Source of the DNA: a virus | Taxonomy: Duplodnaviria > Heunggongvirae > Uroviricota > Caudoviricetes | DNA length: 9,331 nucleotides | Strand: one strand, 5' to 3' | Virus record (IMG/VR): IMGVR_UViG_2526164667_000011 | Span: 1-9,331 of that record | In this document: in pieces, positions 1-9,331 of the stretch | Numbering within the stretch: position 1 is the stretch's first letter | How the letters are laid out: each line of letters starts with the position of its first letter | Made by a program: the position numbers and the translations under genes | The notes under the pieces: model-generated | The model's database searches: none | What the model was told of the DNA's origin: nothing | Seen by the model: only the letters and a program-made list of their open reading frames with translations

Positions 1-677
1 GTCAGCGACCAGAATTTTTTGATGTTGTTAATCGCGGTACGGCTGTATCGTTCGCGTTGTTCAACGATCCCCAGCTTCACCATCTGGTGATATGCCTGAT
101 TAGCCGTCAGGCGGATACCATACTGTTTCAGCAGTGCACTCAGCGACAGCGTGGGGCGGCTTGAGCCATCAGGCGCATCAGCAGGAGCATCAATGGCATA
201 GCGCGGTGCCAGATTCGGTAAGCCAACAGCCTCCTGAAGTTTCTGACAGGCTCCAAGCACTGAAGAGTTAGACAGATTTAACTCCCGGCGCATAAAGTCC
301 AGCAGAATCACACCAGCCTGCATCTTGTCAGCAGCCTGTTCGGATAATTTTTCCGGTGCGCTGGTTACCATGTCGAAAGTACGGATCACCTTCAGATGGA
401 ATGACGGGCTGATCCACATTGCATAGGCATACACCAGTTCTTTGCAGACATACGTCCCCTGGTTATTTCCGCCACGAATAACGTTAACTGGCTCTATATT
501 GACCGAGTTGCAAATCTGCAACTCGCTTATTAAACGCTCAGTTTGCTCATTGCGGAGCCAGAATGCAGGCTTATGCTTATCCAGAGAACCGGCAGCCCTG
601 TGCAGATCGTTCAGGCTGTAACGACCATAAGCATCACGACGAACTTCAATACCATCAATGACCATCAGATTATTCAT
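1..677 (-). CDS. KilA-N domain-containing protein (phage antirepressor-like DNA-binding protein); 3'-partial, C-terminus lies beyond the window start
   Basis: Not in the ORF track because it runs off the window. I translated the minus-strand frame by hand: ATG at 677..675 with an AGGAGA Shine-Dalgarno 6-7 nt upstream, then open to position 3 with no stop (more than 225 codons). The N-terminus MNNLMVIDGIEVRRDAYGRYSLNDLHRAAG...KPAFWLRNEQTERLISEL...GTYVCKELVYAYAMWISPSFHLKVI matches the KilA-N/APSES fold pattern from memory. It starts 19 nt downstream of the rusA stop. Confidence 0.6.
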   Translation of the reverse strand, partial: MNNLMVIDGIEVRRDAYGRYSLNDLHRAAGSLDKHKPAFWLRNEQTERLISELQICNSVNIEPVNVIRGGNNQGTYVCKELVYAYAMWISPSFHLKVIRTFDMVTSAPEKLSEQAADKMQAGVILLDFMRRELNLSNSSVLGACQKLQEAVGLPNLAPRYAIDAPADAPDGSSRPTLSLSALLKQYGIRLTANQAYHQMVKLGIVEQRERYSRTAINNIKKFWSL

Positions 678-696
678 ACTTCGTTTCTCCTCTTAA

Positions 697-1086
697 TCAG
701 GCGGCTGCACCCGCCGTTTTCTCGTACTTACTGATAGTGATCTCGACCTTCCCTTCCGGGATAACCGGTCCCCACTCCACCAGCATTCTTTTCACCTGAC
801 TGTCGTCTTCCCACACACCCGCGTGGGTCAGGGCGTCAAACAGCGCCTTGTTATAGTTGTCCAGATCGCGGATCCGGTTATCCGGAGGAAACAACACGAT
901 CTCCACTGAAGCAGGTGCCGACGTTGGTTTTGGCAGACGACGTAACTGCTCAACTATTGCTGCACACGCCGCGCTCTGGAATTTGCGCCCCGCCGCGCTT
1001 ATCAGGCTCTTACCTGCAAACGCCCCTTTGTTGGGGTGTCGCCAGTACGTGTTCACGCTGGGCGGGAAAGGCAGAATCAGCTTCAT
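697..1086 (-). CDS. rusA: RusA-family Holliday junction resolvase (crossover junction endodeoxyribonuclease)
   Basis: 129-aa ORF. LPFPPSVNTYWRH...DNRIRDLDNYNKALFDALTHAGVWEDDSQV resembles E. coli/phage RusA (PWPPSxNxYYRH...DLDN...KAxxDALTxAGxWxDDxQV), including the acidic catalytic cluster. Its start overlaps the upstream gene's stop by 4 nt (ATGA). Confidence 0.85.
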   Translation of the reverse strand: MKLILPFPPSVNTYWRHPNKGAFAGKSLISAAGRKFQSAACAAIVEQLRRLPKPTSAPASVEIVLFPPDNRIRDLDNYNKALFDALTHAGVWEDDSQVKRMLVEWGPVIPEGKVEITISKYEKTAGAAA

Positions 1087-1409
1087 ACTTTCAGACCCCT
1101 CTCATGTAACCAGTGGGCTGCACGCAGCCTGGCGTTTTCCTCACCGGCAAGCAGTGAGCGGATAATCCCGACCGCCTCGCTGTCGTCGTCCTTCACCGCG
1201 GTATGAAGCGTTATCCCCCGGGCCACACCACGCTTTATCGTGATGACGCCTTTTTTCTCCAGTGCGCGAAGATGCTCCACCGCTGCATTCACTGAACGAT
1301 ATCCCAGCATGGTTGCCACCTCCTGATTGGTTGGCGGAAAGCCACGCTCTTTCTGGTAAGAAATCAGCATATCCAGCACCTGCTGCTGGCATTGAGTTAA
1401 CGTCGTCAT
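1083..1409 (-). CDS. LexA N-terminal DNA-binding-domain-like protein (winged helix), lacking the S24 peptidase domain
   Basis: 108-aa ORF. LTQCQQQVLDMLISYQKERGFPPTNQEVATMLGYRSVNAAVEHLRALEKKGVITIKRGVARGITL parallels the LexA N-terminus ([65 protein letters not shown]). There is no GDSM/K peptidase region. 4-nt overlaps with both neighbouring genes. Confidence 0.7.
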   Translation of the reverse strand: MTTLTQCQQQVLDMLISYQKERGFPPTNQEVATMLGYRSVNAAVEHLRALEKKGVITIKRGVARGITLHTAVKDDDSEAVGIIRSLLAGEENARLRAAHWLHERGLKV

Positions 1410-2059
1410 GCCGCCATCTCCCTGACCAGTTTTTCCGCCTGCTGGCGAACCTGCGCCAGAAAGGCCTCACCACATGCCTCAAGTTCATCGCGCCCGATGT
1501 AGCTGATTGCCGGTCCCTTCCAGGTCTTGTCGAAAACAGCAATAGCACCAGCGAAGAAAGCGCCTGTCGGTACCTGCTTCTCGTCTTTCGGGATAAACCA
1601 GACAGGCAGTTCAAAACCAATACGCCCGCGAATAAAAGCAATATGATCTGCATCTTCCGGCCACCACACTTCGCTGGTGGCAGCTTTAATCAGGAAAACA
1701 TAGCGCCCGCCTTTATCACGCATGGCACTGGCATGCTTCATGATGTAACGCATGCCGGTGATGTATTGCCCCTCATGCTGACTGGCGCGGCTGTATGGGG
1801 GATTACCAAAGGCAGCACCTTTAAGCTCCGCAAGACGTTCTGACCAGTCATGCGCCAGCGCGTTGTCTTCCGCCGTGTAATACGCGGCACATTTGGCATT
1901 ATCACCGTCAGTGAACAGATCCAGAACAAACGGGCCAAACAGGGTGTTAATTCCCCAGAAAATGTTGTCCGGCGTGCGCCACTGATCGCCCACTTCCTTC
2001 AGTTCATGGGCTGGTTTGTTCCGCAGTTCCACCAGCGCCTGGCAATATTTATTACTCAT
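1406..2059 (-). CDS. Phage orphan N6-adenine DNA methyltransferase (Dam-like, NPPY motif)
   Basis: The protein contains GAAFGNPPYS, the catalytic (D/N)PPY motif IV of N6-adenine methyltransferases, and has typical phage Dam size. No restriction endonuclease partner is adjacent. The ORF track starts it at GTG 2092 (228 aa); I prefer ATG 2059 (217 aa, MSNKYCQ...), which forms a TAATG stop/start junction with the upstream gene and follows a GGGGG purine run. Confidence 0.75.
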   Translation of the reverse strand: MSNKYCQALVELRNKPAHELKEVGDQWRTPDNIFWGINTLFGPFVLDLFTDGDNAKCAAYYTAEDNALAHDWSERLAELKGAAFGNPPYSRASQHEGQYITGMRYIMKHASAMRDKGGRYVFLIKAATSEVWWPEDADHIAFIRGRIGFELPVWFIPKDEKQVPTGAFFAGAIAVFDKTWKGPAISYIGRDELEACGEAFLAQVRQQAEKLVREMAA

Positions 2060-2553
2060 TAAGCCCCCACGTAATTCCCTGACAGATACCACTCTTCACC
2101 CGATGCAGCGCGCTTGCTGCTTTTCCGTAAGCACCGCTCACGACGCGCCAGAAAATTGTTTCGCTCTTGCTGGGAGTGGCTTTCACGGAATGCCGCCATC
2201 CACACCGTTGCAGCACGACGGTATAAGCCCCTGGACTCCAGTTCTTCCGCCTGGCGGGTCAGGCACAAAATCACCCGTGGATCGTTAGTGCCGACATAGA
2301 AATTGCGCACAGGTCTGGTTTCTCGAACTGGTTGTGGTTCCGGTTCCTGCGCTCTCTCAGTCAGGCGCGGGAAATGTCTGCGTGTATCTCCTTCACAACG
2401 GTGAGCCACACGCCCGCTCTGACGTAACTTGCTTGCTGACCGCAGAACGCGCTGCCGTGAGTAACCTGCAAAAGCATCCGCAATGTCTCCGGAAGTACAC
2501 CCCGGATGGGCTTCAATGAATTTCTGAACGTCATTCAAAAGACTCATGATCAC
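2059..2553 (-). CDS. Putative transcriptional regulator with PerC-like C-terminal motif and a winged-helix-like N-terminus
   Basis: 164-aa ORF. The C-terminal segment LESRGLYRRAATVWMAAFRESHSQQERNNFLARRERCL resembles the PerC-family signature (GLWRRAAxRW) from memory. Start is GTG 2553 (4-nt overlap with the O-like stop) or ATG 2547. Same size and position as YfdN of CPS-53, from memory. Confidence 0.55.
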   Translation of the reverse strand: MIMSLLNDVQKFIEAHPGCTSGDIADAFAGYSRQRVLRSASKLRQSGRVAHRCEGDTRRHFPRLTERAQEPEPQPVRETRPVRNFYVGTNDPRVILCLTRQAEELESRGLYRRAATVWMAAFRESHSQQERNNFLARRERCLRKSSKRAASGEEWYLSGNYVGA

Positions 2554-3389
2554 CCCCTGAATCCTGCCGGGATCTGGCTGTAGTCCACGTTGTCGTAACT
2601 GGCTTTGAAGTACGGGTCCTCACGTCCGGCTACAGATACCGCAGGAACTTCCCAGGATTCTTCGAAATGACGATCCGGACCAAAGAACGTGACAGCCTGT
2701 TTCACAAATTGTGTGCCGCTGTTACCCATCGCAGATACCCAGCCCGCGTAGCGTTTCACACCTTCCAGCATGGTTTCGGGGTTTACCCCCTCATTCAAAC
2801 GGGCTTTCCAGGCTTTGAAGGCTGCAGATTTTGAATTGCCACCAGCACGTTTGGGATATGCCAGCCATGCCTGCTCAAACTCTGGAGAGTATTCCGGTCG
2901 GTTTGAACGAACTCGCACAGACTCATCAGCAGATGCACCAACAGCTATTGGTTCATTGACTGGTTCTTTGACTGGTTCAAAAGAGTGACTGGTTCTGGGT
3001 GAATCTCCTGCACTACCCCCTGGTGCAACTCCTGCACTACCTAGTGCAACTCCTGCACTACCTGGTGAATTTGCTGCACCAGATAGTGAATTATTTGCAC
3101 TACTCCCTAGTGAATCTCCTGCACCATCAAGATGAAGGAGATAGATATTACTTGAGTTACCTTTTTCACCTTTCCGGGTGACTTTTTTTACCAGCCCGGA
3201 CTCACAAAGGGCCGCAATATGATTCATCACAGAACGTTTGCTAATCTCGCACTGGTCAGCAATATGCTGGTAGCTGGGCCAGCACTCACCCTGATCGCTG
3301 GCATTATCAGCCAGCTTGATCAGAACCAGTTTTCGCAATGGATTACCCACTCGAATTTTCATCGCTTTAACCATCAGCTCCATACTCAT
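2550..3389 (-). CDS. Replication initiation protein, lambda O-like: N-terminal HTH DNA-binding domain, Gly/Ser/Ala-rich repeat linker encoded by the iterons, C-terminal replisome-organiser-like domain
   Basis: 279-aa ORF with a GGAGG Shine-Dalgarno 6 nt before ATG 3389. The N-terminus (KLVLIKLADNASDQGECWPSYQHIADQCEISKRSVMNHIAALCESGLVKK) is HTH-like. The linker GSAG-rich repeats coincide with the DNA repeats at 2999..3130. The C-terminal FEQAWLAYPKRAGGNSKSAAFKAWKAR motif resembles phage replication initiators. Architecture mirrors lambda O, whose gene also contains the origin. Confidence 0.75.
   Translation of the reverse strand: MSMELMVKAMKIRVGNPLRKLVLIKLADNASDQGECWPSYQHIADQCEISKRSVMNHIAALCESGLVKKVTRKGEKGNSSNIYLLHLDGAGDSLGSSANNSLSGAANSPGSAGVALGSAGVAPGGSAGDSPRTSHSFEPVKEPVNEPIAVGASADESVRVRSNRPEYSPEFEQAWLAYPKRAGGNSKSAAFKAWKARLNEGVNPETMLEGVKRYAGWVSAMGNSGTQFVKQAVTFFGPDRHFEESWEVPAVSVAGREDPYFKASYDNVDYSQIPAGFRG
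2999..3130. repeat. Iteron array (candidate phage origin of replication) inside the O-like gene: six tandem 21/24-bp units
   Basis: Units begin at 2999, 3023, 3044, 3065, 3086 and 3110. Examples are GTGCAACTCCTGCACTACCTA and GTGAATCTCCTGCACTACCCCCTG. Each unit holds an internal dyad (GTGCA...TGCAC). Periods are multiples of 3, so the reading frame is kept. An A+T-rich stretch follows at 3131..3193 (ATAGATATTA, CTTTTTCAC, ACTTTTTTTACC). Confidence 0.6.
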
Positions 3390-3610
3390 GCTGCACCTCC
3401 GAGATGCTTCATGTTTTTTCCGGAGCGAAAGGCTATAAGCGGCATACTGACGCGGTAATTACGGCCCAGCGGTTCACAAATCACCTTCTGACATTCACGG
3501 TCAACCAGGCTAACACGTAGAACATGCCCTGCAGGTGTGGTGTACCACTGACCCGGACGAGGACAACGGAAAGTCTGATTGGTAAACCGTTTGAAAATAT
3601 TCCGGATCAT
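3386..3610 (-). CDS. Small hypothetical protein (74 aa) between the Rha-domain gene and the O-like gene
   Basis: The ORF is bounded by 4-nt ATGA overlaps on both sides (start overlaps the Rha stop at 3607..3610; stop overlaps the O-like start at 3386..3389), the same coupling pattern as the rest of the operon. No recognisable motif. Its 3' end contains the O-like gene's Shine-Dalgarno. Confidence 0.45.
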   Translation of the reverse strand: MIRNIFKRFTNQTFRCPRPGQWYTTPAGHVLRVSLVDRECQKVICEPLGRNYRVSMPLIAFRSGKNMKHLGGAA

Positions 3611-4752
3611 TTGCGCCCCCTTACCTCTGAAGGGTTCAGCGACAAATTTATGAGGCAGGCCAGTGCCGAAGCATCATTAATATAGTCATACAAGCTAACA
3701 GCCAGCGGAGATTCGGCTTTTGCCAACATAGGATAAAGCTGCTGCAGCCAGACCTGATGAATTGATGAAATGTAGGAATAGAGAACGCTGGCGTTATGTG
3801 CAACGTCGCTCAGTACAGAGGGATTTGAAAGCTGTTTCTCCATCTGGTTAAAGGCATTGATGTATGCCTCTTTGAACTGGGCAGCACGTTTACCCGTGAA
3901 GCCCATGGCAAGAAACGCAAAACCGTCGCGGGTGATTTGGTAACAAGGGAGTTTGCGGCCTGTGCAATCGGTGTAATCACTGGGCTGAAAATTCAGCTCA
4001 GTGAATTCAACAGAGCACTCAAGCGTCTGGATTTTTTGAATAACGTTTTTGTGCTGCTTGCAGAAATATTCGGCAACGGCCAAAGAAGAGGTAACAGCCT
4101 TCCCATGGATAACATCAATTTTAGGGTGAGTTTGGGTAGGGGTGGTTGCCATAGTGACATCCTCATGTGCGAATTTTGAAAACTCACCACATGGGACGCC
4201 AATCACAGAGGTGGTGAGACGTACAGGGTTGGCGTAACCGGTCGCACATGACCCCGGCGCATCTTTCGATGCCCCTGCACGCCCCACCATAATTTGGATG
4301 TGAGGAAACGTGCGCAAAAAAACCGCTGAAGCGCGGTTATGCGCATGTGCGAATTTCAGGACGCCAATCCCGGCACCCGCTTTATAAGGTGCCTGAGCAG
4401 TGTAACGTCCCGGAATTGCAGAATCAATATGCTGGTGGTCCTTCACACTCAACAAAATCACGCCTGAATTTCCACAAAGGACTAAAGCACTCATGCGGGT
4501 AGTCTTTGCGAAGATAGATAACGCGCTGTGTTTCTGGCTCCCAACGAATAACATGGACATAAAGCCCTCTTCCGTCACGAAACCAGCGGTTAAGTTCCTG
4601 CACAACTCGCCCCCCACAGTCAGGTAAAGTTCTCTGTGGTTACTTACAGCCAGGTGATTTGGTAATCTGCATTCATGCCGTAACAACAGGTGTTCAGCGA
4701 CGCTGACCACCAGCTGTTGCGACAAACGGTTATTTGCCGTTAAACTGTTCAT
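3607..4752 (-). CDS. Rha-family phage regulatory protein; the track ORF is 381 aa with the Rha domain at about residues 205-300, and an internal ATG at 4152 would give a canonical 181-aa Rha protein
   Basis: VTSSLAVAEYFCKQHKNVIQKIQ...YQITRDGFAFLAMGFTGKRAAQFKEAYINAFNQMEKQL matches the Phage_pRha signature (ITRDGFxFLxMGFTGKxA...FxxAFNxME). The frame is open for 1146 nt, with an ATGA overlap with the upstream gene at 4749..4752. The internal ATG at 4152..4150 (Met201) has a GAGGA Shine-Dalgarno 7 nt upstream and sits where Rha proteins normally begin. Confidence 0.6.
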   Translation of the reverse strand: MNSLTANNRLSQQLVVSVAEHLLLRHECRLPNHLAVSNHRELYLTVGGELCRNLTAGFVTEEGFMSMLFVGSQKHSALSIFAKTTRMSALVLCGNSGVILLSVKDHQHIDSAIPGRYTAQAPYKAGAGIGVLKFAHAHNRASAVFLRTFPHIQIMVGRAGASKDAPGSCATGYANPVRLTTSVIGVPCGEFSKFAHEDVTMATTPTQTHPKIDVIHGKAVTSSLAVAEYFCKQHKNVIQKIQTLECSVEFTELNFQPSDYTDCTGRKLPCYQITRDGFAFLAMGFTGKRAAQFKEAYINAFNQMEKQLSNPSVLSDVAHNASVLYSYISSIHQVWLQQLYPMLAKAESPLAVSLYDYINDASALACLINLSLNPSEVRGRK

Positions 4753-5300
4753 GCGTTAGTTTCTCCACAGACACAAAACGCCACGACGCCCGGAGCTGCA
4801 CACTCGCGGGCGTCACTCTTTTCTGGAGCGCAAAAGATTTTGTAGACCAGTGCTGCATGCTCCTGGAGCTTCGAAATTGACAGATACAACTCATCATTAA
4901 TTGCTGTCTGCTCGTGTGGCTCCACTACCCCATCTTCGATTGCCGAACGAATCTGCTTTGAGTAACTCCCGATCTGTTCGATGGCTTCCAGCAGGCGCTG
5001 GTTTATATCGGCGTTCTCTACTTCCTCAATTTCAGGAAGCGATACAAACACCCCACCAGCAGACTGTGCGACAGCATCCGCAATGTAGTGAGTGCCAGCC
5101 GCGCGCTGTAAAATCATTGCCCATCCCAGCGGGAAAATCTGATCGCCATCTGCACGAAGGCGGTTGAATAAAGCGTTCTCTGTTACATCCAGCCACTCAG
5201 CAGCTTCAGCGTAACCTCCCGGCAACGCCGCGATAGTTTTTCTGACAGCTTTCACGTACCACTCAGGTTGTTTTTCCACTTTCCAGTGATGCTTACCCAC
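4749..5300 (-). CDS. Putative CII-like phage regulatory protein (in the cII position immediately after cro; possibly the CP76/YdaT-like family)
   Basis: 183-aa ORF with a GTG start at 5300 and a strong GGAGGT Shine-Dalgarno 5 nt upstream, which lies inside the 3' end of cro (8-nt overlap). Assignment is mainly by position/synteny; family membership is from weak memory only. Confidence 0.5.
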   Translation of the reverse strand: MGKHHWKVEKQPEWYVKAVRKTIAALPGGYAEAAEWLDVTENALFNRLRADGDQIFPLGWAMILQRAAGTHYIADAVAQSAGGVFVSLPEIEEVENADINQRLLEAIEQIGSYSKQIRSAIEDGVVEPHEQTAINDELYLSISKLQEHAALVYKIFCAPEKSDARECAAPGVVAFCVCGETNA

Positions 5301-5553
5301 GGCTTACCTCCTGTTCCTGTGGTTTAAACCCATTCTGGTTTTGGCTAGATTGAAAACGTGCCGGATAAAGAATCTGCATTTCGCTGATTTCACCCTTAAA
5401 AAAATTGGCCAGACGTTCTGCAAGATCGATAAATGGAATTTGTTCCTGTCTTTCAATACGACTCAGCGTCGCTGGATTGACCTGAACGCCCGCAGCAACA
5501 TGCTGCAAAGTAAATCCGTGCGCCTTACGCACATTCCGTAATGGTGATTGCAT
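5293..5553 (-). CDS. Cro-like HTH transcriptional regulator (XRE/Cro-C1 family)
   Basis: 86-aa ORF divergent from the cI-like gene. The HTH segment is GFTLQHVAAGVQVNPATLSRIERQEQIP. GGAGG Shine-Dalgarno 5-6 nt upstream of ATG 5553. First gene of the minus-strand early operon. Confidence 0.8.
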   Translation of the reverse strand: MQSPLRNVRKAHGFTLQHVAAGVQVNPATLSRIERQEQIPFIDLAERLANFFKGEISEMQILYPARFQSSQNQNGFKPQEQEVSRG

Positions 5554-5650
5554 ATAACCTCCACATATTGCGTGATGAGCATATTATTTCACGCAAATAT
5601 TTTGCGCAAGTTGATTTGCTTAACGCGCAATAAAGAAATGTAATAAACGC
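5554..5650. promoter_or_regulatory. Divergent cI/cro operator-promoter region (PR/PRM-like) with clustered TTGCG/CGCAA half-site palindromes
   Basis: Inverted repeats: TTGCGTGA-N13-TCACGCAA (about 5568..5596), CGCAAA-TAT-TTTGCG (5592..5606), palindromic TTGCGCAA (5602..5609) and TTGCttaacgcGCAA (5617..5630). Candidate minus-strand promoter for cro: -35 TTGCGC, 17-bp spacer, -10 TAATAT. Candidate plus-strand promoter for cI: -35 TTGCTT (5617..5622), 16-bp spacer, -10 TGTAAT (5639..5644), placing the transcript start at or next to the cI ATG. Confidence 0.55.
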
Positions 5651-6343
5651 ATGAACATAGGAAATCGAGTCAGACAACTTCGCCAGGCGAAGAACATGAA
5701 AATCGCCGATCTCGCTGAAGCAATAGGAGTGGATGCGGCGAATATCTCGCGCCTCGAAACAGGTAAGCAGAAACAATTCACTGAACAAGCCCTGAGTAAT
5801 ATTGCCAGGAGCTTAGGTGTTGATATTGCTGATCTCTTTACCTCAGACCTCAAAAGTAATACTGTATGTAAAAACAGTATTAGTGAGGATGTTGCGCAGG
5901 TGAAGGATGTATTCCGTATTGAAATGCTGGATGTCAGTGCCAGTGCGGGAAATGGCCTTATCCAGGGCGGTGATGTCATTGATGTGATTCATGCCATTGA
6001 ATACAGAACTGATAATGCTGTATCGATGTTTGGTGGACGACCAGCAAATCACATTAAAGTTATCAACGTTCGTGGGGACAGTATGTGTCCAACCATTGAG
6101 CCAGGAGATCTCATCTTCGTTGATATCAGTATCAATCAGTTTGATGGGGATGGTATATATGTATTTGGTTTTGATGATAAAATTTACGTCAAACGACTGC
6201 AAATGATACCTGATAAACTGCTGGTAATTTCTGATAATCAGATTTACCGCGAATGGGGAATTACCAGCGAAAACGAACATCGGTTTATGGTCTTTGGAAA
6301 GGTCTTAATCAGTCAGTCACAAACCCTTAAGCGACACAATTAA
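5651..6343 (+). CDS. cI: cI-like phage repressor: N-terminal HTH_XRE domain plus C-terminal S24 (LexA-like) autopeptidase domain
   Basis: 230-aa ORF. HTH: MKIADLAEAIGVDAANISRLETGKQ. Peptidase: Ser nucleophile in VRGDSMCPTIEPGDLIFVD (Ser144) and Lys in IYVKRL (Lys181), 37 residues apart as in LexA. Candidate Ala-Gly autocleavage site at Ala99-Gly100 (SASAGNG). No Shine-Dalgarno precedes the ATG. Confidence 0.9.
   Translation: MNIGNRVRQLRQAKNMKIADLAEAIGVDAANISRLETGKQKQFTEQALSNIARSLGVDIADLFTSDLKSNTVCKNSISEDVAQVKDVFRIEMLDVSASAGNGLIQGGDVIDVIHAIEYRTDNAVSMFGGRPANHIKVINVRGDSMCPTIEPGDLIFVDISINQFDGDGIYVFGFDDKIYVKRLQMIPDKLLVISDNQIYREWGITSENEHRFMVFGKVLISQSQTLKRHN
5860..5879. promoter_or_regulatory. SOS-box (LexA-box)-like palindrome TACTGTATGTAAAAACAGTA inside the cI coding sequence (interdomain linker)
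   Basis: Matches the E. coli LexA box consensus TACTGTATATATATACAGTA at 16 of 20 positions, with a perfect CTGT-N8-ACAG core and AT-rich centre. It is the only CTGT-N8-ACAG site I found in the window. Function is untested. Confidence 0.4.
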
Positions 6344-6364
6344 CCCCTACCTCAACATCAATTA

Positions 6365-6384
6365 GCCACCAGAAGGTGGCTTTT
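6365..6384 (+). terminator. Rho-independent terminator downstream of the cI-like gene
   Basis: GCCACC-agaa-GGTGGC hairpin (6-bp GC-rich stem, 4-nt loop) followed directly by TTTT, 22 nt after the cI stop. Confidence 0.6.
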
Positions 6385-6397
6385 CATCACCCACCAA

Positions 6398-6452
6398 ATT
6401 GCATATCTCGCAATAAAAACACTTGCATAATGCGCAACTTCATTTTATCTTT
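6398..6452 (+). promoter_or_regulatory. Candidate OL/PL-like operator-promoter for the rightward yfdP-yfdQ-yfdR operon
   Basis: ATTGC-atatctc-GCAAT (6398..6415) and TTGC-ataatgc-GCAA (6423..6437) repeat the TTGC/GCAA half-sites seen in the cI-cro region. Possible promoter: -35 TTGCAT (6423..6428), 17-bp spacer, -10 TATCTT (6446..6451). Hexamer assignment is tentative. Confidence 0.3.
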
Positions 6453-6883
6453 CTTTCCAGACATACAAACAAGGTACTAACAAAATTTGGTTGTAACACG
6501 GCGTATGGCACATGCGTCGTTAGCGGTCTGGTGACGTTAAAGGGGACAATCCACTCCTTGCTCGAGCAAACAAACCAGGTAGCCGGAATGTGCAAGTCAA
6601 TGATGACGCTGATAAGACGCCTAACCAGCGTGGCGATTCGGTTTGACGCCTGGGAAGAGACCAGGGTGCAACGATGAGGGCATTTATGGAACCGCGACAA
6701 AGTGTGGTGCCGTAACTGGCTAAGTGCTCTCAGCGTTGTGGTGAATGCGCAGGCTGATGCGCGAAAGACATTGCAGCTATTGCGGAAAAGAGCTGTTCGG
6801 CGGGGCAATTAAACGCCCGTGAGAGTCTGAAATAACCGCAAGCCGGAGATCAGCACCGGTCACCACAGCAGCCACTGCTTTGG

Positions 6884-6929
6884 CGGTACCAGTTTGTACA
6901 CTTGCTTACGGCTGGTACCGCTCTTTTTA
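6884..6929 (+). terminator. Hairpin followed by a T-run in the long leader before yfdP (terminator-like, or an RNA element with a boxA-like CGCTCTTTTTA)
   Basis: Perfect 9-bp stem CGGTACCAG/CTGGTACCG (6884..6892 and 6912..6920) with a 19-nt loop, followed by CTCTTTTTA. The sequence CGCTCTTTTTA (6919..6929) resembles a lambdoid/rrn boxA (CGCTCTTA / TGCTCTTTAACAA). The large loop makes a classic terminator uncertain. Confidence 0.35.
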
Positions 6930-7065
6930 CAAAACAGAGAAGAGCATCACCGGACGACGGGCTCATAACCCAATCCATCCGGGCGGCTGCCACCGCAGGT
7001 GTTCTTCTCTGTTTTGTGGAGAAACCAACCGACCTTGCAGGGTCGATATGATGAGGAGTAGCAAA

Positions 7066-7428
7066 ATGGCTAGCGAACGCAGTACTGATGTGCAGGCATT
7101 TATCGGGGAGCTGGACGGCGGCGTATTTGAAACCAAAATCGGCGCAGTTCTCAGTGAAGTCGCTTCCGGTGTGATGAACACGAAAACCAAAGGTAAGGTC
7201 TCGCTCAACCTGGAAATCGAACCGTTTGATGAGAACCGTGTGAAAATCAAACACAAACTCTCATATGTTCGCCCGACTAACCGCGGGAAAATTTCTGAAG
7301 AAGACACCACCGAAACGCCGATGTATGTCAATCGCGGTGGTCGCCTGACTATTCTGCAGGAAGACCAGGGACAATTACTGACTCTTGCCGGTGAACCTGA
7401 CGGAAAACTCCGCGCAGAAGGTCATTAA
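7066..7428 (+). CDS. Hypothetical protein, YfdP-like (CPS-53/KpLE1 prophage family), 120 aa
   Basis: The track ORF starts at 6880, but the plausible start is ATG 7066 (MASERSTDVQAFIGELDGG...), preceded by GAGGAG about 8 nt upstream; two ATGs at 7047/7050 lack a Shine-Dalgarno. The size and the position immediately upstream of yfdQ fit YfdP from memory. Confidence 0.65.
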   Translation: MASERSTDVQAFIGELDGGVFETKIGAVLSEVASGVMNTKTKGKVSLNLEIEPFDENRVKIKHKLSYVRPTNRGKISEEDTTETPMYVNRGGRLTILQEDQGQLLTLAGEPDGKLRAEGH

Positions 7429-7493
7429 TATCGTTCTTAATTAACTGATTATTTATCTCATCACTGAATATCTTAATATAGTGAGGACTTATT

Positions 7494-8318
7494 ATGTCTC
7501 AGAACTTAGACGCAACCGCAATTAATCAAATCCATGCCCTTATTTCTGCTCAGGGTGTTAATGAAATTATCAGTAAGATTGGTGCCGATGCTGTGGCATT
7601 GCCTGAGAATTTCCGCATTCATGATCTGGAAAAATTTAATTTAAATCGCTTCCGTTTCCGTGGTGCGCTTTCCACTGCCAGCATCGATGACTTTACCCGT
7701 TATTCTAAAGATCTTGCAGATGAAGGCACCCGCTGCTTTATCGATGCCGATAATATGCGAGCAGTCAGTGTGCTTAACCTGGGTACTATTGATGAACCAG
7801 GTCACGCAGATAACACCGCCACTCTCAAACTGAAAAAGACAGCACCGTTCTCTGCCCTGTTGTCTGTTAACGGCGAGCGTAACTCCCAGAAGTCACTGGC
7901 AGAATGGATTGAAGACTGGGCCGACTACCTTGTGGGCTTTGATGCTAATGGTGACGCTATTCAGGCAACAAAAGCGGCTGCGGCGGTCCGTAAAATCACG
8001 ATTGAAGCAAACCAGACCGCTGATTTTGAAGATAATGACTTCAGCGGCAAACGCTCCCTGATGGAGTCTGTCGAAGCGAAGACCAAAGATATTATGCCAG
8101 TGGCATTTGAATTTAAATGCGTTCCGTTTGAAGGTCTGAAAGAACGTCCGTTTAAATTACGCCTCAGCATTATCACTGGCGATCGTCCTGTACTGGTTCT
8201 GCGCATTATTCAGCTGGAGGCGGTGCAGGAAGAAATGGCTAACGAATTTCGTGATCTGCTTGTTGAGAAATTCAAGGACAGCAAAGTAGAAACCTTTATT
8301 GGTACTTTCACCGCCTGA
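7494..8318 (+). CDS. yfdQ: YfdQ-family protein (DUF2303), 274 aa
   Basis: GAGGA Shine-Dalgarno about 8 nt upstream of the ATG. Length and sequence ([21 protein letters not shown]...) match my recollection of E. coli K-12 CPS-53 YfdQ. It lies directly upstream of the HD-domain yfdR-like gene, as in K-12. Confidence 0.8.
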
Positions 8319-8330
8319 TTTCATTACTGC

Positions 8331-8355
8331 AAATGCCCCTGCGGGGGCATTTATG
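8331..8355 (+). terminator. Stem-loop downstream of yfdQ (possible weak intrinsic terminator or attenuator)
   Basis: AAATGCCCC-tgcg-GGGGCATTT hairpin (9-bp stem with a GC-rich core) starting 13 nt after the yfdQ stop. The trailing U-tract is short (AUUUAUGG), so termination is probably partial. Confidence 0.4.
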
Positions 8356-8445
8356 GAAACGTAATTTACTCAATAATCGCCGGATGGTGAGGGATTCTTT
8401 TTACCAGAATTCAGCGCGGTGCAGCGCATATACGTGGAGAACAAA

Positions 8446-9331
<886 letters not shown>

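Follow-up and report, generated by a model that had tools for sequence, protein, structure and literature searches.

The locus and its mosaic setting

The stretch of DNA considered here, hereafter the window, is 9,331 nucleotides long and comes from a virus of the Caudoviricetes (IMG/VR record IMGVR_UViG_2526164667_000011, positions 1 to 9,331). On its minus strand, at 1083-2553, lie three overlapping genes which the list of open reading frames places between a replication gene and rusA (Table 1). They encode a PerC-family protein, an orphan methyltransferase of the Dam type and a protein of 108 residues in which the DNA-binding domain of LexA is found without the remainder of the repressor. 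The setting is the early-right ('nin'-type) operon of a lambdoid, SfV/CPS-53-like prophage of E. coli, spanning the replication genes to rusA. Read from the sequence, the TGA stop of the replication gene overlaps the GTG start of the PerC-family gene, TAATG combines the stop of the latter with the start of the methyltransferase gene, and an ATGA is common to the methyltransferase and LexA-like genes, as another is to the LexA-like gene and rusA; overlap at each junction makes the packing compatible with translational coupling. The trio belongs to an operon that is repressed, in which cro, cII and the replication genes come before it, and the minus strand from 1083 to 3700 shows neither a promoter-like nor a terminator-like site. 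Transcription of the three genes would thus be expected solely while the phage repressor is off. An isrK/C4 RNA module is also present upstream of the block.

Table 1. Features of the window discussed in the text
Feature	Position	Strand	Basis
Replication initiator gene	2550..3389	-	Pfam HTH_36 (1.9e-11) and DnaD_N; phrog_270 replication initiation protein (5.4e-88)
PerC-family protein, YfdN type, 164 aa	2059..2553	-	Pfam PerC PF06069
Dam-type N6-adenine DNA methyltransferase, orphan, 217 aa	1406..2059	-	Pfam Dam PF05869, TIGR01712
LexA-DNA-binding-domain-only protein, 108 aa (SfV orf42; phrog_362)	1083..1409	-	Pfam LexA_DNA_bind
Winged helix-turn-helix, LexA type, codons 1-68 of the 108-aa protein	1206..1409	-	Identity, AF2 model, superposition
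C-terminal tail, codons 75-108 of the 108-aa protein	1086..1187	-	AF2 model, family conservation
RusA Holliday-junction resolvase gene	697..1086	-	Pfam RusA (6.1e-15)
Near-consensus LexA box TACTGTATGTAAAAACAGTA in the cI-like repressor gene, codons 70-76 (candidate operator)	5860..5879		Matrix score

This block is a familiar one. Exact database matches exist for all three proteins, and about half of complete E. coli genomes contain the block. In phage SfV the order orf40, dam (orf41), orf42 and orf43 (RusA), together with the overlaps, is the same as in the window, and the block shows no meaningful difference, with protein identities of 97% for orf40, 99.5% (216/217) for dam and 97% for orf42; it is in the immunity and late regions that SfV differs, its cI gene being devoid of an internal LexA box. 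The CPS-53 remnant of K-12 presumably kept only yfdN and a methylase fragment. The initial annotation had described three consecutive coupled genes following the replication gene, and this description is exact in its positions and in the overlap of the genes, on the minus strand, while the idea of a functional unit has to be given up, because Dam and PerC are missing from related loci: dam is absent from about 27 of 80 near-identical loci as well as from SfIV, and the PerC gene is missing in those relatives of 41-48% identity for which the gene neighbourhood was read. The trio is therefore not a dedicated system, and we can understand it as three mosaic accessory genes. One could still imagine a single cooperative system, in which regulation by the two DNA-binding proteins would depend on methylation, in view of the tight overlap of all three genes and of the methyltransferases of differing families that, at several distant loci, come before the LexA-like gene; yet the losses just described, and a GATC frequency in the window that is as expected (35 sites vs 36-43), make this scarcely credible.

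The methyltransferase and the YfdN-type protein

RefSeq starts the methyltransferase at the ATG at 2059, which yields 217 residues, while the mechanical list of open reading frames starts it at a GTG at 2092 (1406-2092). It had been recognised beforehand as an adenine methyltransferase with an NPPY motif and no cognate nuclease, and both statements hold. NPPY is found at residues 86-89, the match to Pfam Dam (PF05869) has an E-value of 1.1e-45 and that to NCBIfam TIGR01712 (phage_N6A_met) reaches 256.5 bits for a cutoff of 97.05. The annotation of the 19.5 kb that surround a 100%-identical copy (NZ_CP074756) lists no restriction endonuclease. PADLOC returned methyltransferase matches only and no defence-system context. 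Allison et al. are said to have shown in 2002 that the Dam protein of SfV is a GATC Dam methylase. With 99.5% identity to that protein, the enzyme of the window is most likely a GATC methylase acting on phage DNA during its rapid replication, so that its target motif is probably known already. Identity with the non-specific M.EcoGII was considered and discarded, as that enzyme, of about 350 residues, is encoded after Q in related phages and the window enzyme is of the PF05869 Dam type.

The 164-residue protein, which RefSeq names yfdN/PerC family, had been taken for a PerC-like regulator. Homology searches agree, giving PF06069 at 2.1e-9 (38 bits for a gathering score of 22.6, residues 100-151) rather than an unrelated family, and the protein is more exactly of the YfdN type. 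Its AF2 model predicts an N-terminal winged helix, a disordered linker and a C-terminal three-helix PerC domain, with pLDDT about 90 at residues 2-62 (winged helix-turn-helix) and 92-150 (helices) and below 50 at 65-86; the N-terminal part has generic winged helix-turn-helix matches in the PDB at about 2 Å. The likeness to PerC and Pch of EPEC and EHEC is limited to the C-terminal 52 residues, and the winged helix and linker are additions with respect to Pch proteins, PchE having 90 residues and PchA-C 104 (315-bp genes). The protein is not PchE itself, since PchE of the Sakai strain matches the PerC segment alone, with 40% identity over 52 residues. Only PchA-C strongly activate ler, PchD and PchE affecting it minimally (PMC5931665). 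With its winged helix and PerC domain the YfdN-type protein is probably a transcription factor. Its gene is, like that of the methyltransferase, an ordinary accessory gene already annotated.

A LexA DNA-binding domain with a tail of its own

The third protein deserves a longer discussion. Its residues 1-65 match the whole of Pfam LexA_DNA_bind (PF01726, positions 1-65/65) at 2.9e-19, and residues 1-108 match phrog_362, a family of phage 'transcriptional repressors' of 106 positions, from 1 to 106 at 1.4e-59. Homologues were found in 61 phage records, and in 54 of these the match extends over at least 80% of the query. With E. coli LexA (residues 2-69) it shares about 50% identity over 68 residues and the winged helix-turn-helix fold: in the AF2 model (pLDDT 83.8) residues 1-68 superpose on the N-terminal domain of LexA (1LEA, 3JSO) at an rmsd of 1.0-1.3 Å (Foldseek). 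What LexA has beyond this domain, namely the Ala84-Gly85 cleavage region, the S24 domain with Ser119 and Lys156 and the C-terminal dimerisation domain, is absent altogether. Pfam gave no Peptidase_S24 match, and the lexA equivalog TIGR00498 (NCBIfam), matched at model positions 1-91 only, scored 70.8, below its membership cutoff of 110.95. The initial annotation had proposed that a LexA DNA-binding domain devoid of its protease cannot autocleave, and this protein indeed cannot.

The residues by which LexA contacts DNA are S39, N41, A42, E44 and E45 (PMC3091678), and four of these five are kept (S39, N41, A42, E45), a valine taking the place of Glu44, so that the recognition helix reads SVNAAVEHL in the window protein vs SPNAAEEHL in LexA. 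Besides the helix of the window, the commonest one in the family is SPNAAAEHL, which differs from that of LexA at E44 alone. Glu44 is replaced in all members of the family, and Glu45 as well in one subclade (SPNAVALHL); the specificity of these proteins may therefore differ from that of LexA. The 34-residue tail, which is specific to the family, is predicted to form two amphipathic helices (75-88 and 93-103, pLDDT 86-88 in the AF2 model). It is conserved even in relatives of about 40% identity, A97 and L101 being invariant, and has no sequence match in the PDB. We infer from the model that it may be a dimerisation element, put in place of the cleavage and dimerisation domain of LexA. Within the tail, 'LLAGEE' aligns with 'VAAGEP' at the cleavage site of LexA, but since the family does not conserve its Ala-Gly we take it neither for a cleavage site nor for a pseudo-substrate.

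A search of the literature yielded no paper on the 108-residue protein. Its closest precedent is gp6 of the Bacillus thuringiensis tectivirus GIL01, another truncated LexA homologue encoded by a phage, which coexists with phage promoters controlled by host LexA; gp6 binds GaCACAnnTGTGaC, a palindrome of its own overlapping the -35 element of the late promoter, and activates this promoter (PMC6182141). It has essentially no extra domain, whereas the present protein has a conserved helical tail; its recognition helix, compared here from its description, is diverged, with K38 critical, whereas that of the present protein is LexA-like; and it belongs to a tectivirus, the family discussed here to lambdoid prophages of Enterobacteriaceae. 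This precedent suggests that the 108-residue protein could be a phage-specific transcription factor, activator or repressor, acting at an operator of the phage and not competing at host SOS boxes. The loss of Glu44 in every member, and of Glu45 in a subclade, goes in this direction, as does the location of the gene, always a few genes upstream of DUF968 and of the Q antiterminator. Against this, SPNAAAEHL is much nearer to SPNAAEEHL than one would expect of a diverged specificity. Moreover, in a scan confined to one type of motif in four sequences (window, L001, SfV and mEp460), where CTGT...ACAG palindromes were examined at spacings of 0-16 in search of other operators, N8 alone, the spacing of LexA, beat chance. 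With the association of relatives with the SOS circuit described below, these observations make a gp6-like regulator rather unlikely, though it is the chief rival of the reading preferred below.

LexA boxes and a proposed role in the SOS circuit

LexA boxes are more frequent around these genes than chance would give. The density of strong boxes is about 42 per Mb over the 80 viral loci vs about 1 per Mb in shuffled sequences, though this is not an independent count, since the loci are related to one another. In the window, where 0.17 exact CTGT-N8-ACAG core would be expected, the box at 5860-5879 scores 25.8 bits with our own LexA matrix, more than 17 of the 19 sites used for training, and it is a candidate operator for host LexA and possibly also for the 108-residue protein. 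The cI genes of mEp460 and Stx2a_1447 have a box at the same place, and 13 of the 80 viral loci carry one. It cannot be an obligatory target, however, because the cI genes of SfV and cdtI have no internal LexA box, though both phages carry the LexA-like gene. A second exact CTGT-N8-ACAG, at 4634-4649, was set aside: it is coding sequence, conserved also in SfV and mEp460, with a score of less than 12 bits as a LexA box.

A sister clade of the family shows a link with the SOS response. Of its 34 loci, 28 have a near-consensus LexA box upstream of the gene (at 437-689 bp in 25 of the 28); in the three that were read the box comes just after a -35/-10 pair, and dinI (Pfam 1.2e-23) is found between box and gene in 21 loci. 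Operons headed by LexA boxes, usually with dinI, support an SOS-related role; it must be added that such boxes imply control of the operon by host LexA, and not necessarily binding by the gene product. DinI, which thus shares an operon with members of the sister clade, belongs with 186 Tum and GIL01 gp7 to the proteins of the SOS circuit encoded behind LexA boxes, but these act on RecA*, CI or the LexA protein and are not DNA-binding surrogates of LexA. Orf97, in the SOS operon of phage 186, was considered as a further LexA-like protein and rejected; it has no Pfam match and is annotated only as blocking infection.

The sister clade also bears on a quite different reading, namely that the protein is no transcription factor at all but assists RusA or phage recombination, for instance by targeting or restraining junction resolution. 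In line with this, rusA overlaps the LexA-like gene and comes directly 3' of it in all 80 near-identical viral loci, and it follows again in the relatives of 41-48% identity, across two very different RusA subfamilies. In 23 loci of the sister clade, however, the LexA-like gene gave no RusA match downstream. RusA is also commonly present without a LexA-like gene, as in DLP12, and the fold is that of a sequence-specific repressor domain; a RusA accessory thus seems very improbable.

There is also the question of when a LexA-like protein that resists cleavage would act. The initial annotation had suggested a non-inducible LexA mimic or competitor at SOS boxes, and the nearly LexA-like recognition helix, together with the LexA-box and dinI operons of relatives, lends this indirect support. 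It could be a constitutive, non-inducible competitor of LexA made in the lysogen, where it would tune the SOS response of the host, and its uncleavable architecture would suit this role; the isrK/C4 RNA module upstream of the block suggests that some transcription of that strand could take place in the lysogen. On the other hand, cro, cII and the replication genes precede the block, no promoter-like site was found for it, and genes so deep in the early-right operon, without a promoter of their own, are less likely to act in the lysogen than in lytic growth. Furthermore, about every second complete E. coli genome carries the block, so that a phenotype resembling LexA(Ind-) should have been noticed, and O157 strains that carry it have a normally inducible SOS response. 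We consider action in the lysogen improbable.

The reading that we prefer, to which we would grant a little less than an even chance, is that the 108-residue protein is a RecA-insensitive surrogate of LexA working in lytic growth and not in the lysogen, next to a methyltransferase of the Dam type and a regulator of the YfdN type. The protein would consist of the N-terminal domain of LexA, a floppy linker and the conserved two-helix tail, the latter taking over the dimerising role of the C-terminal domain of LexA. Synthesised upon induction or infection, once host LexA is destroyed, it would bind operators of the LexA type (CTGT-N8-ACAG), from which RecA* would be unable to remove it because it has neither the Ala-Gly site nor the Ser/Lys protease domain. 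It would in this way close again promoters with SOS boxes, those of the phage to begin with, such as the box inside cI, and in relatives the SOS-controlled promoters of dinI, of antirepressor-like genes and of methylases, and possibly host SOS genes too. The net effect would be a shut-off of SOS-controlled transcription, or a feedback on it, insensitive to damage. The isolated N-terminal domain of LexA binds operators weakly, so that this model depends on the putative dimerising tail. More tentatively, the proposal may be extended to phrog_362 as a whole, a family of RecA-insensitive surrogates which might re-occupy phage and host SOS operators in lytic growth after cleavage of LexA, one clade of which, with DinI co-transcribed, would provide temperate phages of Enterobacteriaceae with a dedicated, two-pronged SOS shut-off, DinI acting on RecA* and the surrogate on operators.

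The anatomy of the 108-residue protein was already known; its putative role in the SOS response is proposed here from its sequence, a structure model and gene context. Should it prove to be a surrogate of LexA that cannot be cleaved, the SOS response would, on induction, be modulated by a gene that is very common among prophages. Since about half of sequenced E. coli carry the gene, SOS-dependent events would be influenced whenever such a prophage is induced, among them the induction of rival prophages that use LexA-controlled antirepressors, the release of colicins and mutagenesis. Its carriers include Stx2-converting phages, and the consequences would bear on the induction of Shiga-toxin phages, on the competition between co-resident prophages and on SOS mutagenesis triggered by antibiotics. 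It would also make this family the second independent case, after gp6 of GIL01, of phages having captured the DNA-binding half of LexA alone, here with a different added module and with the operator specificity of the host probably retained.

Gene order and prior catalogue of the block

The window corresponds to the early region of an E. coli prophage of the lambdoid kind, and the coordinates and domain calls that the initial annotation gave for the PerC-family, methyltransferase and LexA-domain genes are borne out by Pfam and the ORF positions. As read directly from the sequence, all four junctions from the replication gene through rusA overlap (GTGA, TAATG, ATGA and ATGA), and no promoter-like or terminator-like site was found on the minus strand from 1083 to 3700. 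We can therefore understand the three genes as internal members of the early-right operon; they lie side by side in a mosaic accessory region and do not form one system. In a genome 100% identical over 8969 bases, KilA-N, DUF968 and the Q antiterminator come after rusA.

Features of the early region, with coordinates in the window
Feature	Position	Strand	Remarks
cI-like S24 repressor	5651-6343	+	
yfdP/yfdQ/yfdR-type genes		+	
cro-like gene	5293-5553	-	
cII/YmfL-like gene	4749-5300	-	
'Rha' ORF	3607-4752	-	annotated 'Rha family', 381 aa
74-aa ORF		-	between 'Rha' ORF and replication initiator
Replication initiator	2550-3389	-	directly before the three genes
PerC-family gene	2059-2553	-	Pfam PerC 2.1e-9, residues 100-151
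Dam-type methyltransferase gene	1406-2059	-	PF05869 1.1e-45
LexA-domain gene, 108 aa	1083-1409	-	LexA_DNA_bind 2.9e-19, residues 1-65; no S24 domain
rusA	697-1086	-	after LexA-domain gene

This position bears on the role first proposed for the LexA-domain protein, tuning of the host SOS response in the lysogen. The domain anatomy behind that proposal stands, and the initial interpretation is supported in part; the tuning itself becomes less likely because the genes sit inside the early operon, where the lack of a promoter-like site of their own counts against expression in a lysogen.

The SfV genes orf40-dam-orf42-orf43 are the same block, the first three being 97%, 99.5% and 97% identical to the window, and it is also found in SfII, SfIV, mEp460, cdtI and many Stx2a/Stx2c-converting phages, so that its anatomy must be regarded as already catalogued. 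The 1471-bp block is matched in 2681 of 5426 complete E. coli genomes (1610 with coverage of at least 80%), and each of the three proteins is an exact known sequence, present on hundreds to >1000 contigs, under the RefSeq names 'PerC family (yfdN)', 'phage N-6-adenine-methyltransferase' and 'LexA family transcriptional regulator'. The literature was searched for work on the 108-aa protein, and none was found.

Elsewhere in the window, minus-strand Rfam matches at gathering level to C4 antisense RNA (4207-4294, 75.1 bits) and isrK (4316-4392, 62.3 bits) fall inside the Rha ORF, the N-terminal half of which therefore overlaps an immI-like RNA control module, resembling the P1 c4-icd-ant / Gifsy-1 IsrK type; translation of the Rha antirepressor probably begins at a methionine within the ORF, near residue 200. 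Identity to related genomes ends at 8969; in the remaining segment (8970-9331) an ORF starting at 9056 resembles an IS21-family transposase, and an IS element appears to interrupt the yfdR-like gene (5'-deoxynucleotidase in RefSeq).

The methyltransferase and the PerC-family protein

The methyltransferase, with NPPY at residues 86-89, scores 256.5 with TIGR01712 (cutoff 97) and shares 216 of 217 residues with SfV Dam. Allison et al., in J Bacteriol in 2002, reportedly confirmed by experiment that SfV orf-41 codes for a Dam methylase. The absence of a cognate nuclease, pointed out in the initial annotation, extends to the annotation of the surrounding 19.5 kb of the identical genome, and PADLOC returned methyltransferase models only at the locus. 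With 35 GATC sites in the window and 36-43 expected, the motif shows neither avoidance nor enrichment. The module can do without the methyltransferase gene, which is missing from about 27 of 80 near-identical viral loci; SfIV is also without it (PMC3851460). M.EcoGII was ruled out as its identity, being a larger enzyme encoded after Q in related phages.

The PerC-family protein is of the YfdN type, called 'the K12 unique PerC homologue' (PMC5931665). Its AF2 model comprises a confident winged helix (residues 2-62), about 2 A from generic ArsR/BlaI-type winged helices, followed by a linker that is disordered (65-86) and by a PerC domain of three helices (92-150). PchE was ruled out, as Sakai PchE has 90 aa and 40% identity over the PerC segment only. 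Since ler is strongly activated by PchA-C only, PchD and PchE affecting it minimally (PMC5931665), a host-directed role for the YfdN-type protein is possible but unsupported. The gene accompanies the LexA-domain gene in 76 of 80 close loci, and in relatives at 41-48% identity none was seen where the neighbouring genes were read.

A LexA DNA-binding domain without its protease half

The 108-aa protein belongs with the phage truncated LexA homologues, and matches phage family phrog_362 end to end. Over residues 1-68 it shares about 50% identity with the N-terminal domain of E. coli LexA and fits 1LEA/3JSO at 1.0-1.3 A. It fails the lexA equivalog model TIGR00498 (70.8 against a cutoff of 110.95) because the half carrying cleavage, catalytic and dimerisation functions is absent. 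In its place the AF2 model has, after floppy residues 69-74, two predicted helices (75-88 and 93-103, pLDDT about 86-88), a tail that has no PDB counterpart by sequence. Since relatives with as little as about 40% identity retain this tail, A97 and L101 being invariant, it is a functional part and not a frameshift remnant.

LexA contacts DNA through S39, N41, A42, E44 and E45 (PMC3091678); four of these five are retained in the S-V-N-A-A-V-E of the phage protein, E44 being replaced by Val. Of the helices in the other members examined, SPNAAAEHL is the most frequent; it differs from that of LexA at E44 only. One subclade has SPNAVALHL. Loss of Glu44 in every member leaves room for altered specificity, and hence for our main rival explanation, according to which the protein would be a regulator with its own operator, by analogy with GIL01 gp6, a truncated homologue of LexA that has evolved a palindrome of its own and is an activator of the late promoter (PMC6182141).

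Among the matches, many proteins of about 140-350 aa carry two tandem LexA DNA-binding domains, apparently without a protease domain (P0132, P0148, P0152, P0153, P0156, P0160, P0163, P0164 and others); these are another protease-less architecture, a covalent pseudo-dimer.

LexA boxes, relatives and the SOS circuit

The one strong LexA box of the window, the near-consensus TACTGTATGTAAAAACAGTA (5860-5879, 25.8 bits), lies in the cI linker, codons 70-76; the expected number of exact CTGT-N8-ACAG cores in a window is 0.17. A box occupies the same place in cI of mEp460 and Stx2a_1447, with none in cI of SfV or cdtI, and the box is present in 13 of 80 viral loci. One cI allele keeps a perfect core, TACTGTATATAAAAACAGTA, although its flanking codons differ, which points to the site in the DNA, rather than the protein, as the target of selection. 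On the strand opposite to cI, TTCACC-17-AATACT precedes the box and would amount to a weak promoter under SOS control, antisense to cI and directed toward cro. A second exact CTGT-N8-ACAG, CTGTGGTTACTTACAG (4634-4649), 103 bp inside the Rha ORF and conserved at that offset in SfV and mEp460, has a GC-containing spacer, scores <12 bits as a LexA box and may reflect coding conservation only.

Strong LexA boxes number about 42 per Mb in the 80 viral loci, which are related to one another, compared with about 1 per Mb in shuffled sequence. One conserved box precedes dinI in mEp460. Another, TACTGTAAAAATAAACAGTG (22.5 bits), lies over the first codons (3-9) of an M.EcoGII-like adenine methylase gene after Q, in SfV (34170-34189), mEp460 (41021), cdtI (16084) and Stx2a_1447 (15934); in locus L093 (6739) it is just 5' of the gene. 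The M.EcoGII paper describes the gene as silent in its host and mentions neither LexA nor SOS; LexA repression could explain this silence. In six viral loci that are variants of this prophage (sites include L048 974, L065 4765 and L067 3755) the box TACTGTATTTATGAACAGTG (22.3 bits) is intergenic, just after rusA and 5' of a 271-aa ORF in the slot of the KilA-N gene of L001; this ORF could be an SOS-controlled gene immediately 3' of the LexA-like/RusA pair.

The neighbourhoods of the LexA-domain gene and its relatives show two architectures. Clade A (the window, mEp390 and relatives at 41-48% identity) has the order replication gene, PerC (optional), methyltransferase (optional; PF05869, PF00145, or PF00145 plus PF02086), LexA-domain gene and rusA, with a 4-bp overlap between the last two in the loci read. 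rusA is the next gene in all 80 close loci, and also in two loci with a barely alignable RusA subfamily. Clade B (34 viral loci, 45-97% identity, found with the 135-aa relative P0137) has a near-consensus LexA box (17.6-30.1 bits) 5' of the LexA-domain gene in 28 loci, 437-689 bp upstream in 25 of them; in L092, L093 and L119 a terminator and then a recognisable -35/-10 pair come directly before it. The operon consists, in order, of SOS box, dinI (Pfam 1.2e-23; 21 loci), small ORF, LexA-domain gene, 67-aa ORF, rusA (optional), DUF968 and Q. The family has thus been repeatedly wired into the SOS circuit, beside a known RecA* modulator.

At L119 1837-1856 an SOS box of perfect consensus, TACTGTATATATATACAGTA (30.1 bits), is followed by a 109-aa ORF (1877-2206), an arrangement repeated in L110, L113, L116, L117, L120, L123 and L130. 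The start of this ORF, GFPSPAKDYAEQ, resembles UmuD', with the GDSM catalytic motif absent and no Pfam match; it may encode an S24-like protein that is catalytically dead and SOS-controlled, beside the dinI/LexA-like operon.

As to dimerisation, operator specificity, timing and physiological benefit, we infer that the tail would make the LexA-domain protein dimeric, that the dimer would bind LexA-type operators while being insensitive to RecA, and that, made during lytic development, it would again repress SOS-box promoters after the loss of host LexA.

Follow-up and report, generated by a model that had tools for sequence, protein, structure and literature searches.

In bacteriophage lambda, the iterons of ori (annotated as 18 bp, about 18-19 bp) are dyad-symmetric and lie in the middle of gene O at spacings of 20, 24 and 23 bp, within the part of the gene that codes for a linker. 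The O protein has an N-terminal domain for DNA and a C-terminal domain for the helicase loader, its gene belongs to the cro-cII operon, and the last iteron is followed by an A+T-rich block with a G+C content of ~25% (our own count from the sequence). An origin situated inside the gene of its initiator is also known from the Bacillus phage SPP1 (G38P and oriL). There, as with the winged-helix Rep initiators of plasmids (pSC101 RepA, F RepE, R6K pi and RK2 TrfA), a winged-helix initiator recognises phased repeats that adjoin an unwinding element. The iterons of plasmids are direct repeats, each bound by a monomer, and they are usually located outside the rep gene, alongside DnaA boxes. The number of iterons varies between phages, from four in lambda to six in the sequence described here, and six are likewise found in the lambda-type origins of the Stx phages 933W and P27 (PMC7466680). 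The gene 18 products of P22 and of phage L are lambdoid initiators with in-gene iterons of their own, the origin having been inferred from the sequence alone; by this description they differ from the present locus in the sequence and length of the repeats (11 bp in phage L, for example) and in the presence of a DnaB-type helicase gene, gene 12, downstream (PMC8022706). Finally, the Eru5 and Eru6 replication modules were considered non-lambdoid by Fagerlund et al., who state that nothing is known of their replication proteins and who mention neither iterons nor an origin (PMC8951638). When we searched the literature for iterons in the HTH_36 family of initiators, which concerns us here, only work on lambda-O-type proteins was found.

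We have analysed a stretch of 9,331 nucleotides (hereafter the window), which is a segment of an E. coli chromosomal prophage and matches several sequenced strains with 100% identity along 8969 bases. From comparative data and from the equivalence of its initiator to lambda O, we infer that region 2945-3130, within the stretch of the initiator gene that codes for the linker, is likely the replication origin of this phage.

The initiator gene and its surroundings

The initiator gene lies on the minus strand, a point on which the preliminary description of this DNA had to be corrected. The gene, its parts and its neighbours are:

2550-3389, minus strand: initiator gene (open reading frame and translation), 279 amino acids, made up from its N-terminus of a winged helix, a disordered linker and a helical domain
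3135-3389, minus strand: coding sequence of the winged-helix DNA-binding domain, aa 1-85 (the domain extends to aa 89), AF2 pLDDT 80-93
2553-2912, minus strand: coding sequence of the C-terminal domain, aa ~160-279, pLDDT 60-77
3386-5553, minus strand: upstream operon genes by Pfam matches, namely cro-like (5293-5553), cII-like (4749-5300) and Rha/Ash (3607-4752), and an ORF of 74 aa (3386-3610)
5651-6343, plus strand: divergent gene for a cI-like repressor (Pfam)

The gene has the position expected in a lambda-type rightward early operon, downstream of the cro- and cII-like genes on the same strand and with a divergent cI. On its 3' side, Pfam matches indicate a PerC/MarR-like regulator and then a Dam methylase. 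Unlike O, the gene is not followed by a P gene; no P, DnaB, DnaC or primase gene was found by Pfam in the 9.3-kb window, and no loader gene is located directly downstream of the initiator gene. In a complete circular lambdoid genome of 44.6 kb, deposited as a plasmid, the initiator gene is the sole recognisable replication gene. The DnaA box (TTWTNCACA) and the IHF consensus (WATCAANNNNTTR) have no match anywhere in the window, and the iterons described below, unlike those of iteron plasmids, are adjoined by neither DnaA boxes nor an IHF site. The lack of both consensus sequences in the window and of a helicase-loader gene downstream speaks against the origin reading.

The protein matches the Pfam family HTH_36 at aa 17-67 (E=1.9e-11) and, weakly, DnaD_N. 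In contrast to lambda O, which matches PF04492 (Phage_rep_O) with E=5.7e-36, it has no match to this family at E<=0.01, and BLASTP against lambda O gave nothing meaningful. PHROG 270, 'replication initiation protein', spans aa 3-278 (E=5.4e-88). The gene is 97.1% identical at the DNA level to that of the Eru6 reference phage Stx2a_WGPS2 (AP012537). This match identifies the replication module of the window, on sequence grounds, as the "Eru6" type of Shiga-toxin phages, with the same Rha/Ash + HTH_36 gene order and with HTH_36, a full-length match to PHROG 270 and near-identity all found. Many other Stx2 phages, as well as cdtI, mEp460 and SfV, carry initiator genes that are 95-97% identical and whose products go under the names "replication protein O", "primosomal protein I" or "helix-turn-helix protein".

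In the AF2 model, the N-terminal domain consists of helices at aa 3-11, 17-29, 40-47 and 51-64, completed by a beta-hairpin wing at aa 67-85; the helix at aa 51-64 (SKRSVMNHIAAL) is the predicted recognition helix. Foldseek searches with this model yielded generic winged-helix matches only, including the N-domain of DnaD (2v79), all with E>=0.02. The linker (aa 91-164) is predicted to be disordered (pLDDT <50 in AF2). The C-terminal domain matches PHROG 26426 'replication protein' and PHROG 1701 'DnaD-like helicase loader' (E=5e-32) and is presumed, from the PHROG labels alone, to recruit the helicase or a helicase loader; it matches nothing in Pfam or NCBIfam and nothing by Foldseek, and a sequence search of the PDB gave no match. 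The counterpart of this domain in phage Stx2_KH16-043, with 72% identity to aa 143-257 of the window protein, is followed by a DnaC-like gene.

Iterons and the predicted recognition helix

The DNA that codes for aa 87-130, between the winged helix and the C-terminal helical domain (pLDDT <50), is a tandem array of 21-bp repeats at 2999-3124 (5.7 copies in Tandem Repeats Finder). A repeat search resolves it into six copies, spaced by 24, 21, 21, 21 and 24 bp. The 15-bp core pattern GTGMA-N5-TGCAC has six matches in the 9.3-kb window, all of them within 2999-3124, for a chance expectation of 0.04 (0 of 200 shuffles reached six). In gene order, the iterons are:

3110-3124, minus strand: iteron 1, GTGCAGGAGATTCAC
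3086-3100, minus strand: iteron 2, GTGCAAATAATTCAC
3065-3079, minus strand: iteron 3, GTGCAGCAAATTCAC
3044-3058, both strands: iteron 4, GTGCAGGAGTTGCAC, a perfect dyad with 7-nt arms (TAGTGCA/TGCACTA) that matches on both strands
3023-3037, no single strand: iteron 5, GTGCAGGAGTTGCAC, a perfect dyad
2999-3013, minus strand: iteron 6, GTGCAGGAGATTCAC, located 2 nt from the invariant block described below

The six phased 21/24-bp repeats of the preliminary description are thus borne out by the tandem-repeat analysis, as is their location in the linker-coding, predicted disordered part of the initiator gene. The accompanying statement that each repeat has a GTGCA...TGCAC dyad is only approximately right, because two of the six (3023-3037 and 3044-3058) are perfect, with arms reaching 7 nt (TAGTGCA-N5-TGCACTA), and the other four, which read GTGAA...TGCAC on the plus strand, have one mismatch in an arm. 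As in lambda, there are at least four dyad-symmetric iterons in linker-coding DNA, about two helical turns apart, the spacing being 21/24 bp here compared to 20/24/23 bp in lambda. No second repeat array was detected elsewhere in the 9.3-kb window by Tandem Repeats Finder or the pattern scan, and a consensus promoter scan revealed no promoter-like sites in the array or in the invariant block.

Eighty close IMG/VR relatives (~96% identical) were too alike for testing the synonymous conservation of the repeats, and diverged homologs retrieved by tblastn were therefore used instead (whole-protein identity ~46-50%, with N-domains 63-74% identical). These homologs have phased 15-bp dyads, 21/24 bp apart, in the same place right after the wing, while the sequence of the dyad and the encoded peptide differ:

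Vibrio phage D290: GTGAC-N5-GTCAC, peptide PSDxMSP
Stx2a_F451 and Min27: GGGCAGGAGCTGCCC, peptide GGAGAA
Salmonella phage S107: GCACA-N5-TGTGC, peptide STPPVPP
Vibrio D79 and E. coli mEp010: GTGAC-ACAGA-GTCAC
Pseudomonas phage LESphi3: a dyad set of its own

The Eru5-like phages F451 and Min27 share with the window the N-domain, the iteron architecture and the invariant block. Dyad symmetry, which is meaningless at the peptide level, persists while the peptide changes, and this favours a function of the DNA. The preliminary description had itself proposed to compare the nucleotide-level with the amino-acid repeats in homologous genes, and the outcome is that the DNA dyads are kept and the peptide repeats differ.

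Several hundred loci were gathered, many of them found via the invariant block itself, and among them are 76 distinct N-domain sequences. Relative to the start of the block, the dyads associated with these 76 N-domains are located at offsets -17, -41, -62, -83/-86 and -107, the last dyad being at -17 in nearly all lineages. The dyads fall into 12 half-site classes, which follow the sequence of aa 50-61, a segment that coincides with the recognition helix predicted by AF2. Such pairings include:

SKRSVMNHI: half-sites GTGCA/GTGAA
SKRSVMRHI and DKRTAMRHI: half-sites GTGAC/GTGAT
xRSTVKxHIR: half-sites GGGCA/GGGCG
CSKSAVRxHID: half-sites TGCCA/TGCCG
IDRSTVRRHIK: half-site TAGGC
MSRKTAIGHI: half-site GTGTA

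Binding of the dyads by the N-domain of the initiator is well supported by this correlation, which also agrees with iterons specific for their cognate initiator, as in a lambda-type origin.

The invariant block and the mildly A+T-rich flank

Directly after iteron 6 the sequence reads CC-AGAACCAGTCACTCTTTTGAACCAGTCAA-nGAACC, and further GAACC repeats continue down to 2945. The features on the two sides of the array are:

2968-2996, minus strand: core of the block, 29 bp, AGAACCAGTCACTCTTTTGAACCAGTCAA, containing two GAACCAGTCA direct repeats and encoding RTSHSFEPVK
2945-2967, minus strand: continuation of the block, in which the third exact copy of GAACCAGTCA (2957-2966) and a fourth, degenerate one, GAACCAATAG (2945-2954), follow at a 12-nt spacing; it encodes EPVNEPIA
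3131-3193, minus strand: the 'A+T-rich' stretch of the preliminary description, mildly A+T-rich and encoding the Lys/Asn-rich wing, KKVTRKGEKGNSSNIYLLHLD

The three exact GAACCAGTCA direct repeats at 2957-2995 (minus strand) compare with 0.55 expected from shuffles. They fall inside the region that had previously been delimited as the origin and were not described there. The exact core is present in >120 IMG/VR contigs and in 35 species genomes from 12 gammaproteobacterial genera (Pseudomonas, Xenorhabdus, Photorhabdus, Providencia, Proteus, Enterobacter, Izhakiella, Haemophilus, Shewanella, Parashewanella, Microbulbifer and Marinomonas). Over 63 lineages, per-base conservation is >=90% from -2 to +35 (~37 bp) and only 30-40% on either side, the edges being sharp. 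A fully codon-degenerate scan for RTSHSFEPVxEP retrieved 142 loci, only three of which carry a single synonymous change. Codon identity at residues identical to those of the window was determined in 21 lineages with N-domain identity <80%: it amounts to 94% in the block (207/220) versus 40% in the N-domain (425/1070), the Fisher p value of 7e-56 being only indicative because the lineages in these statistics are not independent of each other. Distant homologs without the exact block have GAACC-N7 repeats with a 12-nt period at the same position after the iterons. Neither the sequence of the block nor the peptide RTSHSFEPV appears in any paper of the literature searched. Host factors had been envisaged for the block and were dropped: it contains no DnaA box and no IHF consensus, and GATC sites are not enriched.

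Only one flank of the array, 2945-2998, is conserved at the DNA level. Whereas lambda has a block of ~25% GC after the last iteron, no strongly A+T-rich block was found at this place, which is occupied instead by the GAACCAGTCA-repeat block (43% GC over 2955-2998); the latter is less stable than the locus mean, modestly, in 58-69% of lineages. The preliminary description had sought the unwinding region on the other side, at 3131-3193. This stretch is mildly A+T-rich, with 36.5% GC versus a window mean of 49.4%, which places it at the 5.6th percentile of 63-bp windows, several windows elsewhere being lower; the least stable 30-mer near the array is within 3130-3170. It nevertheless makes a weak unwinding region. 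It precedes the first iteron, on the N-terminal side that faces the promoter, whereas the block of lambda comes after the last one; synonymous differences between homologs are frequent in it, as in ordinary divergence, and its counterpart across lineages is only mildly destabilised. On account of its upstream location, its wing-coding nature and this synonymous divergence, we disfavour it as a lambda-style unwinding element. The want of a strongly A+T-rich element on either side (43% GC in the block, 36.5% GC in the upstream flank) is a further observation that speaks against the origin reading. An antisense terminator-like hairpin at 3166-3181 lacks conservation in homologs and for this reason was treated as due to chance.

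The conservation of synonymous sites, the host-rare codons and the sharp edges common to the lineages lead us to favour, as a possibility of somewhat less than even weight, a cis-acting origin core for opening or helicase loading over a junction sequence that module exchange, a peptide motif or the two together would keep uniform. More specifically, and again as a possibility, the ~37-bp GAACCAGTCA-repeat block may be a universal cis-acting origin core, the site of initiator-dependent opening or of helicase loading, recognised by the conserved N-terminal ~47 residues or by a conserved host replication protein. A less likely alternative is that the block, taken by itself, is not cis-acting and is kept uniform either as a recombination linker between the specificity and helicase-recruiting modules or on account of its peptide, PRTSHSFEPV, as a short binding motif. 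It is positioned at the exact junction where at least nine unrelated C-domains meet the cassette of N-domain and iterons, and since this is a site of domain shuffling its identity could owe something to recombination. The peptide is also conserved, the rare differences include amino-acid replacements (F to L and S to Y, for instance), and GAACC is a Glu-Pro codon pair, EPxx repeats being common linkers. However, a linker or peptide motif does not readily account for a codon identity of 94%, when the adjacent conserved domain has 40%, or for the use of AGA, AGT and TCT, codons which we take to be rare in the hosts, across hosts of very different G+C (the loci range from 38 to 63% GC). Moreover, no obvious selection would purge synonymous changes from a linker, and recombination tracts would have ragged limits instead of the sharp edges that 63 lineages share. 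If the block is indeed a cis-acting core, hundreds of gammaproteobacterial phages would share one 'origin core', flanked by a hypervariable specificity cassette (recognition helix and iterons) and by an exchangeable helicase-recruitment domain.

Equivalence to lambda and the origin reading

In other phages, the N-domain-plus-iteron cassette is joined to at least nine unrelated C-domain families. Lambda-type partners accompany it in different relatives: in a Microbulbifer prophage the cassette is fused to a lambda-O C-domain (41% identity, E=3e-21), and the cassette with another type of C-domain precedes a lambda P-family gene (PF06992, E=2.6e-35). Further partners encoded downstream are DnaC-like, DnaB-like and primase-helicase genes. 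PHROG 391 is matched by the N-domain of the window protein and by the C-domain of lambda O, and PHROGs 678 and 345 have matches in both N-domains, over overlapping profile positions. These shared matches may point to a remote homology between the initiator and lambda O, for which Pfam and BLASTP show no connection. The central proposal of the preliminary description, iterons situated in the initiator's own gene and bound by its N-domain as in ori-lambda, is supported by the dyads, the co-variation and the cassette fusions. Its term 'O-like' would fit the lambda-O-equivalent context of the cassette; it does not hold for the protein family, which is HTH_36 without a match to PF04492. In the same way, the ori-lambda arrangement is right in kind, with iterons inside the initiator gene, and has to be amended for another protein family, the absence of a P gene and the opposite flank as the likely side of unwinding or loading.

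The following scheme can be proposed. The N-terminal winged helix would bind each 15-bp dyad (GTGCA/GTGAA-N5-TGCAC), probably as a dimer, a step that is strongly supported by the comparison of homologs. By their geometry and by analogy with lambda, the six sites, 21/24 bp apart or about two helical turns, would align the bound proteins along a single face of the helix, where they may assemble into a nucleoprotein complex resembling the O-some. This complex would then destabilise a neighbouring stretch, preferably the GAACCAGTCA-repeat block at 2945-2998, because it is on the side equivalent to that of lambda and is the sole flank conserved as DNA; alternatively, opening could take place at the mildly A+T-rich upstream flank. 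As domain shuffling suggests, the C-terminal domain would recruit the replicative helicase. As no gene for a loader or a helicase of the phage is present, the helicase would be host DnaB, presumably via DnaC. The origin would be traversed, as in lambda, by transcripts that start at the cro-side promoter.

Two other explanations of the array itself have to be weighed. The dyads could be operator-like sites for autoregulation or copy-number control (roadblock or handcuffing), the real origin being elsewhere in the prophage. Plasmid winged-helix initiators commonly autoregulate via inverted repeats, the sites considered here are palindromic rather than purely direct, and no strongly A+T-rich element adjoins them. 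We nonetheless consider operators improbable: the 9.3-kb window has no other repeat array, the architecture fits that of the lambda iterons (20/24/23 bp, inside O), the cassette travels with helicase-recruiting domains and partners, and five to nine phased sites exceed what an operator needs. Far less probable still is a low-complexity Gly/Ser/Ala linker that expands and contracts by slippage and whose DNA has no function. The encoded segment is predicted to be disordered and copy number is polymorphic, as such a linker would have it, but the peptides are wholly different between lineages that keep the dyad symmetry, the 15-bp core, the spacing and the register. In addition, the half-sites co-vary with the recognition helix, and a match of five-base arms at fixed spacing, for which chance gives ~1e-3 per unit, is seen in at least 12 sequence classes.

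The concept of such an origin is in itself ordinary, and lambdoid specialists infer origins of this kind routinely (e.g. PMC8022706). The value of the present case resides in a module that was described as uncharacterised in Stx phages, in the clean co-variation of iterons and recognition helix, and in the exposure of the invariant block. A concrete putative origin and its initiator can be assigned to the Eru6 module and, by extension, to Eru5-like modules. Shiga-toxin phages and E. coli prophages commonly carry the Eru6 module, and the capacity for replication after induction affects the toxin dose. The 76 variants of the N-domain, together with 12 classes of half-sites whose register is fixed, constitute a natural specificity table for a winged-helix domain, testable by helix swaps and usable for orthogonal replicons. 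Unexpected is a block that is identical, synonymous sites included, from Haemophilus to Pseudomonas phages and that sits beside hypervariable iterons; it points to a shared, undescribed initiation step.

The copy number of the iterons ranges from one to nine among alleles, in whole 21-bp steps, with six copies in the window and one, two, seven, eight or nine in others. The common five-copy allele is without one of the iteron 4/iteron 5 units, and a 272-aa allele with five copies represents the biggest cluster (2852 member sequences) in the protein search, which yielded 5373 homologs. Changes by whole units are as expected of iterons, and deletions in lambda ori- mutants also occur between iterons. 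More speculatively, the alleles with one or two copies may represent the crippled origins of prophages in decay.

Conserved block and iteron array

Directly beside the iterons of the initiator gene lies a short sequence that also recurs in other loci:

Window 2945-2998, minus strand: ~37-bp block CCAGAACCAGTCACTCTTTTGAACCAGTCAAnGAACC, directly after the last iteron
Loci L083 1831-1870, L084 (Stx2a_F451) 1856-1895 and L085 1881-1920: examples of the same block

Across 63 lineages and 12 gammaproteobacterial genera, this block retains at least 90% per-base conservation, synonymous positions included. Between these lineages, neither the iterons that precede it nor the C-domains encoded after it are related. 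The iteron array itself (window 2999-3124) is polymorphic by whole 21-bp units (proteins P0001, P0002, P0014, P0018, P0028 and P0040), with alleles of 1, 2, 5, 6, 7, 8 and 9 copies; five copies is the commonest state and the window has six. Many contigs carry the 1- and 2-copy alleles, which may be a sign of prophages whose putative origins are crippled.

A further feature lies at the other end of the array:

Window 3166-3189, plus strand: terminator-like hairpin, TCACCTTTCCGGGTGA then CTTTTTTT, antisense to the initiator gene, just past the first iteron

Since this hairpin is not conserved among diverged homologs, it is probably a chance occurrence.

Possible C-domain partner and an apparently rearranged locus

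Stx2_KH16-043 (L088 1491-3321) encodes a further HTH_36 initiator, whose N-domain is unrelated to that of the window and whose linker repeats also differ (TCTGAACCTTCAAAA, three times); its C-terminal domain is of the window type (72% identity). A DnaC-like loader gene lies 3' of this initiator gene, and this pairing hints that the C-domain of the window likewise works with DnaC-type loaders.

In another IMG/VR contig (L121, IMGVR_UViG_2537561977_000031), a single GGGCAG..CTGCCC dyad and the block are found around 3570-3598, joined upstream to sequence unlike the N-domain. The arrangement looks like what is left of a putative origin of the F451 type after rearrangement.

Initiator genes in Min27 and in a record deposited as a plasmid

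Two initiator genes were compared:

L084 1501-2277: Stx2a_F451
L086 1501-2169: Min27

Relative to the F451 gene, the annotated 'O' gene of Min27 has a one-base deletion just 3' of the block (…AACATTATGTTCGAAC… versus …AACATTATGTCGAAC…), and the C-terminal ~90 residues are therefore read out of frame. Either the Min27 sequence contains an error or its initiator is defective.

NZ_CP148393.1 (L294; 44,611 bp, circular) was deposited under the label of an E. coli plasmid. The sequence is the complete genome of a lambdoid phage, with terminase, portal, tail, lysis, integrase and cI/cro genes, in which the only recognisable replication gene is the 5-iteron allele of the initiator gene. The neighbours of this gene bear the names of K-12 cryptic-prophage genes, namely ymfK/L/T (e14) and yfdN/P/Q/R (CPS-53).

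Follow-up and report, generated by a model that had tools for sequence, protein, structure and literature searches.

A Rha locus of a lambdoid prophage that reads as a relative of the nested eta/kil genes of phage P4

Described systems and their relation to the locus

The C4 antisense RNA of phage P1 pairs through its loops a' and b' with the upstream sites a1 and b1, and with the sites a2 and b2 at the ribosome-binding site of the gene that follows. It controls a protein of the antirepressor class, made as the in-frame isoforms Ant1 and Ant2. The immI region of P1/P7, with the c4 antisense RNA, icd and ant1/ant2, is credited to Citron and Schuster (1990) in the citing passage of 10.1101/2020.03.17.996009. 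In the left-operon immunity of satellite phage P4, the nested genes eta and kil carry embedded seqA, cI RNA and seqC (Forti et al. 1999, via the passage of PMC10111431 that treats this work); translation of eta is reported there to be functional and to prevent transcription termination, with a Rho-dependent terminator downstream. On the P4 sequence, ATGs at 8767-8761 across the vis stop open an ORF of 197-199 codons, the C4 AUG opens the old 137-aa 'cI' ORF, which matches Pfam Ash, and an AGGAGG-ATG opens the 65-codon kil. In the isrK-orf45-anrP locus of Salmonella phage Gifsy-1, orf45 is translated across the C4 region and the expression of anrP requires it; according to its authors, the nucleotide sequence of this leader is conserved and the amino-acid sequence is not (PMC4825925). 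Some Rha proteins of Stx (Eru-type) phages bear an Ash domain without an assigned function (PMC8951638). Homologues of C4 are P1 c4, the P4 CI RNA and Salmonella STnc1160.

The window analyzed here, from an E. coli prophage, is a stretch of 9,331 nt (positions 1 to 9,331 of the Caudoviricetes record IMGVR_UViG_2526164667_000011 in IMG/VR), and all features described below lie on its minus strand. It contains a long ORF of 381 codons with an ATG start (3607..4752; 'Ash-Rha', the equivalent of P4 eta) and, in the same frame, a short Rha ORF of 181 codons that starts at Met201 (3607..4152; the equivalent of P4 kil). By analogy, the locus reads as a lambdoid member of the known P4 eta/kil kind with Rha as its cargo. 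With a probability of about 0.7, it is the lambdoid-prophage version of these nested genes with an embedded RNA immunity cassette. In both phages the long ORF starts where the preceding gene stops and ahead of an internal promoter (a putative one in the window), contains isrK/seqA and C4/CI, and is in frame with a short, SD-bearing ORF targeted by the RNA; for P4, all these features were checked on the sequence. Both long ORFs match Pfam Ash, and the string from SD to ATG of P4 kil, AGGAGGCTGCCATCATG, recurs in several lambdoid loci as GGAGGCTGCCATCATG. Unlike in P4, the host is the early-right operon of a lambdoid prophage, between a CII-like gene and the replication genes, the place of the 65-aa Kil is taken by a 181-aa Rha as cargo, and the long ORF reaches about 100 codons further upstream, where it overlaps an out-of-frame DUF4222 gene. 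A Rho-dependent terminator analogous to P4 timm was not identified downstream of the Rha locus.

The Gifsy-1 locus shares the tandem of IsrK and a C4-like RNA (STnc1160) before an antirepressor-like gene, and its leader ORF opens with the AUG that both loci conserve in the 5' end of C4. In Gifsy-1 the leader is 45 codons long, out of frame with anrP and terminated at the anrP AUG (AUGA); there the frame is closed upstream, and the locus lies in the late region beside antQ. In P1 a separate small gene, icd, stands between c4 and ant; in the window the target directly overlaps the SD of Rha. The 'Rha/Ash' proteins of Stx phages and the RefSeq 'ash family protein' are of the same ORF type as the one in the window. 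Those annotations take Ash as a protein domain, whereas here it is read as the conceptual translation of the IsrK/C4 cassette.

The long frame and the genes within it

The ATG of the long ORF (4752..4750) overlaps the TGA (4751..4749) of ymfL (4749..5300; phage CII-like, Pfam Phage_CP76, NCBIfam YmfL 169 bits), and the ATGA coupling reported for this start in the first-pass annotation is borne out. The setting is an early-right operon with a cro-like gene, ymfL, a 74-aa gene, an O-like gene (2550..3389) and more, with ATGA-type overlaps throughout. Folding of the spacer between ymfL and the DUF4222 gene (4600..4760) revealed no significant structure (z = -1.48). From base composition, the probability that 600 nt remain open by chance is about 7e-5; a single one of 20,000 shuffled sequences was free of stops, and over this length of the window the two remaining frames hold 13 and 9 stops. 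Chance does not account for the long open frame. An assembly error or frameshift was ruled out as its origin by the identical sequence in several complete E. coli genomes. The region is matched in more than half of the complete E. coli genomes (2,983/5,426). Identical DNA is labeled by PGAP in three different versions. The annotations in use are a 381-aa Rha protein, a 295-aa Rha protein with DUF4222, and 'ash family protein'; the IsrK and C4 RNA genes are never annotated at such ORFs.

The extension preceding Rha is a composite and not a protein domain, a read-through frame kept free of stops. Codons 51-110 of the long ORF overlap the DUF4222 gene in another frame, codons 109-119 cover the putative promoter, codons 121-146 IsrK sRNA and its terminator, codons 153-182 the C4 antisense RNA, and codons 184-198 the target sites of C4, overlapping the SD of Rha. 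The proposal of a novel fused protein or unrecognized domain is not supported by this dissection, with residues 121-198 being translated IsrK, terminator, C4 and C4 targets, and residues 51-110 overlapping a gene whose own frame bears the coding signal. The peptides HECRLPNH (aa 26) and FAHAHNRASAVF (aa 134), singled out earlier, are present in the extension. The earlier search for an ORF to explain the stretch was confined to the plus strand; an ORF on the same strand as Rha (4424..4603) and two Rfam RNA genes lie inside it.

That ORF is the DUF4222 gene (59 codons, GTG start, in a frame different from that of the long ORF), which matches PF13973 (E=9.4e-14, 51.1 bits vs a threshold of 27) and PHROG 1343 (E=2e-36). 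Codon periodicity is evident in its own frame (entropy 0.28/0.25/0.58, p=4e-9), and its start is GTG or ATG at the same position, varying among loci. The gene is annotated by PGAP in some genomes. At the four positions where its codons risk a stop in the long frame, they end in T or C in nearly all sequences, evidence that amounts to about 3-4 lineages only. The relatives from a DUF4222-seeded locus search are 95-98% identical; they were of use for checking close relatives but are too similar to stand in for a divergent control. DUF4222 genes not adjoining a cassette numbered five (jackhmmer, fetched loci), too few for a strong control.

The putative promoter PisrK (4399..4427) consists of a -35 element TTGATT (4427..4422), a 17-nt spacer and a -10 element TACACT (4404..4399). 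Its match to consensus is only 4/6 and 4/6, and a simple consensus scanner made no call there. It aligns with the isrK promoter region of Gifsy-1, and 74 cassettes conserve it strongly; the phiP27 locus becomes similar from a few bases upstream of the -35. The IsrK +1 is placed 7 nt downstream of the predicted -10. IsrK sRNA, the homologue of P4 seqA (4316..4392; Rfam RF01394, 62.3 bits vs a gathering score of 50), carries the decoy sites b1 (4368..4359, AUUGGCGUCC) and a1 (4353..4344, UUCGCACAUG). Its intrinsic terminator, found by terminator scan (stem-loop 4338..4321, then a U-run), lies inside the long ORF. Rfam matches to mir-875 (E = 0.07) and STnc100 (E = 0.62) were far under their gathering scores and were rejected as noise.

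The C4-type antisense RNA (4207..4294) is a full-length match to Rfam RF01695 (75.1 bits vs a gathering score of 45), and C4 and isrK both exceed their gathering scores in 16/16 fetched homologous loci and in P4. Among 40 unique sequences, compensatory (double-sided) changes were found in 9 of the 27 pairs of the structure, with 1 of 1080 cells unpaired. At its 5' end, C4 has a conserved AUG (4290..4288), read as Met155 in the long ORF and the counterpart of the orf45 start in Gifsy-1. The loops of C4 are a' (4253..4242) and b' (4237..4229), and its target sites in the Rha leader (4161..4203) are b2 (4203..4194) and a2 (4173..4161). The a2 core UCGCACAUGA (4172..4163) forms 10 contiguous pairs with a', and a2 overlaps the Rha SD GAGG (4164..4161). 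Contiguous pairing of a' with a1 extends over 9 positions, and that of b' with b1 and with b2 over 7 each. Across at least 22 loop types a', a1 and a2 covary three ways, with cognate pairing runs of 9.5 (a'-a1) and 11.1 pairs (a'-a2) and non-cognate runs of 6.6. The duplex energies of C4 with the Rha leader (-47.6; shuffles -39.0 ± 5.4) and with IsrK (-53.8; shuffles -43.8 ± 5.6) lie about 2 sd or less from the shuffle means and fall inside the range of the shuffles. Since they do not stand clearly apart from the shuffles, loop-target complementarity and covariation are relied upon instead.

The Rha domain PF09669 (E=7e-33) spans aa 221-306 in the numbering of the long ORF, or aa 21-106 counted from Met201 (approximately 3835..4092), and TIGR02681 matches Rha with 114 bits. 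Only a start at Met201 places the domain at the N-terminus. The ATG at 4152..4150 does have an SD of its own, the GAGG mentioned above, as the first-pass annotation had read it, and both elements are conserved across loci. The TGA of Rha overlaps the ATG of the next gene (3386..3610). Codon periodicity is pronounced in the Rha part (entropy by position 0.63/0.55/1.06, p=2e-18). Two Rha isoforms from tandem in-frame starts, an option raised earlier, are plausible and agree with the experimentally studied eta/kil pair of P4.

Conservation of the frame and alternative readings

The diverse set for comparison comprised 74 unique cassettes of the 83-nt type with a median identity of 64%. The 5' boundary aside, the long frame is open in 72 of them, with 2 stop occurrences, and the other two frames contain 34 polymorphic stop positions each, at 3.7 and 4.7 stops per sequence. 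From the 5' boundary to the C4 AUG (about 160 nt) the long frame has 1 stop and each of the other frames 20-plus polymorphic positions. The frame is also open in 13/13 divergent lambdoid loci. The whole ORF with its ATGA start is kept by 62 of the 65 unique close relatives; two have a stop within the first ~40 codons and one is without ATGA, which means that, in some cases at least, the very N-terminus can be dispensed with. Wherever the distance from the -35 to the C4 AUG was measured, it varied in steps of 3 nt. In minimal cassettes an in-frame ATG lies immediately before the -35, in several cases with an SD-like motif or an overlap with an upstream stop. A stop that separates an upstream gene from Rha in homologues, an outcome named beforehand in the first-pass annotation as refuting, is not what these loci show. 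Judged from this comparison, the openness of the long frame is maintained by selection and conserved, and is not a strain artefact.

The start of translation bears on a first alternative, in which only a short leader is translated from the C4 AUG (Met155, 4290) in frame with Rha, the openness upstream being functionless and inherited. This is unlikely, even though orf45 of Gifsy-1 starts at exactly this AUG with its translation experimentally shown (PMC4825925), transcripts from PisrK cannot hold any upstream start, and the far N-terminus is interrupted in two of the 65 relatives. It does not fit the single stop upstream of the C4 AUG in 74 cassettes against 20-plus positions in either other frame, the in-frame ATG 5' of the -35 in minimal cassettes with indels there in multiples of 3, or the start of P4 eta upstream of the internal promoter of P4.

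In the IsrK-C4 part no codon periodicity was found (entropy 0.735/0.763/0.739, p=0.96, as against p=2e-18 for Rha; the cassettes compared share phylogeny, which inflates p-values), and coding-type conservation of the extension is absent there, which is the other outcome that the first-pass annotation had named as refuting. Because stops are nearly absent and codon periodicity is lacking, selection seems to act on translation and not on the peptide. The frame is closed in the cassettes of Gifsy-1, VT2-Sakai, Yersinia and TL-2011b. They function with only a short leader ORF, or with none in frame, so C4/IsrK systems do not always need translation through the cassette.

If the extension were an untranslated leader, the 381-codon ORF would be an annotation artefact and its openness a by-product of RNA and DUF4222 constraint. 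The a1, a', a2 and b sites and the terminator stem vary freely and almost never stop this frame, and variable segments often create stops in the other two. The low chance probability and the avoidance of long-frame stops by synonymous codons of DUF4222 argue further against this reading, as does the function reported for P4 eta translation in the cited passage of PMC10111431. The RNA genes, promoter and terminator inside the frame are consistent with it, as are the missing periodicity, the three PGAP annotations of identical DNA and the closure of the frame in the four cassettes of other context. It is considered very improbable.

The Pfam family Phage_ASH (PF10554) matches aa 117-211 (E=5e-15, 56.2 bits vs 26), a match lying over the RNA genes, here and in P4 alike. 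Together with matches to several PHROGs, the roughly 1,300 database proteins that share the extension and the conserved frame, it could indicate a genuine folded or functional module, an 'Ash domain' with a novel N-terminal part, that modifies Rha and merely overlaps the RNAs. This has the smallest probability of the alternatives, and a very low one: the Phage_ASH region has no third-position excess by the entropies given above, amino acids are replaced wholesale wherever the RNA specificity changes, and the peptide repeats KFAH and IGV are only the a1/a2 and b1/b2 repeats of the RNA sites. Residues 51-110 come from DUF4222 read in a wobble-shifted frame, and conservation at the nucleotide but not the amino-acid level is what the Gifsy-1 authors found (PMC4825925). 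AlphaFold2 was run on the 381-aa ORF with a 22-sequence alignment. Its pLDDT of 23-35 over the extension also speaks against a module, but the whole model is poor (mean 33, Rha domain only 41-51) and cannot decide the fold of the extension.

Proposed mode of action and meaning

In the preferred reading, that of a P4-like nested locus, the cassette comprises the putative PisrK, IsrK with its terminator, C4, the target sites over the SD, and Rha from Met201, in this order. A single stop-free frame runs from the ymfL stop across the out-of-frame DUF4222 gene and the cassette into Rha. By analogy with P1, P4 and Gifsy-1, the internal promoter would yield IsrK in the lysogen, followed by C4 through terminator read-through and processing. 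Loops a' and b' would pair with a2 and b2 and block the ribosome-binding site of Rha; the short Rha would not be made and the untranslated RNA would be prone to termination. The IsrK decoys a1 and b1 could titrate C4 or remodel the leader. Upon induction, transcripts from the repressor-controlled early promoter would include the ATG at 4752, and ribosomes finishing ymfL may re-initiate there and read straight through the cassette. Such translation would prevent the terminator hairpin, C4 pairing and Rho loading. Early transcription would become insensitive to RNA immunity, and the long Ash-Rha isoform would result. For the extension, the act of translation would matter and the amino-acid sequence would not.

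Tentatively, and at somewhat less than even odds, it is proposed that the lambdoid frame is kept purely as a ribosome track overriding RNA immunity, that in this lineage the synonymous codons of DUF4222 avoid stops in it, and that the 'Ash' family is no domain. If true, the track is coupled to a CII-like gene and crosses a promoter, an sRNA and its intrinsic terminator, and an antisense RNA together with its target site. The significance is chiefly for annotation. Pfam 'Ash' looks like the translation of an RNA cassette; if so, the Pfam/RefSeq entries of this name (over a thousand proteins) represent such a cassette and not a protein domain. The 'Ash domain' of unknown function in Stx phages would be tied to IsrK/C4 RNA immunity, and a mechanism is proposed for an ORF type that the majority of complete E. 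coli genomes carry and that is now inconsistently annotated. The locus is a candidate case of a frame selected for its translation and not for its product, overlapping RNA genes and an out-of-frame protein gene. The IsrK/C4 system controls proteins of the antirepressor type and therefore prophage induction.

Genomic setting and contents of the extension

The window is the early region of an E. coli lambdoid prophage, and 2.2 kb of it is found at 100% identity in several complete E. coli chromosomes. The minus-strand genes form a chain joined by 4-nt (ATGA-type) or slightly longer overlaps, comprising a cro-like HTH gene (5293..5553), the ymfL/CII-like gene (4749..5300), the long ORF of 381 codons (3607..4752), a 74-aa gene (3386..3610) and an O-like HTH/DnaD gene (2550..3389); PerC, Dam methylase, a LexA-DBD protein and RusA are further members. 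In the O-like replication gene (HTH_36/DnaD_N), a 21-bp unit is repeated in tandem about 5.7 times at 2999..3124 (also 2949..2979). The repeats encode the repetitive GSAGVA stretch of the protein and resemble origin iterons lying in the initiator gene itself, an arrangement known from lambda O. At 5651..6343 (+), transcribed divergently, is a CI-like repressor whose cleavage should be LexA/RecA-dependent, since it combines an HTH with Peptidase_S24. The repressor-side genes that follow span 6880..9042 (+): an ORF without a Pfam match (6880..7428), DUF2303 (7494..8318) and a weakly matched YfbR-like HD protein (8419..9042). The ORF at 9056..9277 (+) runs off the window end and has resolvase/transposase-type HTH matches; it resembles the beginning of an IstA transposase of the IS21 family, in which case an IS would probably have inserted at the edge of the window.

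The Rha ORF with a long open N-terminal extension, described in the first-pass annotation, was confirmed. Its ATG at 4752 overlaps the TGA of ymfL, in agreement with the coupling proposed there, the Rha domain (PF09669) occupies aa 221-306, and the internal start Met201 (ATG 4152) is indeed preceded by a Shine-Dalgarno (SD) sequence, GAGG. The chance probability of a 200-codon open stretch is about 7e-5; only one in 20,000 shuffles of the extension stayed open, and its other two frames contain 13 and 9 stops.

The extension carries two RNAs on the strand of the long ORF, IsrK (4392..4316; Rfam, 62.3 bits, gathering score 50) and a C4 antisense RNA (4294..4207; Rfam, 75.1 bits, gathering score 45). 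An intrinsic terminator (stem-loop 4338..4321, then a T-run) forms the 3' end of IsrK, and a weak Rfam match to the a1/b1 target family overlaps this RNA. Just upstream of IsrK, the putative PisrK promoter TTGATT-N17-TACACT (4427..4399) can be aligned with the isrK promoter region of Gifsy-1 and belongs to the best-conserved parts of the cassette, i.e. promoter, IsrK, C4 and C4 target sites. A DUF4222 ORF (4424..4603; Pfam E=9.4e-14, PHROG 1343 E=2e-36) uses a frame other than that of the long ORF. The Pfam Ash match (aa 117-211) covers the same stretch as IsrK, C4 and the C4 targets. The motif FAHAHNRASAVF, quoted at first pass, is the translation of site a1 and the terminator hairpin. Two peptides occur twice, KFAH (aa 133 and 193) and IGV (aa 129 and 184), and these correspond to the duplicated RNA sites a1/a2 and b1/b2, respectively. 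The ymfL-DUF4222 spacer (4604..4748) contains an imperfect inverted repeat, CAACAGCTGGTG ... CACCTGTTG, which is near-perfect over 11 bp in the homologous locus L006 via changes on both arms; a significant fold of this spacer was not found (z = -1.48).

RNA pairing at the Met201 start

The IsrK-C4 tandem is present in 16 of 16 fetched homologous loci, which include the lambdoid phages cdtI, mEp460, SfV and phiP27, Stx phages, Gifsy-1, VT2-Sakai and a Yersinia phage, and also in the satellite phage P4. In an alignment of 13 loci, the C4 loop a', the site a1 inside IsrK and the target a2 are hypervariable and change together, as do b', b1 and b2; a2 is directly 5' of, and overlaps, the SD of the downstream (cargo) gene. 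In the window, a' (GGUCAUGUGCGA) pairs with UCGCACAUGA (4172..4163), overlapping GAGG (4164..4161), and has UCGCACAUG in IsrK as a second partner; b' (UUACGCCAA) pairs with UUGGCGU, present in b1 and b2. The 73 cassettes compared have 22 different a' loops; cognate combinations gave 9.5 consecutive pairs between a' and a1 and 11.1 between a' and a2, versus 6.6 for non-cognate combinations. The C4 fold has 27 pairs, 9 of them with compensatory double changes, and 1 of 1080 cells is unpaired. IsrK and C4 are thus very probably functional RNAs. Because of the a'/b' pairing, the covariation with targets at the SD and the C4 fold, Met201 is most probably an RNA-controlled start, as in P1 c4/icd-ant and P4 cI/kil. 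The Rfam C4 match in Gifsy-1 (L013, 1594..1677) lies within the published orf45 and presumably is STnc1160, an RNA likened to P4 CI but not called C4 in the 2016 paper.

An open frame with no conserved peptide

A search for stops in related genomes supported the open frame: in 13 of 13 loci with a CII-like or other early gene before the cassette, the cargo frame stays open as far back as the stop of the upstream gene, and the other frames contain many stops. The cargo frame is closed in four loci from other contexts. A frame-independent pattern scan of viral contigs returned 112 unique cassettes; the 83-nt C4 type accounts for 74 unique sequences (pairwise identity median 64%, minimum 48%). 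Counted from the C4 AUG, the long frame of these 74 contains two occurrences of a stop between about -160 and +138 and eight further stops, all at the 5' boundary (-171 and -165). In each of the other frames, stops are polymorphic at 34 positions, and a sequence carries 3.7 stops in one frame and 4.7 in the other. The spacing between the -35 and the C4 AUG varies by multiples of three in every case measured. In minimal cassettes an in-frame ATG lies immediately 5' of the -35, 52-57 codons before the C4 AUG; several of these cassettes have an SD-like motif and/or overlap with the upstream stop. The whole long ORF with its ATGA start is kept in 62 of 65 unique close relatives. At four codon positions of DUF4222, a synonymous codon ending in G/A would introduce a long-frame stop; T/C-ending codons occupy these positions in nearly all of 37 unique sequences, in a gene where 55 of 59 third positions vary. 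Given E. coli codon usage, the probability of no stop at these codons is about 0.04, with few lineages represented. The long frame is therefore kept open by selection, the sequences compared being related.

Coding-type conservation, also raised at first pass, was not seen for the cassette in the long frame, with entropies of 0.735, 0.763 and 0.739 at codon positions 1, 2 and 3 (p 0.96). The Rha ORF at similar divergence gave 0.63, 0.55 and 1.06 (p 2e-18), and DUF4222 in its own frame 0.28, 0.25 and 0.58 (p 4e-9); the wobble position of DUF4222 falls on position 2 of the long-frame codons. The extension is thus not a conserved peptide. The frame is similar in this respect to Gifsy-1 orf45, reported to be conserved in nucleotides but not in amino acids, to begin at an AUG located at the 5' end of C4/STnc1160, and to be translated, expression of the cargo anrP requiring that translation (PMC4825925). 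This AUG belongs to a conserved AUUAUGG sequence at the 5' end of C4, and its counterpart in the window is Met155 (4290..4288), in frame with Rha. Of the interpretations first offered, the conserved frame stands and two isoforms are plausible; a novel domain is not supported.

Relation to P4, proposed mechanism and annotation

In P4, no stop interrupts the frame between 8821 and 8168. Several starts are available in it: ATGs at 8767-8761 across the vis (ORF88) stop for eta (197-199 codons), the C4/CI AUG at 8581 for the historic 137-aa "cI" ORF, the one matching Pfam Ash, and AGGAGG-N8-ATG at 8365 for kil (65 codons). The window has the same layout and is probably a lambdoid member of the P4 eta/kil kind; it differs from P4 in its Rha cargo and in an additional stretch upstream that overlaps DUF4222. 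In the part of PMC10111431 that summarises Forti et al. 1999, eta is described as containing an internal constitutive promoter, Kil as a truncated Eta, and termination as involving CI and seqA and being prevented by Eta translation. CI and seqA relatives inside "Bro network" genes were detected by the Rfam C4 and isrK models (PMC10111431), and Rha/Ash proteins are recorded in Stx phages, Ash without known function (PMC8951638).

Other cargos of the same cassette are a 77-aa protein without a Pfam match and a 120-aa Rha-like protein; P0068, a RefSeq relative with the same extension, bears the name Icd-like. In thousands of E. coli genomes, 90-93% similarity to the window ends at query position 591, the C4 3' end. 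Past this point (window ~4207..4210; homologous loci L003-L006) target sites and cargo gene differ, so that cassette and cargo appear to be separated here by a boundary of recombination. Some viral contigs (L055, L038, L100, L122) have two or three tandem IsrK-C4 cassettes, three at a spacing of about 656 bp in L055. Every one of these cassettes has its own open frame and upstream ATG and precedes a Rha-like cargo of 120 to 187 codons. These could be stacked RNA immunity specificities.

The anatomy of the cassette, the covariation of its RNAs, the selection for an open frame and the lack of peptide constraint are established; the following mechanism is proposed. In the lysogen, IsrK and C4 would derive from PisrK transcripts, and C4 would block the ribosome-binding site of Met201. 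Upon induction, ribosomes on early-promoter transcripts would be able to leave ymfL, enter the long frame and traverse the cassette, a passage that would suppress the terminator, C4 pairing and Rho, and would yield a long Ash-Rha isoform.

RefSeq PGAP gives three annotations to the same or near-identical DNA (homologous loci L001 vs L002 vs L003/L004): a 381-aa Rha protein; a 295-aa Rha protein, starting at the SD-less Met87, plus DUF4222; and an 'ash family protein' plus DUF4222. C4 or IsrK was never annotated by PGAP at these loci. The interest for annotation lies in this inconsistency, in the unannotated RNAs and in Ash as what appears to be a translated RNA cassette; of further interest is DUF4222, which overlaps the long ORF out of frame.

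Follow-up and report, generated by a model that had tools for sequence, protein, structure and literature searches.

To our knowledge, S24 repressors sense DNA damage, under the lambda paradigm, only by RecA-stimulated self-cleavage. LexA-gated antirepressors are regarded as a separate strategy, that of non-cleavable repressors; the LexA-repressed prophage antirepressors include Tum of coliphage 186, GfoA and GfhA of the Salmonella Gifsy prophages, and AntC of N15. In the Streptomyces phage phiC31, internal promoters or starts of the repressor gene c give rise to shorter in-frame isoforms sharing the C-terminus. The LexA-repressed antirepressors of the Gifsy prophages have been described (PMC7067206, PMC12626290). 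In lysogens of phage 434, translation of the PRM mRNA in a different frame yields the Hex protein, which inhibits repressor autocleavage (PMC3564112). The gp6 protein of the Gram-positive tectivirus GIL01, a phage LexA homologue lacking the catalytic domain, activates a late promoter (PMC6182141). Here we analyze a LexA (SOS) box located inside a cI repressor gene, in a stretch of viral DNA of 9,331 nucleotides (the window).

Results

The cI gene and its immunity region

The cI-type repressor gene (5651..6343, plus strand), identified from the list of open reading frames and Pfam, encodes a protein of 230 amino acids with an HTH_3 domain at residues 7-62, a Peptidase_S24 domain at residues 104-218, and a variable linker between them. 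The S24 motifs GDSM, VKRL, and SASAG are present, as are the cleavage site Ala99-Gly100 (5945-5950) and the catalytic residues Ser144 (6080-6082) and Lys181 (6191-6193). A divergent cro-like gene with an HTH_3 domain (5293..5553, minus strand) is annotated as Cro in SfII and PhiR phages. The OR region between the two genes (5566..5632) contains TTGC-N7-GCAA-type operator repeats (repeat families D1/D3 and the inverted repeat I1), and repeat analysis identified an OL-like operator pair, TTGCATATCTCGCAA and TTGCATAATGCGCAA, upstream of the left early operon (6399..6437); neither operator region is assigned a strand. Thus the HTH domain, the S24 autopeptidase domain, the divergent cro, and the operator repeats on both sides identify the gene as a lambda-type cI. 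It is followed by a hairpin with a T-run (6364..6385), read from the sequence as a plus-strand terminator 3' of cI and annotated as a terminator in SfII; the terminator scan places this hairpin on the minus strand. The terminator would stop the full-length transcript and the nested transcript considered below alike.

The immunity region is that of mEp460, SfII, and ST64B, with cI and Cro annotated in several records. It was found in 1040 of 5426 complete E. coli genomes (~19%), and the immunity type occurs also in Shiga-toxin Stx2a phages, Shigella serotype-converting phages, and Salmonella ST64B. The cI gene of ST64B corresponds to STMMW_20241 / SL1344_1967, and the STnc1310 locus, situated ~330 nt downstream of it, is unrelated to the box. 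The e14 element of K-12, considered as a LexA-regulated relative, was rejected, its YmfK being a different repressor with no box in the gene.

A LexA box in the interdomain linker

The 20-mer TACTGTATGTAAAAACAGTA (5860-5879, no strand assigned) lies within the interdomain linker of cI, where its codons encode, in frame, N70-T-V-C-K-N-S-I77. It has the form of a LexA operator, that is, a 20-bp palindrome TACTGT-(A/T-rich N8)-ACAGTA with the invariant CTG and CAG. The score of this site was 25.0 bits, compared to 26.4 bits for the umuDC box and 23.1 bits for the recA box, with a positional weight matrix built from E. coli LexA sites, of which umuDC, sulA, and the two lexA boxes were verified in MG1655. 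With the same matrix, the runner-up 20-mer in the window scored 8.1 bits. The box differs by one base from that of umuDC, and the box of SfII is identical to the umuDC box letter for letter. In the whole genome of ST64B, the cI box is the sole strong LexA box. The description of a near-ideal LexA box inside the cI linker, given in the initial annotation together with a proposal to score the site, is thus borne out.

The accompanying statement that no other such box exists in the window is correct if the full site is meant. The bare CTGT-N8-ACAG core, by contrast, has a second exact copy at 4634-4649, with a score of only 6.4 bits. Allowing one mismatch, the core has six matches in the window versus 3.2 expected, a count that is reached by 22 of 200 shuffled sequences, and therefore the bare core is unremarkable. 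It is the full site, with the TA flanks and the A/T-rich spacer, that stands out: for its 12 fixed bases, about 6e-4 matches are expected per 9.3 kb (hand arithmetic with equal base frequencies). Judged by its sequence, this is a true LexA box of high grade, at which LexA would be expected to bind. An Rfam search of the window yielded nothing at the box, its only matches being C4 and isrK elsewhere in the window. A literature search that included the exact box sequence retrieved no description of the site and no ChIP or EMSA results for it, and its thin coverage of subscription papers makes this weak evidence of novelty.

Conservation of the box at the DNA level

A box scoring 15-28 bits was found at nt 206-215 in 220 of 223 distinct cI genes. 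It persists down to ~48% amino-acid identity among the relatives, whose hosts span Escherichia, Shigella, Salmonella, Citrobacter, Klebsiella, Pantoea, Proteus, and Serratia. Two additional scans of viral contigs for relatives without the box returned only box-bearing genes and the same Phaseolibacter element; the box-less group consists of three genes from two lineages only.

No other part of the protein varies as much as the linker, whose only invariant residues are T71, V72, and S76. In all 25 relatives compared, T71 is encoded by ACT and S76 by AGT, while the gene-wide usage of these codons is 39% and 18%, respectively. Among 37 invariant columns with at least fourfold degenerate codons, these two are the only ones showing zero variation. 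The conserved letters are those of the LexA consensus (CTGT/ACAG, the TA flanks, and the A/T spacer) and not compensatory pairs of a stem; the spacer varies freely. These observations demonstrate strong selection on the box at the DNA level, beyond the needs of the encoded peptide, so that one of the refuting conditions named in the initial annotation does not hold.

A candidate nested promoter

The hexamer TTTACC (5837..5842, plus strand; codons F63-T64), found in the sequence and by promoter scans, could serve as a -35 element, being situated 17 nt upstream of the TACTGT half-site. By analogy with umuDC and sulA, this half-site, the first half of the box (5860..5865, plus strand), is the putative -10 element, and the predicted transcription start is at ~5872. 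The candidate layout TTTACC-17-TACTGT has its parallel in umuDC and sulA of MG1655, which read TTGATC-17-TACTGT. The 17-nt spacing is observed in 217 of the 220 box-bearing genes. The quality of the hexamers varies: TACTGT is a weak -10 hexamer (3/6), and the -35-like hexamer, which derives from the conserved Phe63 codons, also matches at only 3/6 positions in about half of the family (TTCTCT in 51 genes, TTTATT in 35). At the box, the plus-strand promoter score has a median of 6.9 bits, within the top 6% of in-gene windows, with much of the score contributed by the letters of the box itself. The initial annotation placed the box in the linker rather than in a promoter. This is probably wrong: the site appears to have the sulA/umuDC type of promoter-operator geometry, and a conserved translation start follows the box.

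Alternative -10 elements inside the box (TATAAA or TATAAT) were rejected, as they occur in some clades only and have no consistent -35 hexamer. The constant length of the linker proved uninformative as evidence for promoter spacing, since both sides of the box are length-constrained. For transcription starts of the ST64B cI gene, PMC7067206, PMC5856525, and PMC6333337 yielded expression tables only, or nothing.

A candidate nested start and its product

Downstream of the box, a Shine-Dalgarno-like GAGGA (5885..5889, plus strand; duplex energy -6.3 kcal/mol), retained in all 80 near-identical contigs, precedes the in-frame codon GTG at 5900. The predicted nested gene, delineated by the conserved start region and the S24 coverage, runs from this GTG (V84) to the cI stop (5900..6343, plus strand) and would encode 147 amino acids. 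Defined as an in-frame ATG, GTG, or TTG within codons 74-100 with a Shine-Dalgarno duplex of -5 kcal/mol or lower, such a start lies 14-56 nt downstream of the box in 220 of 220 box-bearing genes and in none of the three box-less genes. Codons 74-100 are the sole region of the gene with a start in all 25 sequences of the first set, the gene-wide median being zero. Glu, Gly, and Asp abound in the linker, a composition that favors purine-rich strings resembling Shine-Dalgarno sites. The test of synonymous recoding in the start region corrects for this composition and gave a Fisher combined p = 6e-15 over 26 clusters below 80% identity, which are phylogenetically non-independent.

Column 87 is occupied by GTG in 21 clusters and by ATG in three, and GTG makes up 20% of all Val codons. 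The window's own clade has GTA at codon 87, which leaves GTG84 as the start; its Shine-Dalgarno spacing, 10 nt, is rather long. Met92 was rejected as an internal start, its position being occupied by ATA, GTA, or ATT codons in the relatives.

The predicted 147-residue product contains the complete Peptidase_S24 domain (residues 21-135) with the Ser/Lys dyad, and the Ala-Gly site is situated in an N-terminal arm of 16 residues, which is the arrangement of the UmuD family. It is collinear with E. coli UmuD (139 aa), with 36% identity over 83 residues and a register offset of one, and is less close to LexA (29% over 49 residues); among solved proteins with S24 domains, only UmuD and UmuD' were matched by sequence. 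The gene is followed by the terminator and the OL/PL region, with no polymerase ORF (umuC) of the kind that completes the UmuD-family operon. As no umuC partner is present downstream, the nested product is not classed as UmuD.

Discussion

Proposed role of the box

We suggest, with moderate confidence, that a LexA-repressed gene is nested within cI, with the box as its operator, and that an isoform consisting of the C-terminal domain would be made from it during SOS, plausibly as a dominant-negative antirepressor. In the undamaged lysogen, host LexA bound at 5860-5879 would cover the -10-like TACTGT. Upon DNA damage and cleavage of LexA, RNA polymerase would initiate at ~5872 from the TTTACC-17-TACTGT promoter, and ribosomes loading at GAGGA would initiate at the in-frame GTG 5900. 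The resulting S24 domain of the repressor, devoid of the DNA-binding domain, would be UmuD-like in size and alignment and retain the Ala-Gly site at which cleavage occurs, together with the catalytic Ser and Lys. By pairing with full-length cI via the C-terminal domain it would lower operator occupancy, so that prophage induction would depend on the inactivation of LexA in addition to the self-cleavage of cI. The most likely role of the putative isoform would be that of an SOS-inducible dominant-negative partner of cI, as suggested by the shared C-terminal-domain dimerisation; a decoy shielding cI from RecA* is equally compatible with the sequence. In support of a nested gene, ST64B, whose one strong LexA box is that in cI, is reported to undergo induction ahead of the Gifsy prophages, which depend on antirepressors (PMC12626290).

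The same site could act without any promoter if LexA bound in cI hindered the polymerases coming from PRM and PRE, capping cI in healthy cells and letting it rise as LexA falls; we regard such a roadblock, or attenuator, as a less likely but serious alternative. The outcome would be an SOS-coupled resupply of the repressor, resembling lexA autoregulation, that buffers the lysogen against mild damage, and this may coexist with the nested promoter. The site is indeed located 210 nt inside a gene that is both transcribed and translated and belongs to the highest affinity class by the weight matrix, about half of the family has only a weak -35-like element, and the ST64B cI mRNA is up to ~2-fold higher where cro rises (TPM table), though this last observation is ambiguous. 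Single-repressor roadblocks in translated regions are generally leaky, however, and additional cI during SOS would oppose induction. Such a mechanism also leaves unexplained the strand-specific in-frame start with its Shine-Dalgarno sequence, present in every box-bearing gene and missing from the box-less relatives, as well as the sulA/umuDC-like spacing, and thus it explains less of the data than the nested promoter. The least probable possibility is that the box has no regulatory function, being a relic of an ancestral fusion between an HTH domain and a umuD-like gene, an mRNA hairpin, or a Shine-Dalgarno-like element that pauses ribosomes at the domain boundary. The box does lie exactly at the domain junction, the C-terminal domain of cI is UmuD-like, the SfII box equals that of umuDC, and the palindrome could fold as RNA. 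But a relic is not expected to show zero synonymous variation across ~50% protein divergence, the absence of compensatory pairs and the freely varying spacer do not fit a hairpin, and ribosome pausing requires no start codon, yet GTG or ATG is kept.

Two further explanations are both highly improbable. An antisense promoter, which the initial annotation had offered beside an internal one, would send a minus-strand transcript through the 5' half of cI and OR into cro, disturbing PRM and priming lytic transcription. The palindromic box offers TACAGT/TACTGT on both strands, and some clades have TATTAT or TATATA in the box on the minus strand, but no consistent minus-strand -35 and -10 pair is seen among the relatives (median score 5.1 bits, top 17% of windows), the minus-strand upstream sequence is the variable linker, and the opposite strand has a downstream start in 9 of 220 genes only. 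A promoter or ORF on the minus strand at the box was accordingly rejected, and it is the internal promoter that the comparative data favor. The other explanation makes the box a target of a phage protein of 108 amino acids (1083..1409, minus strand), which would close cI or the nested gene in lytic growth. This protein had been described from the outset as a LexA paralogue reduced to the DNA-binding domain, and rightly so: it has a LexA_DNA_bind domain (Pfam, E 2.9e-19) and no S24 domain, and its alignment with E. coli LexA (43% identity to residues 1-90) ends at residue 90, so that the cleavable half that accompanies the winged helix in LexA is lacking. It is a DNA-binding-domain-only paralogue and not a LexA. 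The RSxNAAxEHL recognition helix is conserved, and the paralogue co-occurs with this cI in mEp460, SfII, Stx2a_1447, 1720a-02, and PhiR phages. Against this, it is devoid of the LexA dimerisation domain and is a mosaic gene of the nin region, found with other immunity types as well (Stx2c phages, cdtI); phages from outside E. coli with a box-bearing cI are absent from its matches, and tblastn detected no paralogue in ST64B, yet the box is conserved in all of them. Its presence beside other types of cI and its absence from ST64B rule the paralogue out as a conserved partner of the box, and we consider it a possible additional ligand.

Returning to the LexA-repressed nested gene, a broader and more tentative proposition is that a widespread family of enterobacterial prophage repressors, including those of SfV/SfII, mEp460, ST64B, and some Stx2a phages, carries its own nested in-frame SOS-inducible antirepressor. 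The UmuD-like C-terminal domain would poison the dimers of full-length cI or deliver them to proteases, in the way that UmuD delivers UmuD', the loss of LexA would trigger induction alongside the slow self-cleavage of cI, and in some phages the DNA-binding-domain-only protein could re-close the operator in lytic growth. If the isoform exists, induction thresholds and spontaneous induction would have to be modelled differently for a very common prophage immunity type, and the locus would be a clean case of dual coding, with an operator, a promoter, and a ribosome site constraining a protein linker. It would also suggest an evolutionary route, the fusion of an HTH domain ahead of a umuD-like SOS gene.

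Comparison with known systems

The closest parallels to the promoter-operator arrangement are sulA and umuDC of E. coli, where, as in cI, the TACTGT half-site follows a TT-initial hexamer (in cI the candidate -35) by 17 nt, and a Shine-Dalgarno sequence and start codon occur within ~35 nt after the box. As in umuDC, the predicted product is an S24 protein, collinear with UmuD. The differences are that no umuC follows the putative nested gene, that the -35-like hexamer is weaker in many relatives, and that the nested unit would sit in frame in a larger gene, so that the operator must also encode linker residues.

Other parallels concern the organization of the repressor gene. Like the phiC31 c isoforms, the proposed cI isoform is nested, in frame, and N-terminally truncated; those of phiC31 are not under SOS/LexA control, belong to another protein family, and have another proposed role. 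Hex of phage 434 is likewise a second protein in or overlapping the repressor gene region that modulates RecA-dependent induction, but without LexA control. The 108-residue paralogue, for its part, resembles GIL01 gp6 in domain content, having a LexA-type DNA-binding domain without S24.

With Tum, GfoA, GfhA, and AntC the proposed system shares a principle: a phage product acting on the lysogeny repressor is placed under an operator for host LexA, which would make induction directly dependent on LexA inactivation. Those antirepressors are unrelated small proteins encoded by separate genes with their own LexA-controlled promoters, and the repressors they act on are not self-cleaving. Here the candidate antirepressor is nested in cI and would be cI's own C-terminal domain, while the repressor keeps its RecA-dependent cleavage apparatus. 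This cI family appears to combine self-cleavage and the LexA-gated strategy in one gene, with the operator inside the coding sequence.

The intragenic LexA box

The cI-type repressor gene (5651..6343, plus strand) encodes a 230-aa protein with HTH_3 (residues 7-62) and Peptidase_S24 (residues 104-218) domains; it is divergent from a cro-like gene (5293..5553) and faces a CP76/CII-like gene (4749..5300). The immunity region 5500-6450 has 1041 matching records, from 1040 of 5426 complete E. coli genomes, with at least 90% identity in all but one, and also occurs in phages mEp460, SfII, 1720a-02, Stx2a_1447/WGPS2, and phiSTEC1575-Stx2k. More distant copies are found in Salmonella ST64B (74%) and in Citrobacter phiNP and Klebsiella phages (~69%).

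The LexA box TACTGTATGTAAAAACAGTA (5860-5879) lies inside this plus-strand gene, in codons N70-T-V-C-K-N-S-I77 of the interdomain linker. It differs by one base from the umuDC box and scores 25.0 bits, between umuDC (26.4) and recA (23.1), with a weight matrix of E. coli LexA sites, of which four were verified in MG1655. The initial annotation of a near-ideal box with a CTGT-N8-ACAG core, placed in the cI interdomain linker, is thus borne out. Its uniqueness in 9.3 kb holds for the full site, the second-best 20-mer of the window scoring 8.1 bits with the same matrix, but not for the bare core, which occurs twice; cores with one mismatch are about as frequent as expected by chance. The exceptional feature is the full site, not the bare core.

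Conservation of the box

In six diverged phages the box occupies identical codons, although no part of the protein is less conserved than the linker, where only T71, V72, and S76 are invariant. Among 223 distinct cI genes gathered from scans of genomes, metagenomes, and viral contigs, 220 contain a box, which starts at nt 206, 209, or 215 and scores 15.2-28.1 bits (median 23.3). The box-bearing genes form 26 clusters below 80% amino-acid identity, reaching down to ~48% identity to the window, and their hosts include Escherichia, Shigella, Salmonella, Citrobacter, Kluyvera, Klebsiella, Pantoea, Mixta, Rosenbergiella, Proteus, and Serratia.

T71 is encoded by ACT and S76 by AGT in 25 of 25 sequences each, compared with gene-wide shares of 39% of Thr and 18% of Ser codons. 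These are the sole codons without variation among 37 invariant residues of at least four-fold degeneracy; unlike them, the codon of the catalytic Ser144 varies. The CTG and CAG triplets of the box are unaltered in 80/80 near-identical E. coli contigs. Conservation therefore goes beyond the need of the encoded peptide, the outcome that the initial annotation had set against its own proposal being that it would not. The lack of variation at T71 and S76 shows that selection acts on the box DNA and that the peptide is kept because of the box, not vice versa.

A candidate promoter and a putative nested translation start

When both strands of 25, then 26, diverged representatives were scanned for sigma-70-like elements, the only consistent promoter candidate was on the plus strand, where a hexamer beginning at the Phe63 codon (TTTACC, 5837-5842, in the window) is followed after 17 nt by TACTGT, which makes up the first half-site. 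The same layout, TTGATC-17-TACTGT, is found in the SOS promoter-operators of sulA and umuDC in MG1655, and the architecture at the box would therefore, by analogy, be a known functional one. Among in-gene windows, the plus-strand score (median 6.9 bits) ranks in the top 6% and the minus-strand score (median 5.1 bits) in the top 17%. The -35 element matches at only 3/6 positions in about half of the family, and the promoter evidence taken alone is moderate.

A sense promoter at the box should be followed by something translatable, and a Shine-Dalgarno sequence (SD) with a start codon does follow. Requiring an in-frame ATG, GTG, or TTG with a preceding SD duplex of -5 kcal/mol or lower, we found one downstream of the box and ahead of the Ala-Gly site in 25/25 sequences of the first set; in a 19-codon sliding window only this position scores 25/25 (next best 12, gene-wide median 0). 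In the full set it is present in 220/220 box-bearing versus 0/3 box-less genes. Synonymous recoding that keeps the protein gives per-cluster probabilities of 0.001-0.28 and a Fisher combined p of 6e-15 over 26 clusters, which is over-optimistic since the clusters share ancestry. On the opposite strand, any start with an SD lies within 65 nt in only 9/220 genes. Of the internal or antisense promoter suggested originally, the comparison favors the internal one on the sense strand, and the antisense one is not supported.

Translation would usually start at the codon preceding a conserved [FY]-R-V; this codon is GTG in 21 clusters, ATG in three, and a different one in two, compared with a GTG share of 20% among all Val codons. 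Distant clades have textbook-like sites, for example AGGAGAGAAGATGTG, GGGAGGGAGGATGTG, and TAAGGAGAGCGGTATG. Codon 87 is GTA in the clade of the window, where the candidate start is GTG 5900 (V84), 10 nt after GAGGA (5885-5889) and kept in 80/80 close relatives. The segment between this SD and GTG84 (5889-5901, ATGTTGCGCAGGT) is similar to ATTTTGCGCAAGT, half of an OR operator at 5599-5611 (repeat D10). In the E. coli clade the predicted nested start might thus be contacted by cI itself; other clades do not share the likeness.

The box is gone from two Dryocola genes, in which codon 87 encodes Gly and no SD is present; one of them retains a GC-rich CTGT-N8-ACAG core (6.5 bits). In a 40% identical relative in Phaseolibacter flectens (L027 2501-3187), the intragenic box and the Ala-Gly site have been lost, as have both catalytic residues, Ser and Lys, with EDNM and IRRI replacing GDSM and VKRL. 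A 19-bit LexA box is located 235 nt upstream of it (L027 2266-2285), adjoining a promoter-like element TTGACC-N17-TATACA. As these genes also lack the nested start, loss of the box goes with loss of the start, though no more than two lineages show this.

The predicted product from GTG 5900 to the cI stop has 147 aa and comprises the whole S24 domain with Ala99-Gly100, Ser144, and Lys181. The only solved S24-domain proteins matched by sequence are UmuD and UmuD'. It shares 36% identity over 83 residues with E. coli UmuD (139 aa) in a register offset by one residue, so that the predicted nested start falls where UmuD starts; LexA is more distant. Unlike in the UmuD system, umuC is absent downstream of cI, and we therefore do not file the product as UmuD.

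Other features of the window

Rfam matches to C4 antisense RNA (4207-4294, minus strand; 75 bits) and isrK (4316-4392, minus strand; 62 bits) immediately precede the Rha/Ash-domain part of ORF 3607..4752 (381 aa), whose 5' end is therefore probably over-called. In layout the locus is similar to the P1 immI (c4-ant) and Gifsy IsrK-AnrP modules, and the pair likewise occurs in the ST64B record (L002 207-395). In the ~500 nt 3' of the cI terminator (6386-6880), OL-like operators lie at 6399-6437 and the sole ORF is a dubious 122-aa minus-strand one (6440..6808; mEp460 gp37) with no Pfam match. Because the ST64B sRNA STnc1310 maps to the equivalent region, ~330 nt downstream of cI, 6386-6880 may represent an RNA leader and not a gene. 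At the right edge, a 73-aa plus-strand ORF (9056-9277) with a resolvase/transposase-type HTH (HTH_7, E 1.5e-10) may mark the beginning of an insertion sequence that interrupts the prophage's early-left region.

In the mEp460 record (L111), the late-region DNA methyltransferase gene gp53, located downstream of Q, opens with a 22.5-bit LexA box (41021-41040), where SOS control is unexpected; two more (23255 and 23283) are, as expected, in the promoter of a dinI-like gene.

Possible role of the box

We suggest that in a lysogen LexA would sit on the box and occlude the nested promoter, and that LexA cleavage upon SOS induction would allow a C-terminal-domain-only isoform to be made. S24 repressors dimerize through the C-terminal domain, as established for lambda cI, LexA, and UmuD; the isoform would therefore heterodimerize with cI, and the resulting DNA-binding-deficient heterodimers would favor induction. 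A decoy role, in which the isoform competes for RecA* and delays induction, fits the sequence equally well. A roadblock, PRM polymerases having to pass bound LexA, could possibly have some effect alongside the nested promoter. The ST64B genome has no strong LexA box other than the one in cI, and induction of ST64B is reported to precede that of the Gifsy prophages (PMC12626290); both observations are compatible with our proposal, though not specific to it.

The LexA paralogue noted at 1083..1409 (minus strand, 108 aa), between the Dam methylase and RusA genes, indeed has LexA_DNA_bind as its sole domain, with 43% identity to E. coli LexA residues 1-90 and a conserved recognition helix, and may bind the box in some phages. 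Its homologues occur in 61 phage records, within the Dam-RusA nin module, including phages with other repressors or immunity types (for instance, Stx2c and cdtI), and none was found in ST64B. This protein cannot be the explanation of the box conservation.

A full-text literature search, confined largely to papers outside subscription journals and including the exact box sequences, found no description of such a site, in agreement with the initial annotation, which knew of none in a lambdoid repressor gene. Among published ideas, those found to come closest concern 434 Hex (PMC3564112) and gp6, the LexA homologue of GIL01 (PMC6182141). Judging from sequence, the box is best described as a putative variant of SOS-gated prophage control; the observation itself gains strength, and its first interpretation was partly right. 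The logic would be shared with the LexA-gated antirepressors of 186, Gifsy, and N15, whereas here the gated gene would be nested inside the self-cleaving repressor.

Follow-up and report, generated by a model that had tools for sequence, protein, structure and literature searches.

The 9,331-nt window analysed here, the whole of the stretch introduced above, raises the question of what fills the roughly 680 bp (6385-7065) that separate a cI-like repressor gene from yfdP. The PGAP annotation of an identical E. coli chromosome places the repressor at 5651-6343 and yfdP at 7066-7428, with no gene between them. An earlier note, drawn from the sequence alone, saw no convincing ORF at this position and suggested an RNA-level element: a long structured leader, a small RNA or a put-like antitermination RNA. 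The present analysis indicates that the stretch is probably the untranslated PL-operon leader of an N-less lambdoid prophage of the SfV/mEp460 type, and that it acts as RNA (Table 1). The earlier suggestion was thus right in kind, the leader being one that also yields a small RNA, but it missed an apparently tRNA-derived scaffold (module B) and two further conserved, structured modules (A and C) common to P1, Uetakeviruses and many other phages.

Table 1. Features of the leader and its borders, with positions counted in the 9,331-nt window.
Feature	Position	Strand	Basis
Repressor (cI-like) transcript terminator, hairpin GCCACCAGAAGGTGGC and T-run; outside the leader RNA	6364-6386	+	sequence
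OL, two operators: TTGCATATCTCGCAA (6399-6413) and TTGCATAATGCGCAA (6423-6437)	6399-6437	unstranded	pattern count
Candidate PL promoter: -35 TTGCAT (6423-6428), 17-nt spacer, -10 TATCTT (6446-6451)	6423-6451	+	by eye
Module A core, multi-hairpin RNA	6498-6668	+	homologues, covariation
Module A, H1	6498-6520		
Module A, H2/H3, long-range pairing	6524-6531 with 6575-6585		
Module A, H4	6541-6559		
Module A, H5, ACGC-CUAACCA-GCGU	6617-6631		
Module A, H6, CCUGG-GAAGAGA-CCAGG	6649-6665		
Module A, long stem at the 3' end: CGAUGAGGGCAUUUA (6672-6686) with UAAGUGCUCUCAGCG (6721-6735)	6672-6735	+	covariation
Module B, putative tRNA-derived scaffold RNA	6734-6880	+	covariation
Module B, acceptor-like stem, then AAU linker	6735-6743 with 6861-6869		
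Module B, D-like hairpin, loop GGCUGA	6747-6762		
Module B, hypervariable insert of 79 nt at the anticodon-arm position	6763-6841		
Module B, T-like hairpin, loop AGAUCAGCA; acceptor 3' strand immediately next	6842-6860		
Module B, loop-loop pairing	6753-6757 with 6850-6854		
sRNA-17 (module B and terminator)	6734-6926	+	Table S2 primers of PMC7719688
Intrinsic terminator, 11-bp G+C-rich stem (6882-6892 with 6912-6922), then UCUUUUU	6882-6928	+	dG, conservation
Module C, three-way junction on a 20-bp stem, 102 nt	6924-7025	+	pattern scan, covariation, CM R3
Module C, long stem: ACAAAACAGAGAAGAG with UUCUUCUCUGUUUUGU; CACC/GGUG	6929-6944 with 7003-7018		
Module C, near-invariant apex CCGGACGACGGGCUCAUAACCCAAUCCAUCCGG, holding T-arm-like GGG-CUCAUAA-CCC			
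Module C, variable hairpin GCGG-CUGCCA-CCGC			
Hairpin ACCGACCUUGCAGGGUCGAU (7028-7047), Shine-Dalgarno GAGGAG (7053-7058), yfdP start codon (7066)	7028-7065	+	sequence

The stretch is noncoding. Among 51 close homologues, the variable sites per codon position number 18/27/18 in the plus-strand ORF (6423-6677) and 43/31/31 in the minus-strand ORF (6440-6808), with no third-position excess in either, and the longest stop-free frame across module A in P1 and PAT1 is at most 57 aa. An N-like ORF or a Pfam match was sought in the region and not found, the Pfam search returning zero domain matches. A small protein encoded by one of these two ORFs, or by 6902-7051 on the plus strand, would account for the hypothetical proteins annotated at this stretch in the mEp460 and cdtI records and for the match of ORF 6902-7048 to phrog_33599 (E = 2e-17). 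However, PHROG matches fall solely on ORFs that are antisense to yfdP or overlie the long hairpin, and they are probably annotation artefacts, as PHROG families derive from ORF predictions and inherit mis-annotation. The substitutions preserve base pairs instead of a codon-position pattern and the ORFs are disrupted in P1 and PAT1, so that a coding function has almost no probability left and the earlier judgement of this gap as lacking a convincing ORF is borne out.

The folding of 6455-7075 is far stronger than that of shuffled sequence (z = -5.66). Rfam searches, covering the whole window at E <= 1 and 6440-7070 at E <= 10, gave no match in the region, and a literature search with literal sequences of the region gave none either. 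Of the checks proposed earlier, folding and the comparison of relatives for compensatory changes thus gave positive answers, with covariation supporting each module, whereas covariance-model searches succeeded with models built in this study and returned nothing from Rfam. The region is strongly mosaic, different sub-blocks being common to different phages; the CPS-53 prophage of K-12 lacks the leader, its similarity beginning ~20 nt ahead of yfdP.

At its upstream border stands the terminator of the repressor transcript, a palindrome that a terminator-like scan called on the opposite strand; at the equivalent place, a rho-independent terminator is annotated in the records of SfV and SfII. Operator-like palindromes and a possible promoter had been proposed just beyond it (6398-6452). 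The operators hold up: TTGC-N7-GCAA occurs four times in the window against 0.49 expected, a count that 0 of 200 shuffles reach, and three copies flank the repressor gene (5616, 6399 and 6423), the two at OL matching the OR copy TTGCTTAACGCGCAA at 5616-5630. The candidate promoter, which overlaps the operators and has an alternative -10 (CATAAT, 6426-6431), matches the consensus weakly and escaped a consensus promoter scan. The PL start site would lie at about 6438-6460. Similarity to 2H10, cdtI and Ayreon, which carry other immunity regions, starts at 6470-6479, consistent with a module boundary near this putative start.

Module A is a structured RNA of ~240 nt (6498-6735) with homologues in at least 120 viral contigs. 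In P1, the homologue belongs to the ban operon, where it separates ban from tRNA-Ile and directly follows the latter. In each of the six Uetakeviruses examined (phiV10, Tyrion, SPN1S, BUCT711, PAT1 and EC.W1-9), it fills a noncoding gap several hundred nt long, and tRNA-Arg comes next in 4/6. The block ACCAGGUAGCCGGAAUGUGCAAG (6574-6596) is near-invariant, and in the alignment of homologues (A4) 89.3% of cells pair (no more than 41% when slid), and 12 pairs show both-sided changes. A long-range GCACAU/AUGUGC pairing suggested by RNAalifold was set aside; the local hairpin at 6498-6520 is favoured because it shows a both-sided change from G-C to A-U in Tyrion, SPN1S and PAT1. In the long stem that ends the module, 13-14 of 15 positions pair in 14/14 variants, with compensatory ends TTTA/TAAG, TTGG/CCAG, TTCC/GGAG and TTGC/GCAG. 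The 3' strand of this stem is the conserved 'leader' found ahead of module B and of genuine phage tRNA-Arg genes.

Module B combines a constant scaffold with a freely changing insert. Across 77 distinct scaffolds (alignment A1), 96% of cells pair vs at most 57% when slid, with seven pairs changed on both sides. Across 80 species genomes (A8), the values are 90.8% vs at most 40%, and both-sided changes affect 14 of 19 pairs, in an alignment that was fitted to the model and so leans towards it. The two loops pair in 97% of cells of A1, where both-sided changes are undetectable because one loop is fixed by the search pattern. G-U pairs outnumber A-C mismatches 50 to 10, which identifies the plus strand as the folded strand. 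The inserts comprise 74 distinct sequences of 6-145 nt, and antisense complementarity between the present insert and the rest of the window reaches at most 9 nt, which is chance level. A covariance model of the scaffold (CM R1) found no second copy in the window and one copy in the whole mEp460 genome.

Genomic context ties this scaffold to tRNA genes. Searches found its core in at least 120 viral contigs and, across Proteobacteria, in 117 species genomes; it often lies within tRNA arrays, and 22 nt of it are invariant from Escherichia to Janthinobacterium and Halomonas. The nearest tRNA lies on the scaffold's own strand in 39/41 cases. The leader AGUGCUCUCAGCGUU, the 3' strand of the long stem of module A, precedes tRNA-Arg(UCU) in the Uetakeviruses phiV10, SPN1S, BUCT711 and EC.W1-9, and the trailer AAUCACGCC is common to many scaffold family members and phage tRNA-Arg. 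In KP591P1 the scaffold end is the tRNA-Ser start, in Massilia the scaffold sits between two tRNAs, and P1 carries three copies between tRNA-Thr and tciA, beneath the annotated plp and upl genes. The plan is also of tRNA type, with an acceptor on a 5-bp T-type hairpin, a linker, a D-type hairpin and a loop contact. Module B has no anticodon arm, and a tRNA or tmRNA gene was ruled out: ARAGORN found none in the window, and the Rfam tRNA model RF00005 gave no match to the region even at E <= 10. As part of the preferred reading, module B would be a derivative of a tRNA gene instead of a tRNA. Since the detectors miss it and only 32/77 scaffolds have a CCA close to where the acceptor-like stem ends on its 3' side (the window copy has none in register), tRNA-like processing is not assured.

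An RNA from this locus has already been reported: sRNA-17 of E. coli K1 RS218, 193 nt long, with RACE ends and a Northern signal, and encoded upstream of yfdP in a prophage resembling mEp460 (Sun et al. 2020, Front Microbiol, PMC7719688). It was placed on the window through its published primers. The full-length primer CGTTGTGGTGAATGCGCAGGCTGATGCGCGAAA equals 6734-6766, the other is the reverse complement of ...GGCTGGTACCGCTCTTTT, and the Northern probe matches 6795-6844, in the insert. The RNA begins where the acceptor-like stem has its base, and its 3' RACE end (~6926) falls within the terminator U-tract. Sun et al. view sRNA-17 as an orphan sRNA without an Rfam relative and with its own promoter, reading 6734 as the start site and placing an ArcA-bound promoter in the module A stretch (PMC7719688). 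The published qRT-PCR amplicon covers 6485-6880 and thus starts 249 nt upstream of the claimed start, from which it follows that a precursor over modules A and B exists and that the end at 6734 more likely arises by processing than by initiation.

The hairpin that ends sRNA-17 had been noticed earlier (6884-6929) and is real, with a dG of -23.2 kcal/mol and a U-tract running to 6928. SfV, ST64B and LLS carry an equivalent hairpin followed by U5-6 (dG -20.5, -30.5 and -14.3, respectively), the stem being nearly identical in sequence in SfV and unrelated in ST64B and LLS, and the arrangement of hairpin and U-run recurs in most of the 29 lineages defined by module C. Terminator function, as predicted from these sequences, is conserved. 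Stem-loop, U-run and the sRNA-17 3' RACE end in the U-run are those of an intrinsic terminator. The boxA-like CGCTCTTTTTA noted beside the hairpin is replaced by CGTCCTTTTT in SfV, GACCTTTTT in ST64B and CACCTTTTTT in LLS; it is unconserved and corresponds to the terminator U-tract. Lambda-type nut/N antitermination (a CGCUCUUA-like boxA, a boxB hairpin and an N gene) was rejected for this lack of boxA conservation and of an N-like ORF; LLS is likewise reported to be without N (PMC12315714).

Module C overlaps the end of the terminator. A pattern scan found it in at least 120 viral contigs, as 110 distinct sequences in 29 clusters below 90% identity. In alignment A6, 94.3% of cells pair vs at most 52% when slid, and 6/16 long-stem pairs changed on both sides. 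Its covariance model (CM R3) scores 120 bits on the plus strand vs 38 bits on the minus strand; run over the whole mEp460 genome, it matches only once. The small hairpins noted earlier at about 6990-7035 prove to be mostly the 3' strand of this module, apart from a separate hairpin at 7028-7047. In most of the 29 lineages, a G+C hairpin of other sequence (e.g. CGGCGG-UGGCAG-CCGCC) stands ahead of yfdP.

These features suggest the following course of events. Once the repressor leaves OL, transcription would start at PL (about 6440-6460) and run through modules A and B into the intrinsic terminator. The nascent RNA would be cut at the foot of the acceptor-like stem, perhaps by RNase P, or by RNase III or E at the adjoining long stem, and this cut together with termination would release the stable 193-nt sRNA-17. 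Any polymerase reading past the terminator would transcribe module C just ahead of yfdP, where it may govern how the yfdPQR message is processed, how stable it is or how it is translated, or else how the polymerase elongates. Module B itself would have kept the tRNA-Arg leader (and often the trailer), the acceptor/T-like stack and the D-like hairpin, with the elbow replaced by five Watson-Crick loop-loop pairs and the anticodon arm by the freely variable insert.

The published view would make sRNA-17 a trans-acting base-pairing sRNA with its own ArcA-repressed promoter and host mRNA targets, its tRNA-like shape being incidental. It draws on a Northern signal, dependence on growth phase and oxygen, gel shifts with ArcA-P, a deletion strain in which 48 genes are differentially expressed, and targets including glnP, fdnG, tdcG, fim genes and others (PMC7719688). 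The RNA ends in a terminator hairpin and U-tail, as do Hfq-binding sRNAs, and STnc100/PasD, Hfq-associated sRNAs of the same fold with different seeds, fit a constant scaffold with a variable insert. However, the 'promoter' fragment is the entire module A, a conserved structured RNA; ArcA was used at 20-80 uM (PMC7719688); and the amplicon begins well upstream of the claimed start. The strongest deletion effects, yfdP up 95-fold and yfdR also up, concern genes directly downstream (PMC7719688), and the retained cat cassette, as read from primer design, is oriented towards yfdP/yfdR, so that a cis read-through artefact is likely. Complementarity of the insert, within the rest of the window only, stays at chance level, and host-specific target pairing does not explain a scaffold core invariant across distant genera. 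This view is therefore considered rather unlikely, and a DNA-level element even more so. Recombination or mosaic-junction blocks, or a MITE-like element with TIRs GTTGTGGTG/CACCACAAC, would suit the mosaicism and the conserved ends around variable interiors. The excess of G-U over A-C, five to one, is nevertheless the signature of one RNA strand, orientation is tied to the neighbouring tRNAs, covariation in the helices involves several pair types at a position, and the RNA has been detected experimentally (PMC7719688), which leaves such an element very little room.

The remaining alternative concerns antitermination. Module A or C could bind RNA polymerase in cis and make it termination-resistant, a functional put analogue replacing N. 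The phage type is without an N homologue, the terminator inside the leader means that read-through must be achieved somehow, and Casjens and Smith speculate on put-like antitermination for LLS, which has the same operon (PMC12315714). The 40-nt apex of module C is nearly invariant in 29 lineages, seemingly beyond the needs of a processing site. Module A begins ~40 nt after the putative PL start with the terminator downstream, a put-like position that is undiagnostic alone, and its first hairpin shares ACGGCG...CAUGCGUCG with putL, a 9-mer match at chance level (E = 1.9). Against this stands a covariance model (CM R2) built from HK022 putL and putR, the annotated putL-like site of HK639 and BLAST homologues in CobraSix and S9-5. 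It recovers putL (90 bits) and putR (49 bits), yet has zero matches in 6385-7065 (the best in the window, elsewhere, reaches 7.6 bits) and zero in the homologous leaders of mEp460, SfV, ST64B and LLS. BLAST with putL and putR found only 21 and 16 phage records, none of the SfV, mEp460, ST64B or LLS type, and the put consensus CGAACGGC..GUCGG..GGCGGGUUCAGGAUGA..CAAU (~70 nt, two-stem) is not found in 6385-7065. The put-like antitermination RNA of the earlier note is thus not supported for this region. Modules A and B also occur in the P1 ban operon, at a separate Uetakevirus locus and in tRNA arrays of virulent phages, where antitermination is implausible. Module C is single-copy in mEp460, without a PR-side partner, although HK639 too is annotated with a single put-like site. 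A put analogue is accordingly judged improbable.

The RNA-level element is real and partly known; its architecture and breadth appear to be undescribed. None of the modules has an Rfam family, and they may be present unnamed among 10,006 viral candidate structured RNAs (PMC10690425). A broader interpretation can be offered tentatively. Module B may represent Proteobacteria-wide, phage-borne, tRNA-derived 'display scaffolds' that are cut out and stabilised like tRNA and carry an interchangeable, fast-evolving cargo, which would serve as a seed, a decoy or an aptamer in conflicts of phages with hosts or with other phages. Members would then include sRNA-17 and probably STnc100/PasD, and modules A and C would be further, unrecognised RNAs of tRNA arrays. 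sRNA-17, an 'orphan' virulence-associated sRNA of neonatal-meningitis E. coli, becomes a member of a very large, structurally defined phage RNA family, and the evidence for a processing site and for cis read-through into yfdP suggests that its published promoter and regulon need re-examination. Three conserved structured RNA motifs sit in well-studied phages (P1, Uetakeviruses). They raise the questions of how N-less lambdoid phages of the yfdP-yfdQ type pass the terminator in the early-left leader and what purpose non-tRNA RNAs serve in phage tRNA arrays, and a natural tRNA scaffold that tolerates arbitrary inserts is of interest for RNA engineering.

Among known systems, the published account of sRNA-17 does not describe its tRNA-like fold or the family with hypervariable inserts; its presence in P1, in Uetakeviruses and within tRNA arrays is likewise absent from that account, as are modules A and C, module A serving there as 'promoter DNA' (PMC7719688). 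By its plan, the module B scaffold is a structural sister of Rfam STnc100 (RF02076) and PasD. In both, the closing stem, (ca)UGGUG/CACCA(ug), leads through an AAU linker to a 5' hairpin; beyond a variable middle part comes the 3' hairpin (CCGGG-AGGCA-CCCGG), which abuts the closing stem. Both are prophage-borne. The third P1 scaffold copy scores 33.4 bits against RF02076, under the gathering score of 47; P1 1571-1690 aligns to model positions 31-147, with the same plan as the module B consensus. Module B of the window gives no match to this model even at E <= 10. The two differ in loop sequences and in location, STnc100/PasD adjoining Q and lysis genes and module B lying in the PL leader. PasA-D were rejected as the present RNA; they occupy different loci, and PasD/STnc100 alone are related, by architecture only. 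A common fold but different seeds are reported for PasD and STnc100, in a preprint that does not mention a tRNA relationship (Pas/STnc100 preprint).

HK022 put resembles this leader in being a structured RNA, encoded in cis, that an N-less lambdoid phage transcribes right after an early promoter and ahead of terminators. Put, however, is ~70 nt with two stems and acts in cis on the zinc-binding domain of the RNA polymerase beta' subunit, suppressing pausing and termination, whereas the leader spans ~600 nt with three unrelated modules, two of them also found outside early operons. The lambda N leader carries an RNase III hairpin, which shares with module C a long near-perfect stem in an early-left leader, upstream of the first gene. 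In module C, unlike in the lambda leader, a T-arm-like hairpin forms part of a conserved three-way-junction apex, and RNase III cleavage of module C is hypothetical. The T4 tRNA cluster encodes the stable 'species 1 and 2' RNAs (rnaC, rnaD), co-transcribed and co-processed with the phage tRNAs; like module B, and likened to it by description, these are small stable RNAs beside phage tRNAs, T4 being absent among the scaffold search matches. Natural tRNA-like scaffolds are found in tmRNA, the bacterial Y RNA YrlA and mascRNA, and an engineered 'tRNA scaffold' for expressing inserted RNAs is credited, reportedly, to Ponchon and Dardel. Module B has in common with these an acceptor/T-type stack, a 2-3-nt linker to a D-type hairpin, a loop contact at the elbow and foreign RNA at the anticodon-arm position. 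It differs from tRNA itself in lacking the canonical T-loop and D-loop, in forming its elbow by Watson-Crick loop-loop pairs and in often missing CCA, while resembling tRNAs in its context of tRNA arrays and tRNA-type leaders and trailers.

The leader, the 6385-7065 stretch between the cI-like repressor gene and yfdP, is a non-coding, multi-module structured RNA region on the + strand; a stable 193-nt RNA with mapped ends is made from it, and it holds a conserved terminator. The window comes from an E. coli lambdoid prophage; several chromosomes match positions 6344-7066 at 100% identity, and phage mEp460 matches them at 98.8%. The same layout recurs in ST64B, LLS and SfII (gaps of ∼630-830 nt), one hypothetical ORF (orf33) is annotated in the SfV gap, and the leader is absent from K-12 CPS-53. 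PGAP annotates no feature across the 722 bases from repressor to yfdP. Among 51 close homologues (105 variable positions), neither long ORF shows a third-position excess, variable sites falling 18/27/18 by codon position in the + ORF and 43/31/31 in the - ORF. The conserved block in P1 and PAT1 has no stop-free run above 57 aa in any frame, and Pfam returns zero matches for the leader ORFs, all in agreement with the earlier note, which had seen no convincing ORF here. PHROG matches fall only on ORFs antisense to yfdP or over the long hairpin, and we read them as inherited mis-annotation.

The operator-like palindromes noticed at the outset are borne out: TTGC-N7-GCAA occurs four times in the window against 0.49 expected, and three copies bracket the repressor gene; OL, the left operator, is therefore real. 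Of the possible promoter, a weak one overlapping OL was read by eye; a consensus scan made no call there. Among the checks that the earlier note had named, folding finds the 621-nt leader RNA (6455-7075) far more stable than shuffles (z = -5.66), and comparative alignment finds compensatory changes in modules A, B and C. The RNA-level element suggested there is real, and richer than proposed. BLAST against phages reveals a mosaic of blocks, each with its own distribution; three of four inspected homologues of the 6723-6763 block adjoin or stand near tRNA genes.

Features of the leader and its surroundings (window coordinates unless another phage is named)
Feature	Coordinates	Strand	Remarks
cro-like gene	5553-5293	-	opposite cI-like repressor
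cI-like repressor	5651-6343	+	faces cro-like gene
Operator-like copies	5616, 6399, 6423		bracket repressor gene
yfdP	start 7066		then yfdQ, yfdR
Block, query 142-319	6485-6662		P1, directly after tRNA-Ile, ban operon; 78% identity
Block, query 155-398	6498-6741		Uetakeviruses; 82% identity
Block, query 380-420	6723-6763		Klebsiella, Erwinia, Edwardsiella, Cronobacter, Salmonella phages, noncoding gaps; ∼92% identity
Block, query 580-686	6923-7029		ST64B-type phages; 85% identity
Module A	6498-6735		
Module A, 3' part	6672-6686 with 6721-6735		15-bp stem
Module B	6734-6880	+	tRNA-like scaffold
Terminator	6882-6928		after module B; 11-bp G+C stem + UCUUUUU; dG -23.2
Module C	6924-7025	+	
P1 (AF234172) scaffold copies	1060-1144, 1293-1421, 1554-1704	+	
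T-arm-like hairpin, RCS47	2479-2500		
T-arm-like hairpin, KP591P1	1479-1500		
T-arm-like hairpin, SPN1S	1617-1711		
T-arm-like hairpin, EPP-1	∼1480-1500		

Module B was collected with a 27-nt degenerate pattern from at least 120 viral contigs, giving 92 distinct elements of one shared plan: a 5' strand UUGUGGUG joined by the linker AAU to the hairpin GCGCA-GGCUGA-UGCGC, then an insert seen in 74 different forms (6 to 145 nt), the hairpin GCCGG-AGAUCAGCA-CCGGC and, abutting this second hairpin, the 3' strand CACCACAA. Across 77 distinct scaffolds, pairing holds in 96% of cells versus ≤57% when the partner strand is slid, seven pairs are changed on both sides, and the loops are complementary (GCUGA/UCAGC, 97% paired). 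G-U outnumbers A-C by 50 to 10, so the + strand is the folded strand. The module B model finds the full-length scaffold at 80/80 loci searched in species genomes; in their alignment, which was fitted to that model itself, 90.8% of cells pair versus ≤40% slid, and 14/19 pairs are changed on both sides.

A scan of one genome per species finds the 22-nt core GTGAATGCRCAGGCTGATGYGC exact in 117 species genomes, against our own chance estimate of ∼0.3 matches. Its genera include Massilia, Janthinobacterium, Pandoraea, Achromobacter, Thauera, Halomonas, Pseudomonas and Dyella, and its spread covers Beta-, Gamma- and Alphaproteobacteria, with a few MAGs labelled Coriobacteriia, Phycisphaerales, Acidobacteriota and Geobacteraceae. 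Such exactness is an unusual sequence invariance for a phage-borne RNA. That the core stays invariant from one proteobacterial class to another argues for a universal recognition partner, e.g. an RNA-processing or translation component, and against host-specific mRNA pairing; the diversity of inserts argues that they are interchangeable cargo.

We read module B as tRNA-derived because its layout is that of a tRNA minus the anticodon arm: the acceptor stem runs straight into a T-type hairpin, and a D-type hairpin is attached through a short linker. Its conserved 5' flank AGUGCUCUCAGCGUU also precedes the genuine tRNA-Arg(UCU) of phiV10, SPN1S, BUCT711 and EC.W1-9, and a frequent 3' flank, (A)CCAAAUCACGCC, resembles the A-CCA-GAAUCACGCC of that tRNA. 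The end of the KP591P1 element is the start of a tRNA-Ser, a Massilia element lies between two tRNAs, and a tRNA stands ≤1 kb away for 41/232 elements, the nearest being co-oriented in 39 of these 41. tRNA detectors do not recognise module B as a tRNA, and CCA lies near the stem end in only 32/77 scaffolds. T-arm-like hairpins GGGUUCGAAUCCC, CUGGUUCAAUUCCAG and UCCGUUCAAUUCGGA also occur just upstream of this conserved 5' flank in RCS47, KP591P1, SPN1S and EPP-1, with no tRNA annotated or reported at these sites; they suggest more degenerate tRNA-like units in these arrays.

The invariant block of module A is found in at least 120 viral contigs (93 distinct versions). Over eight lineages, its seven proposed helices pair in 89.3% of cells versus ≤41% slid, with 12 pairs changed on both sides; CCUGG-GAAGAGA-CCAGG appears elsewhere as CCUCG..CGAGG or CCGG..CCGG, and ACGC-CUAACCA-GCGU as GGGA-UUCACCA-UCCC or ACGA-CUCACCA-UCGU. 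The 15-bp stem keeps 13-14 positions paired in 14/14 variants, with compensatory ends, and its 3' strand is the "tRNA leader", the 5' flank shared by module B and tRNA-Arg(UCU). The Uetakeviruses carry module A in a separate noncoding locus, followed by tRNA-Arg(UCU) in 4/6 examined (phiV10, SPN1S, BUCT711 and EC.W1-9); Tyrion has a module B scaffold at this place, and so, more weakly, does PAT1. All six have a wholly or largely unannotated gap of several hundred nucleotides running from a small head-side gene to the terminase region, where module A and the structural genes are on opposite strands; in SPN1S a TTGACA -35-like hexamer lies just upstream.

Module C occurs in at least 120 viral contigs as 110 distinct versions (29 clusters below 90% identity). 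Pairing in its long stem reaches 94.5% of cells versus ≤52% slid, with 6/16 pairs changed on both sides (e.g., G-C 22 / C-G 12; C-G 19 / A-U 10). The apex, CCGGRCGACGGGCUCAUAACCCAAUCCAYCCGG, hardly varies, and one hairpin within it is T-arm-like. The module C model gives 120 bits for the + strand versus 38 bits for the - strand and finds a single copy in the whole mEp460 genome.

In SfV, ST64B and LLS, a hairpin at the site equivalent to the terminator is followed by U5-6 and the same downstream element; the stem is nearly identical to that of the window in SfV and unrelated in ST64B and LLS. Most of the 29 lineages show this arrangement, and terminator function appears, on sequence comparison, to be conserved without sequence. 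The boxA-like motif reported here by the earlier note is rejected because its GCUCUUU string is not conserved; a terminator hairpin and U-run occupy this place instead.

Sun et al. (2020; PMC7719688), studying E. coli K1 RS218 and its mEp460-like prophage, mapped the 193-nt sRNA-17 there by 5'/3' RACE and Northern blot. One of their full-length primers equals 6734-6766 of the window, the other stops within the U-tract of the terminator (∼6926), and the Northern probe maps within the module B insert; sRNA-17 is therefore module B plus terminator, and we regard the window's copy as identical with it. The ArcA "promoter fragment" used there for gel shifts is 6485-6734, that is, module A. Because the qRT-PCR amplicon runs from 6485 to 6880, modules A and B are present on one RNA, which makes 6734 look like a processing site. 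The deletion replaced 6760-6880 with a retained cat cassette and left the terminator intact; its largest reported changes were a 95-fold increase of yfdP and a rise of yfdR. We read the cassette, from primer design and the layout of the pKD3 system, as oriented towards yfdP, an arrangement in which cis read-through would give this outcome; the rise may reflect read-through rather than trans regulation. Transcription would begin at PL, the putative early-left promoter, and the RNA could be cut at 6734 by tRNA-like processing or RNase III/E. Transcription entering yfdPQR would be attenuated, and module C may act in processing, translation or elongation.

In the ban-operon leader of P1, the interval from tRNA-Thr to tciA holds three tandem module B copies, with weak module C relatives between them. 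The module B copies lie on the opposite strand to the annotated plp and upl and largely cover both, and these CDS annotations may be spurious.

Elsewhere in the window, Rfam matches above gathering score were found for C4 antisense RNA (4207-4294, - strand, 75.1 bits) and isrK (4316-4392, - strand, 62.3 bits), with a weak c4-a1b1 target match at 4353-4405, all within a PGAP 381-aa Rha-family ORF (3607-4752, - strand). Either this ORF has been annotated too long, or the PR operon contains an embedded antisense RNA system of the immunity type. The fourth exact operator-like copy, TTGCGGCCTGTGCAA (3953-3967), also lies within this ORF, far from the immunity region. The yfdQ-yfdR spacer (8319-8418) has a strong hairpin, GCCCCTGCGGGGGC, and a short T-run (∼8335-8353); its Rfam STnc100 match is at chance level (20 bits, E = 0.62), and scaffold features are absent.

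Among known RNA families, Rfam gives no match to 6440-7070 even at E ≤ 10. The put-like antitermination RNA that the earlier note had entertained is rejected: a put covariance model recovers putL and putR of HK022 and finds zero matches in the leader, which is neither put nor nut (the lambda N-type site). The part already published is sRNA-17; as far as could be determined, neither module A nor module C has been described before, nor has the family of tRNA-derived scaffolds. STnc100 (RF02076) matches the third P1 scaffold copy at 33.4 bits, below its gathering score of 47; the two share the same plan in alignment. PasD, a prophage sRNA, is reported to have a common fold with STnc100 and a different seed (2026 preprint). 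Given the sub-threshold match and the same plan, we therefore place module B beside STnc100/PasD as a sister, not within that family.
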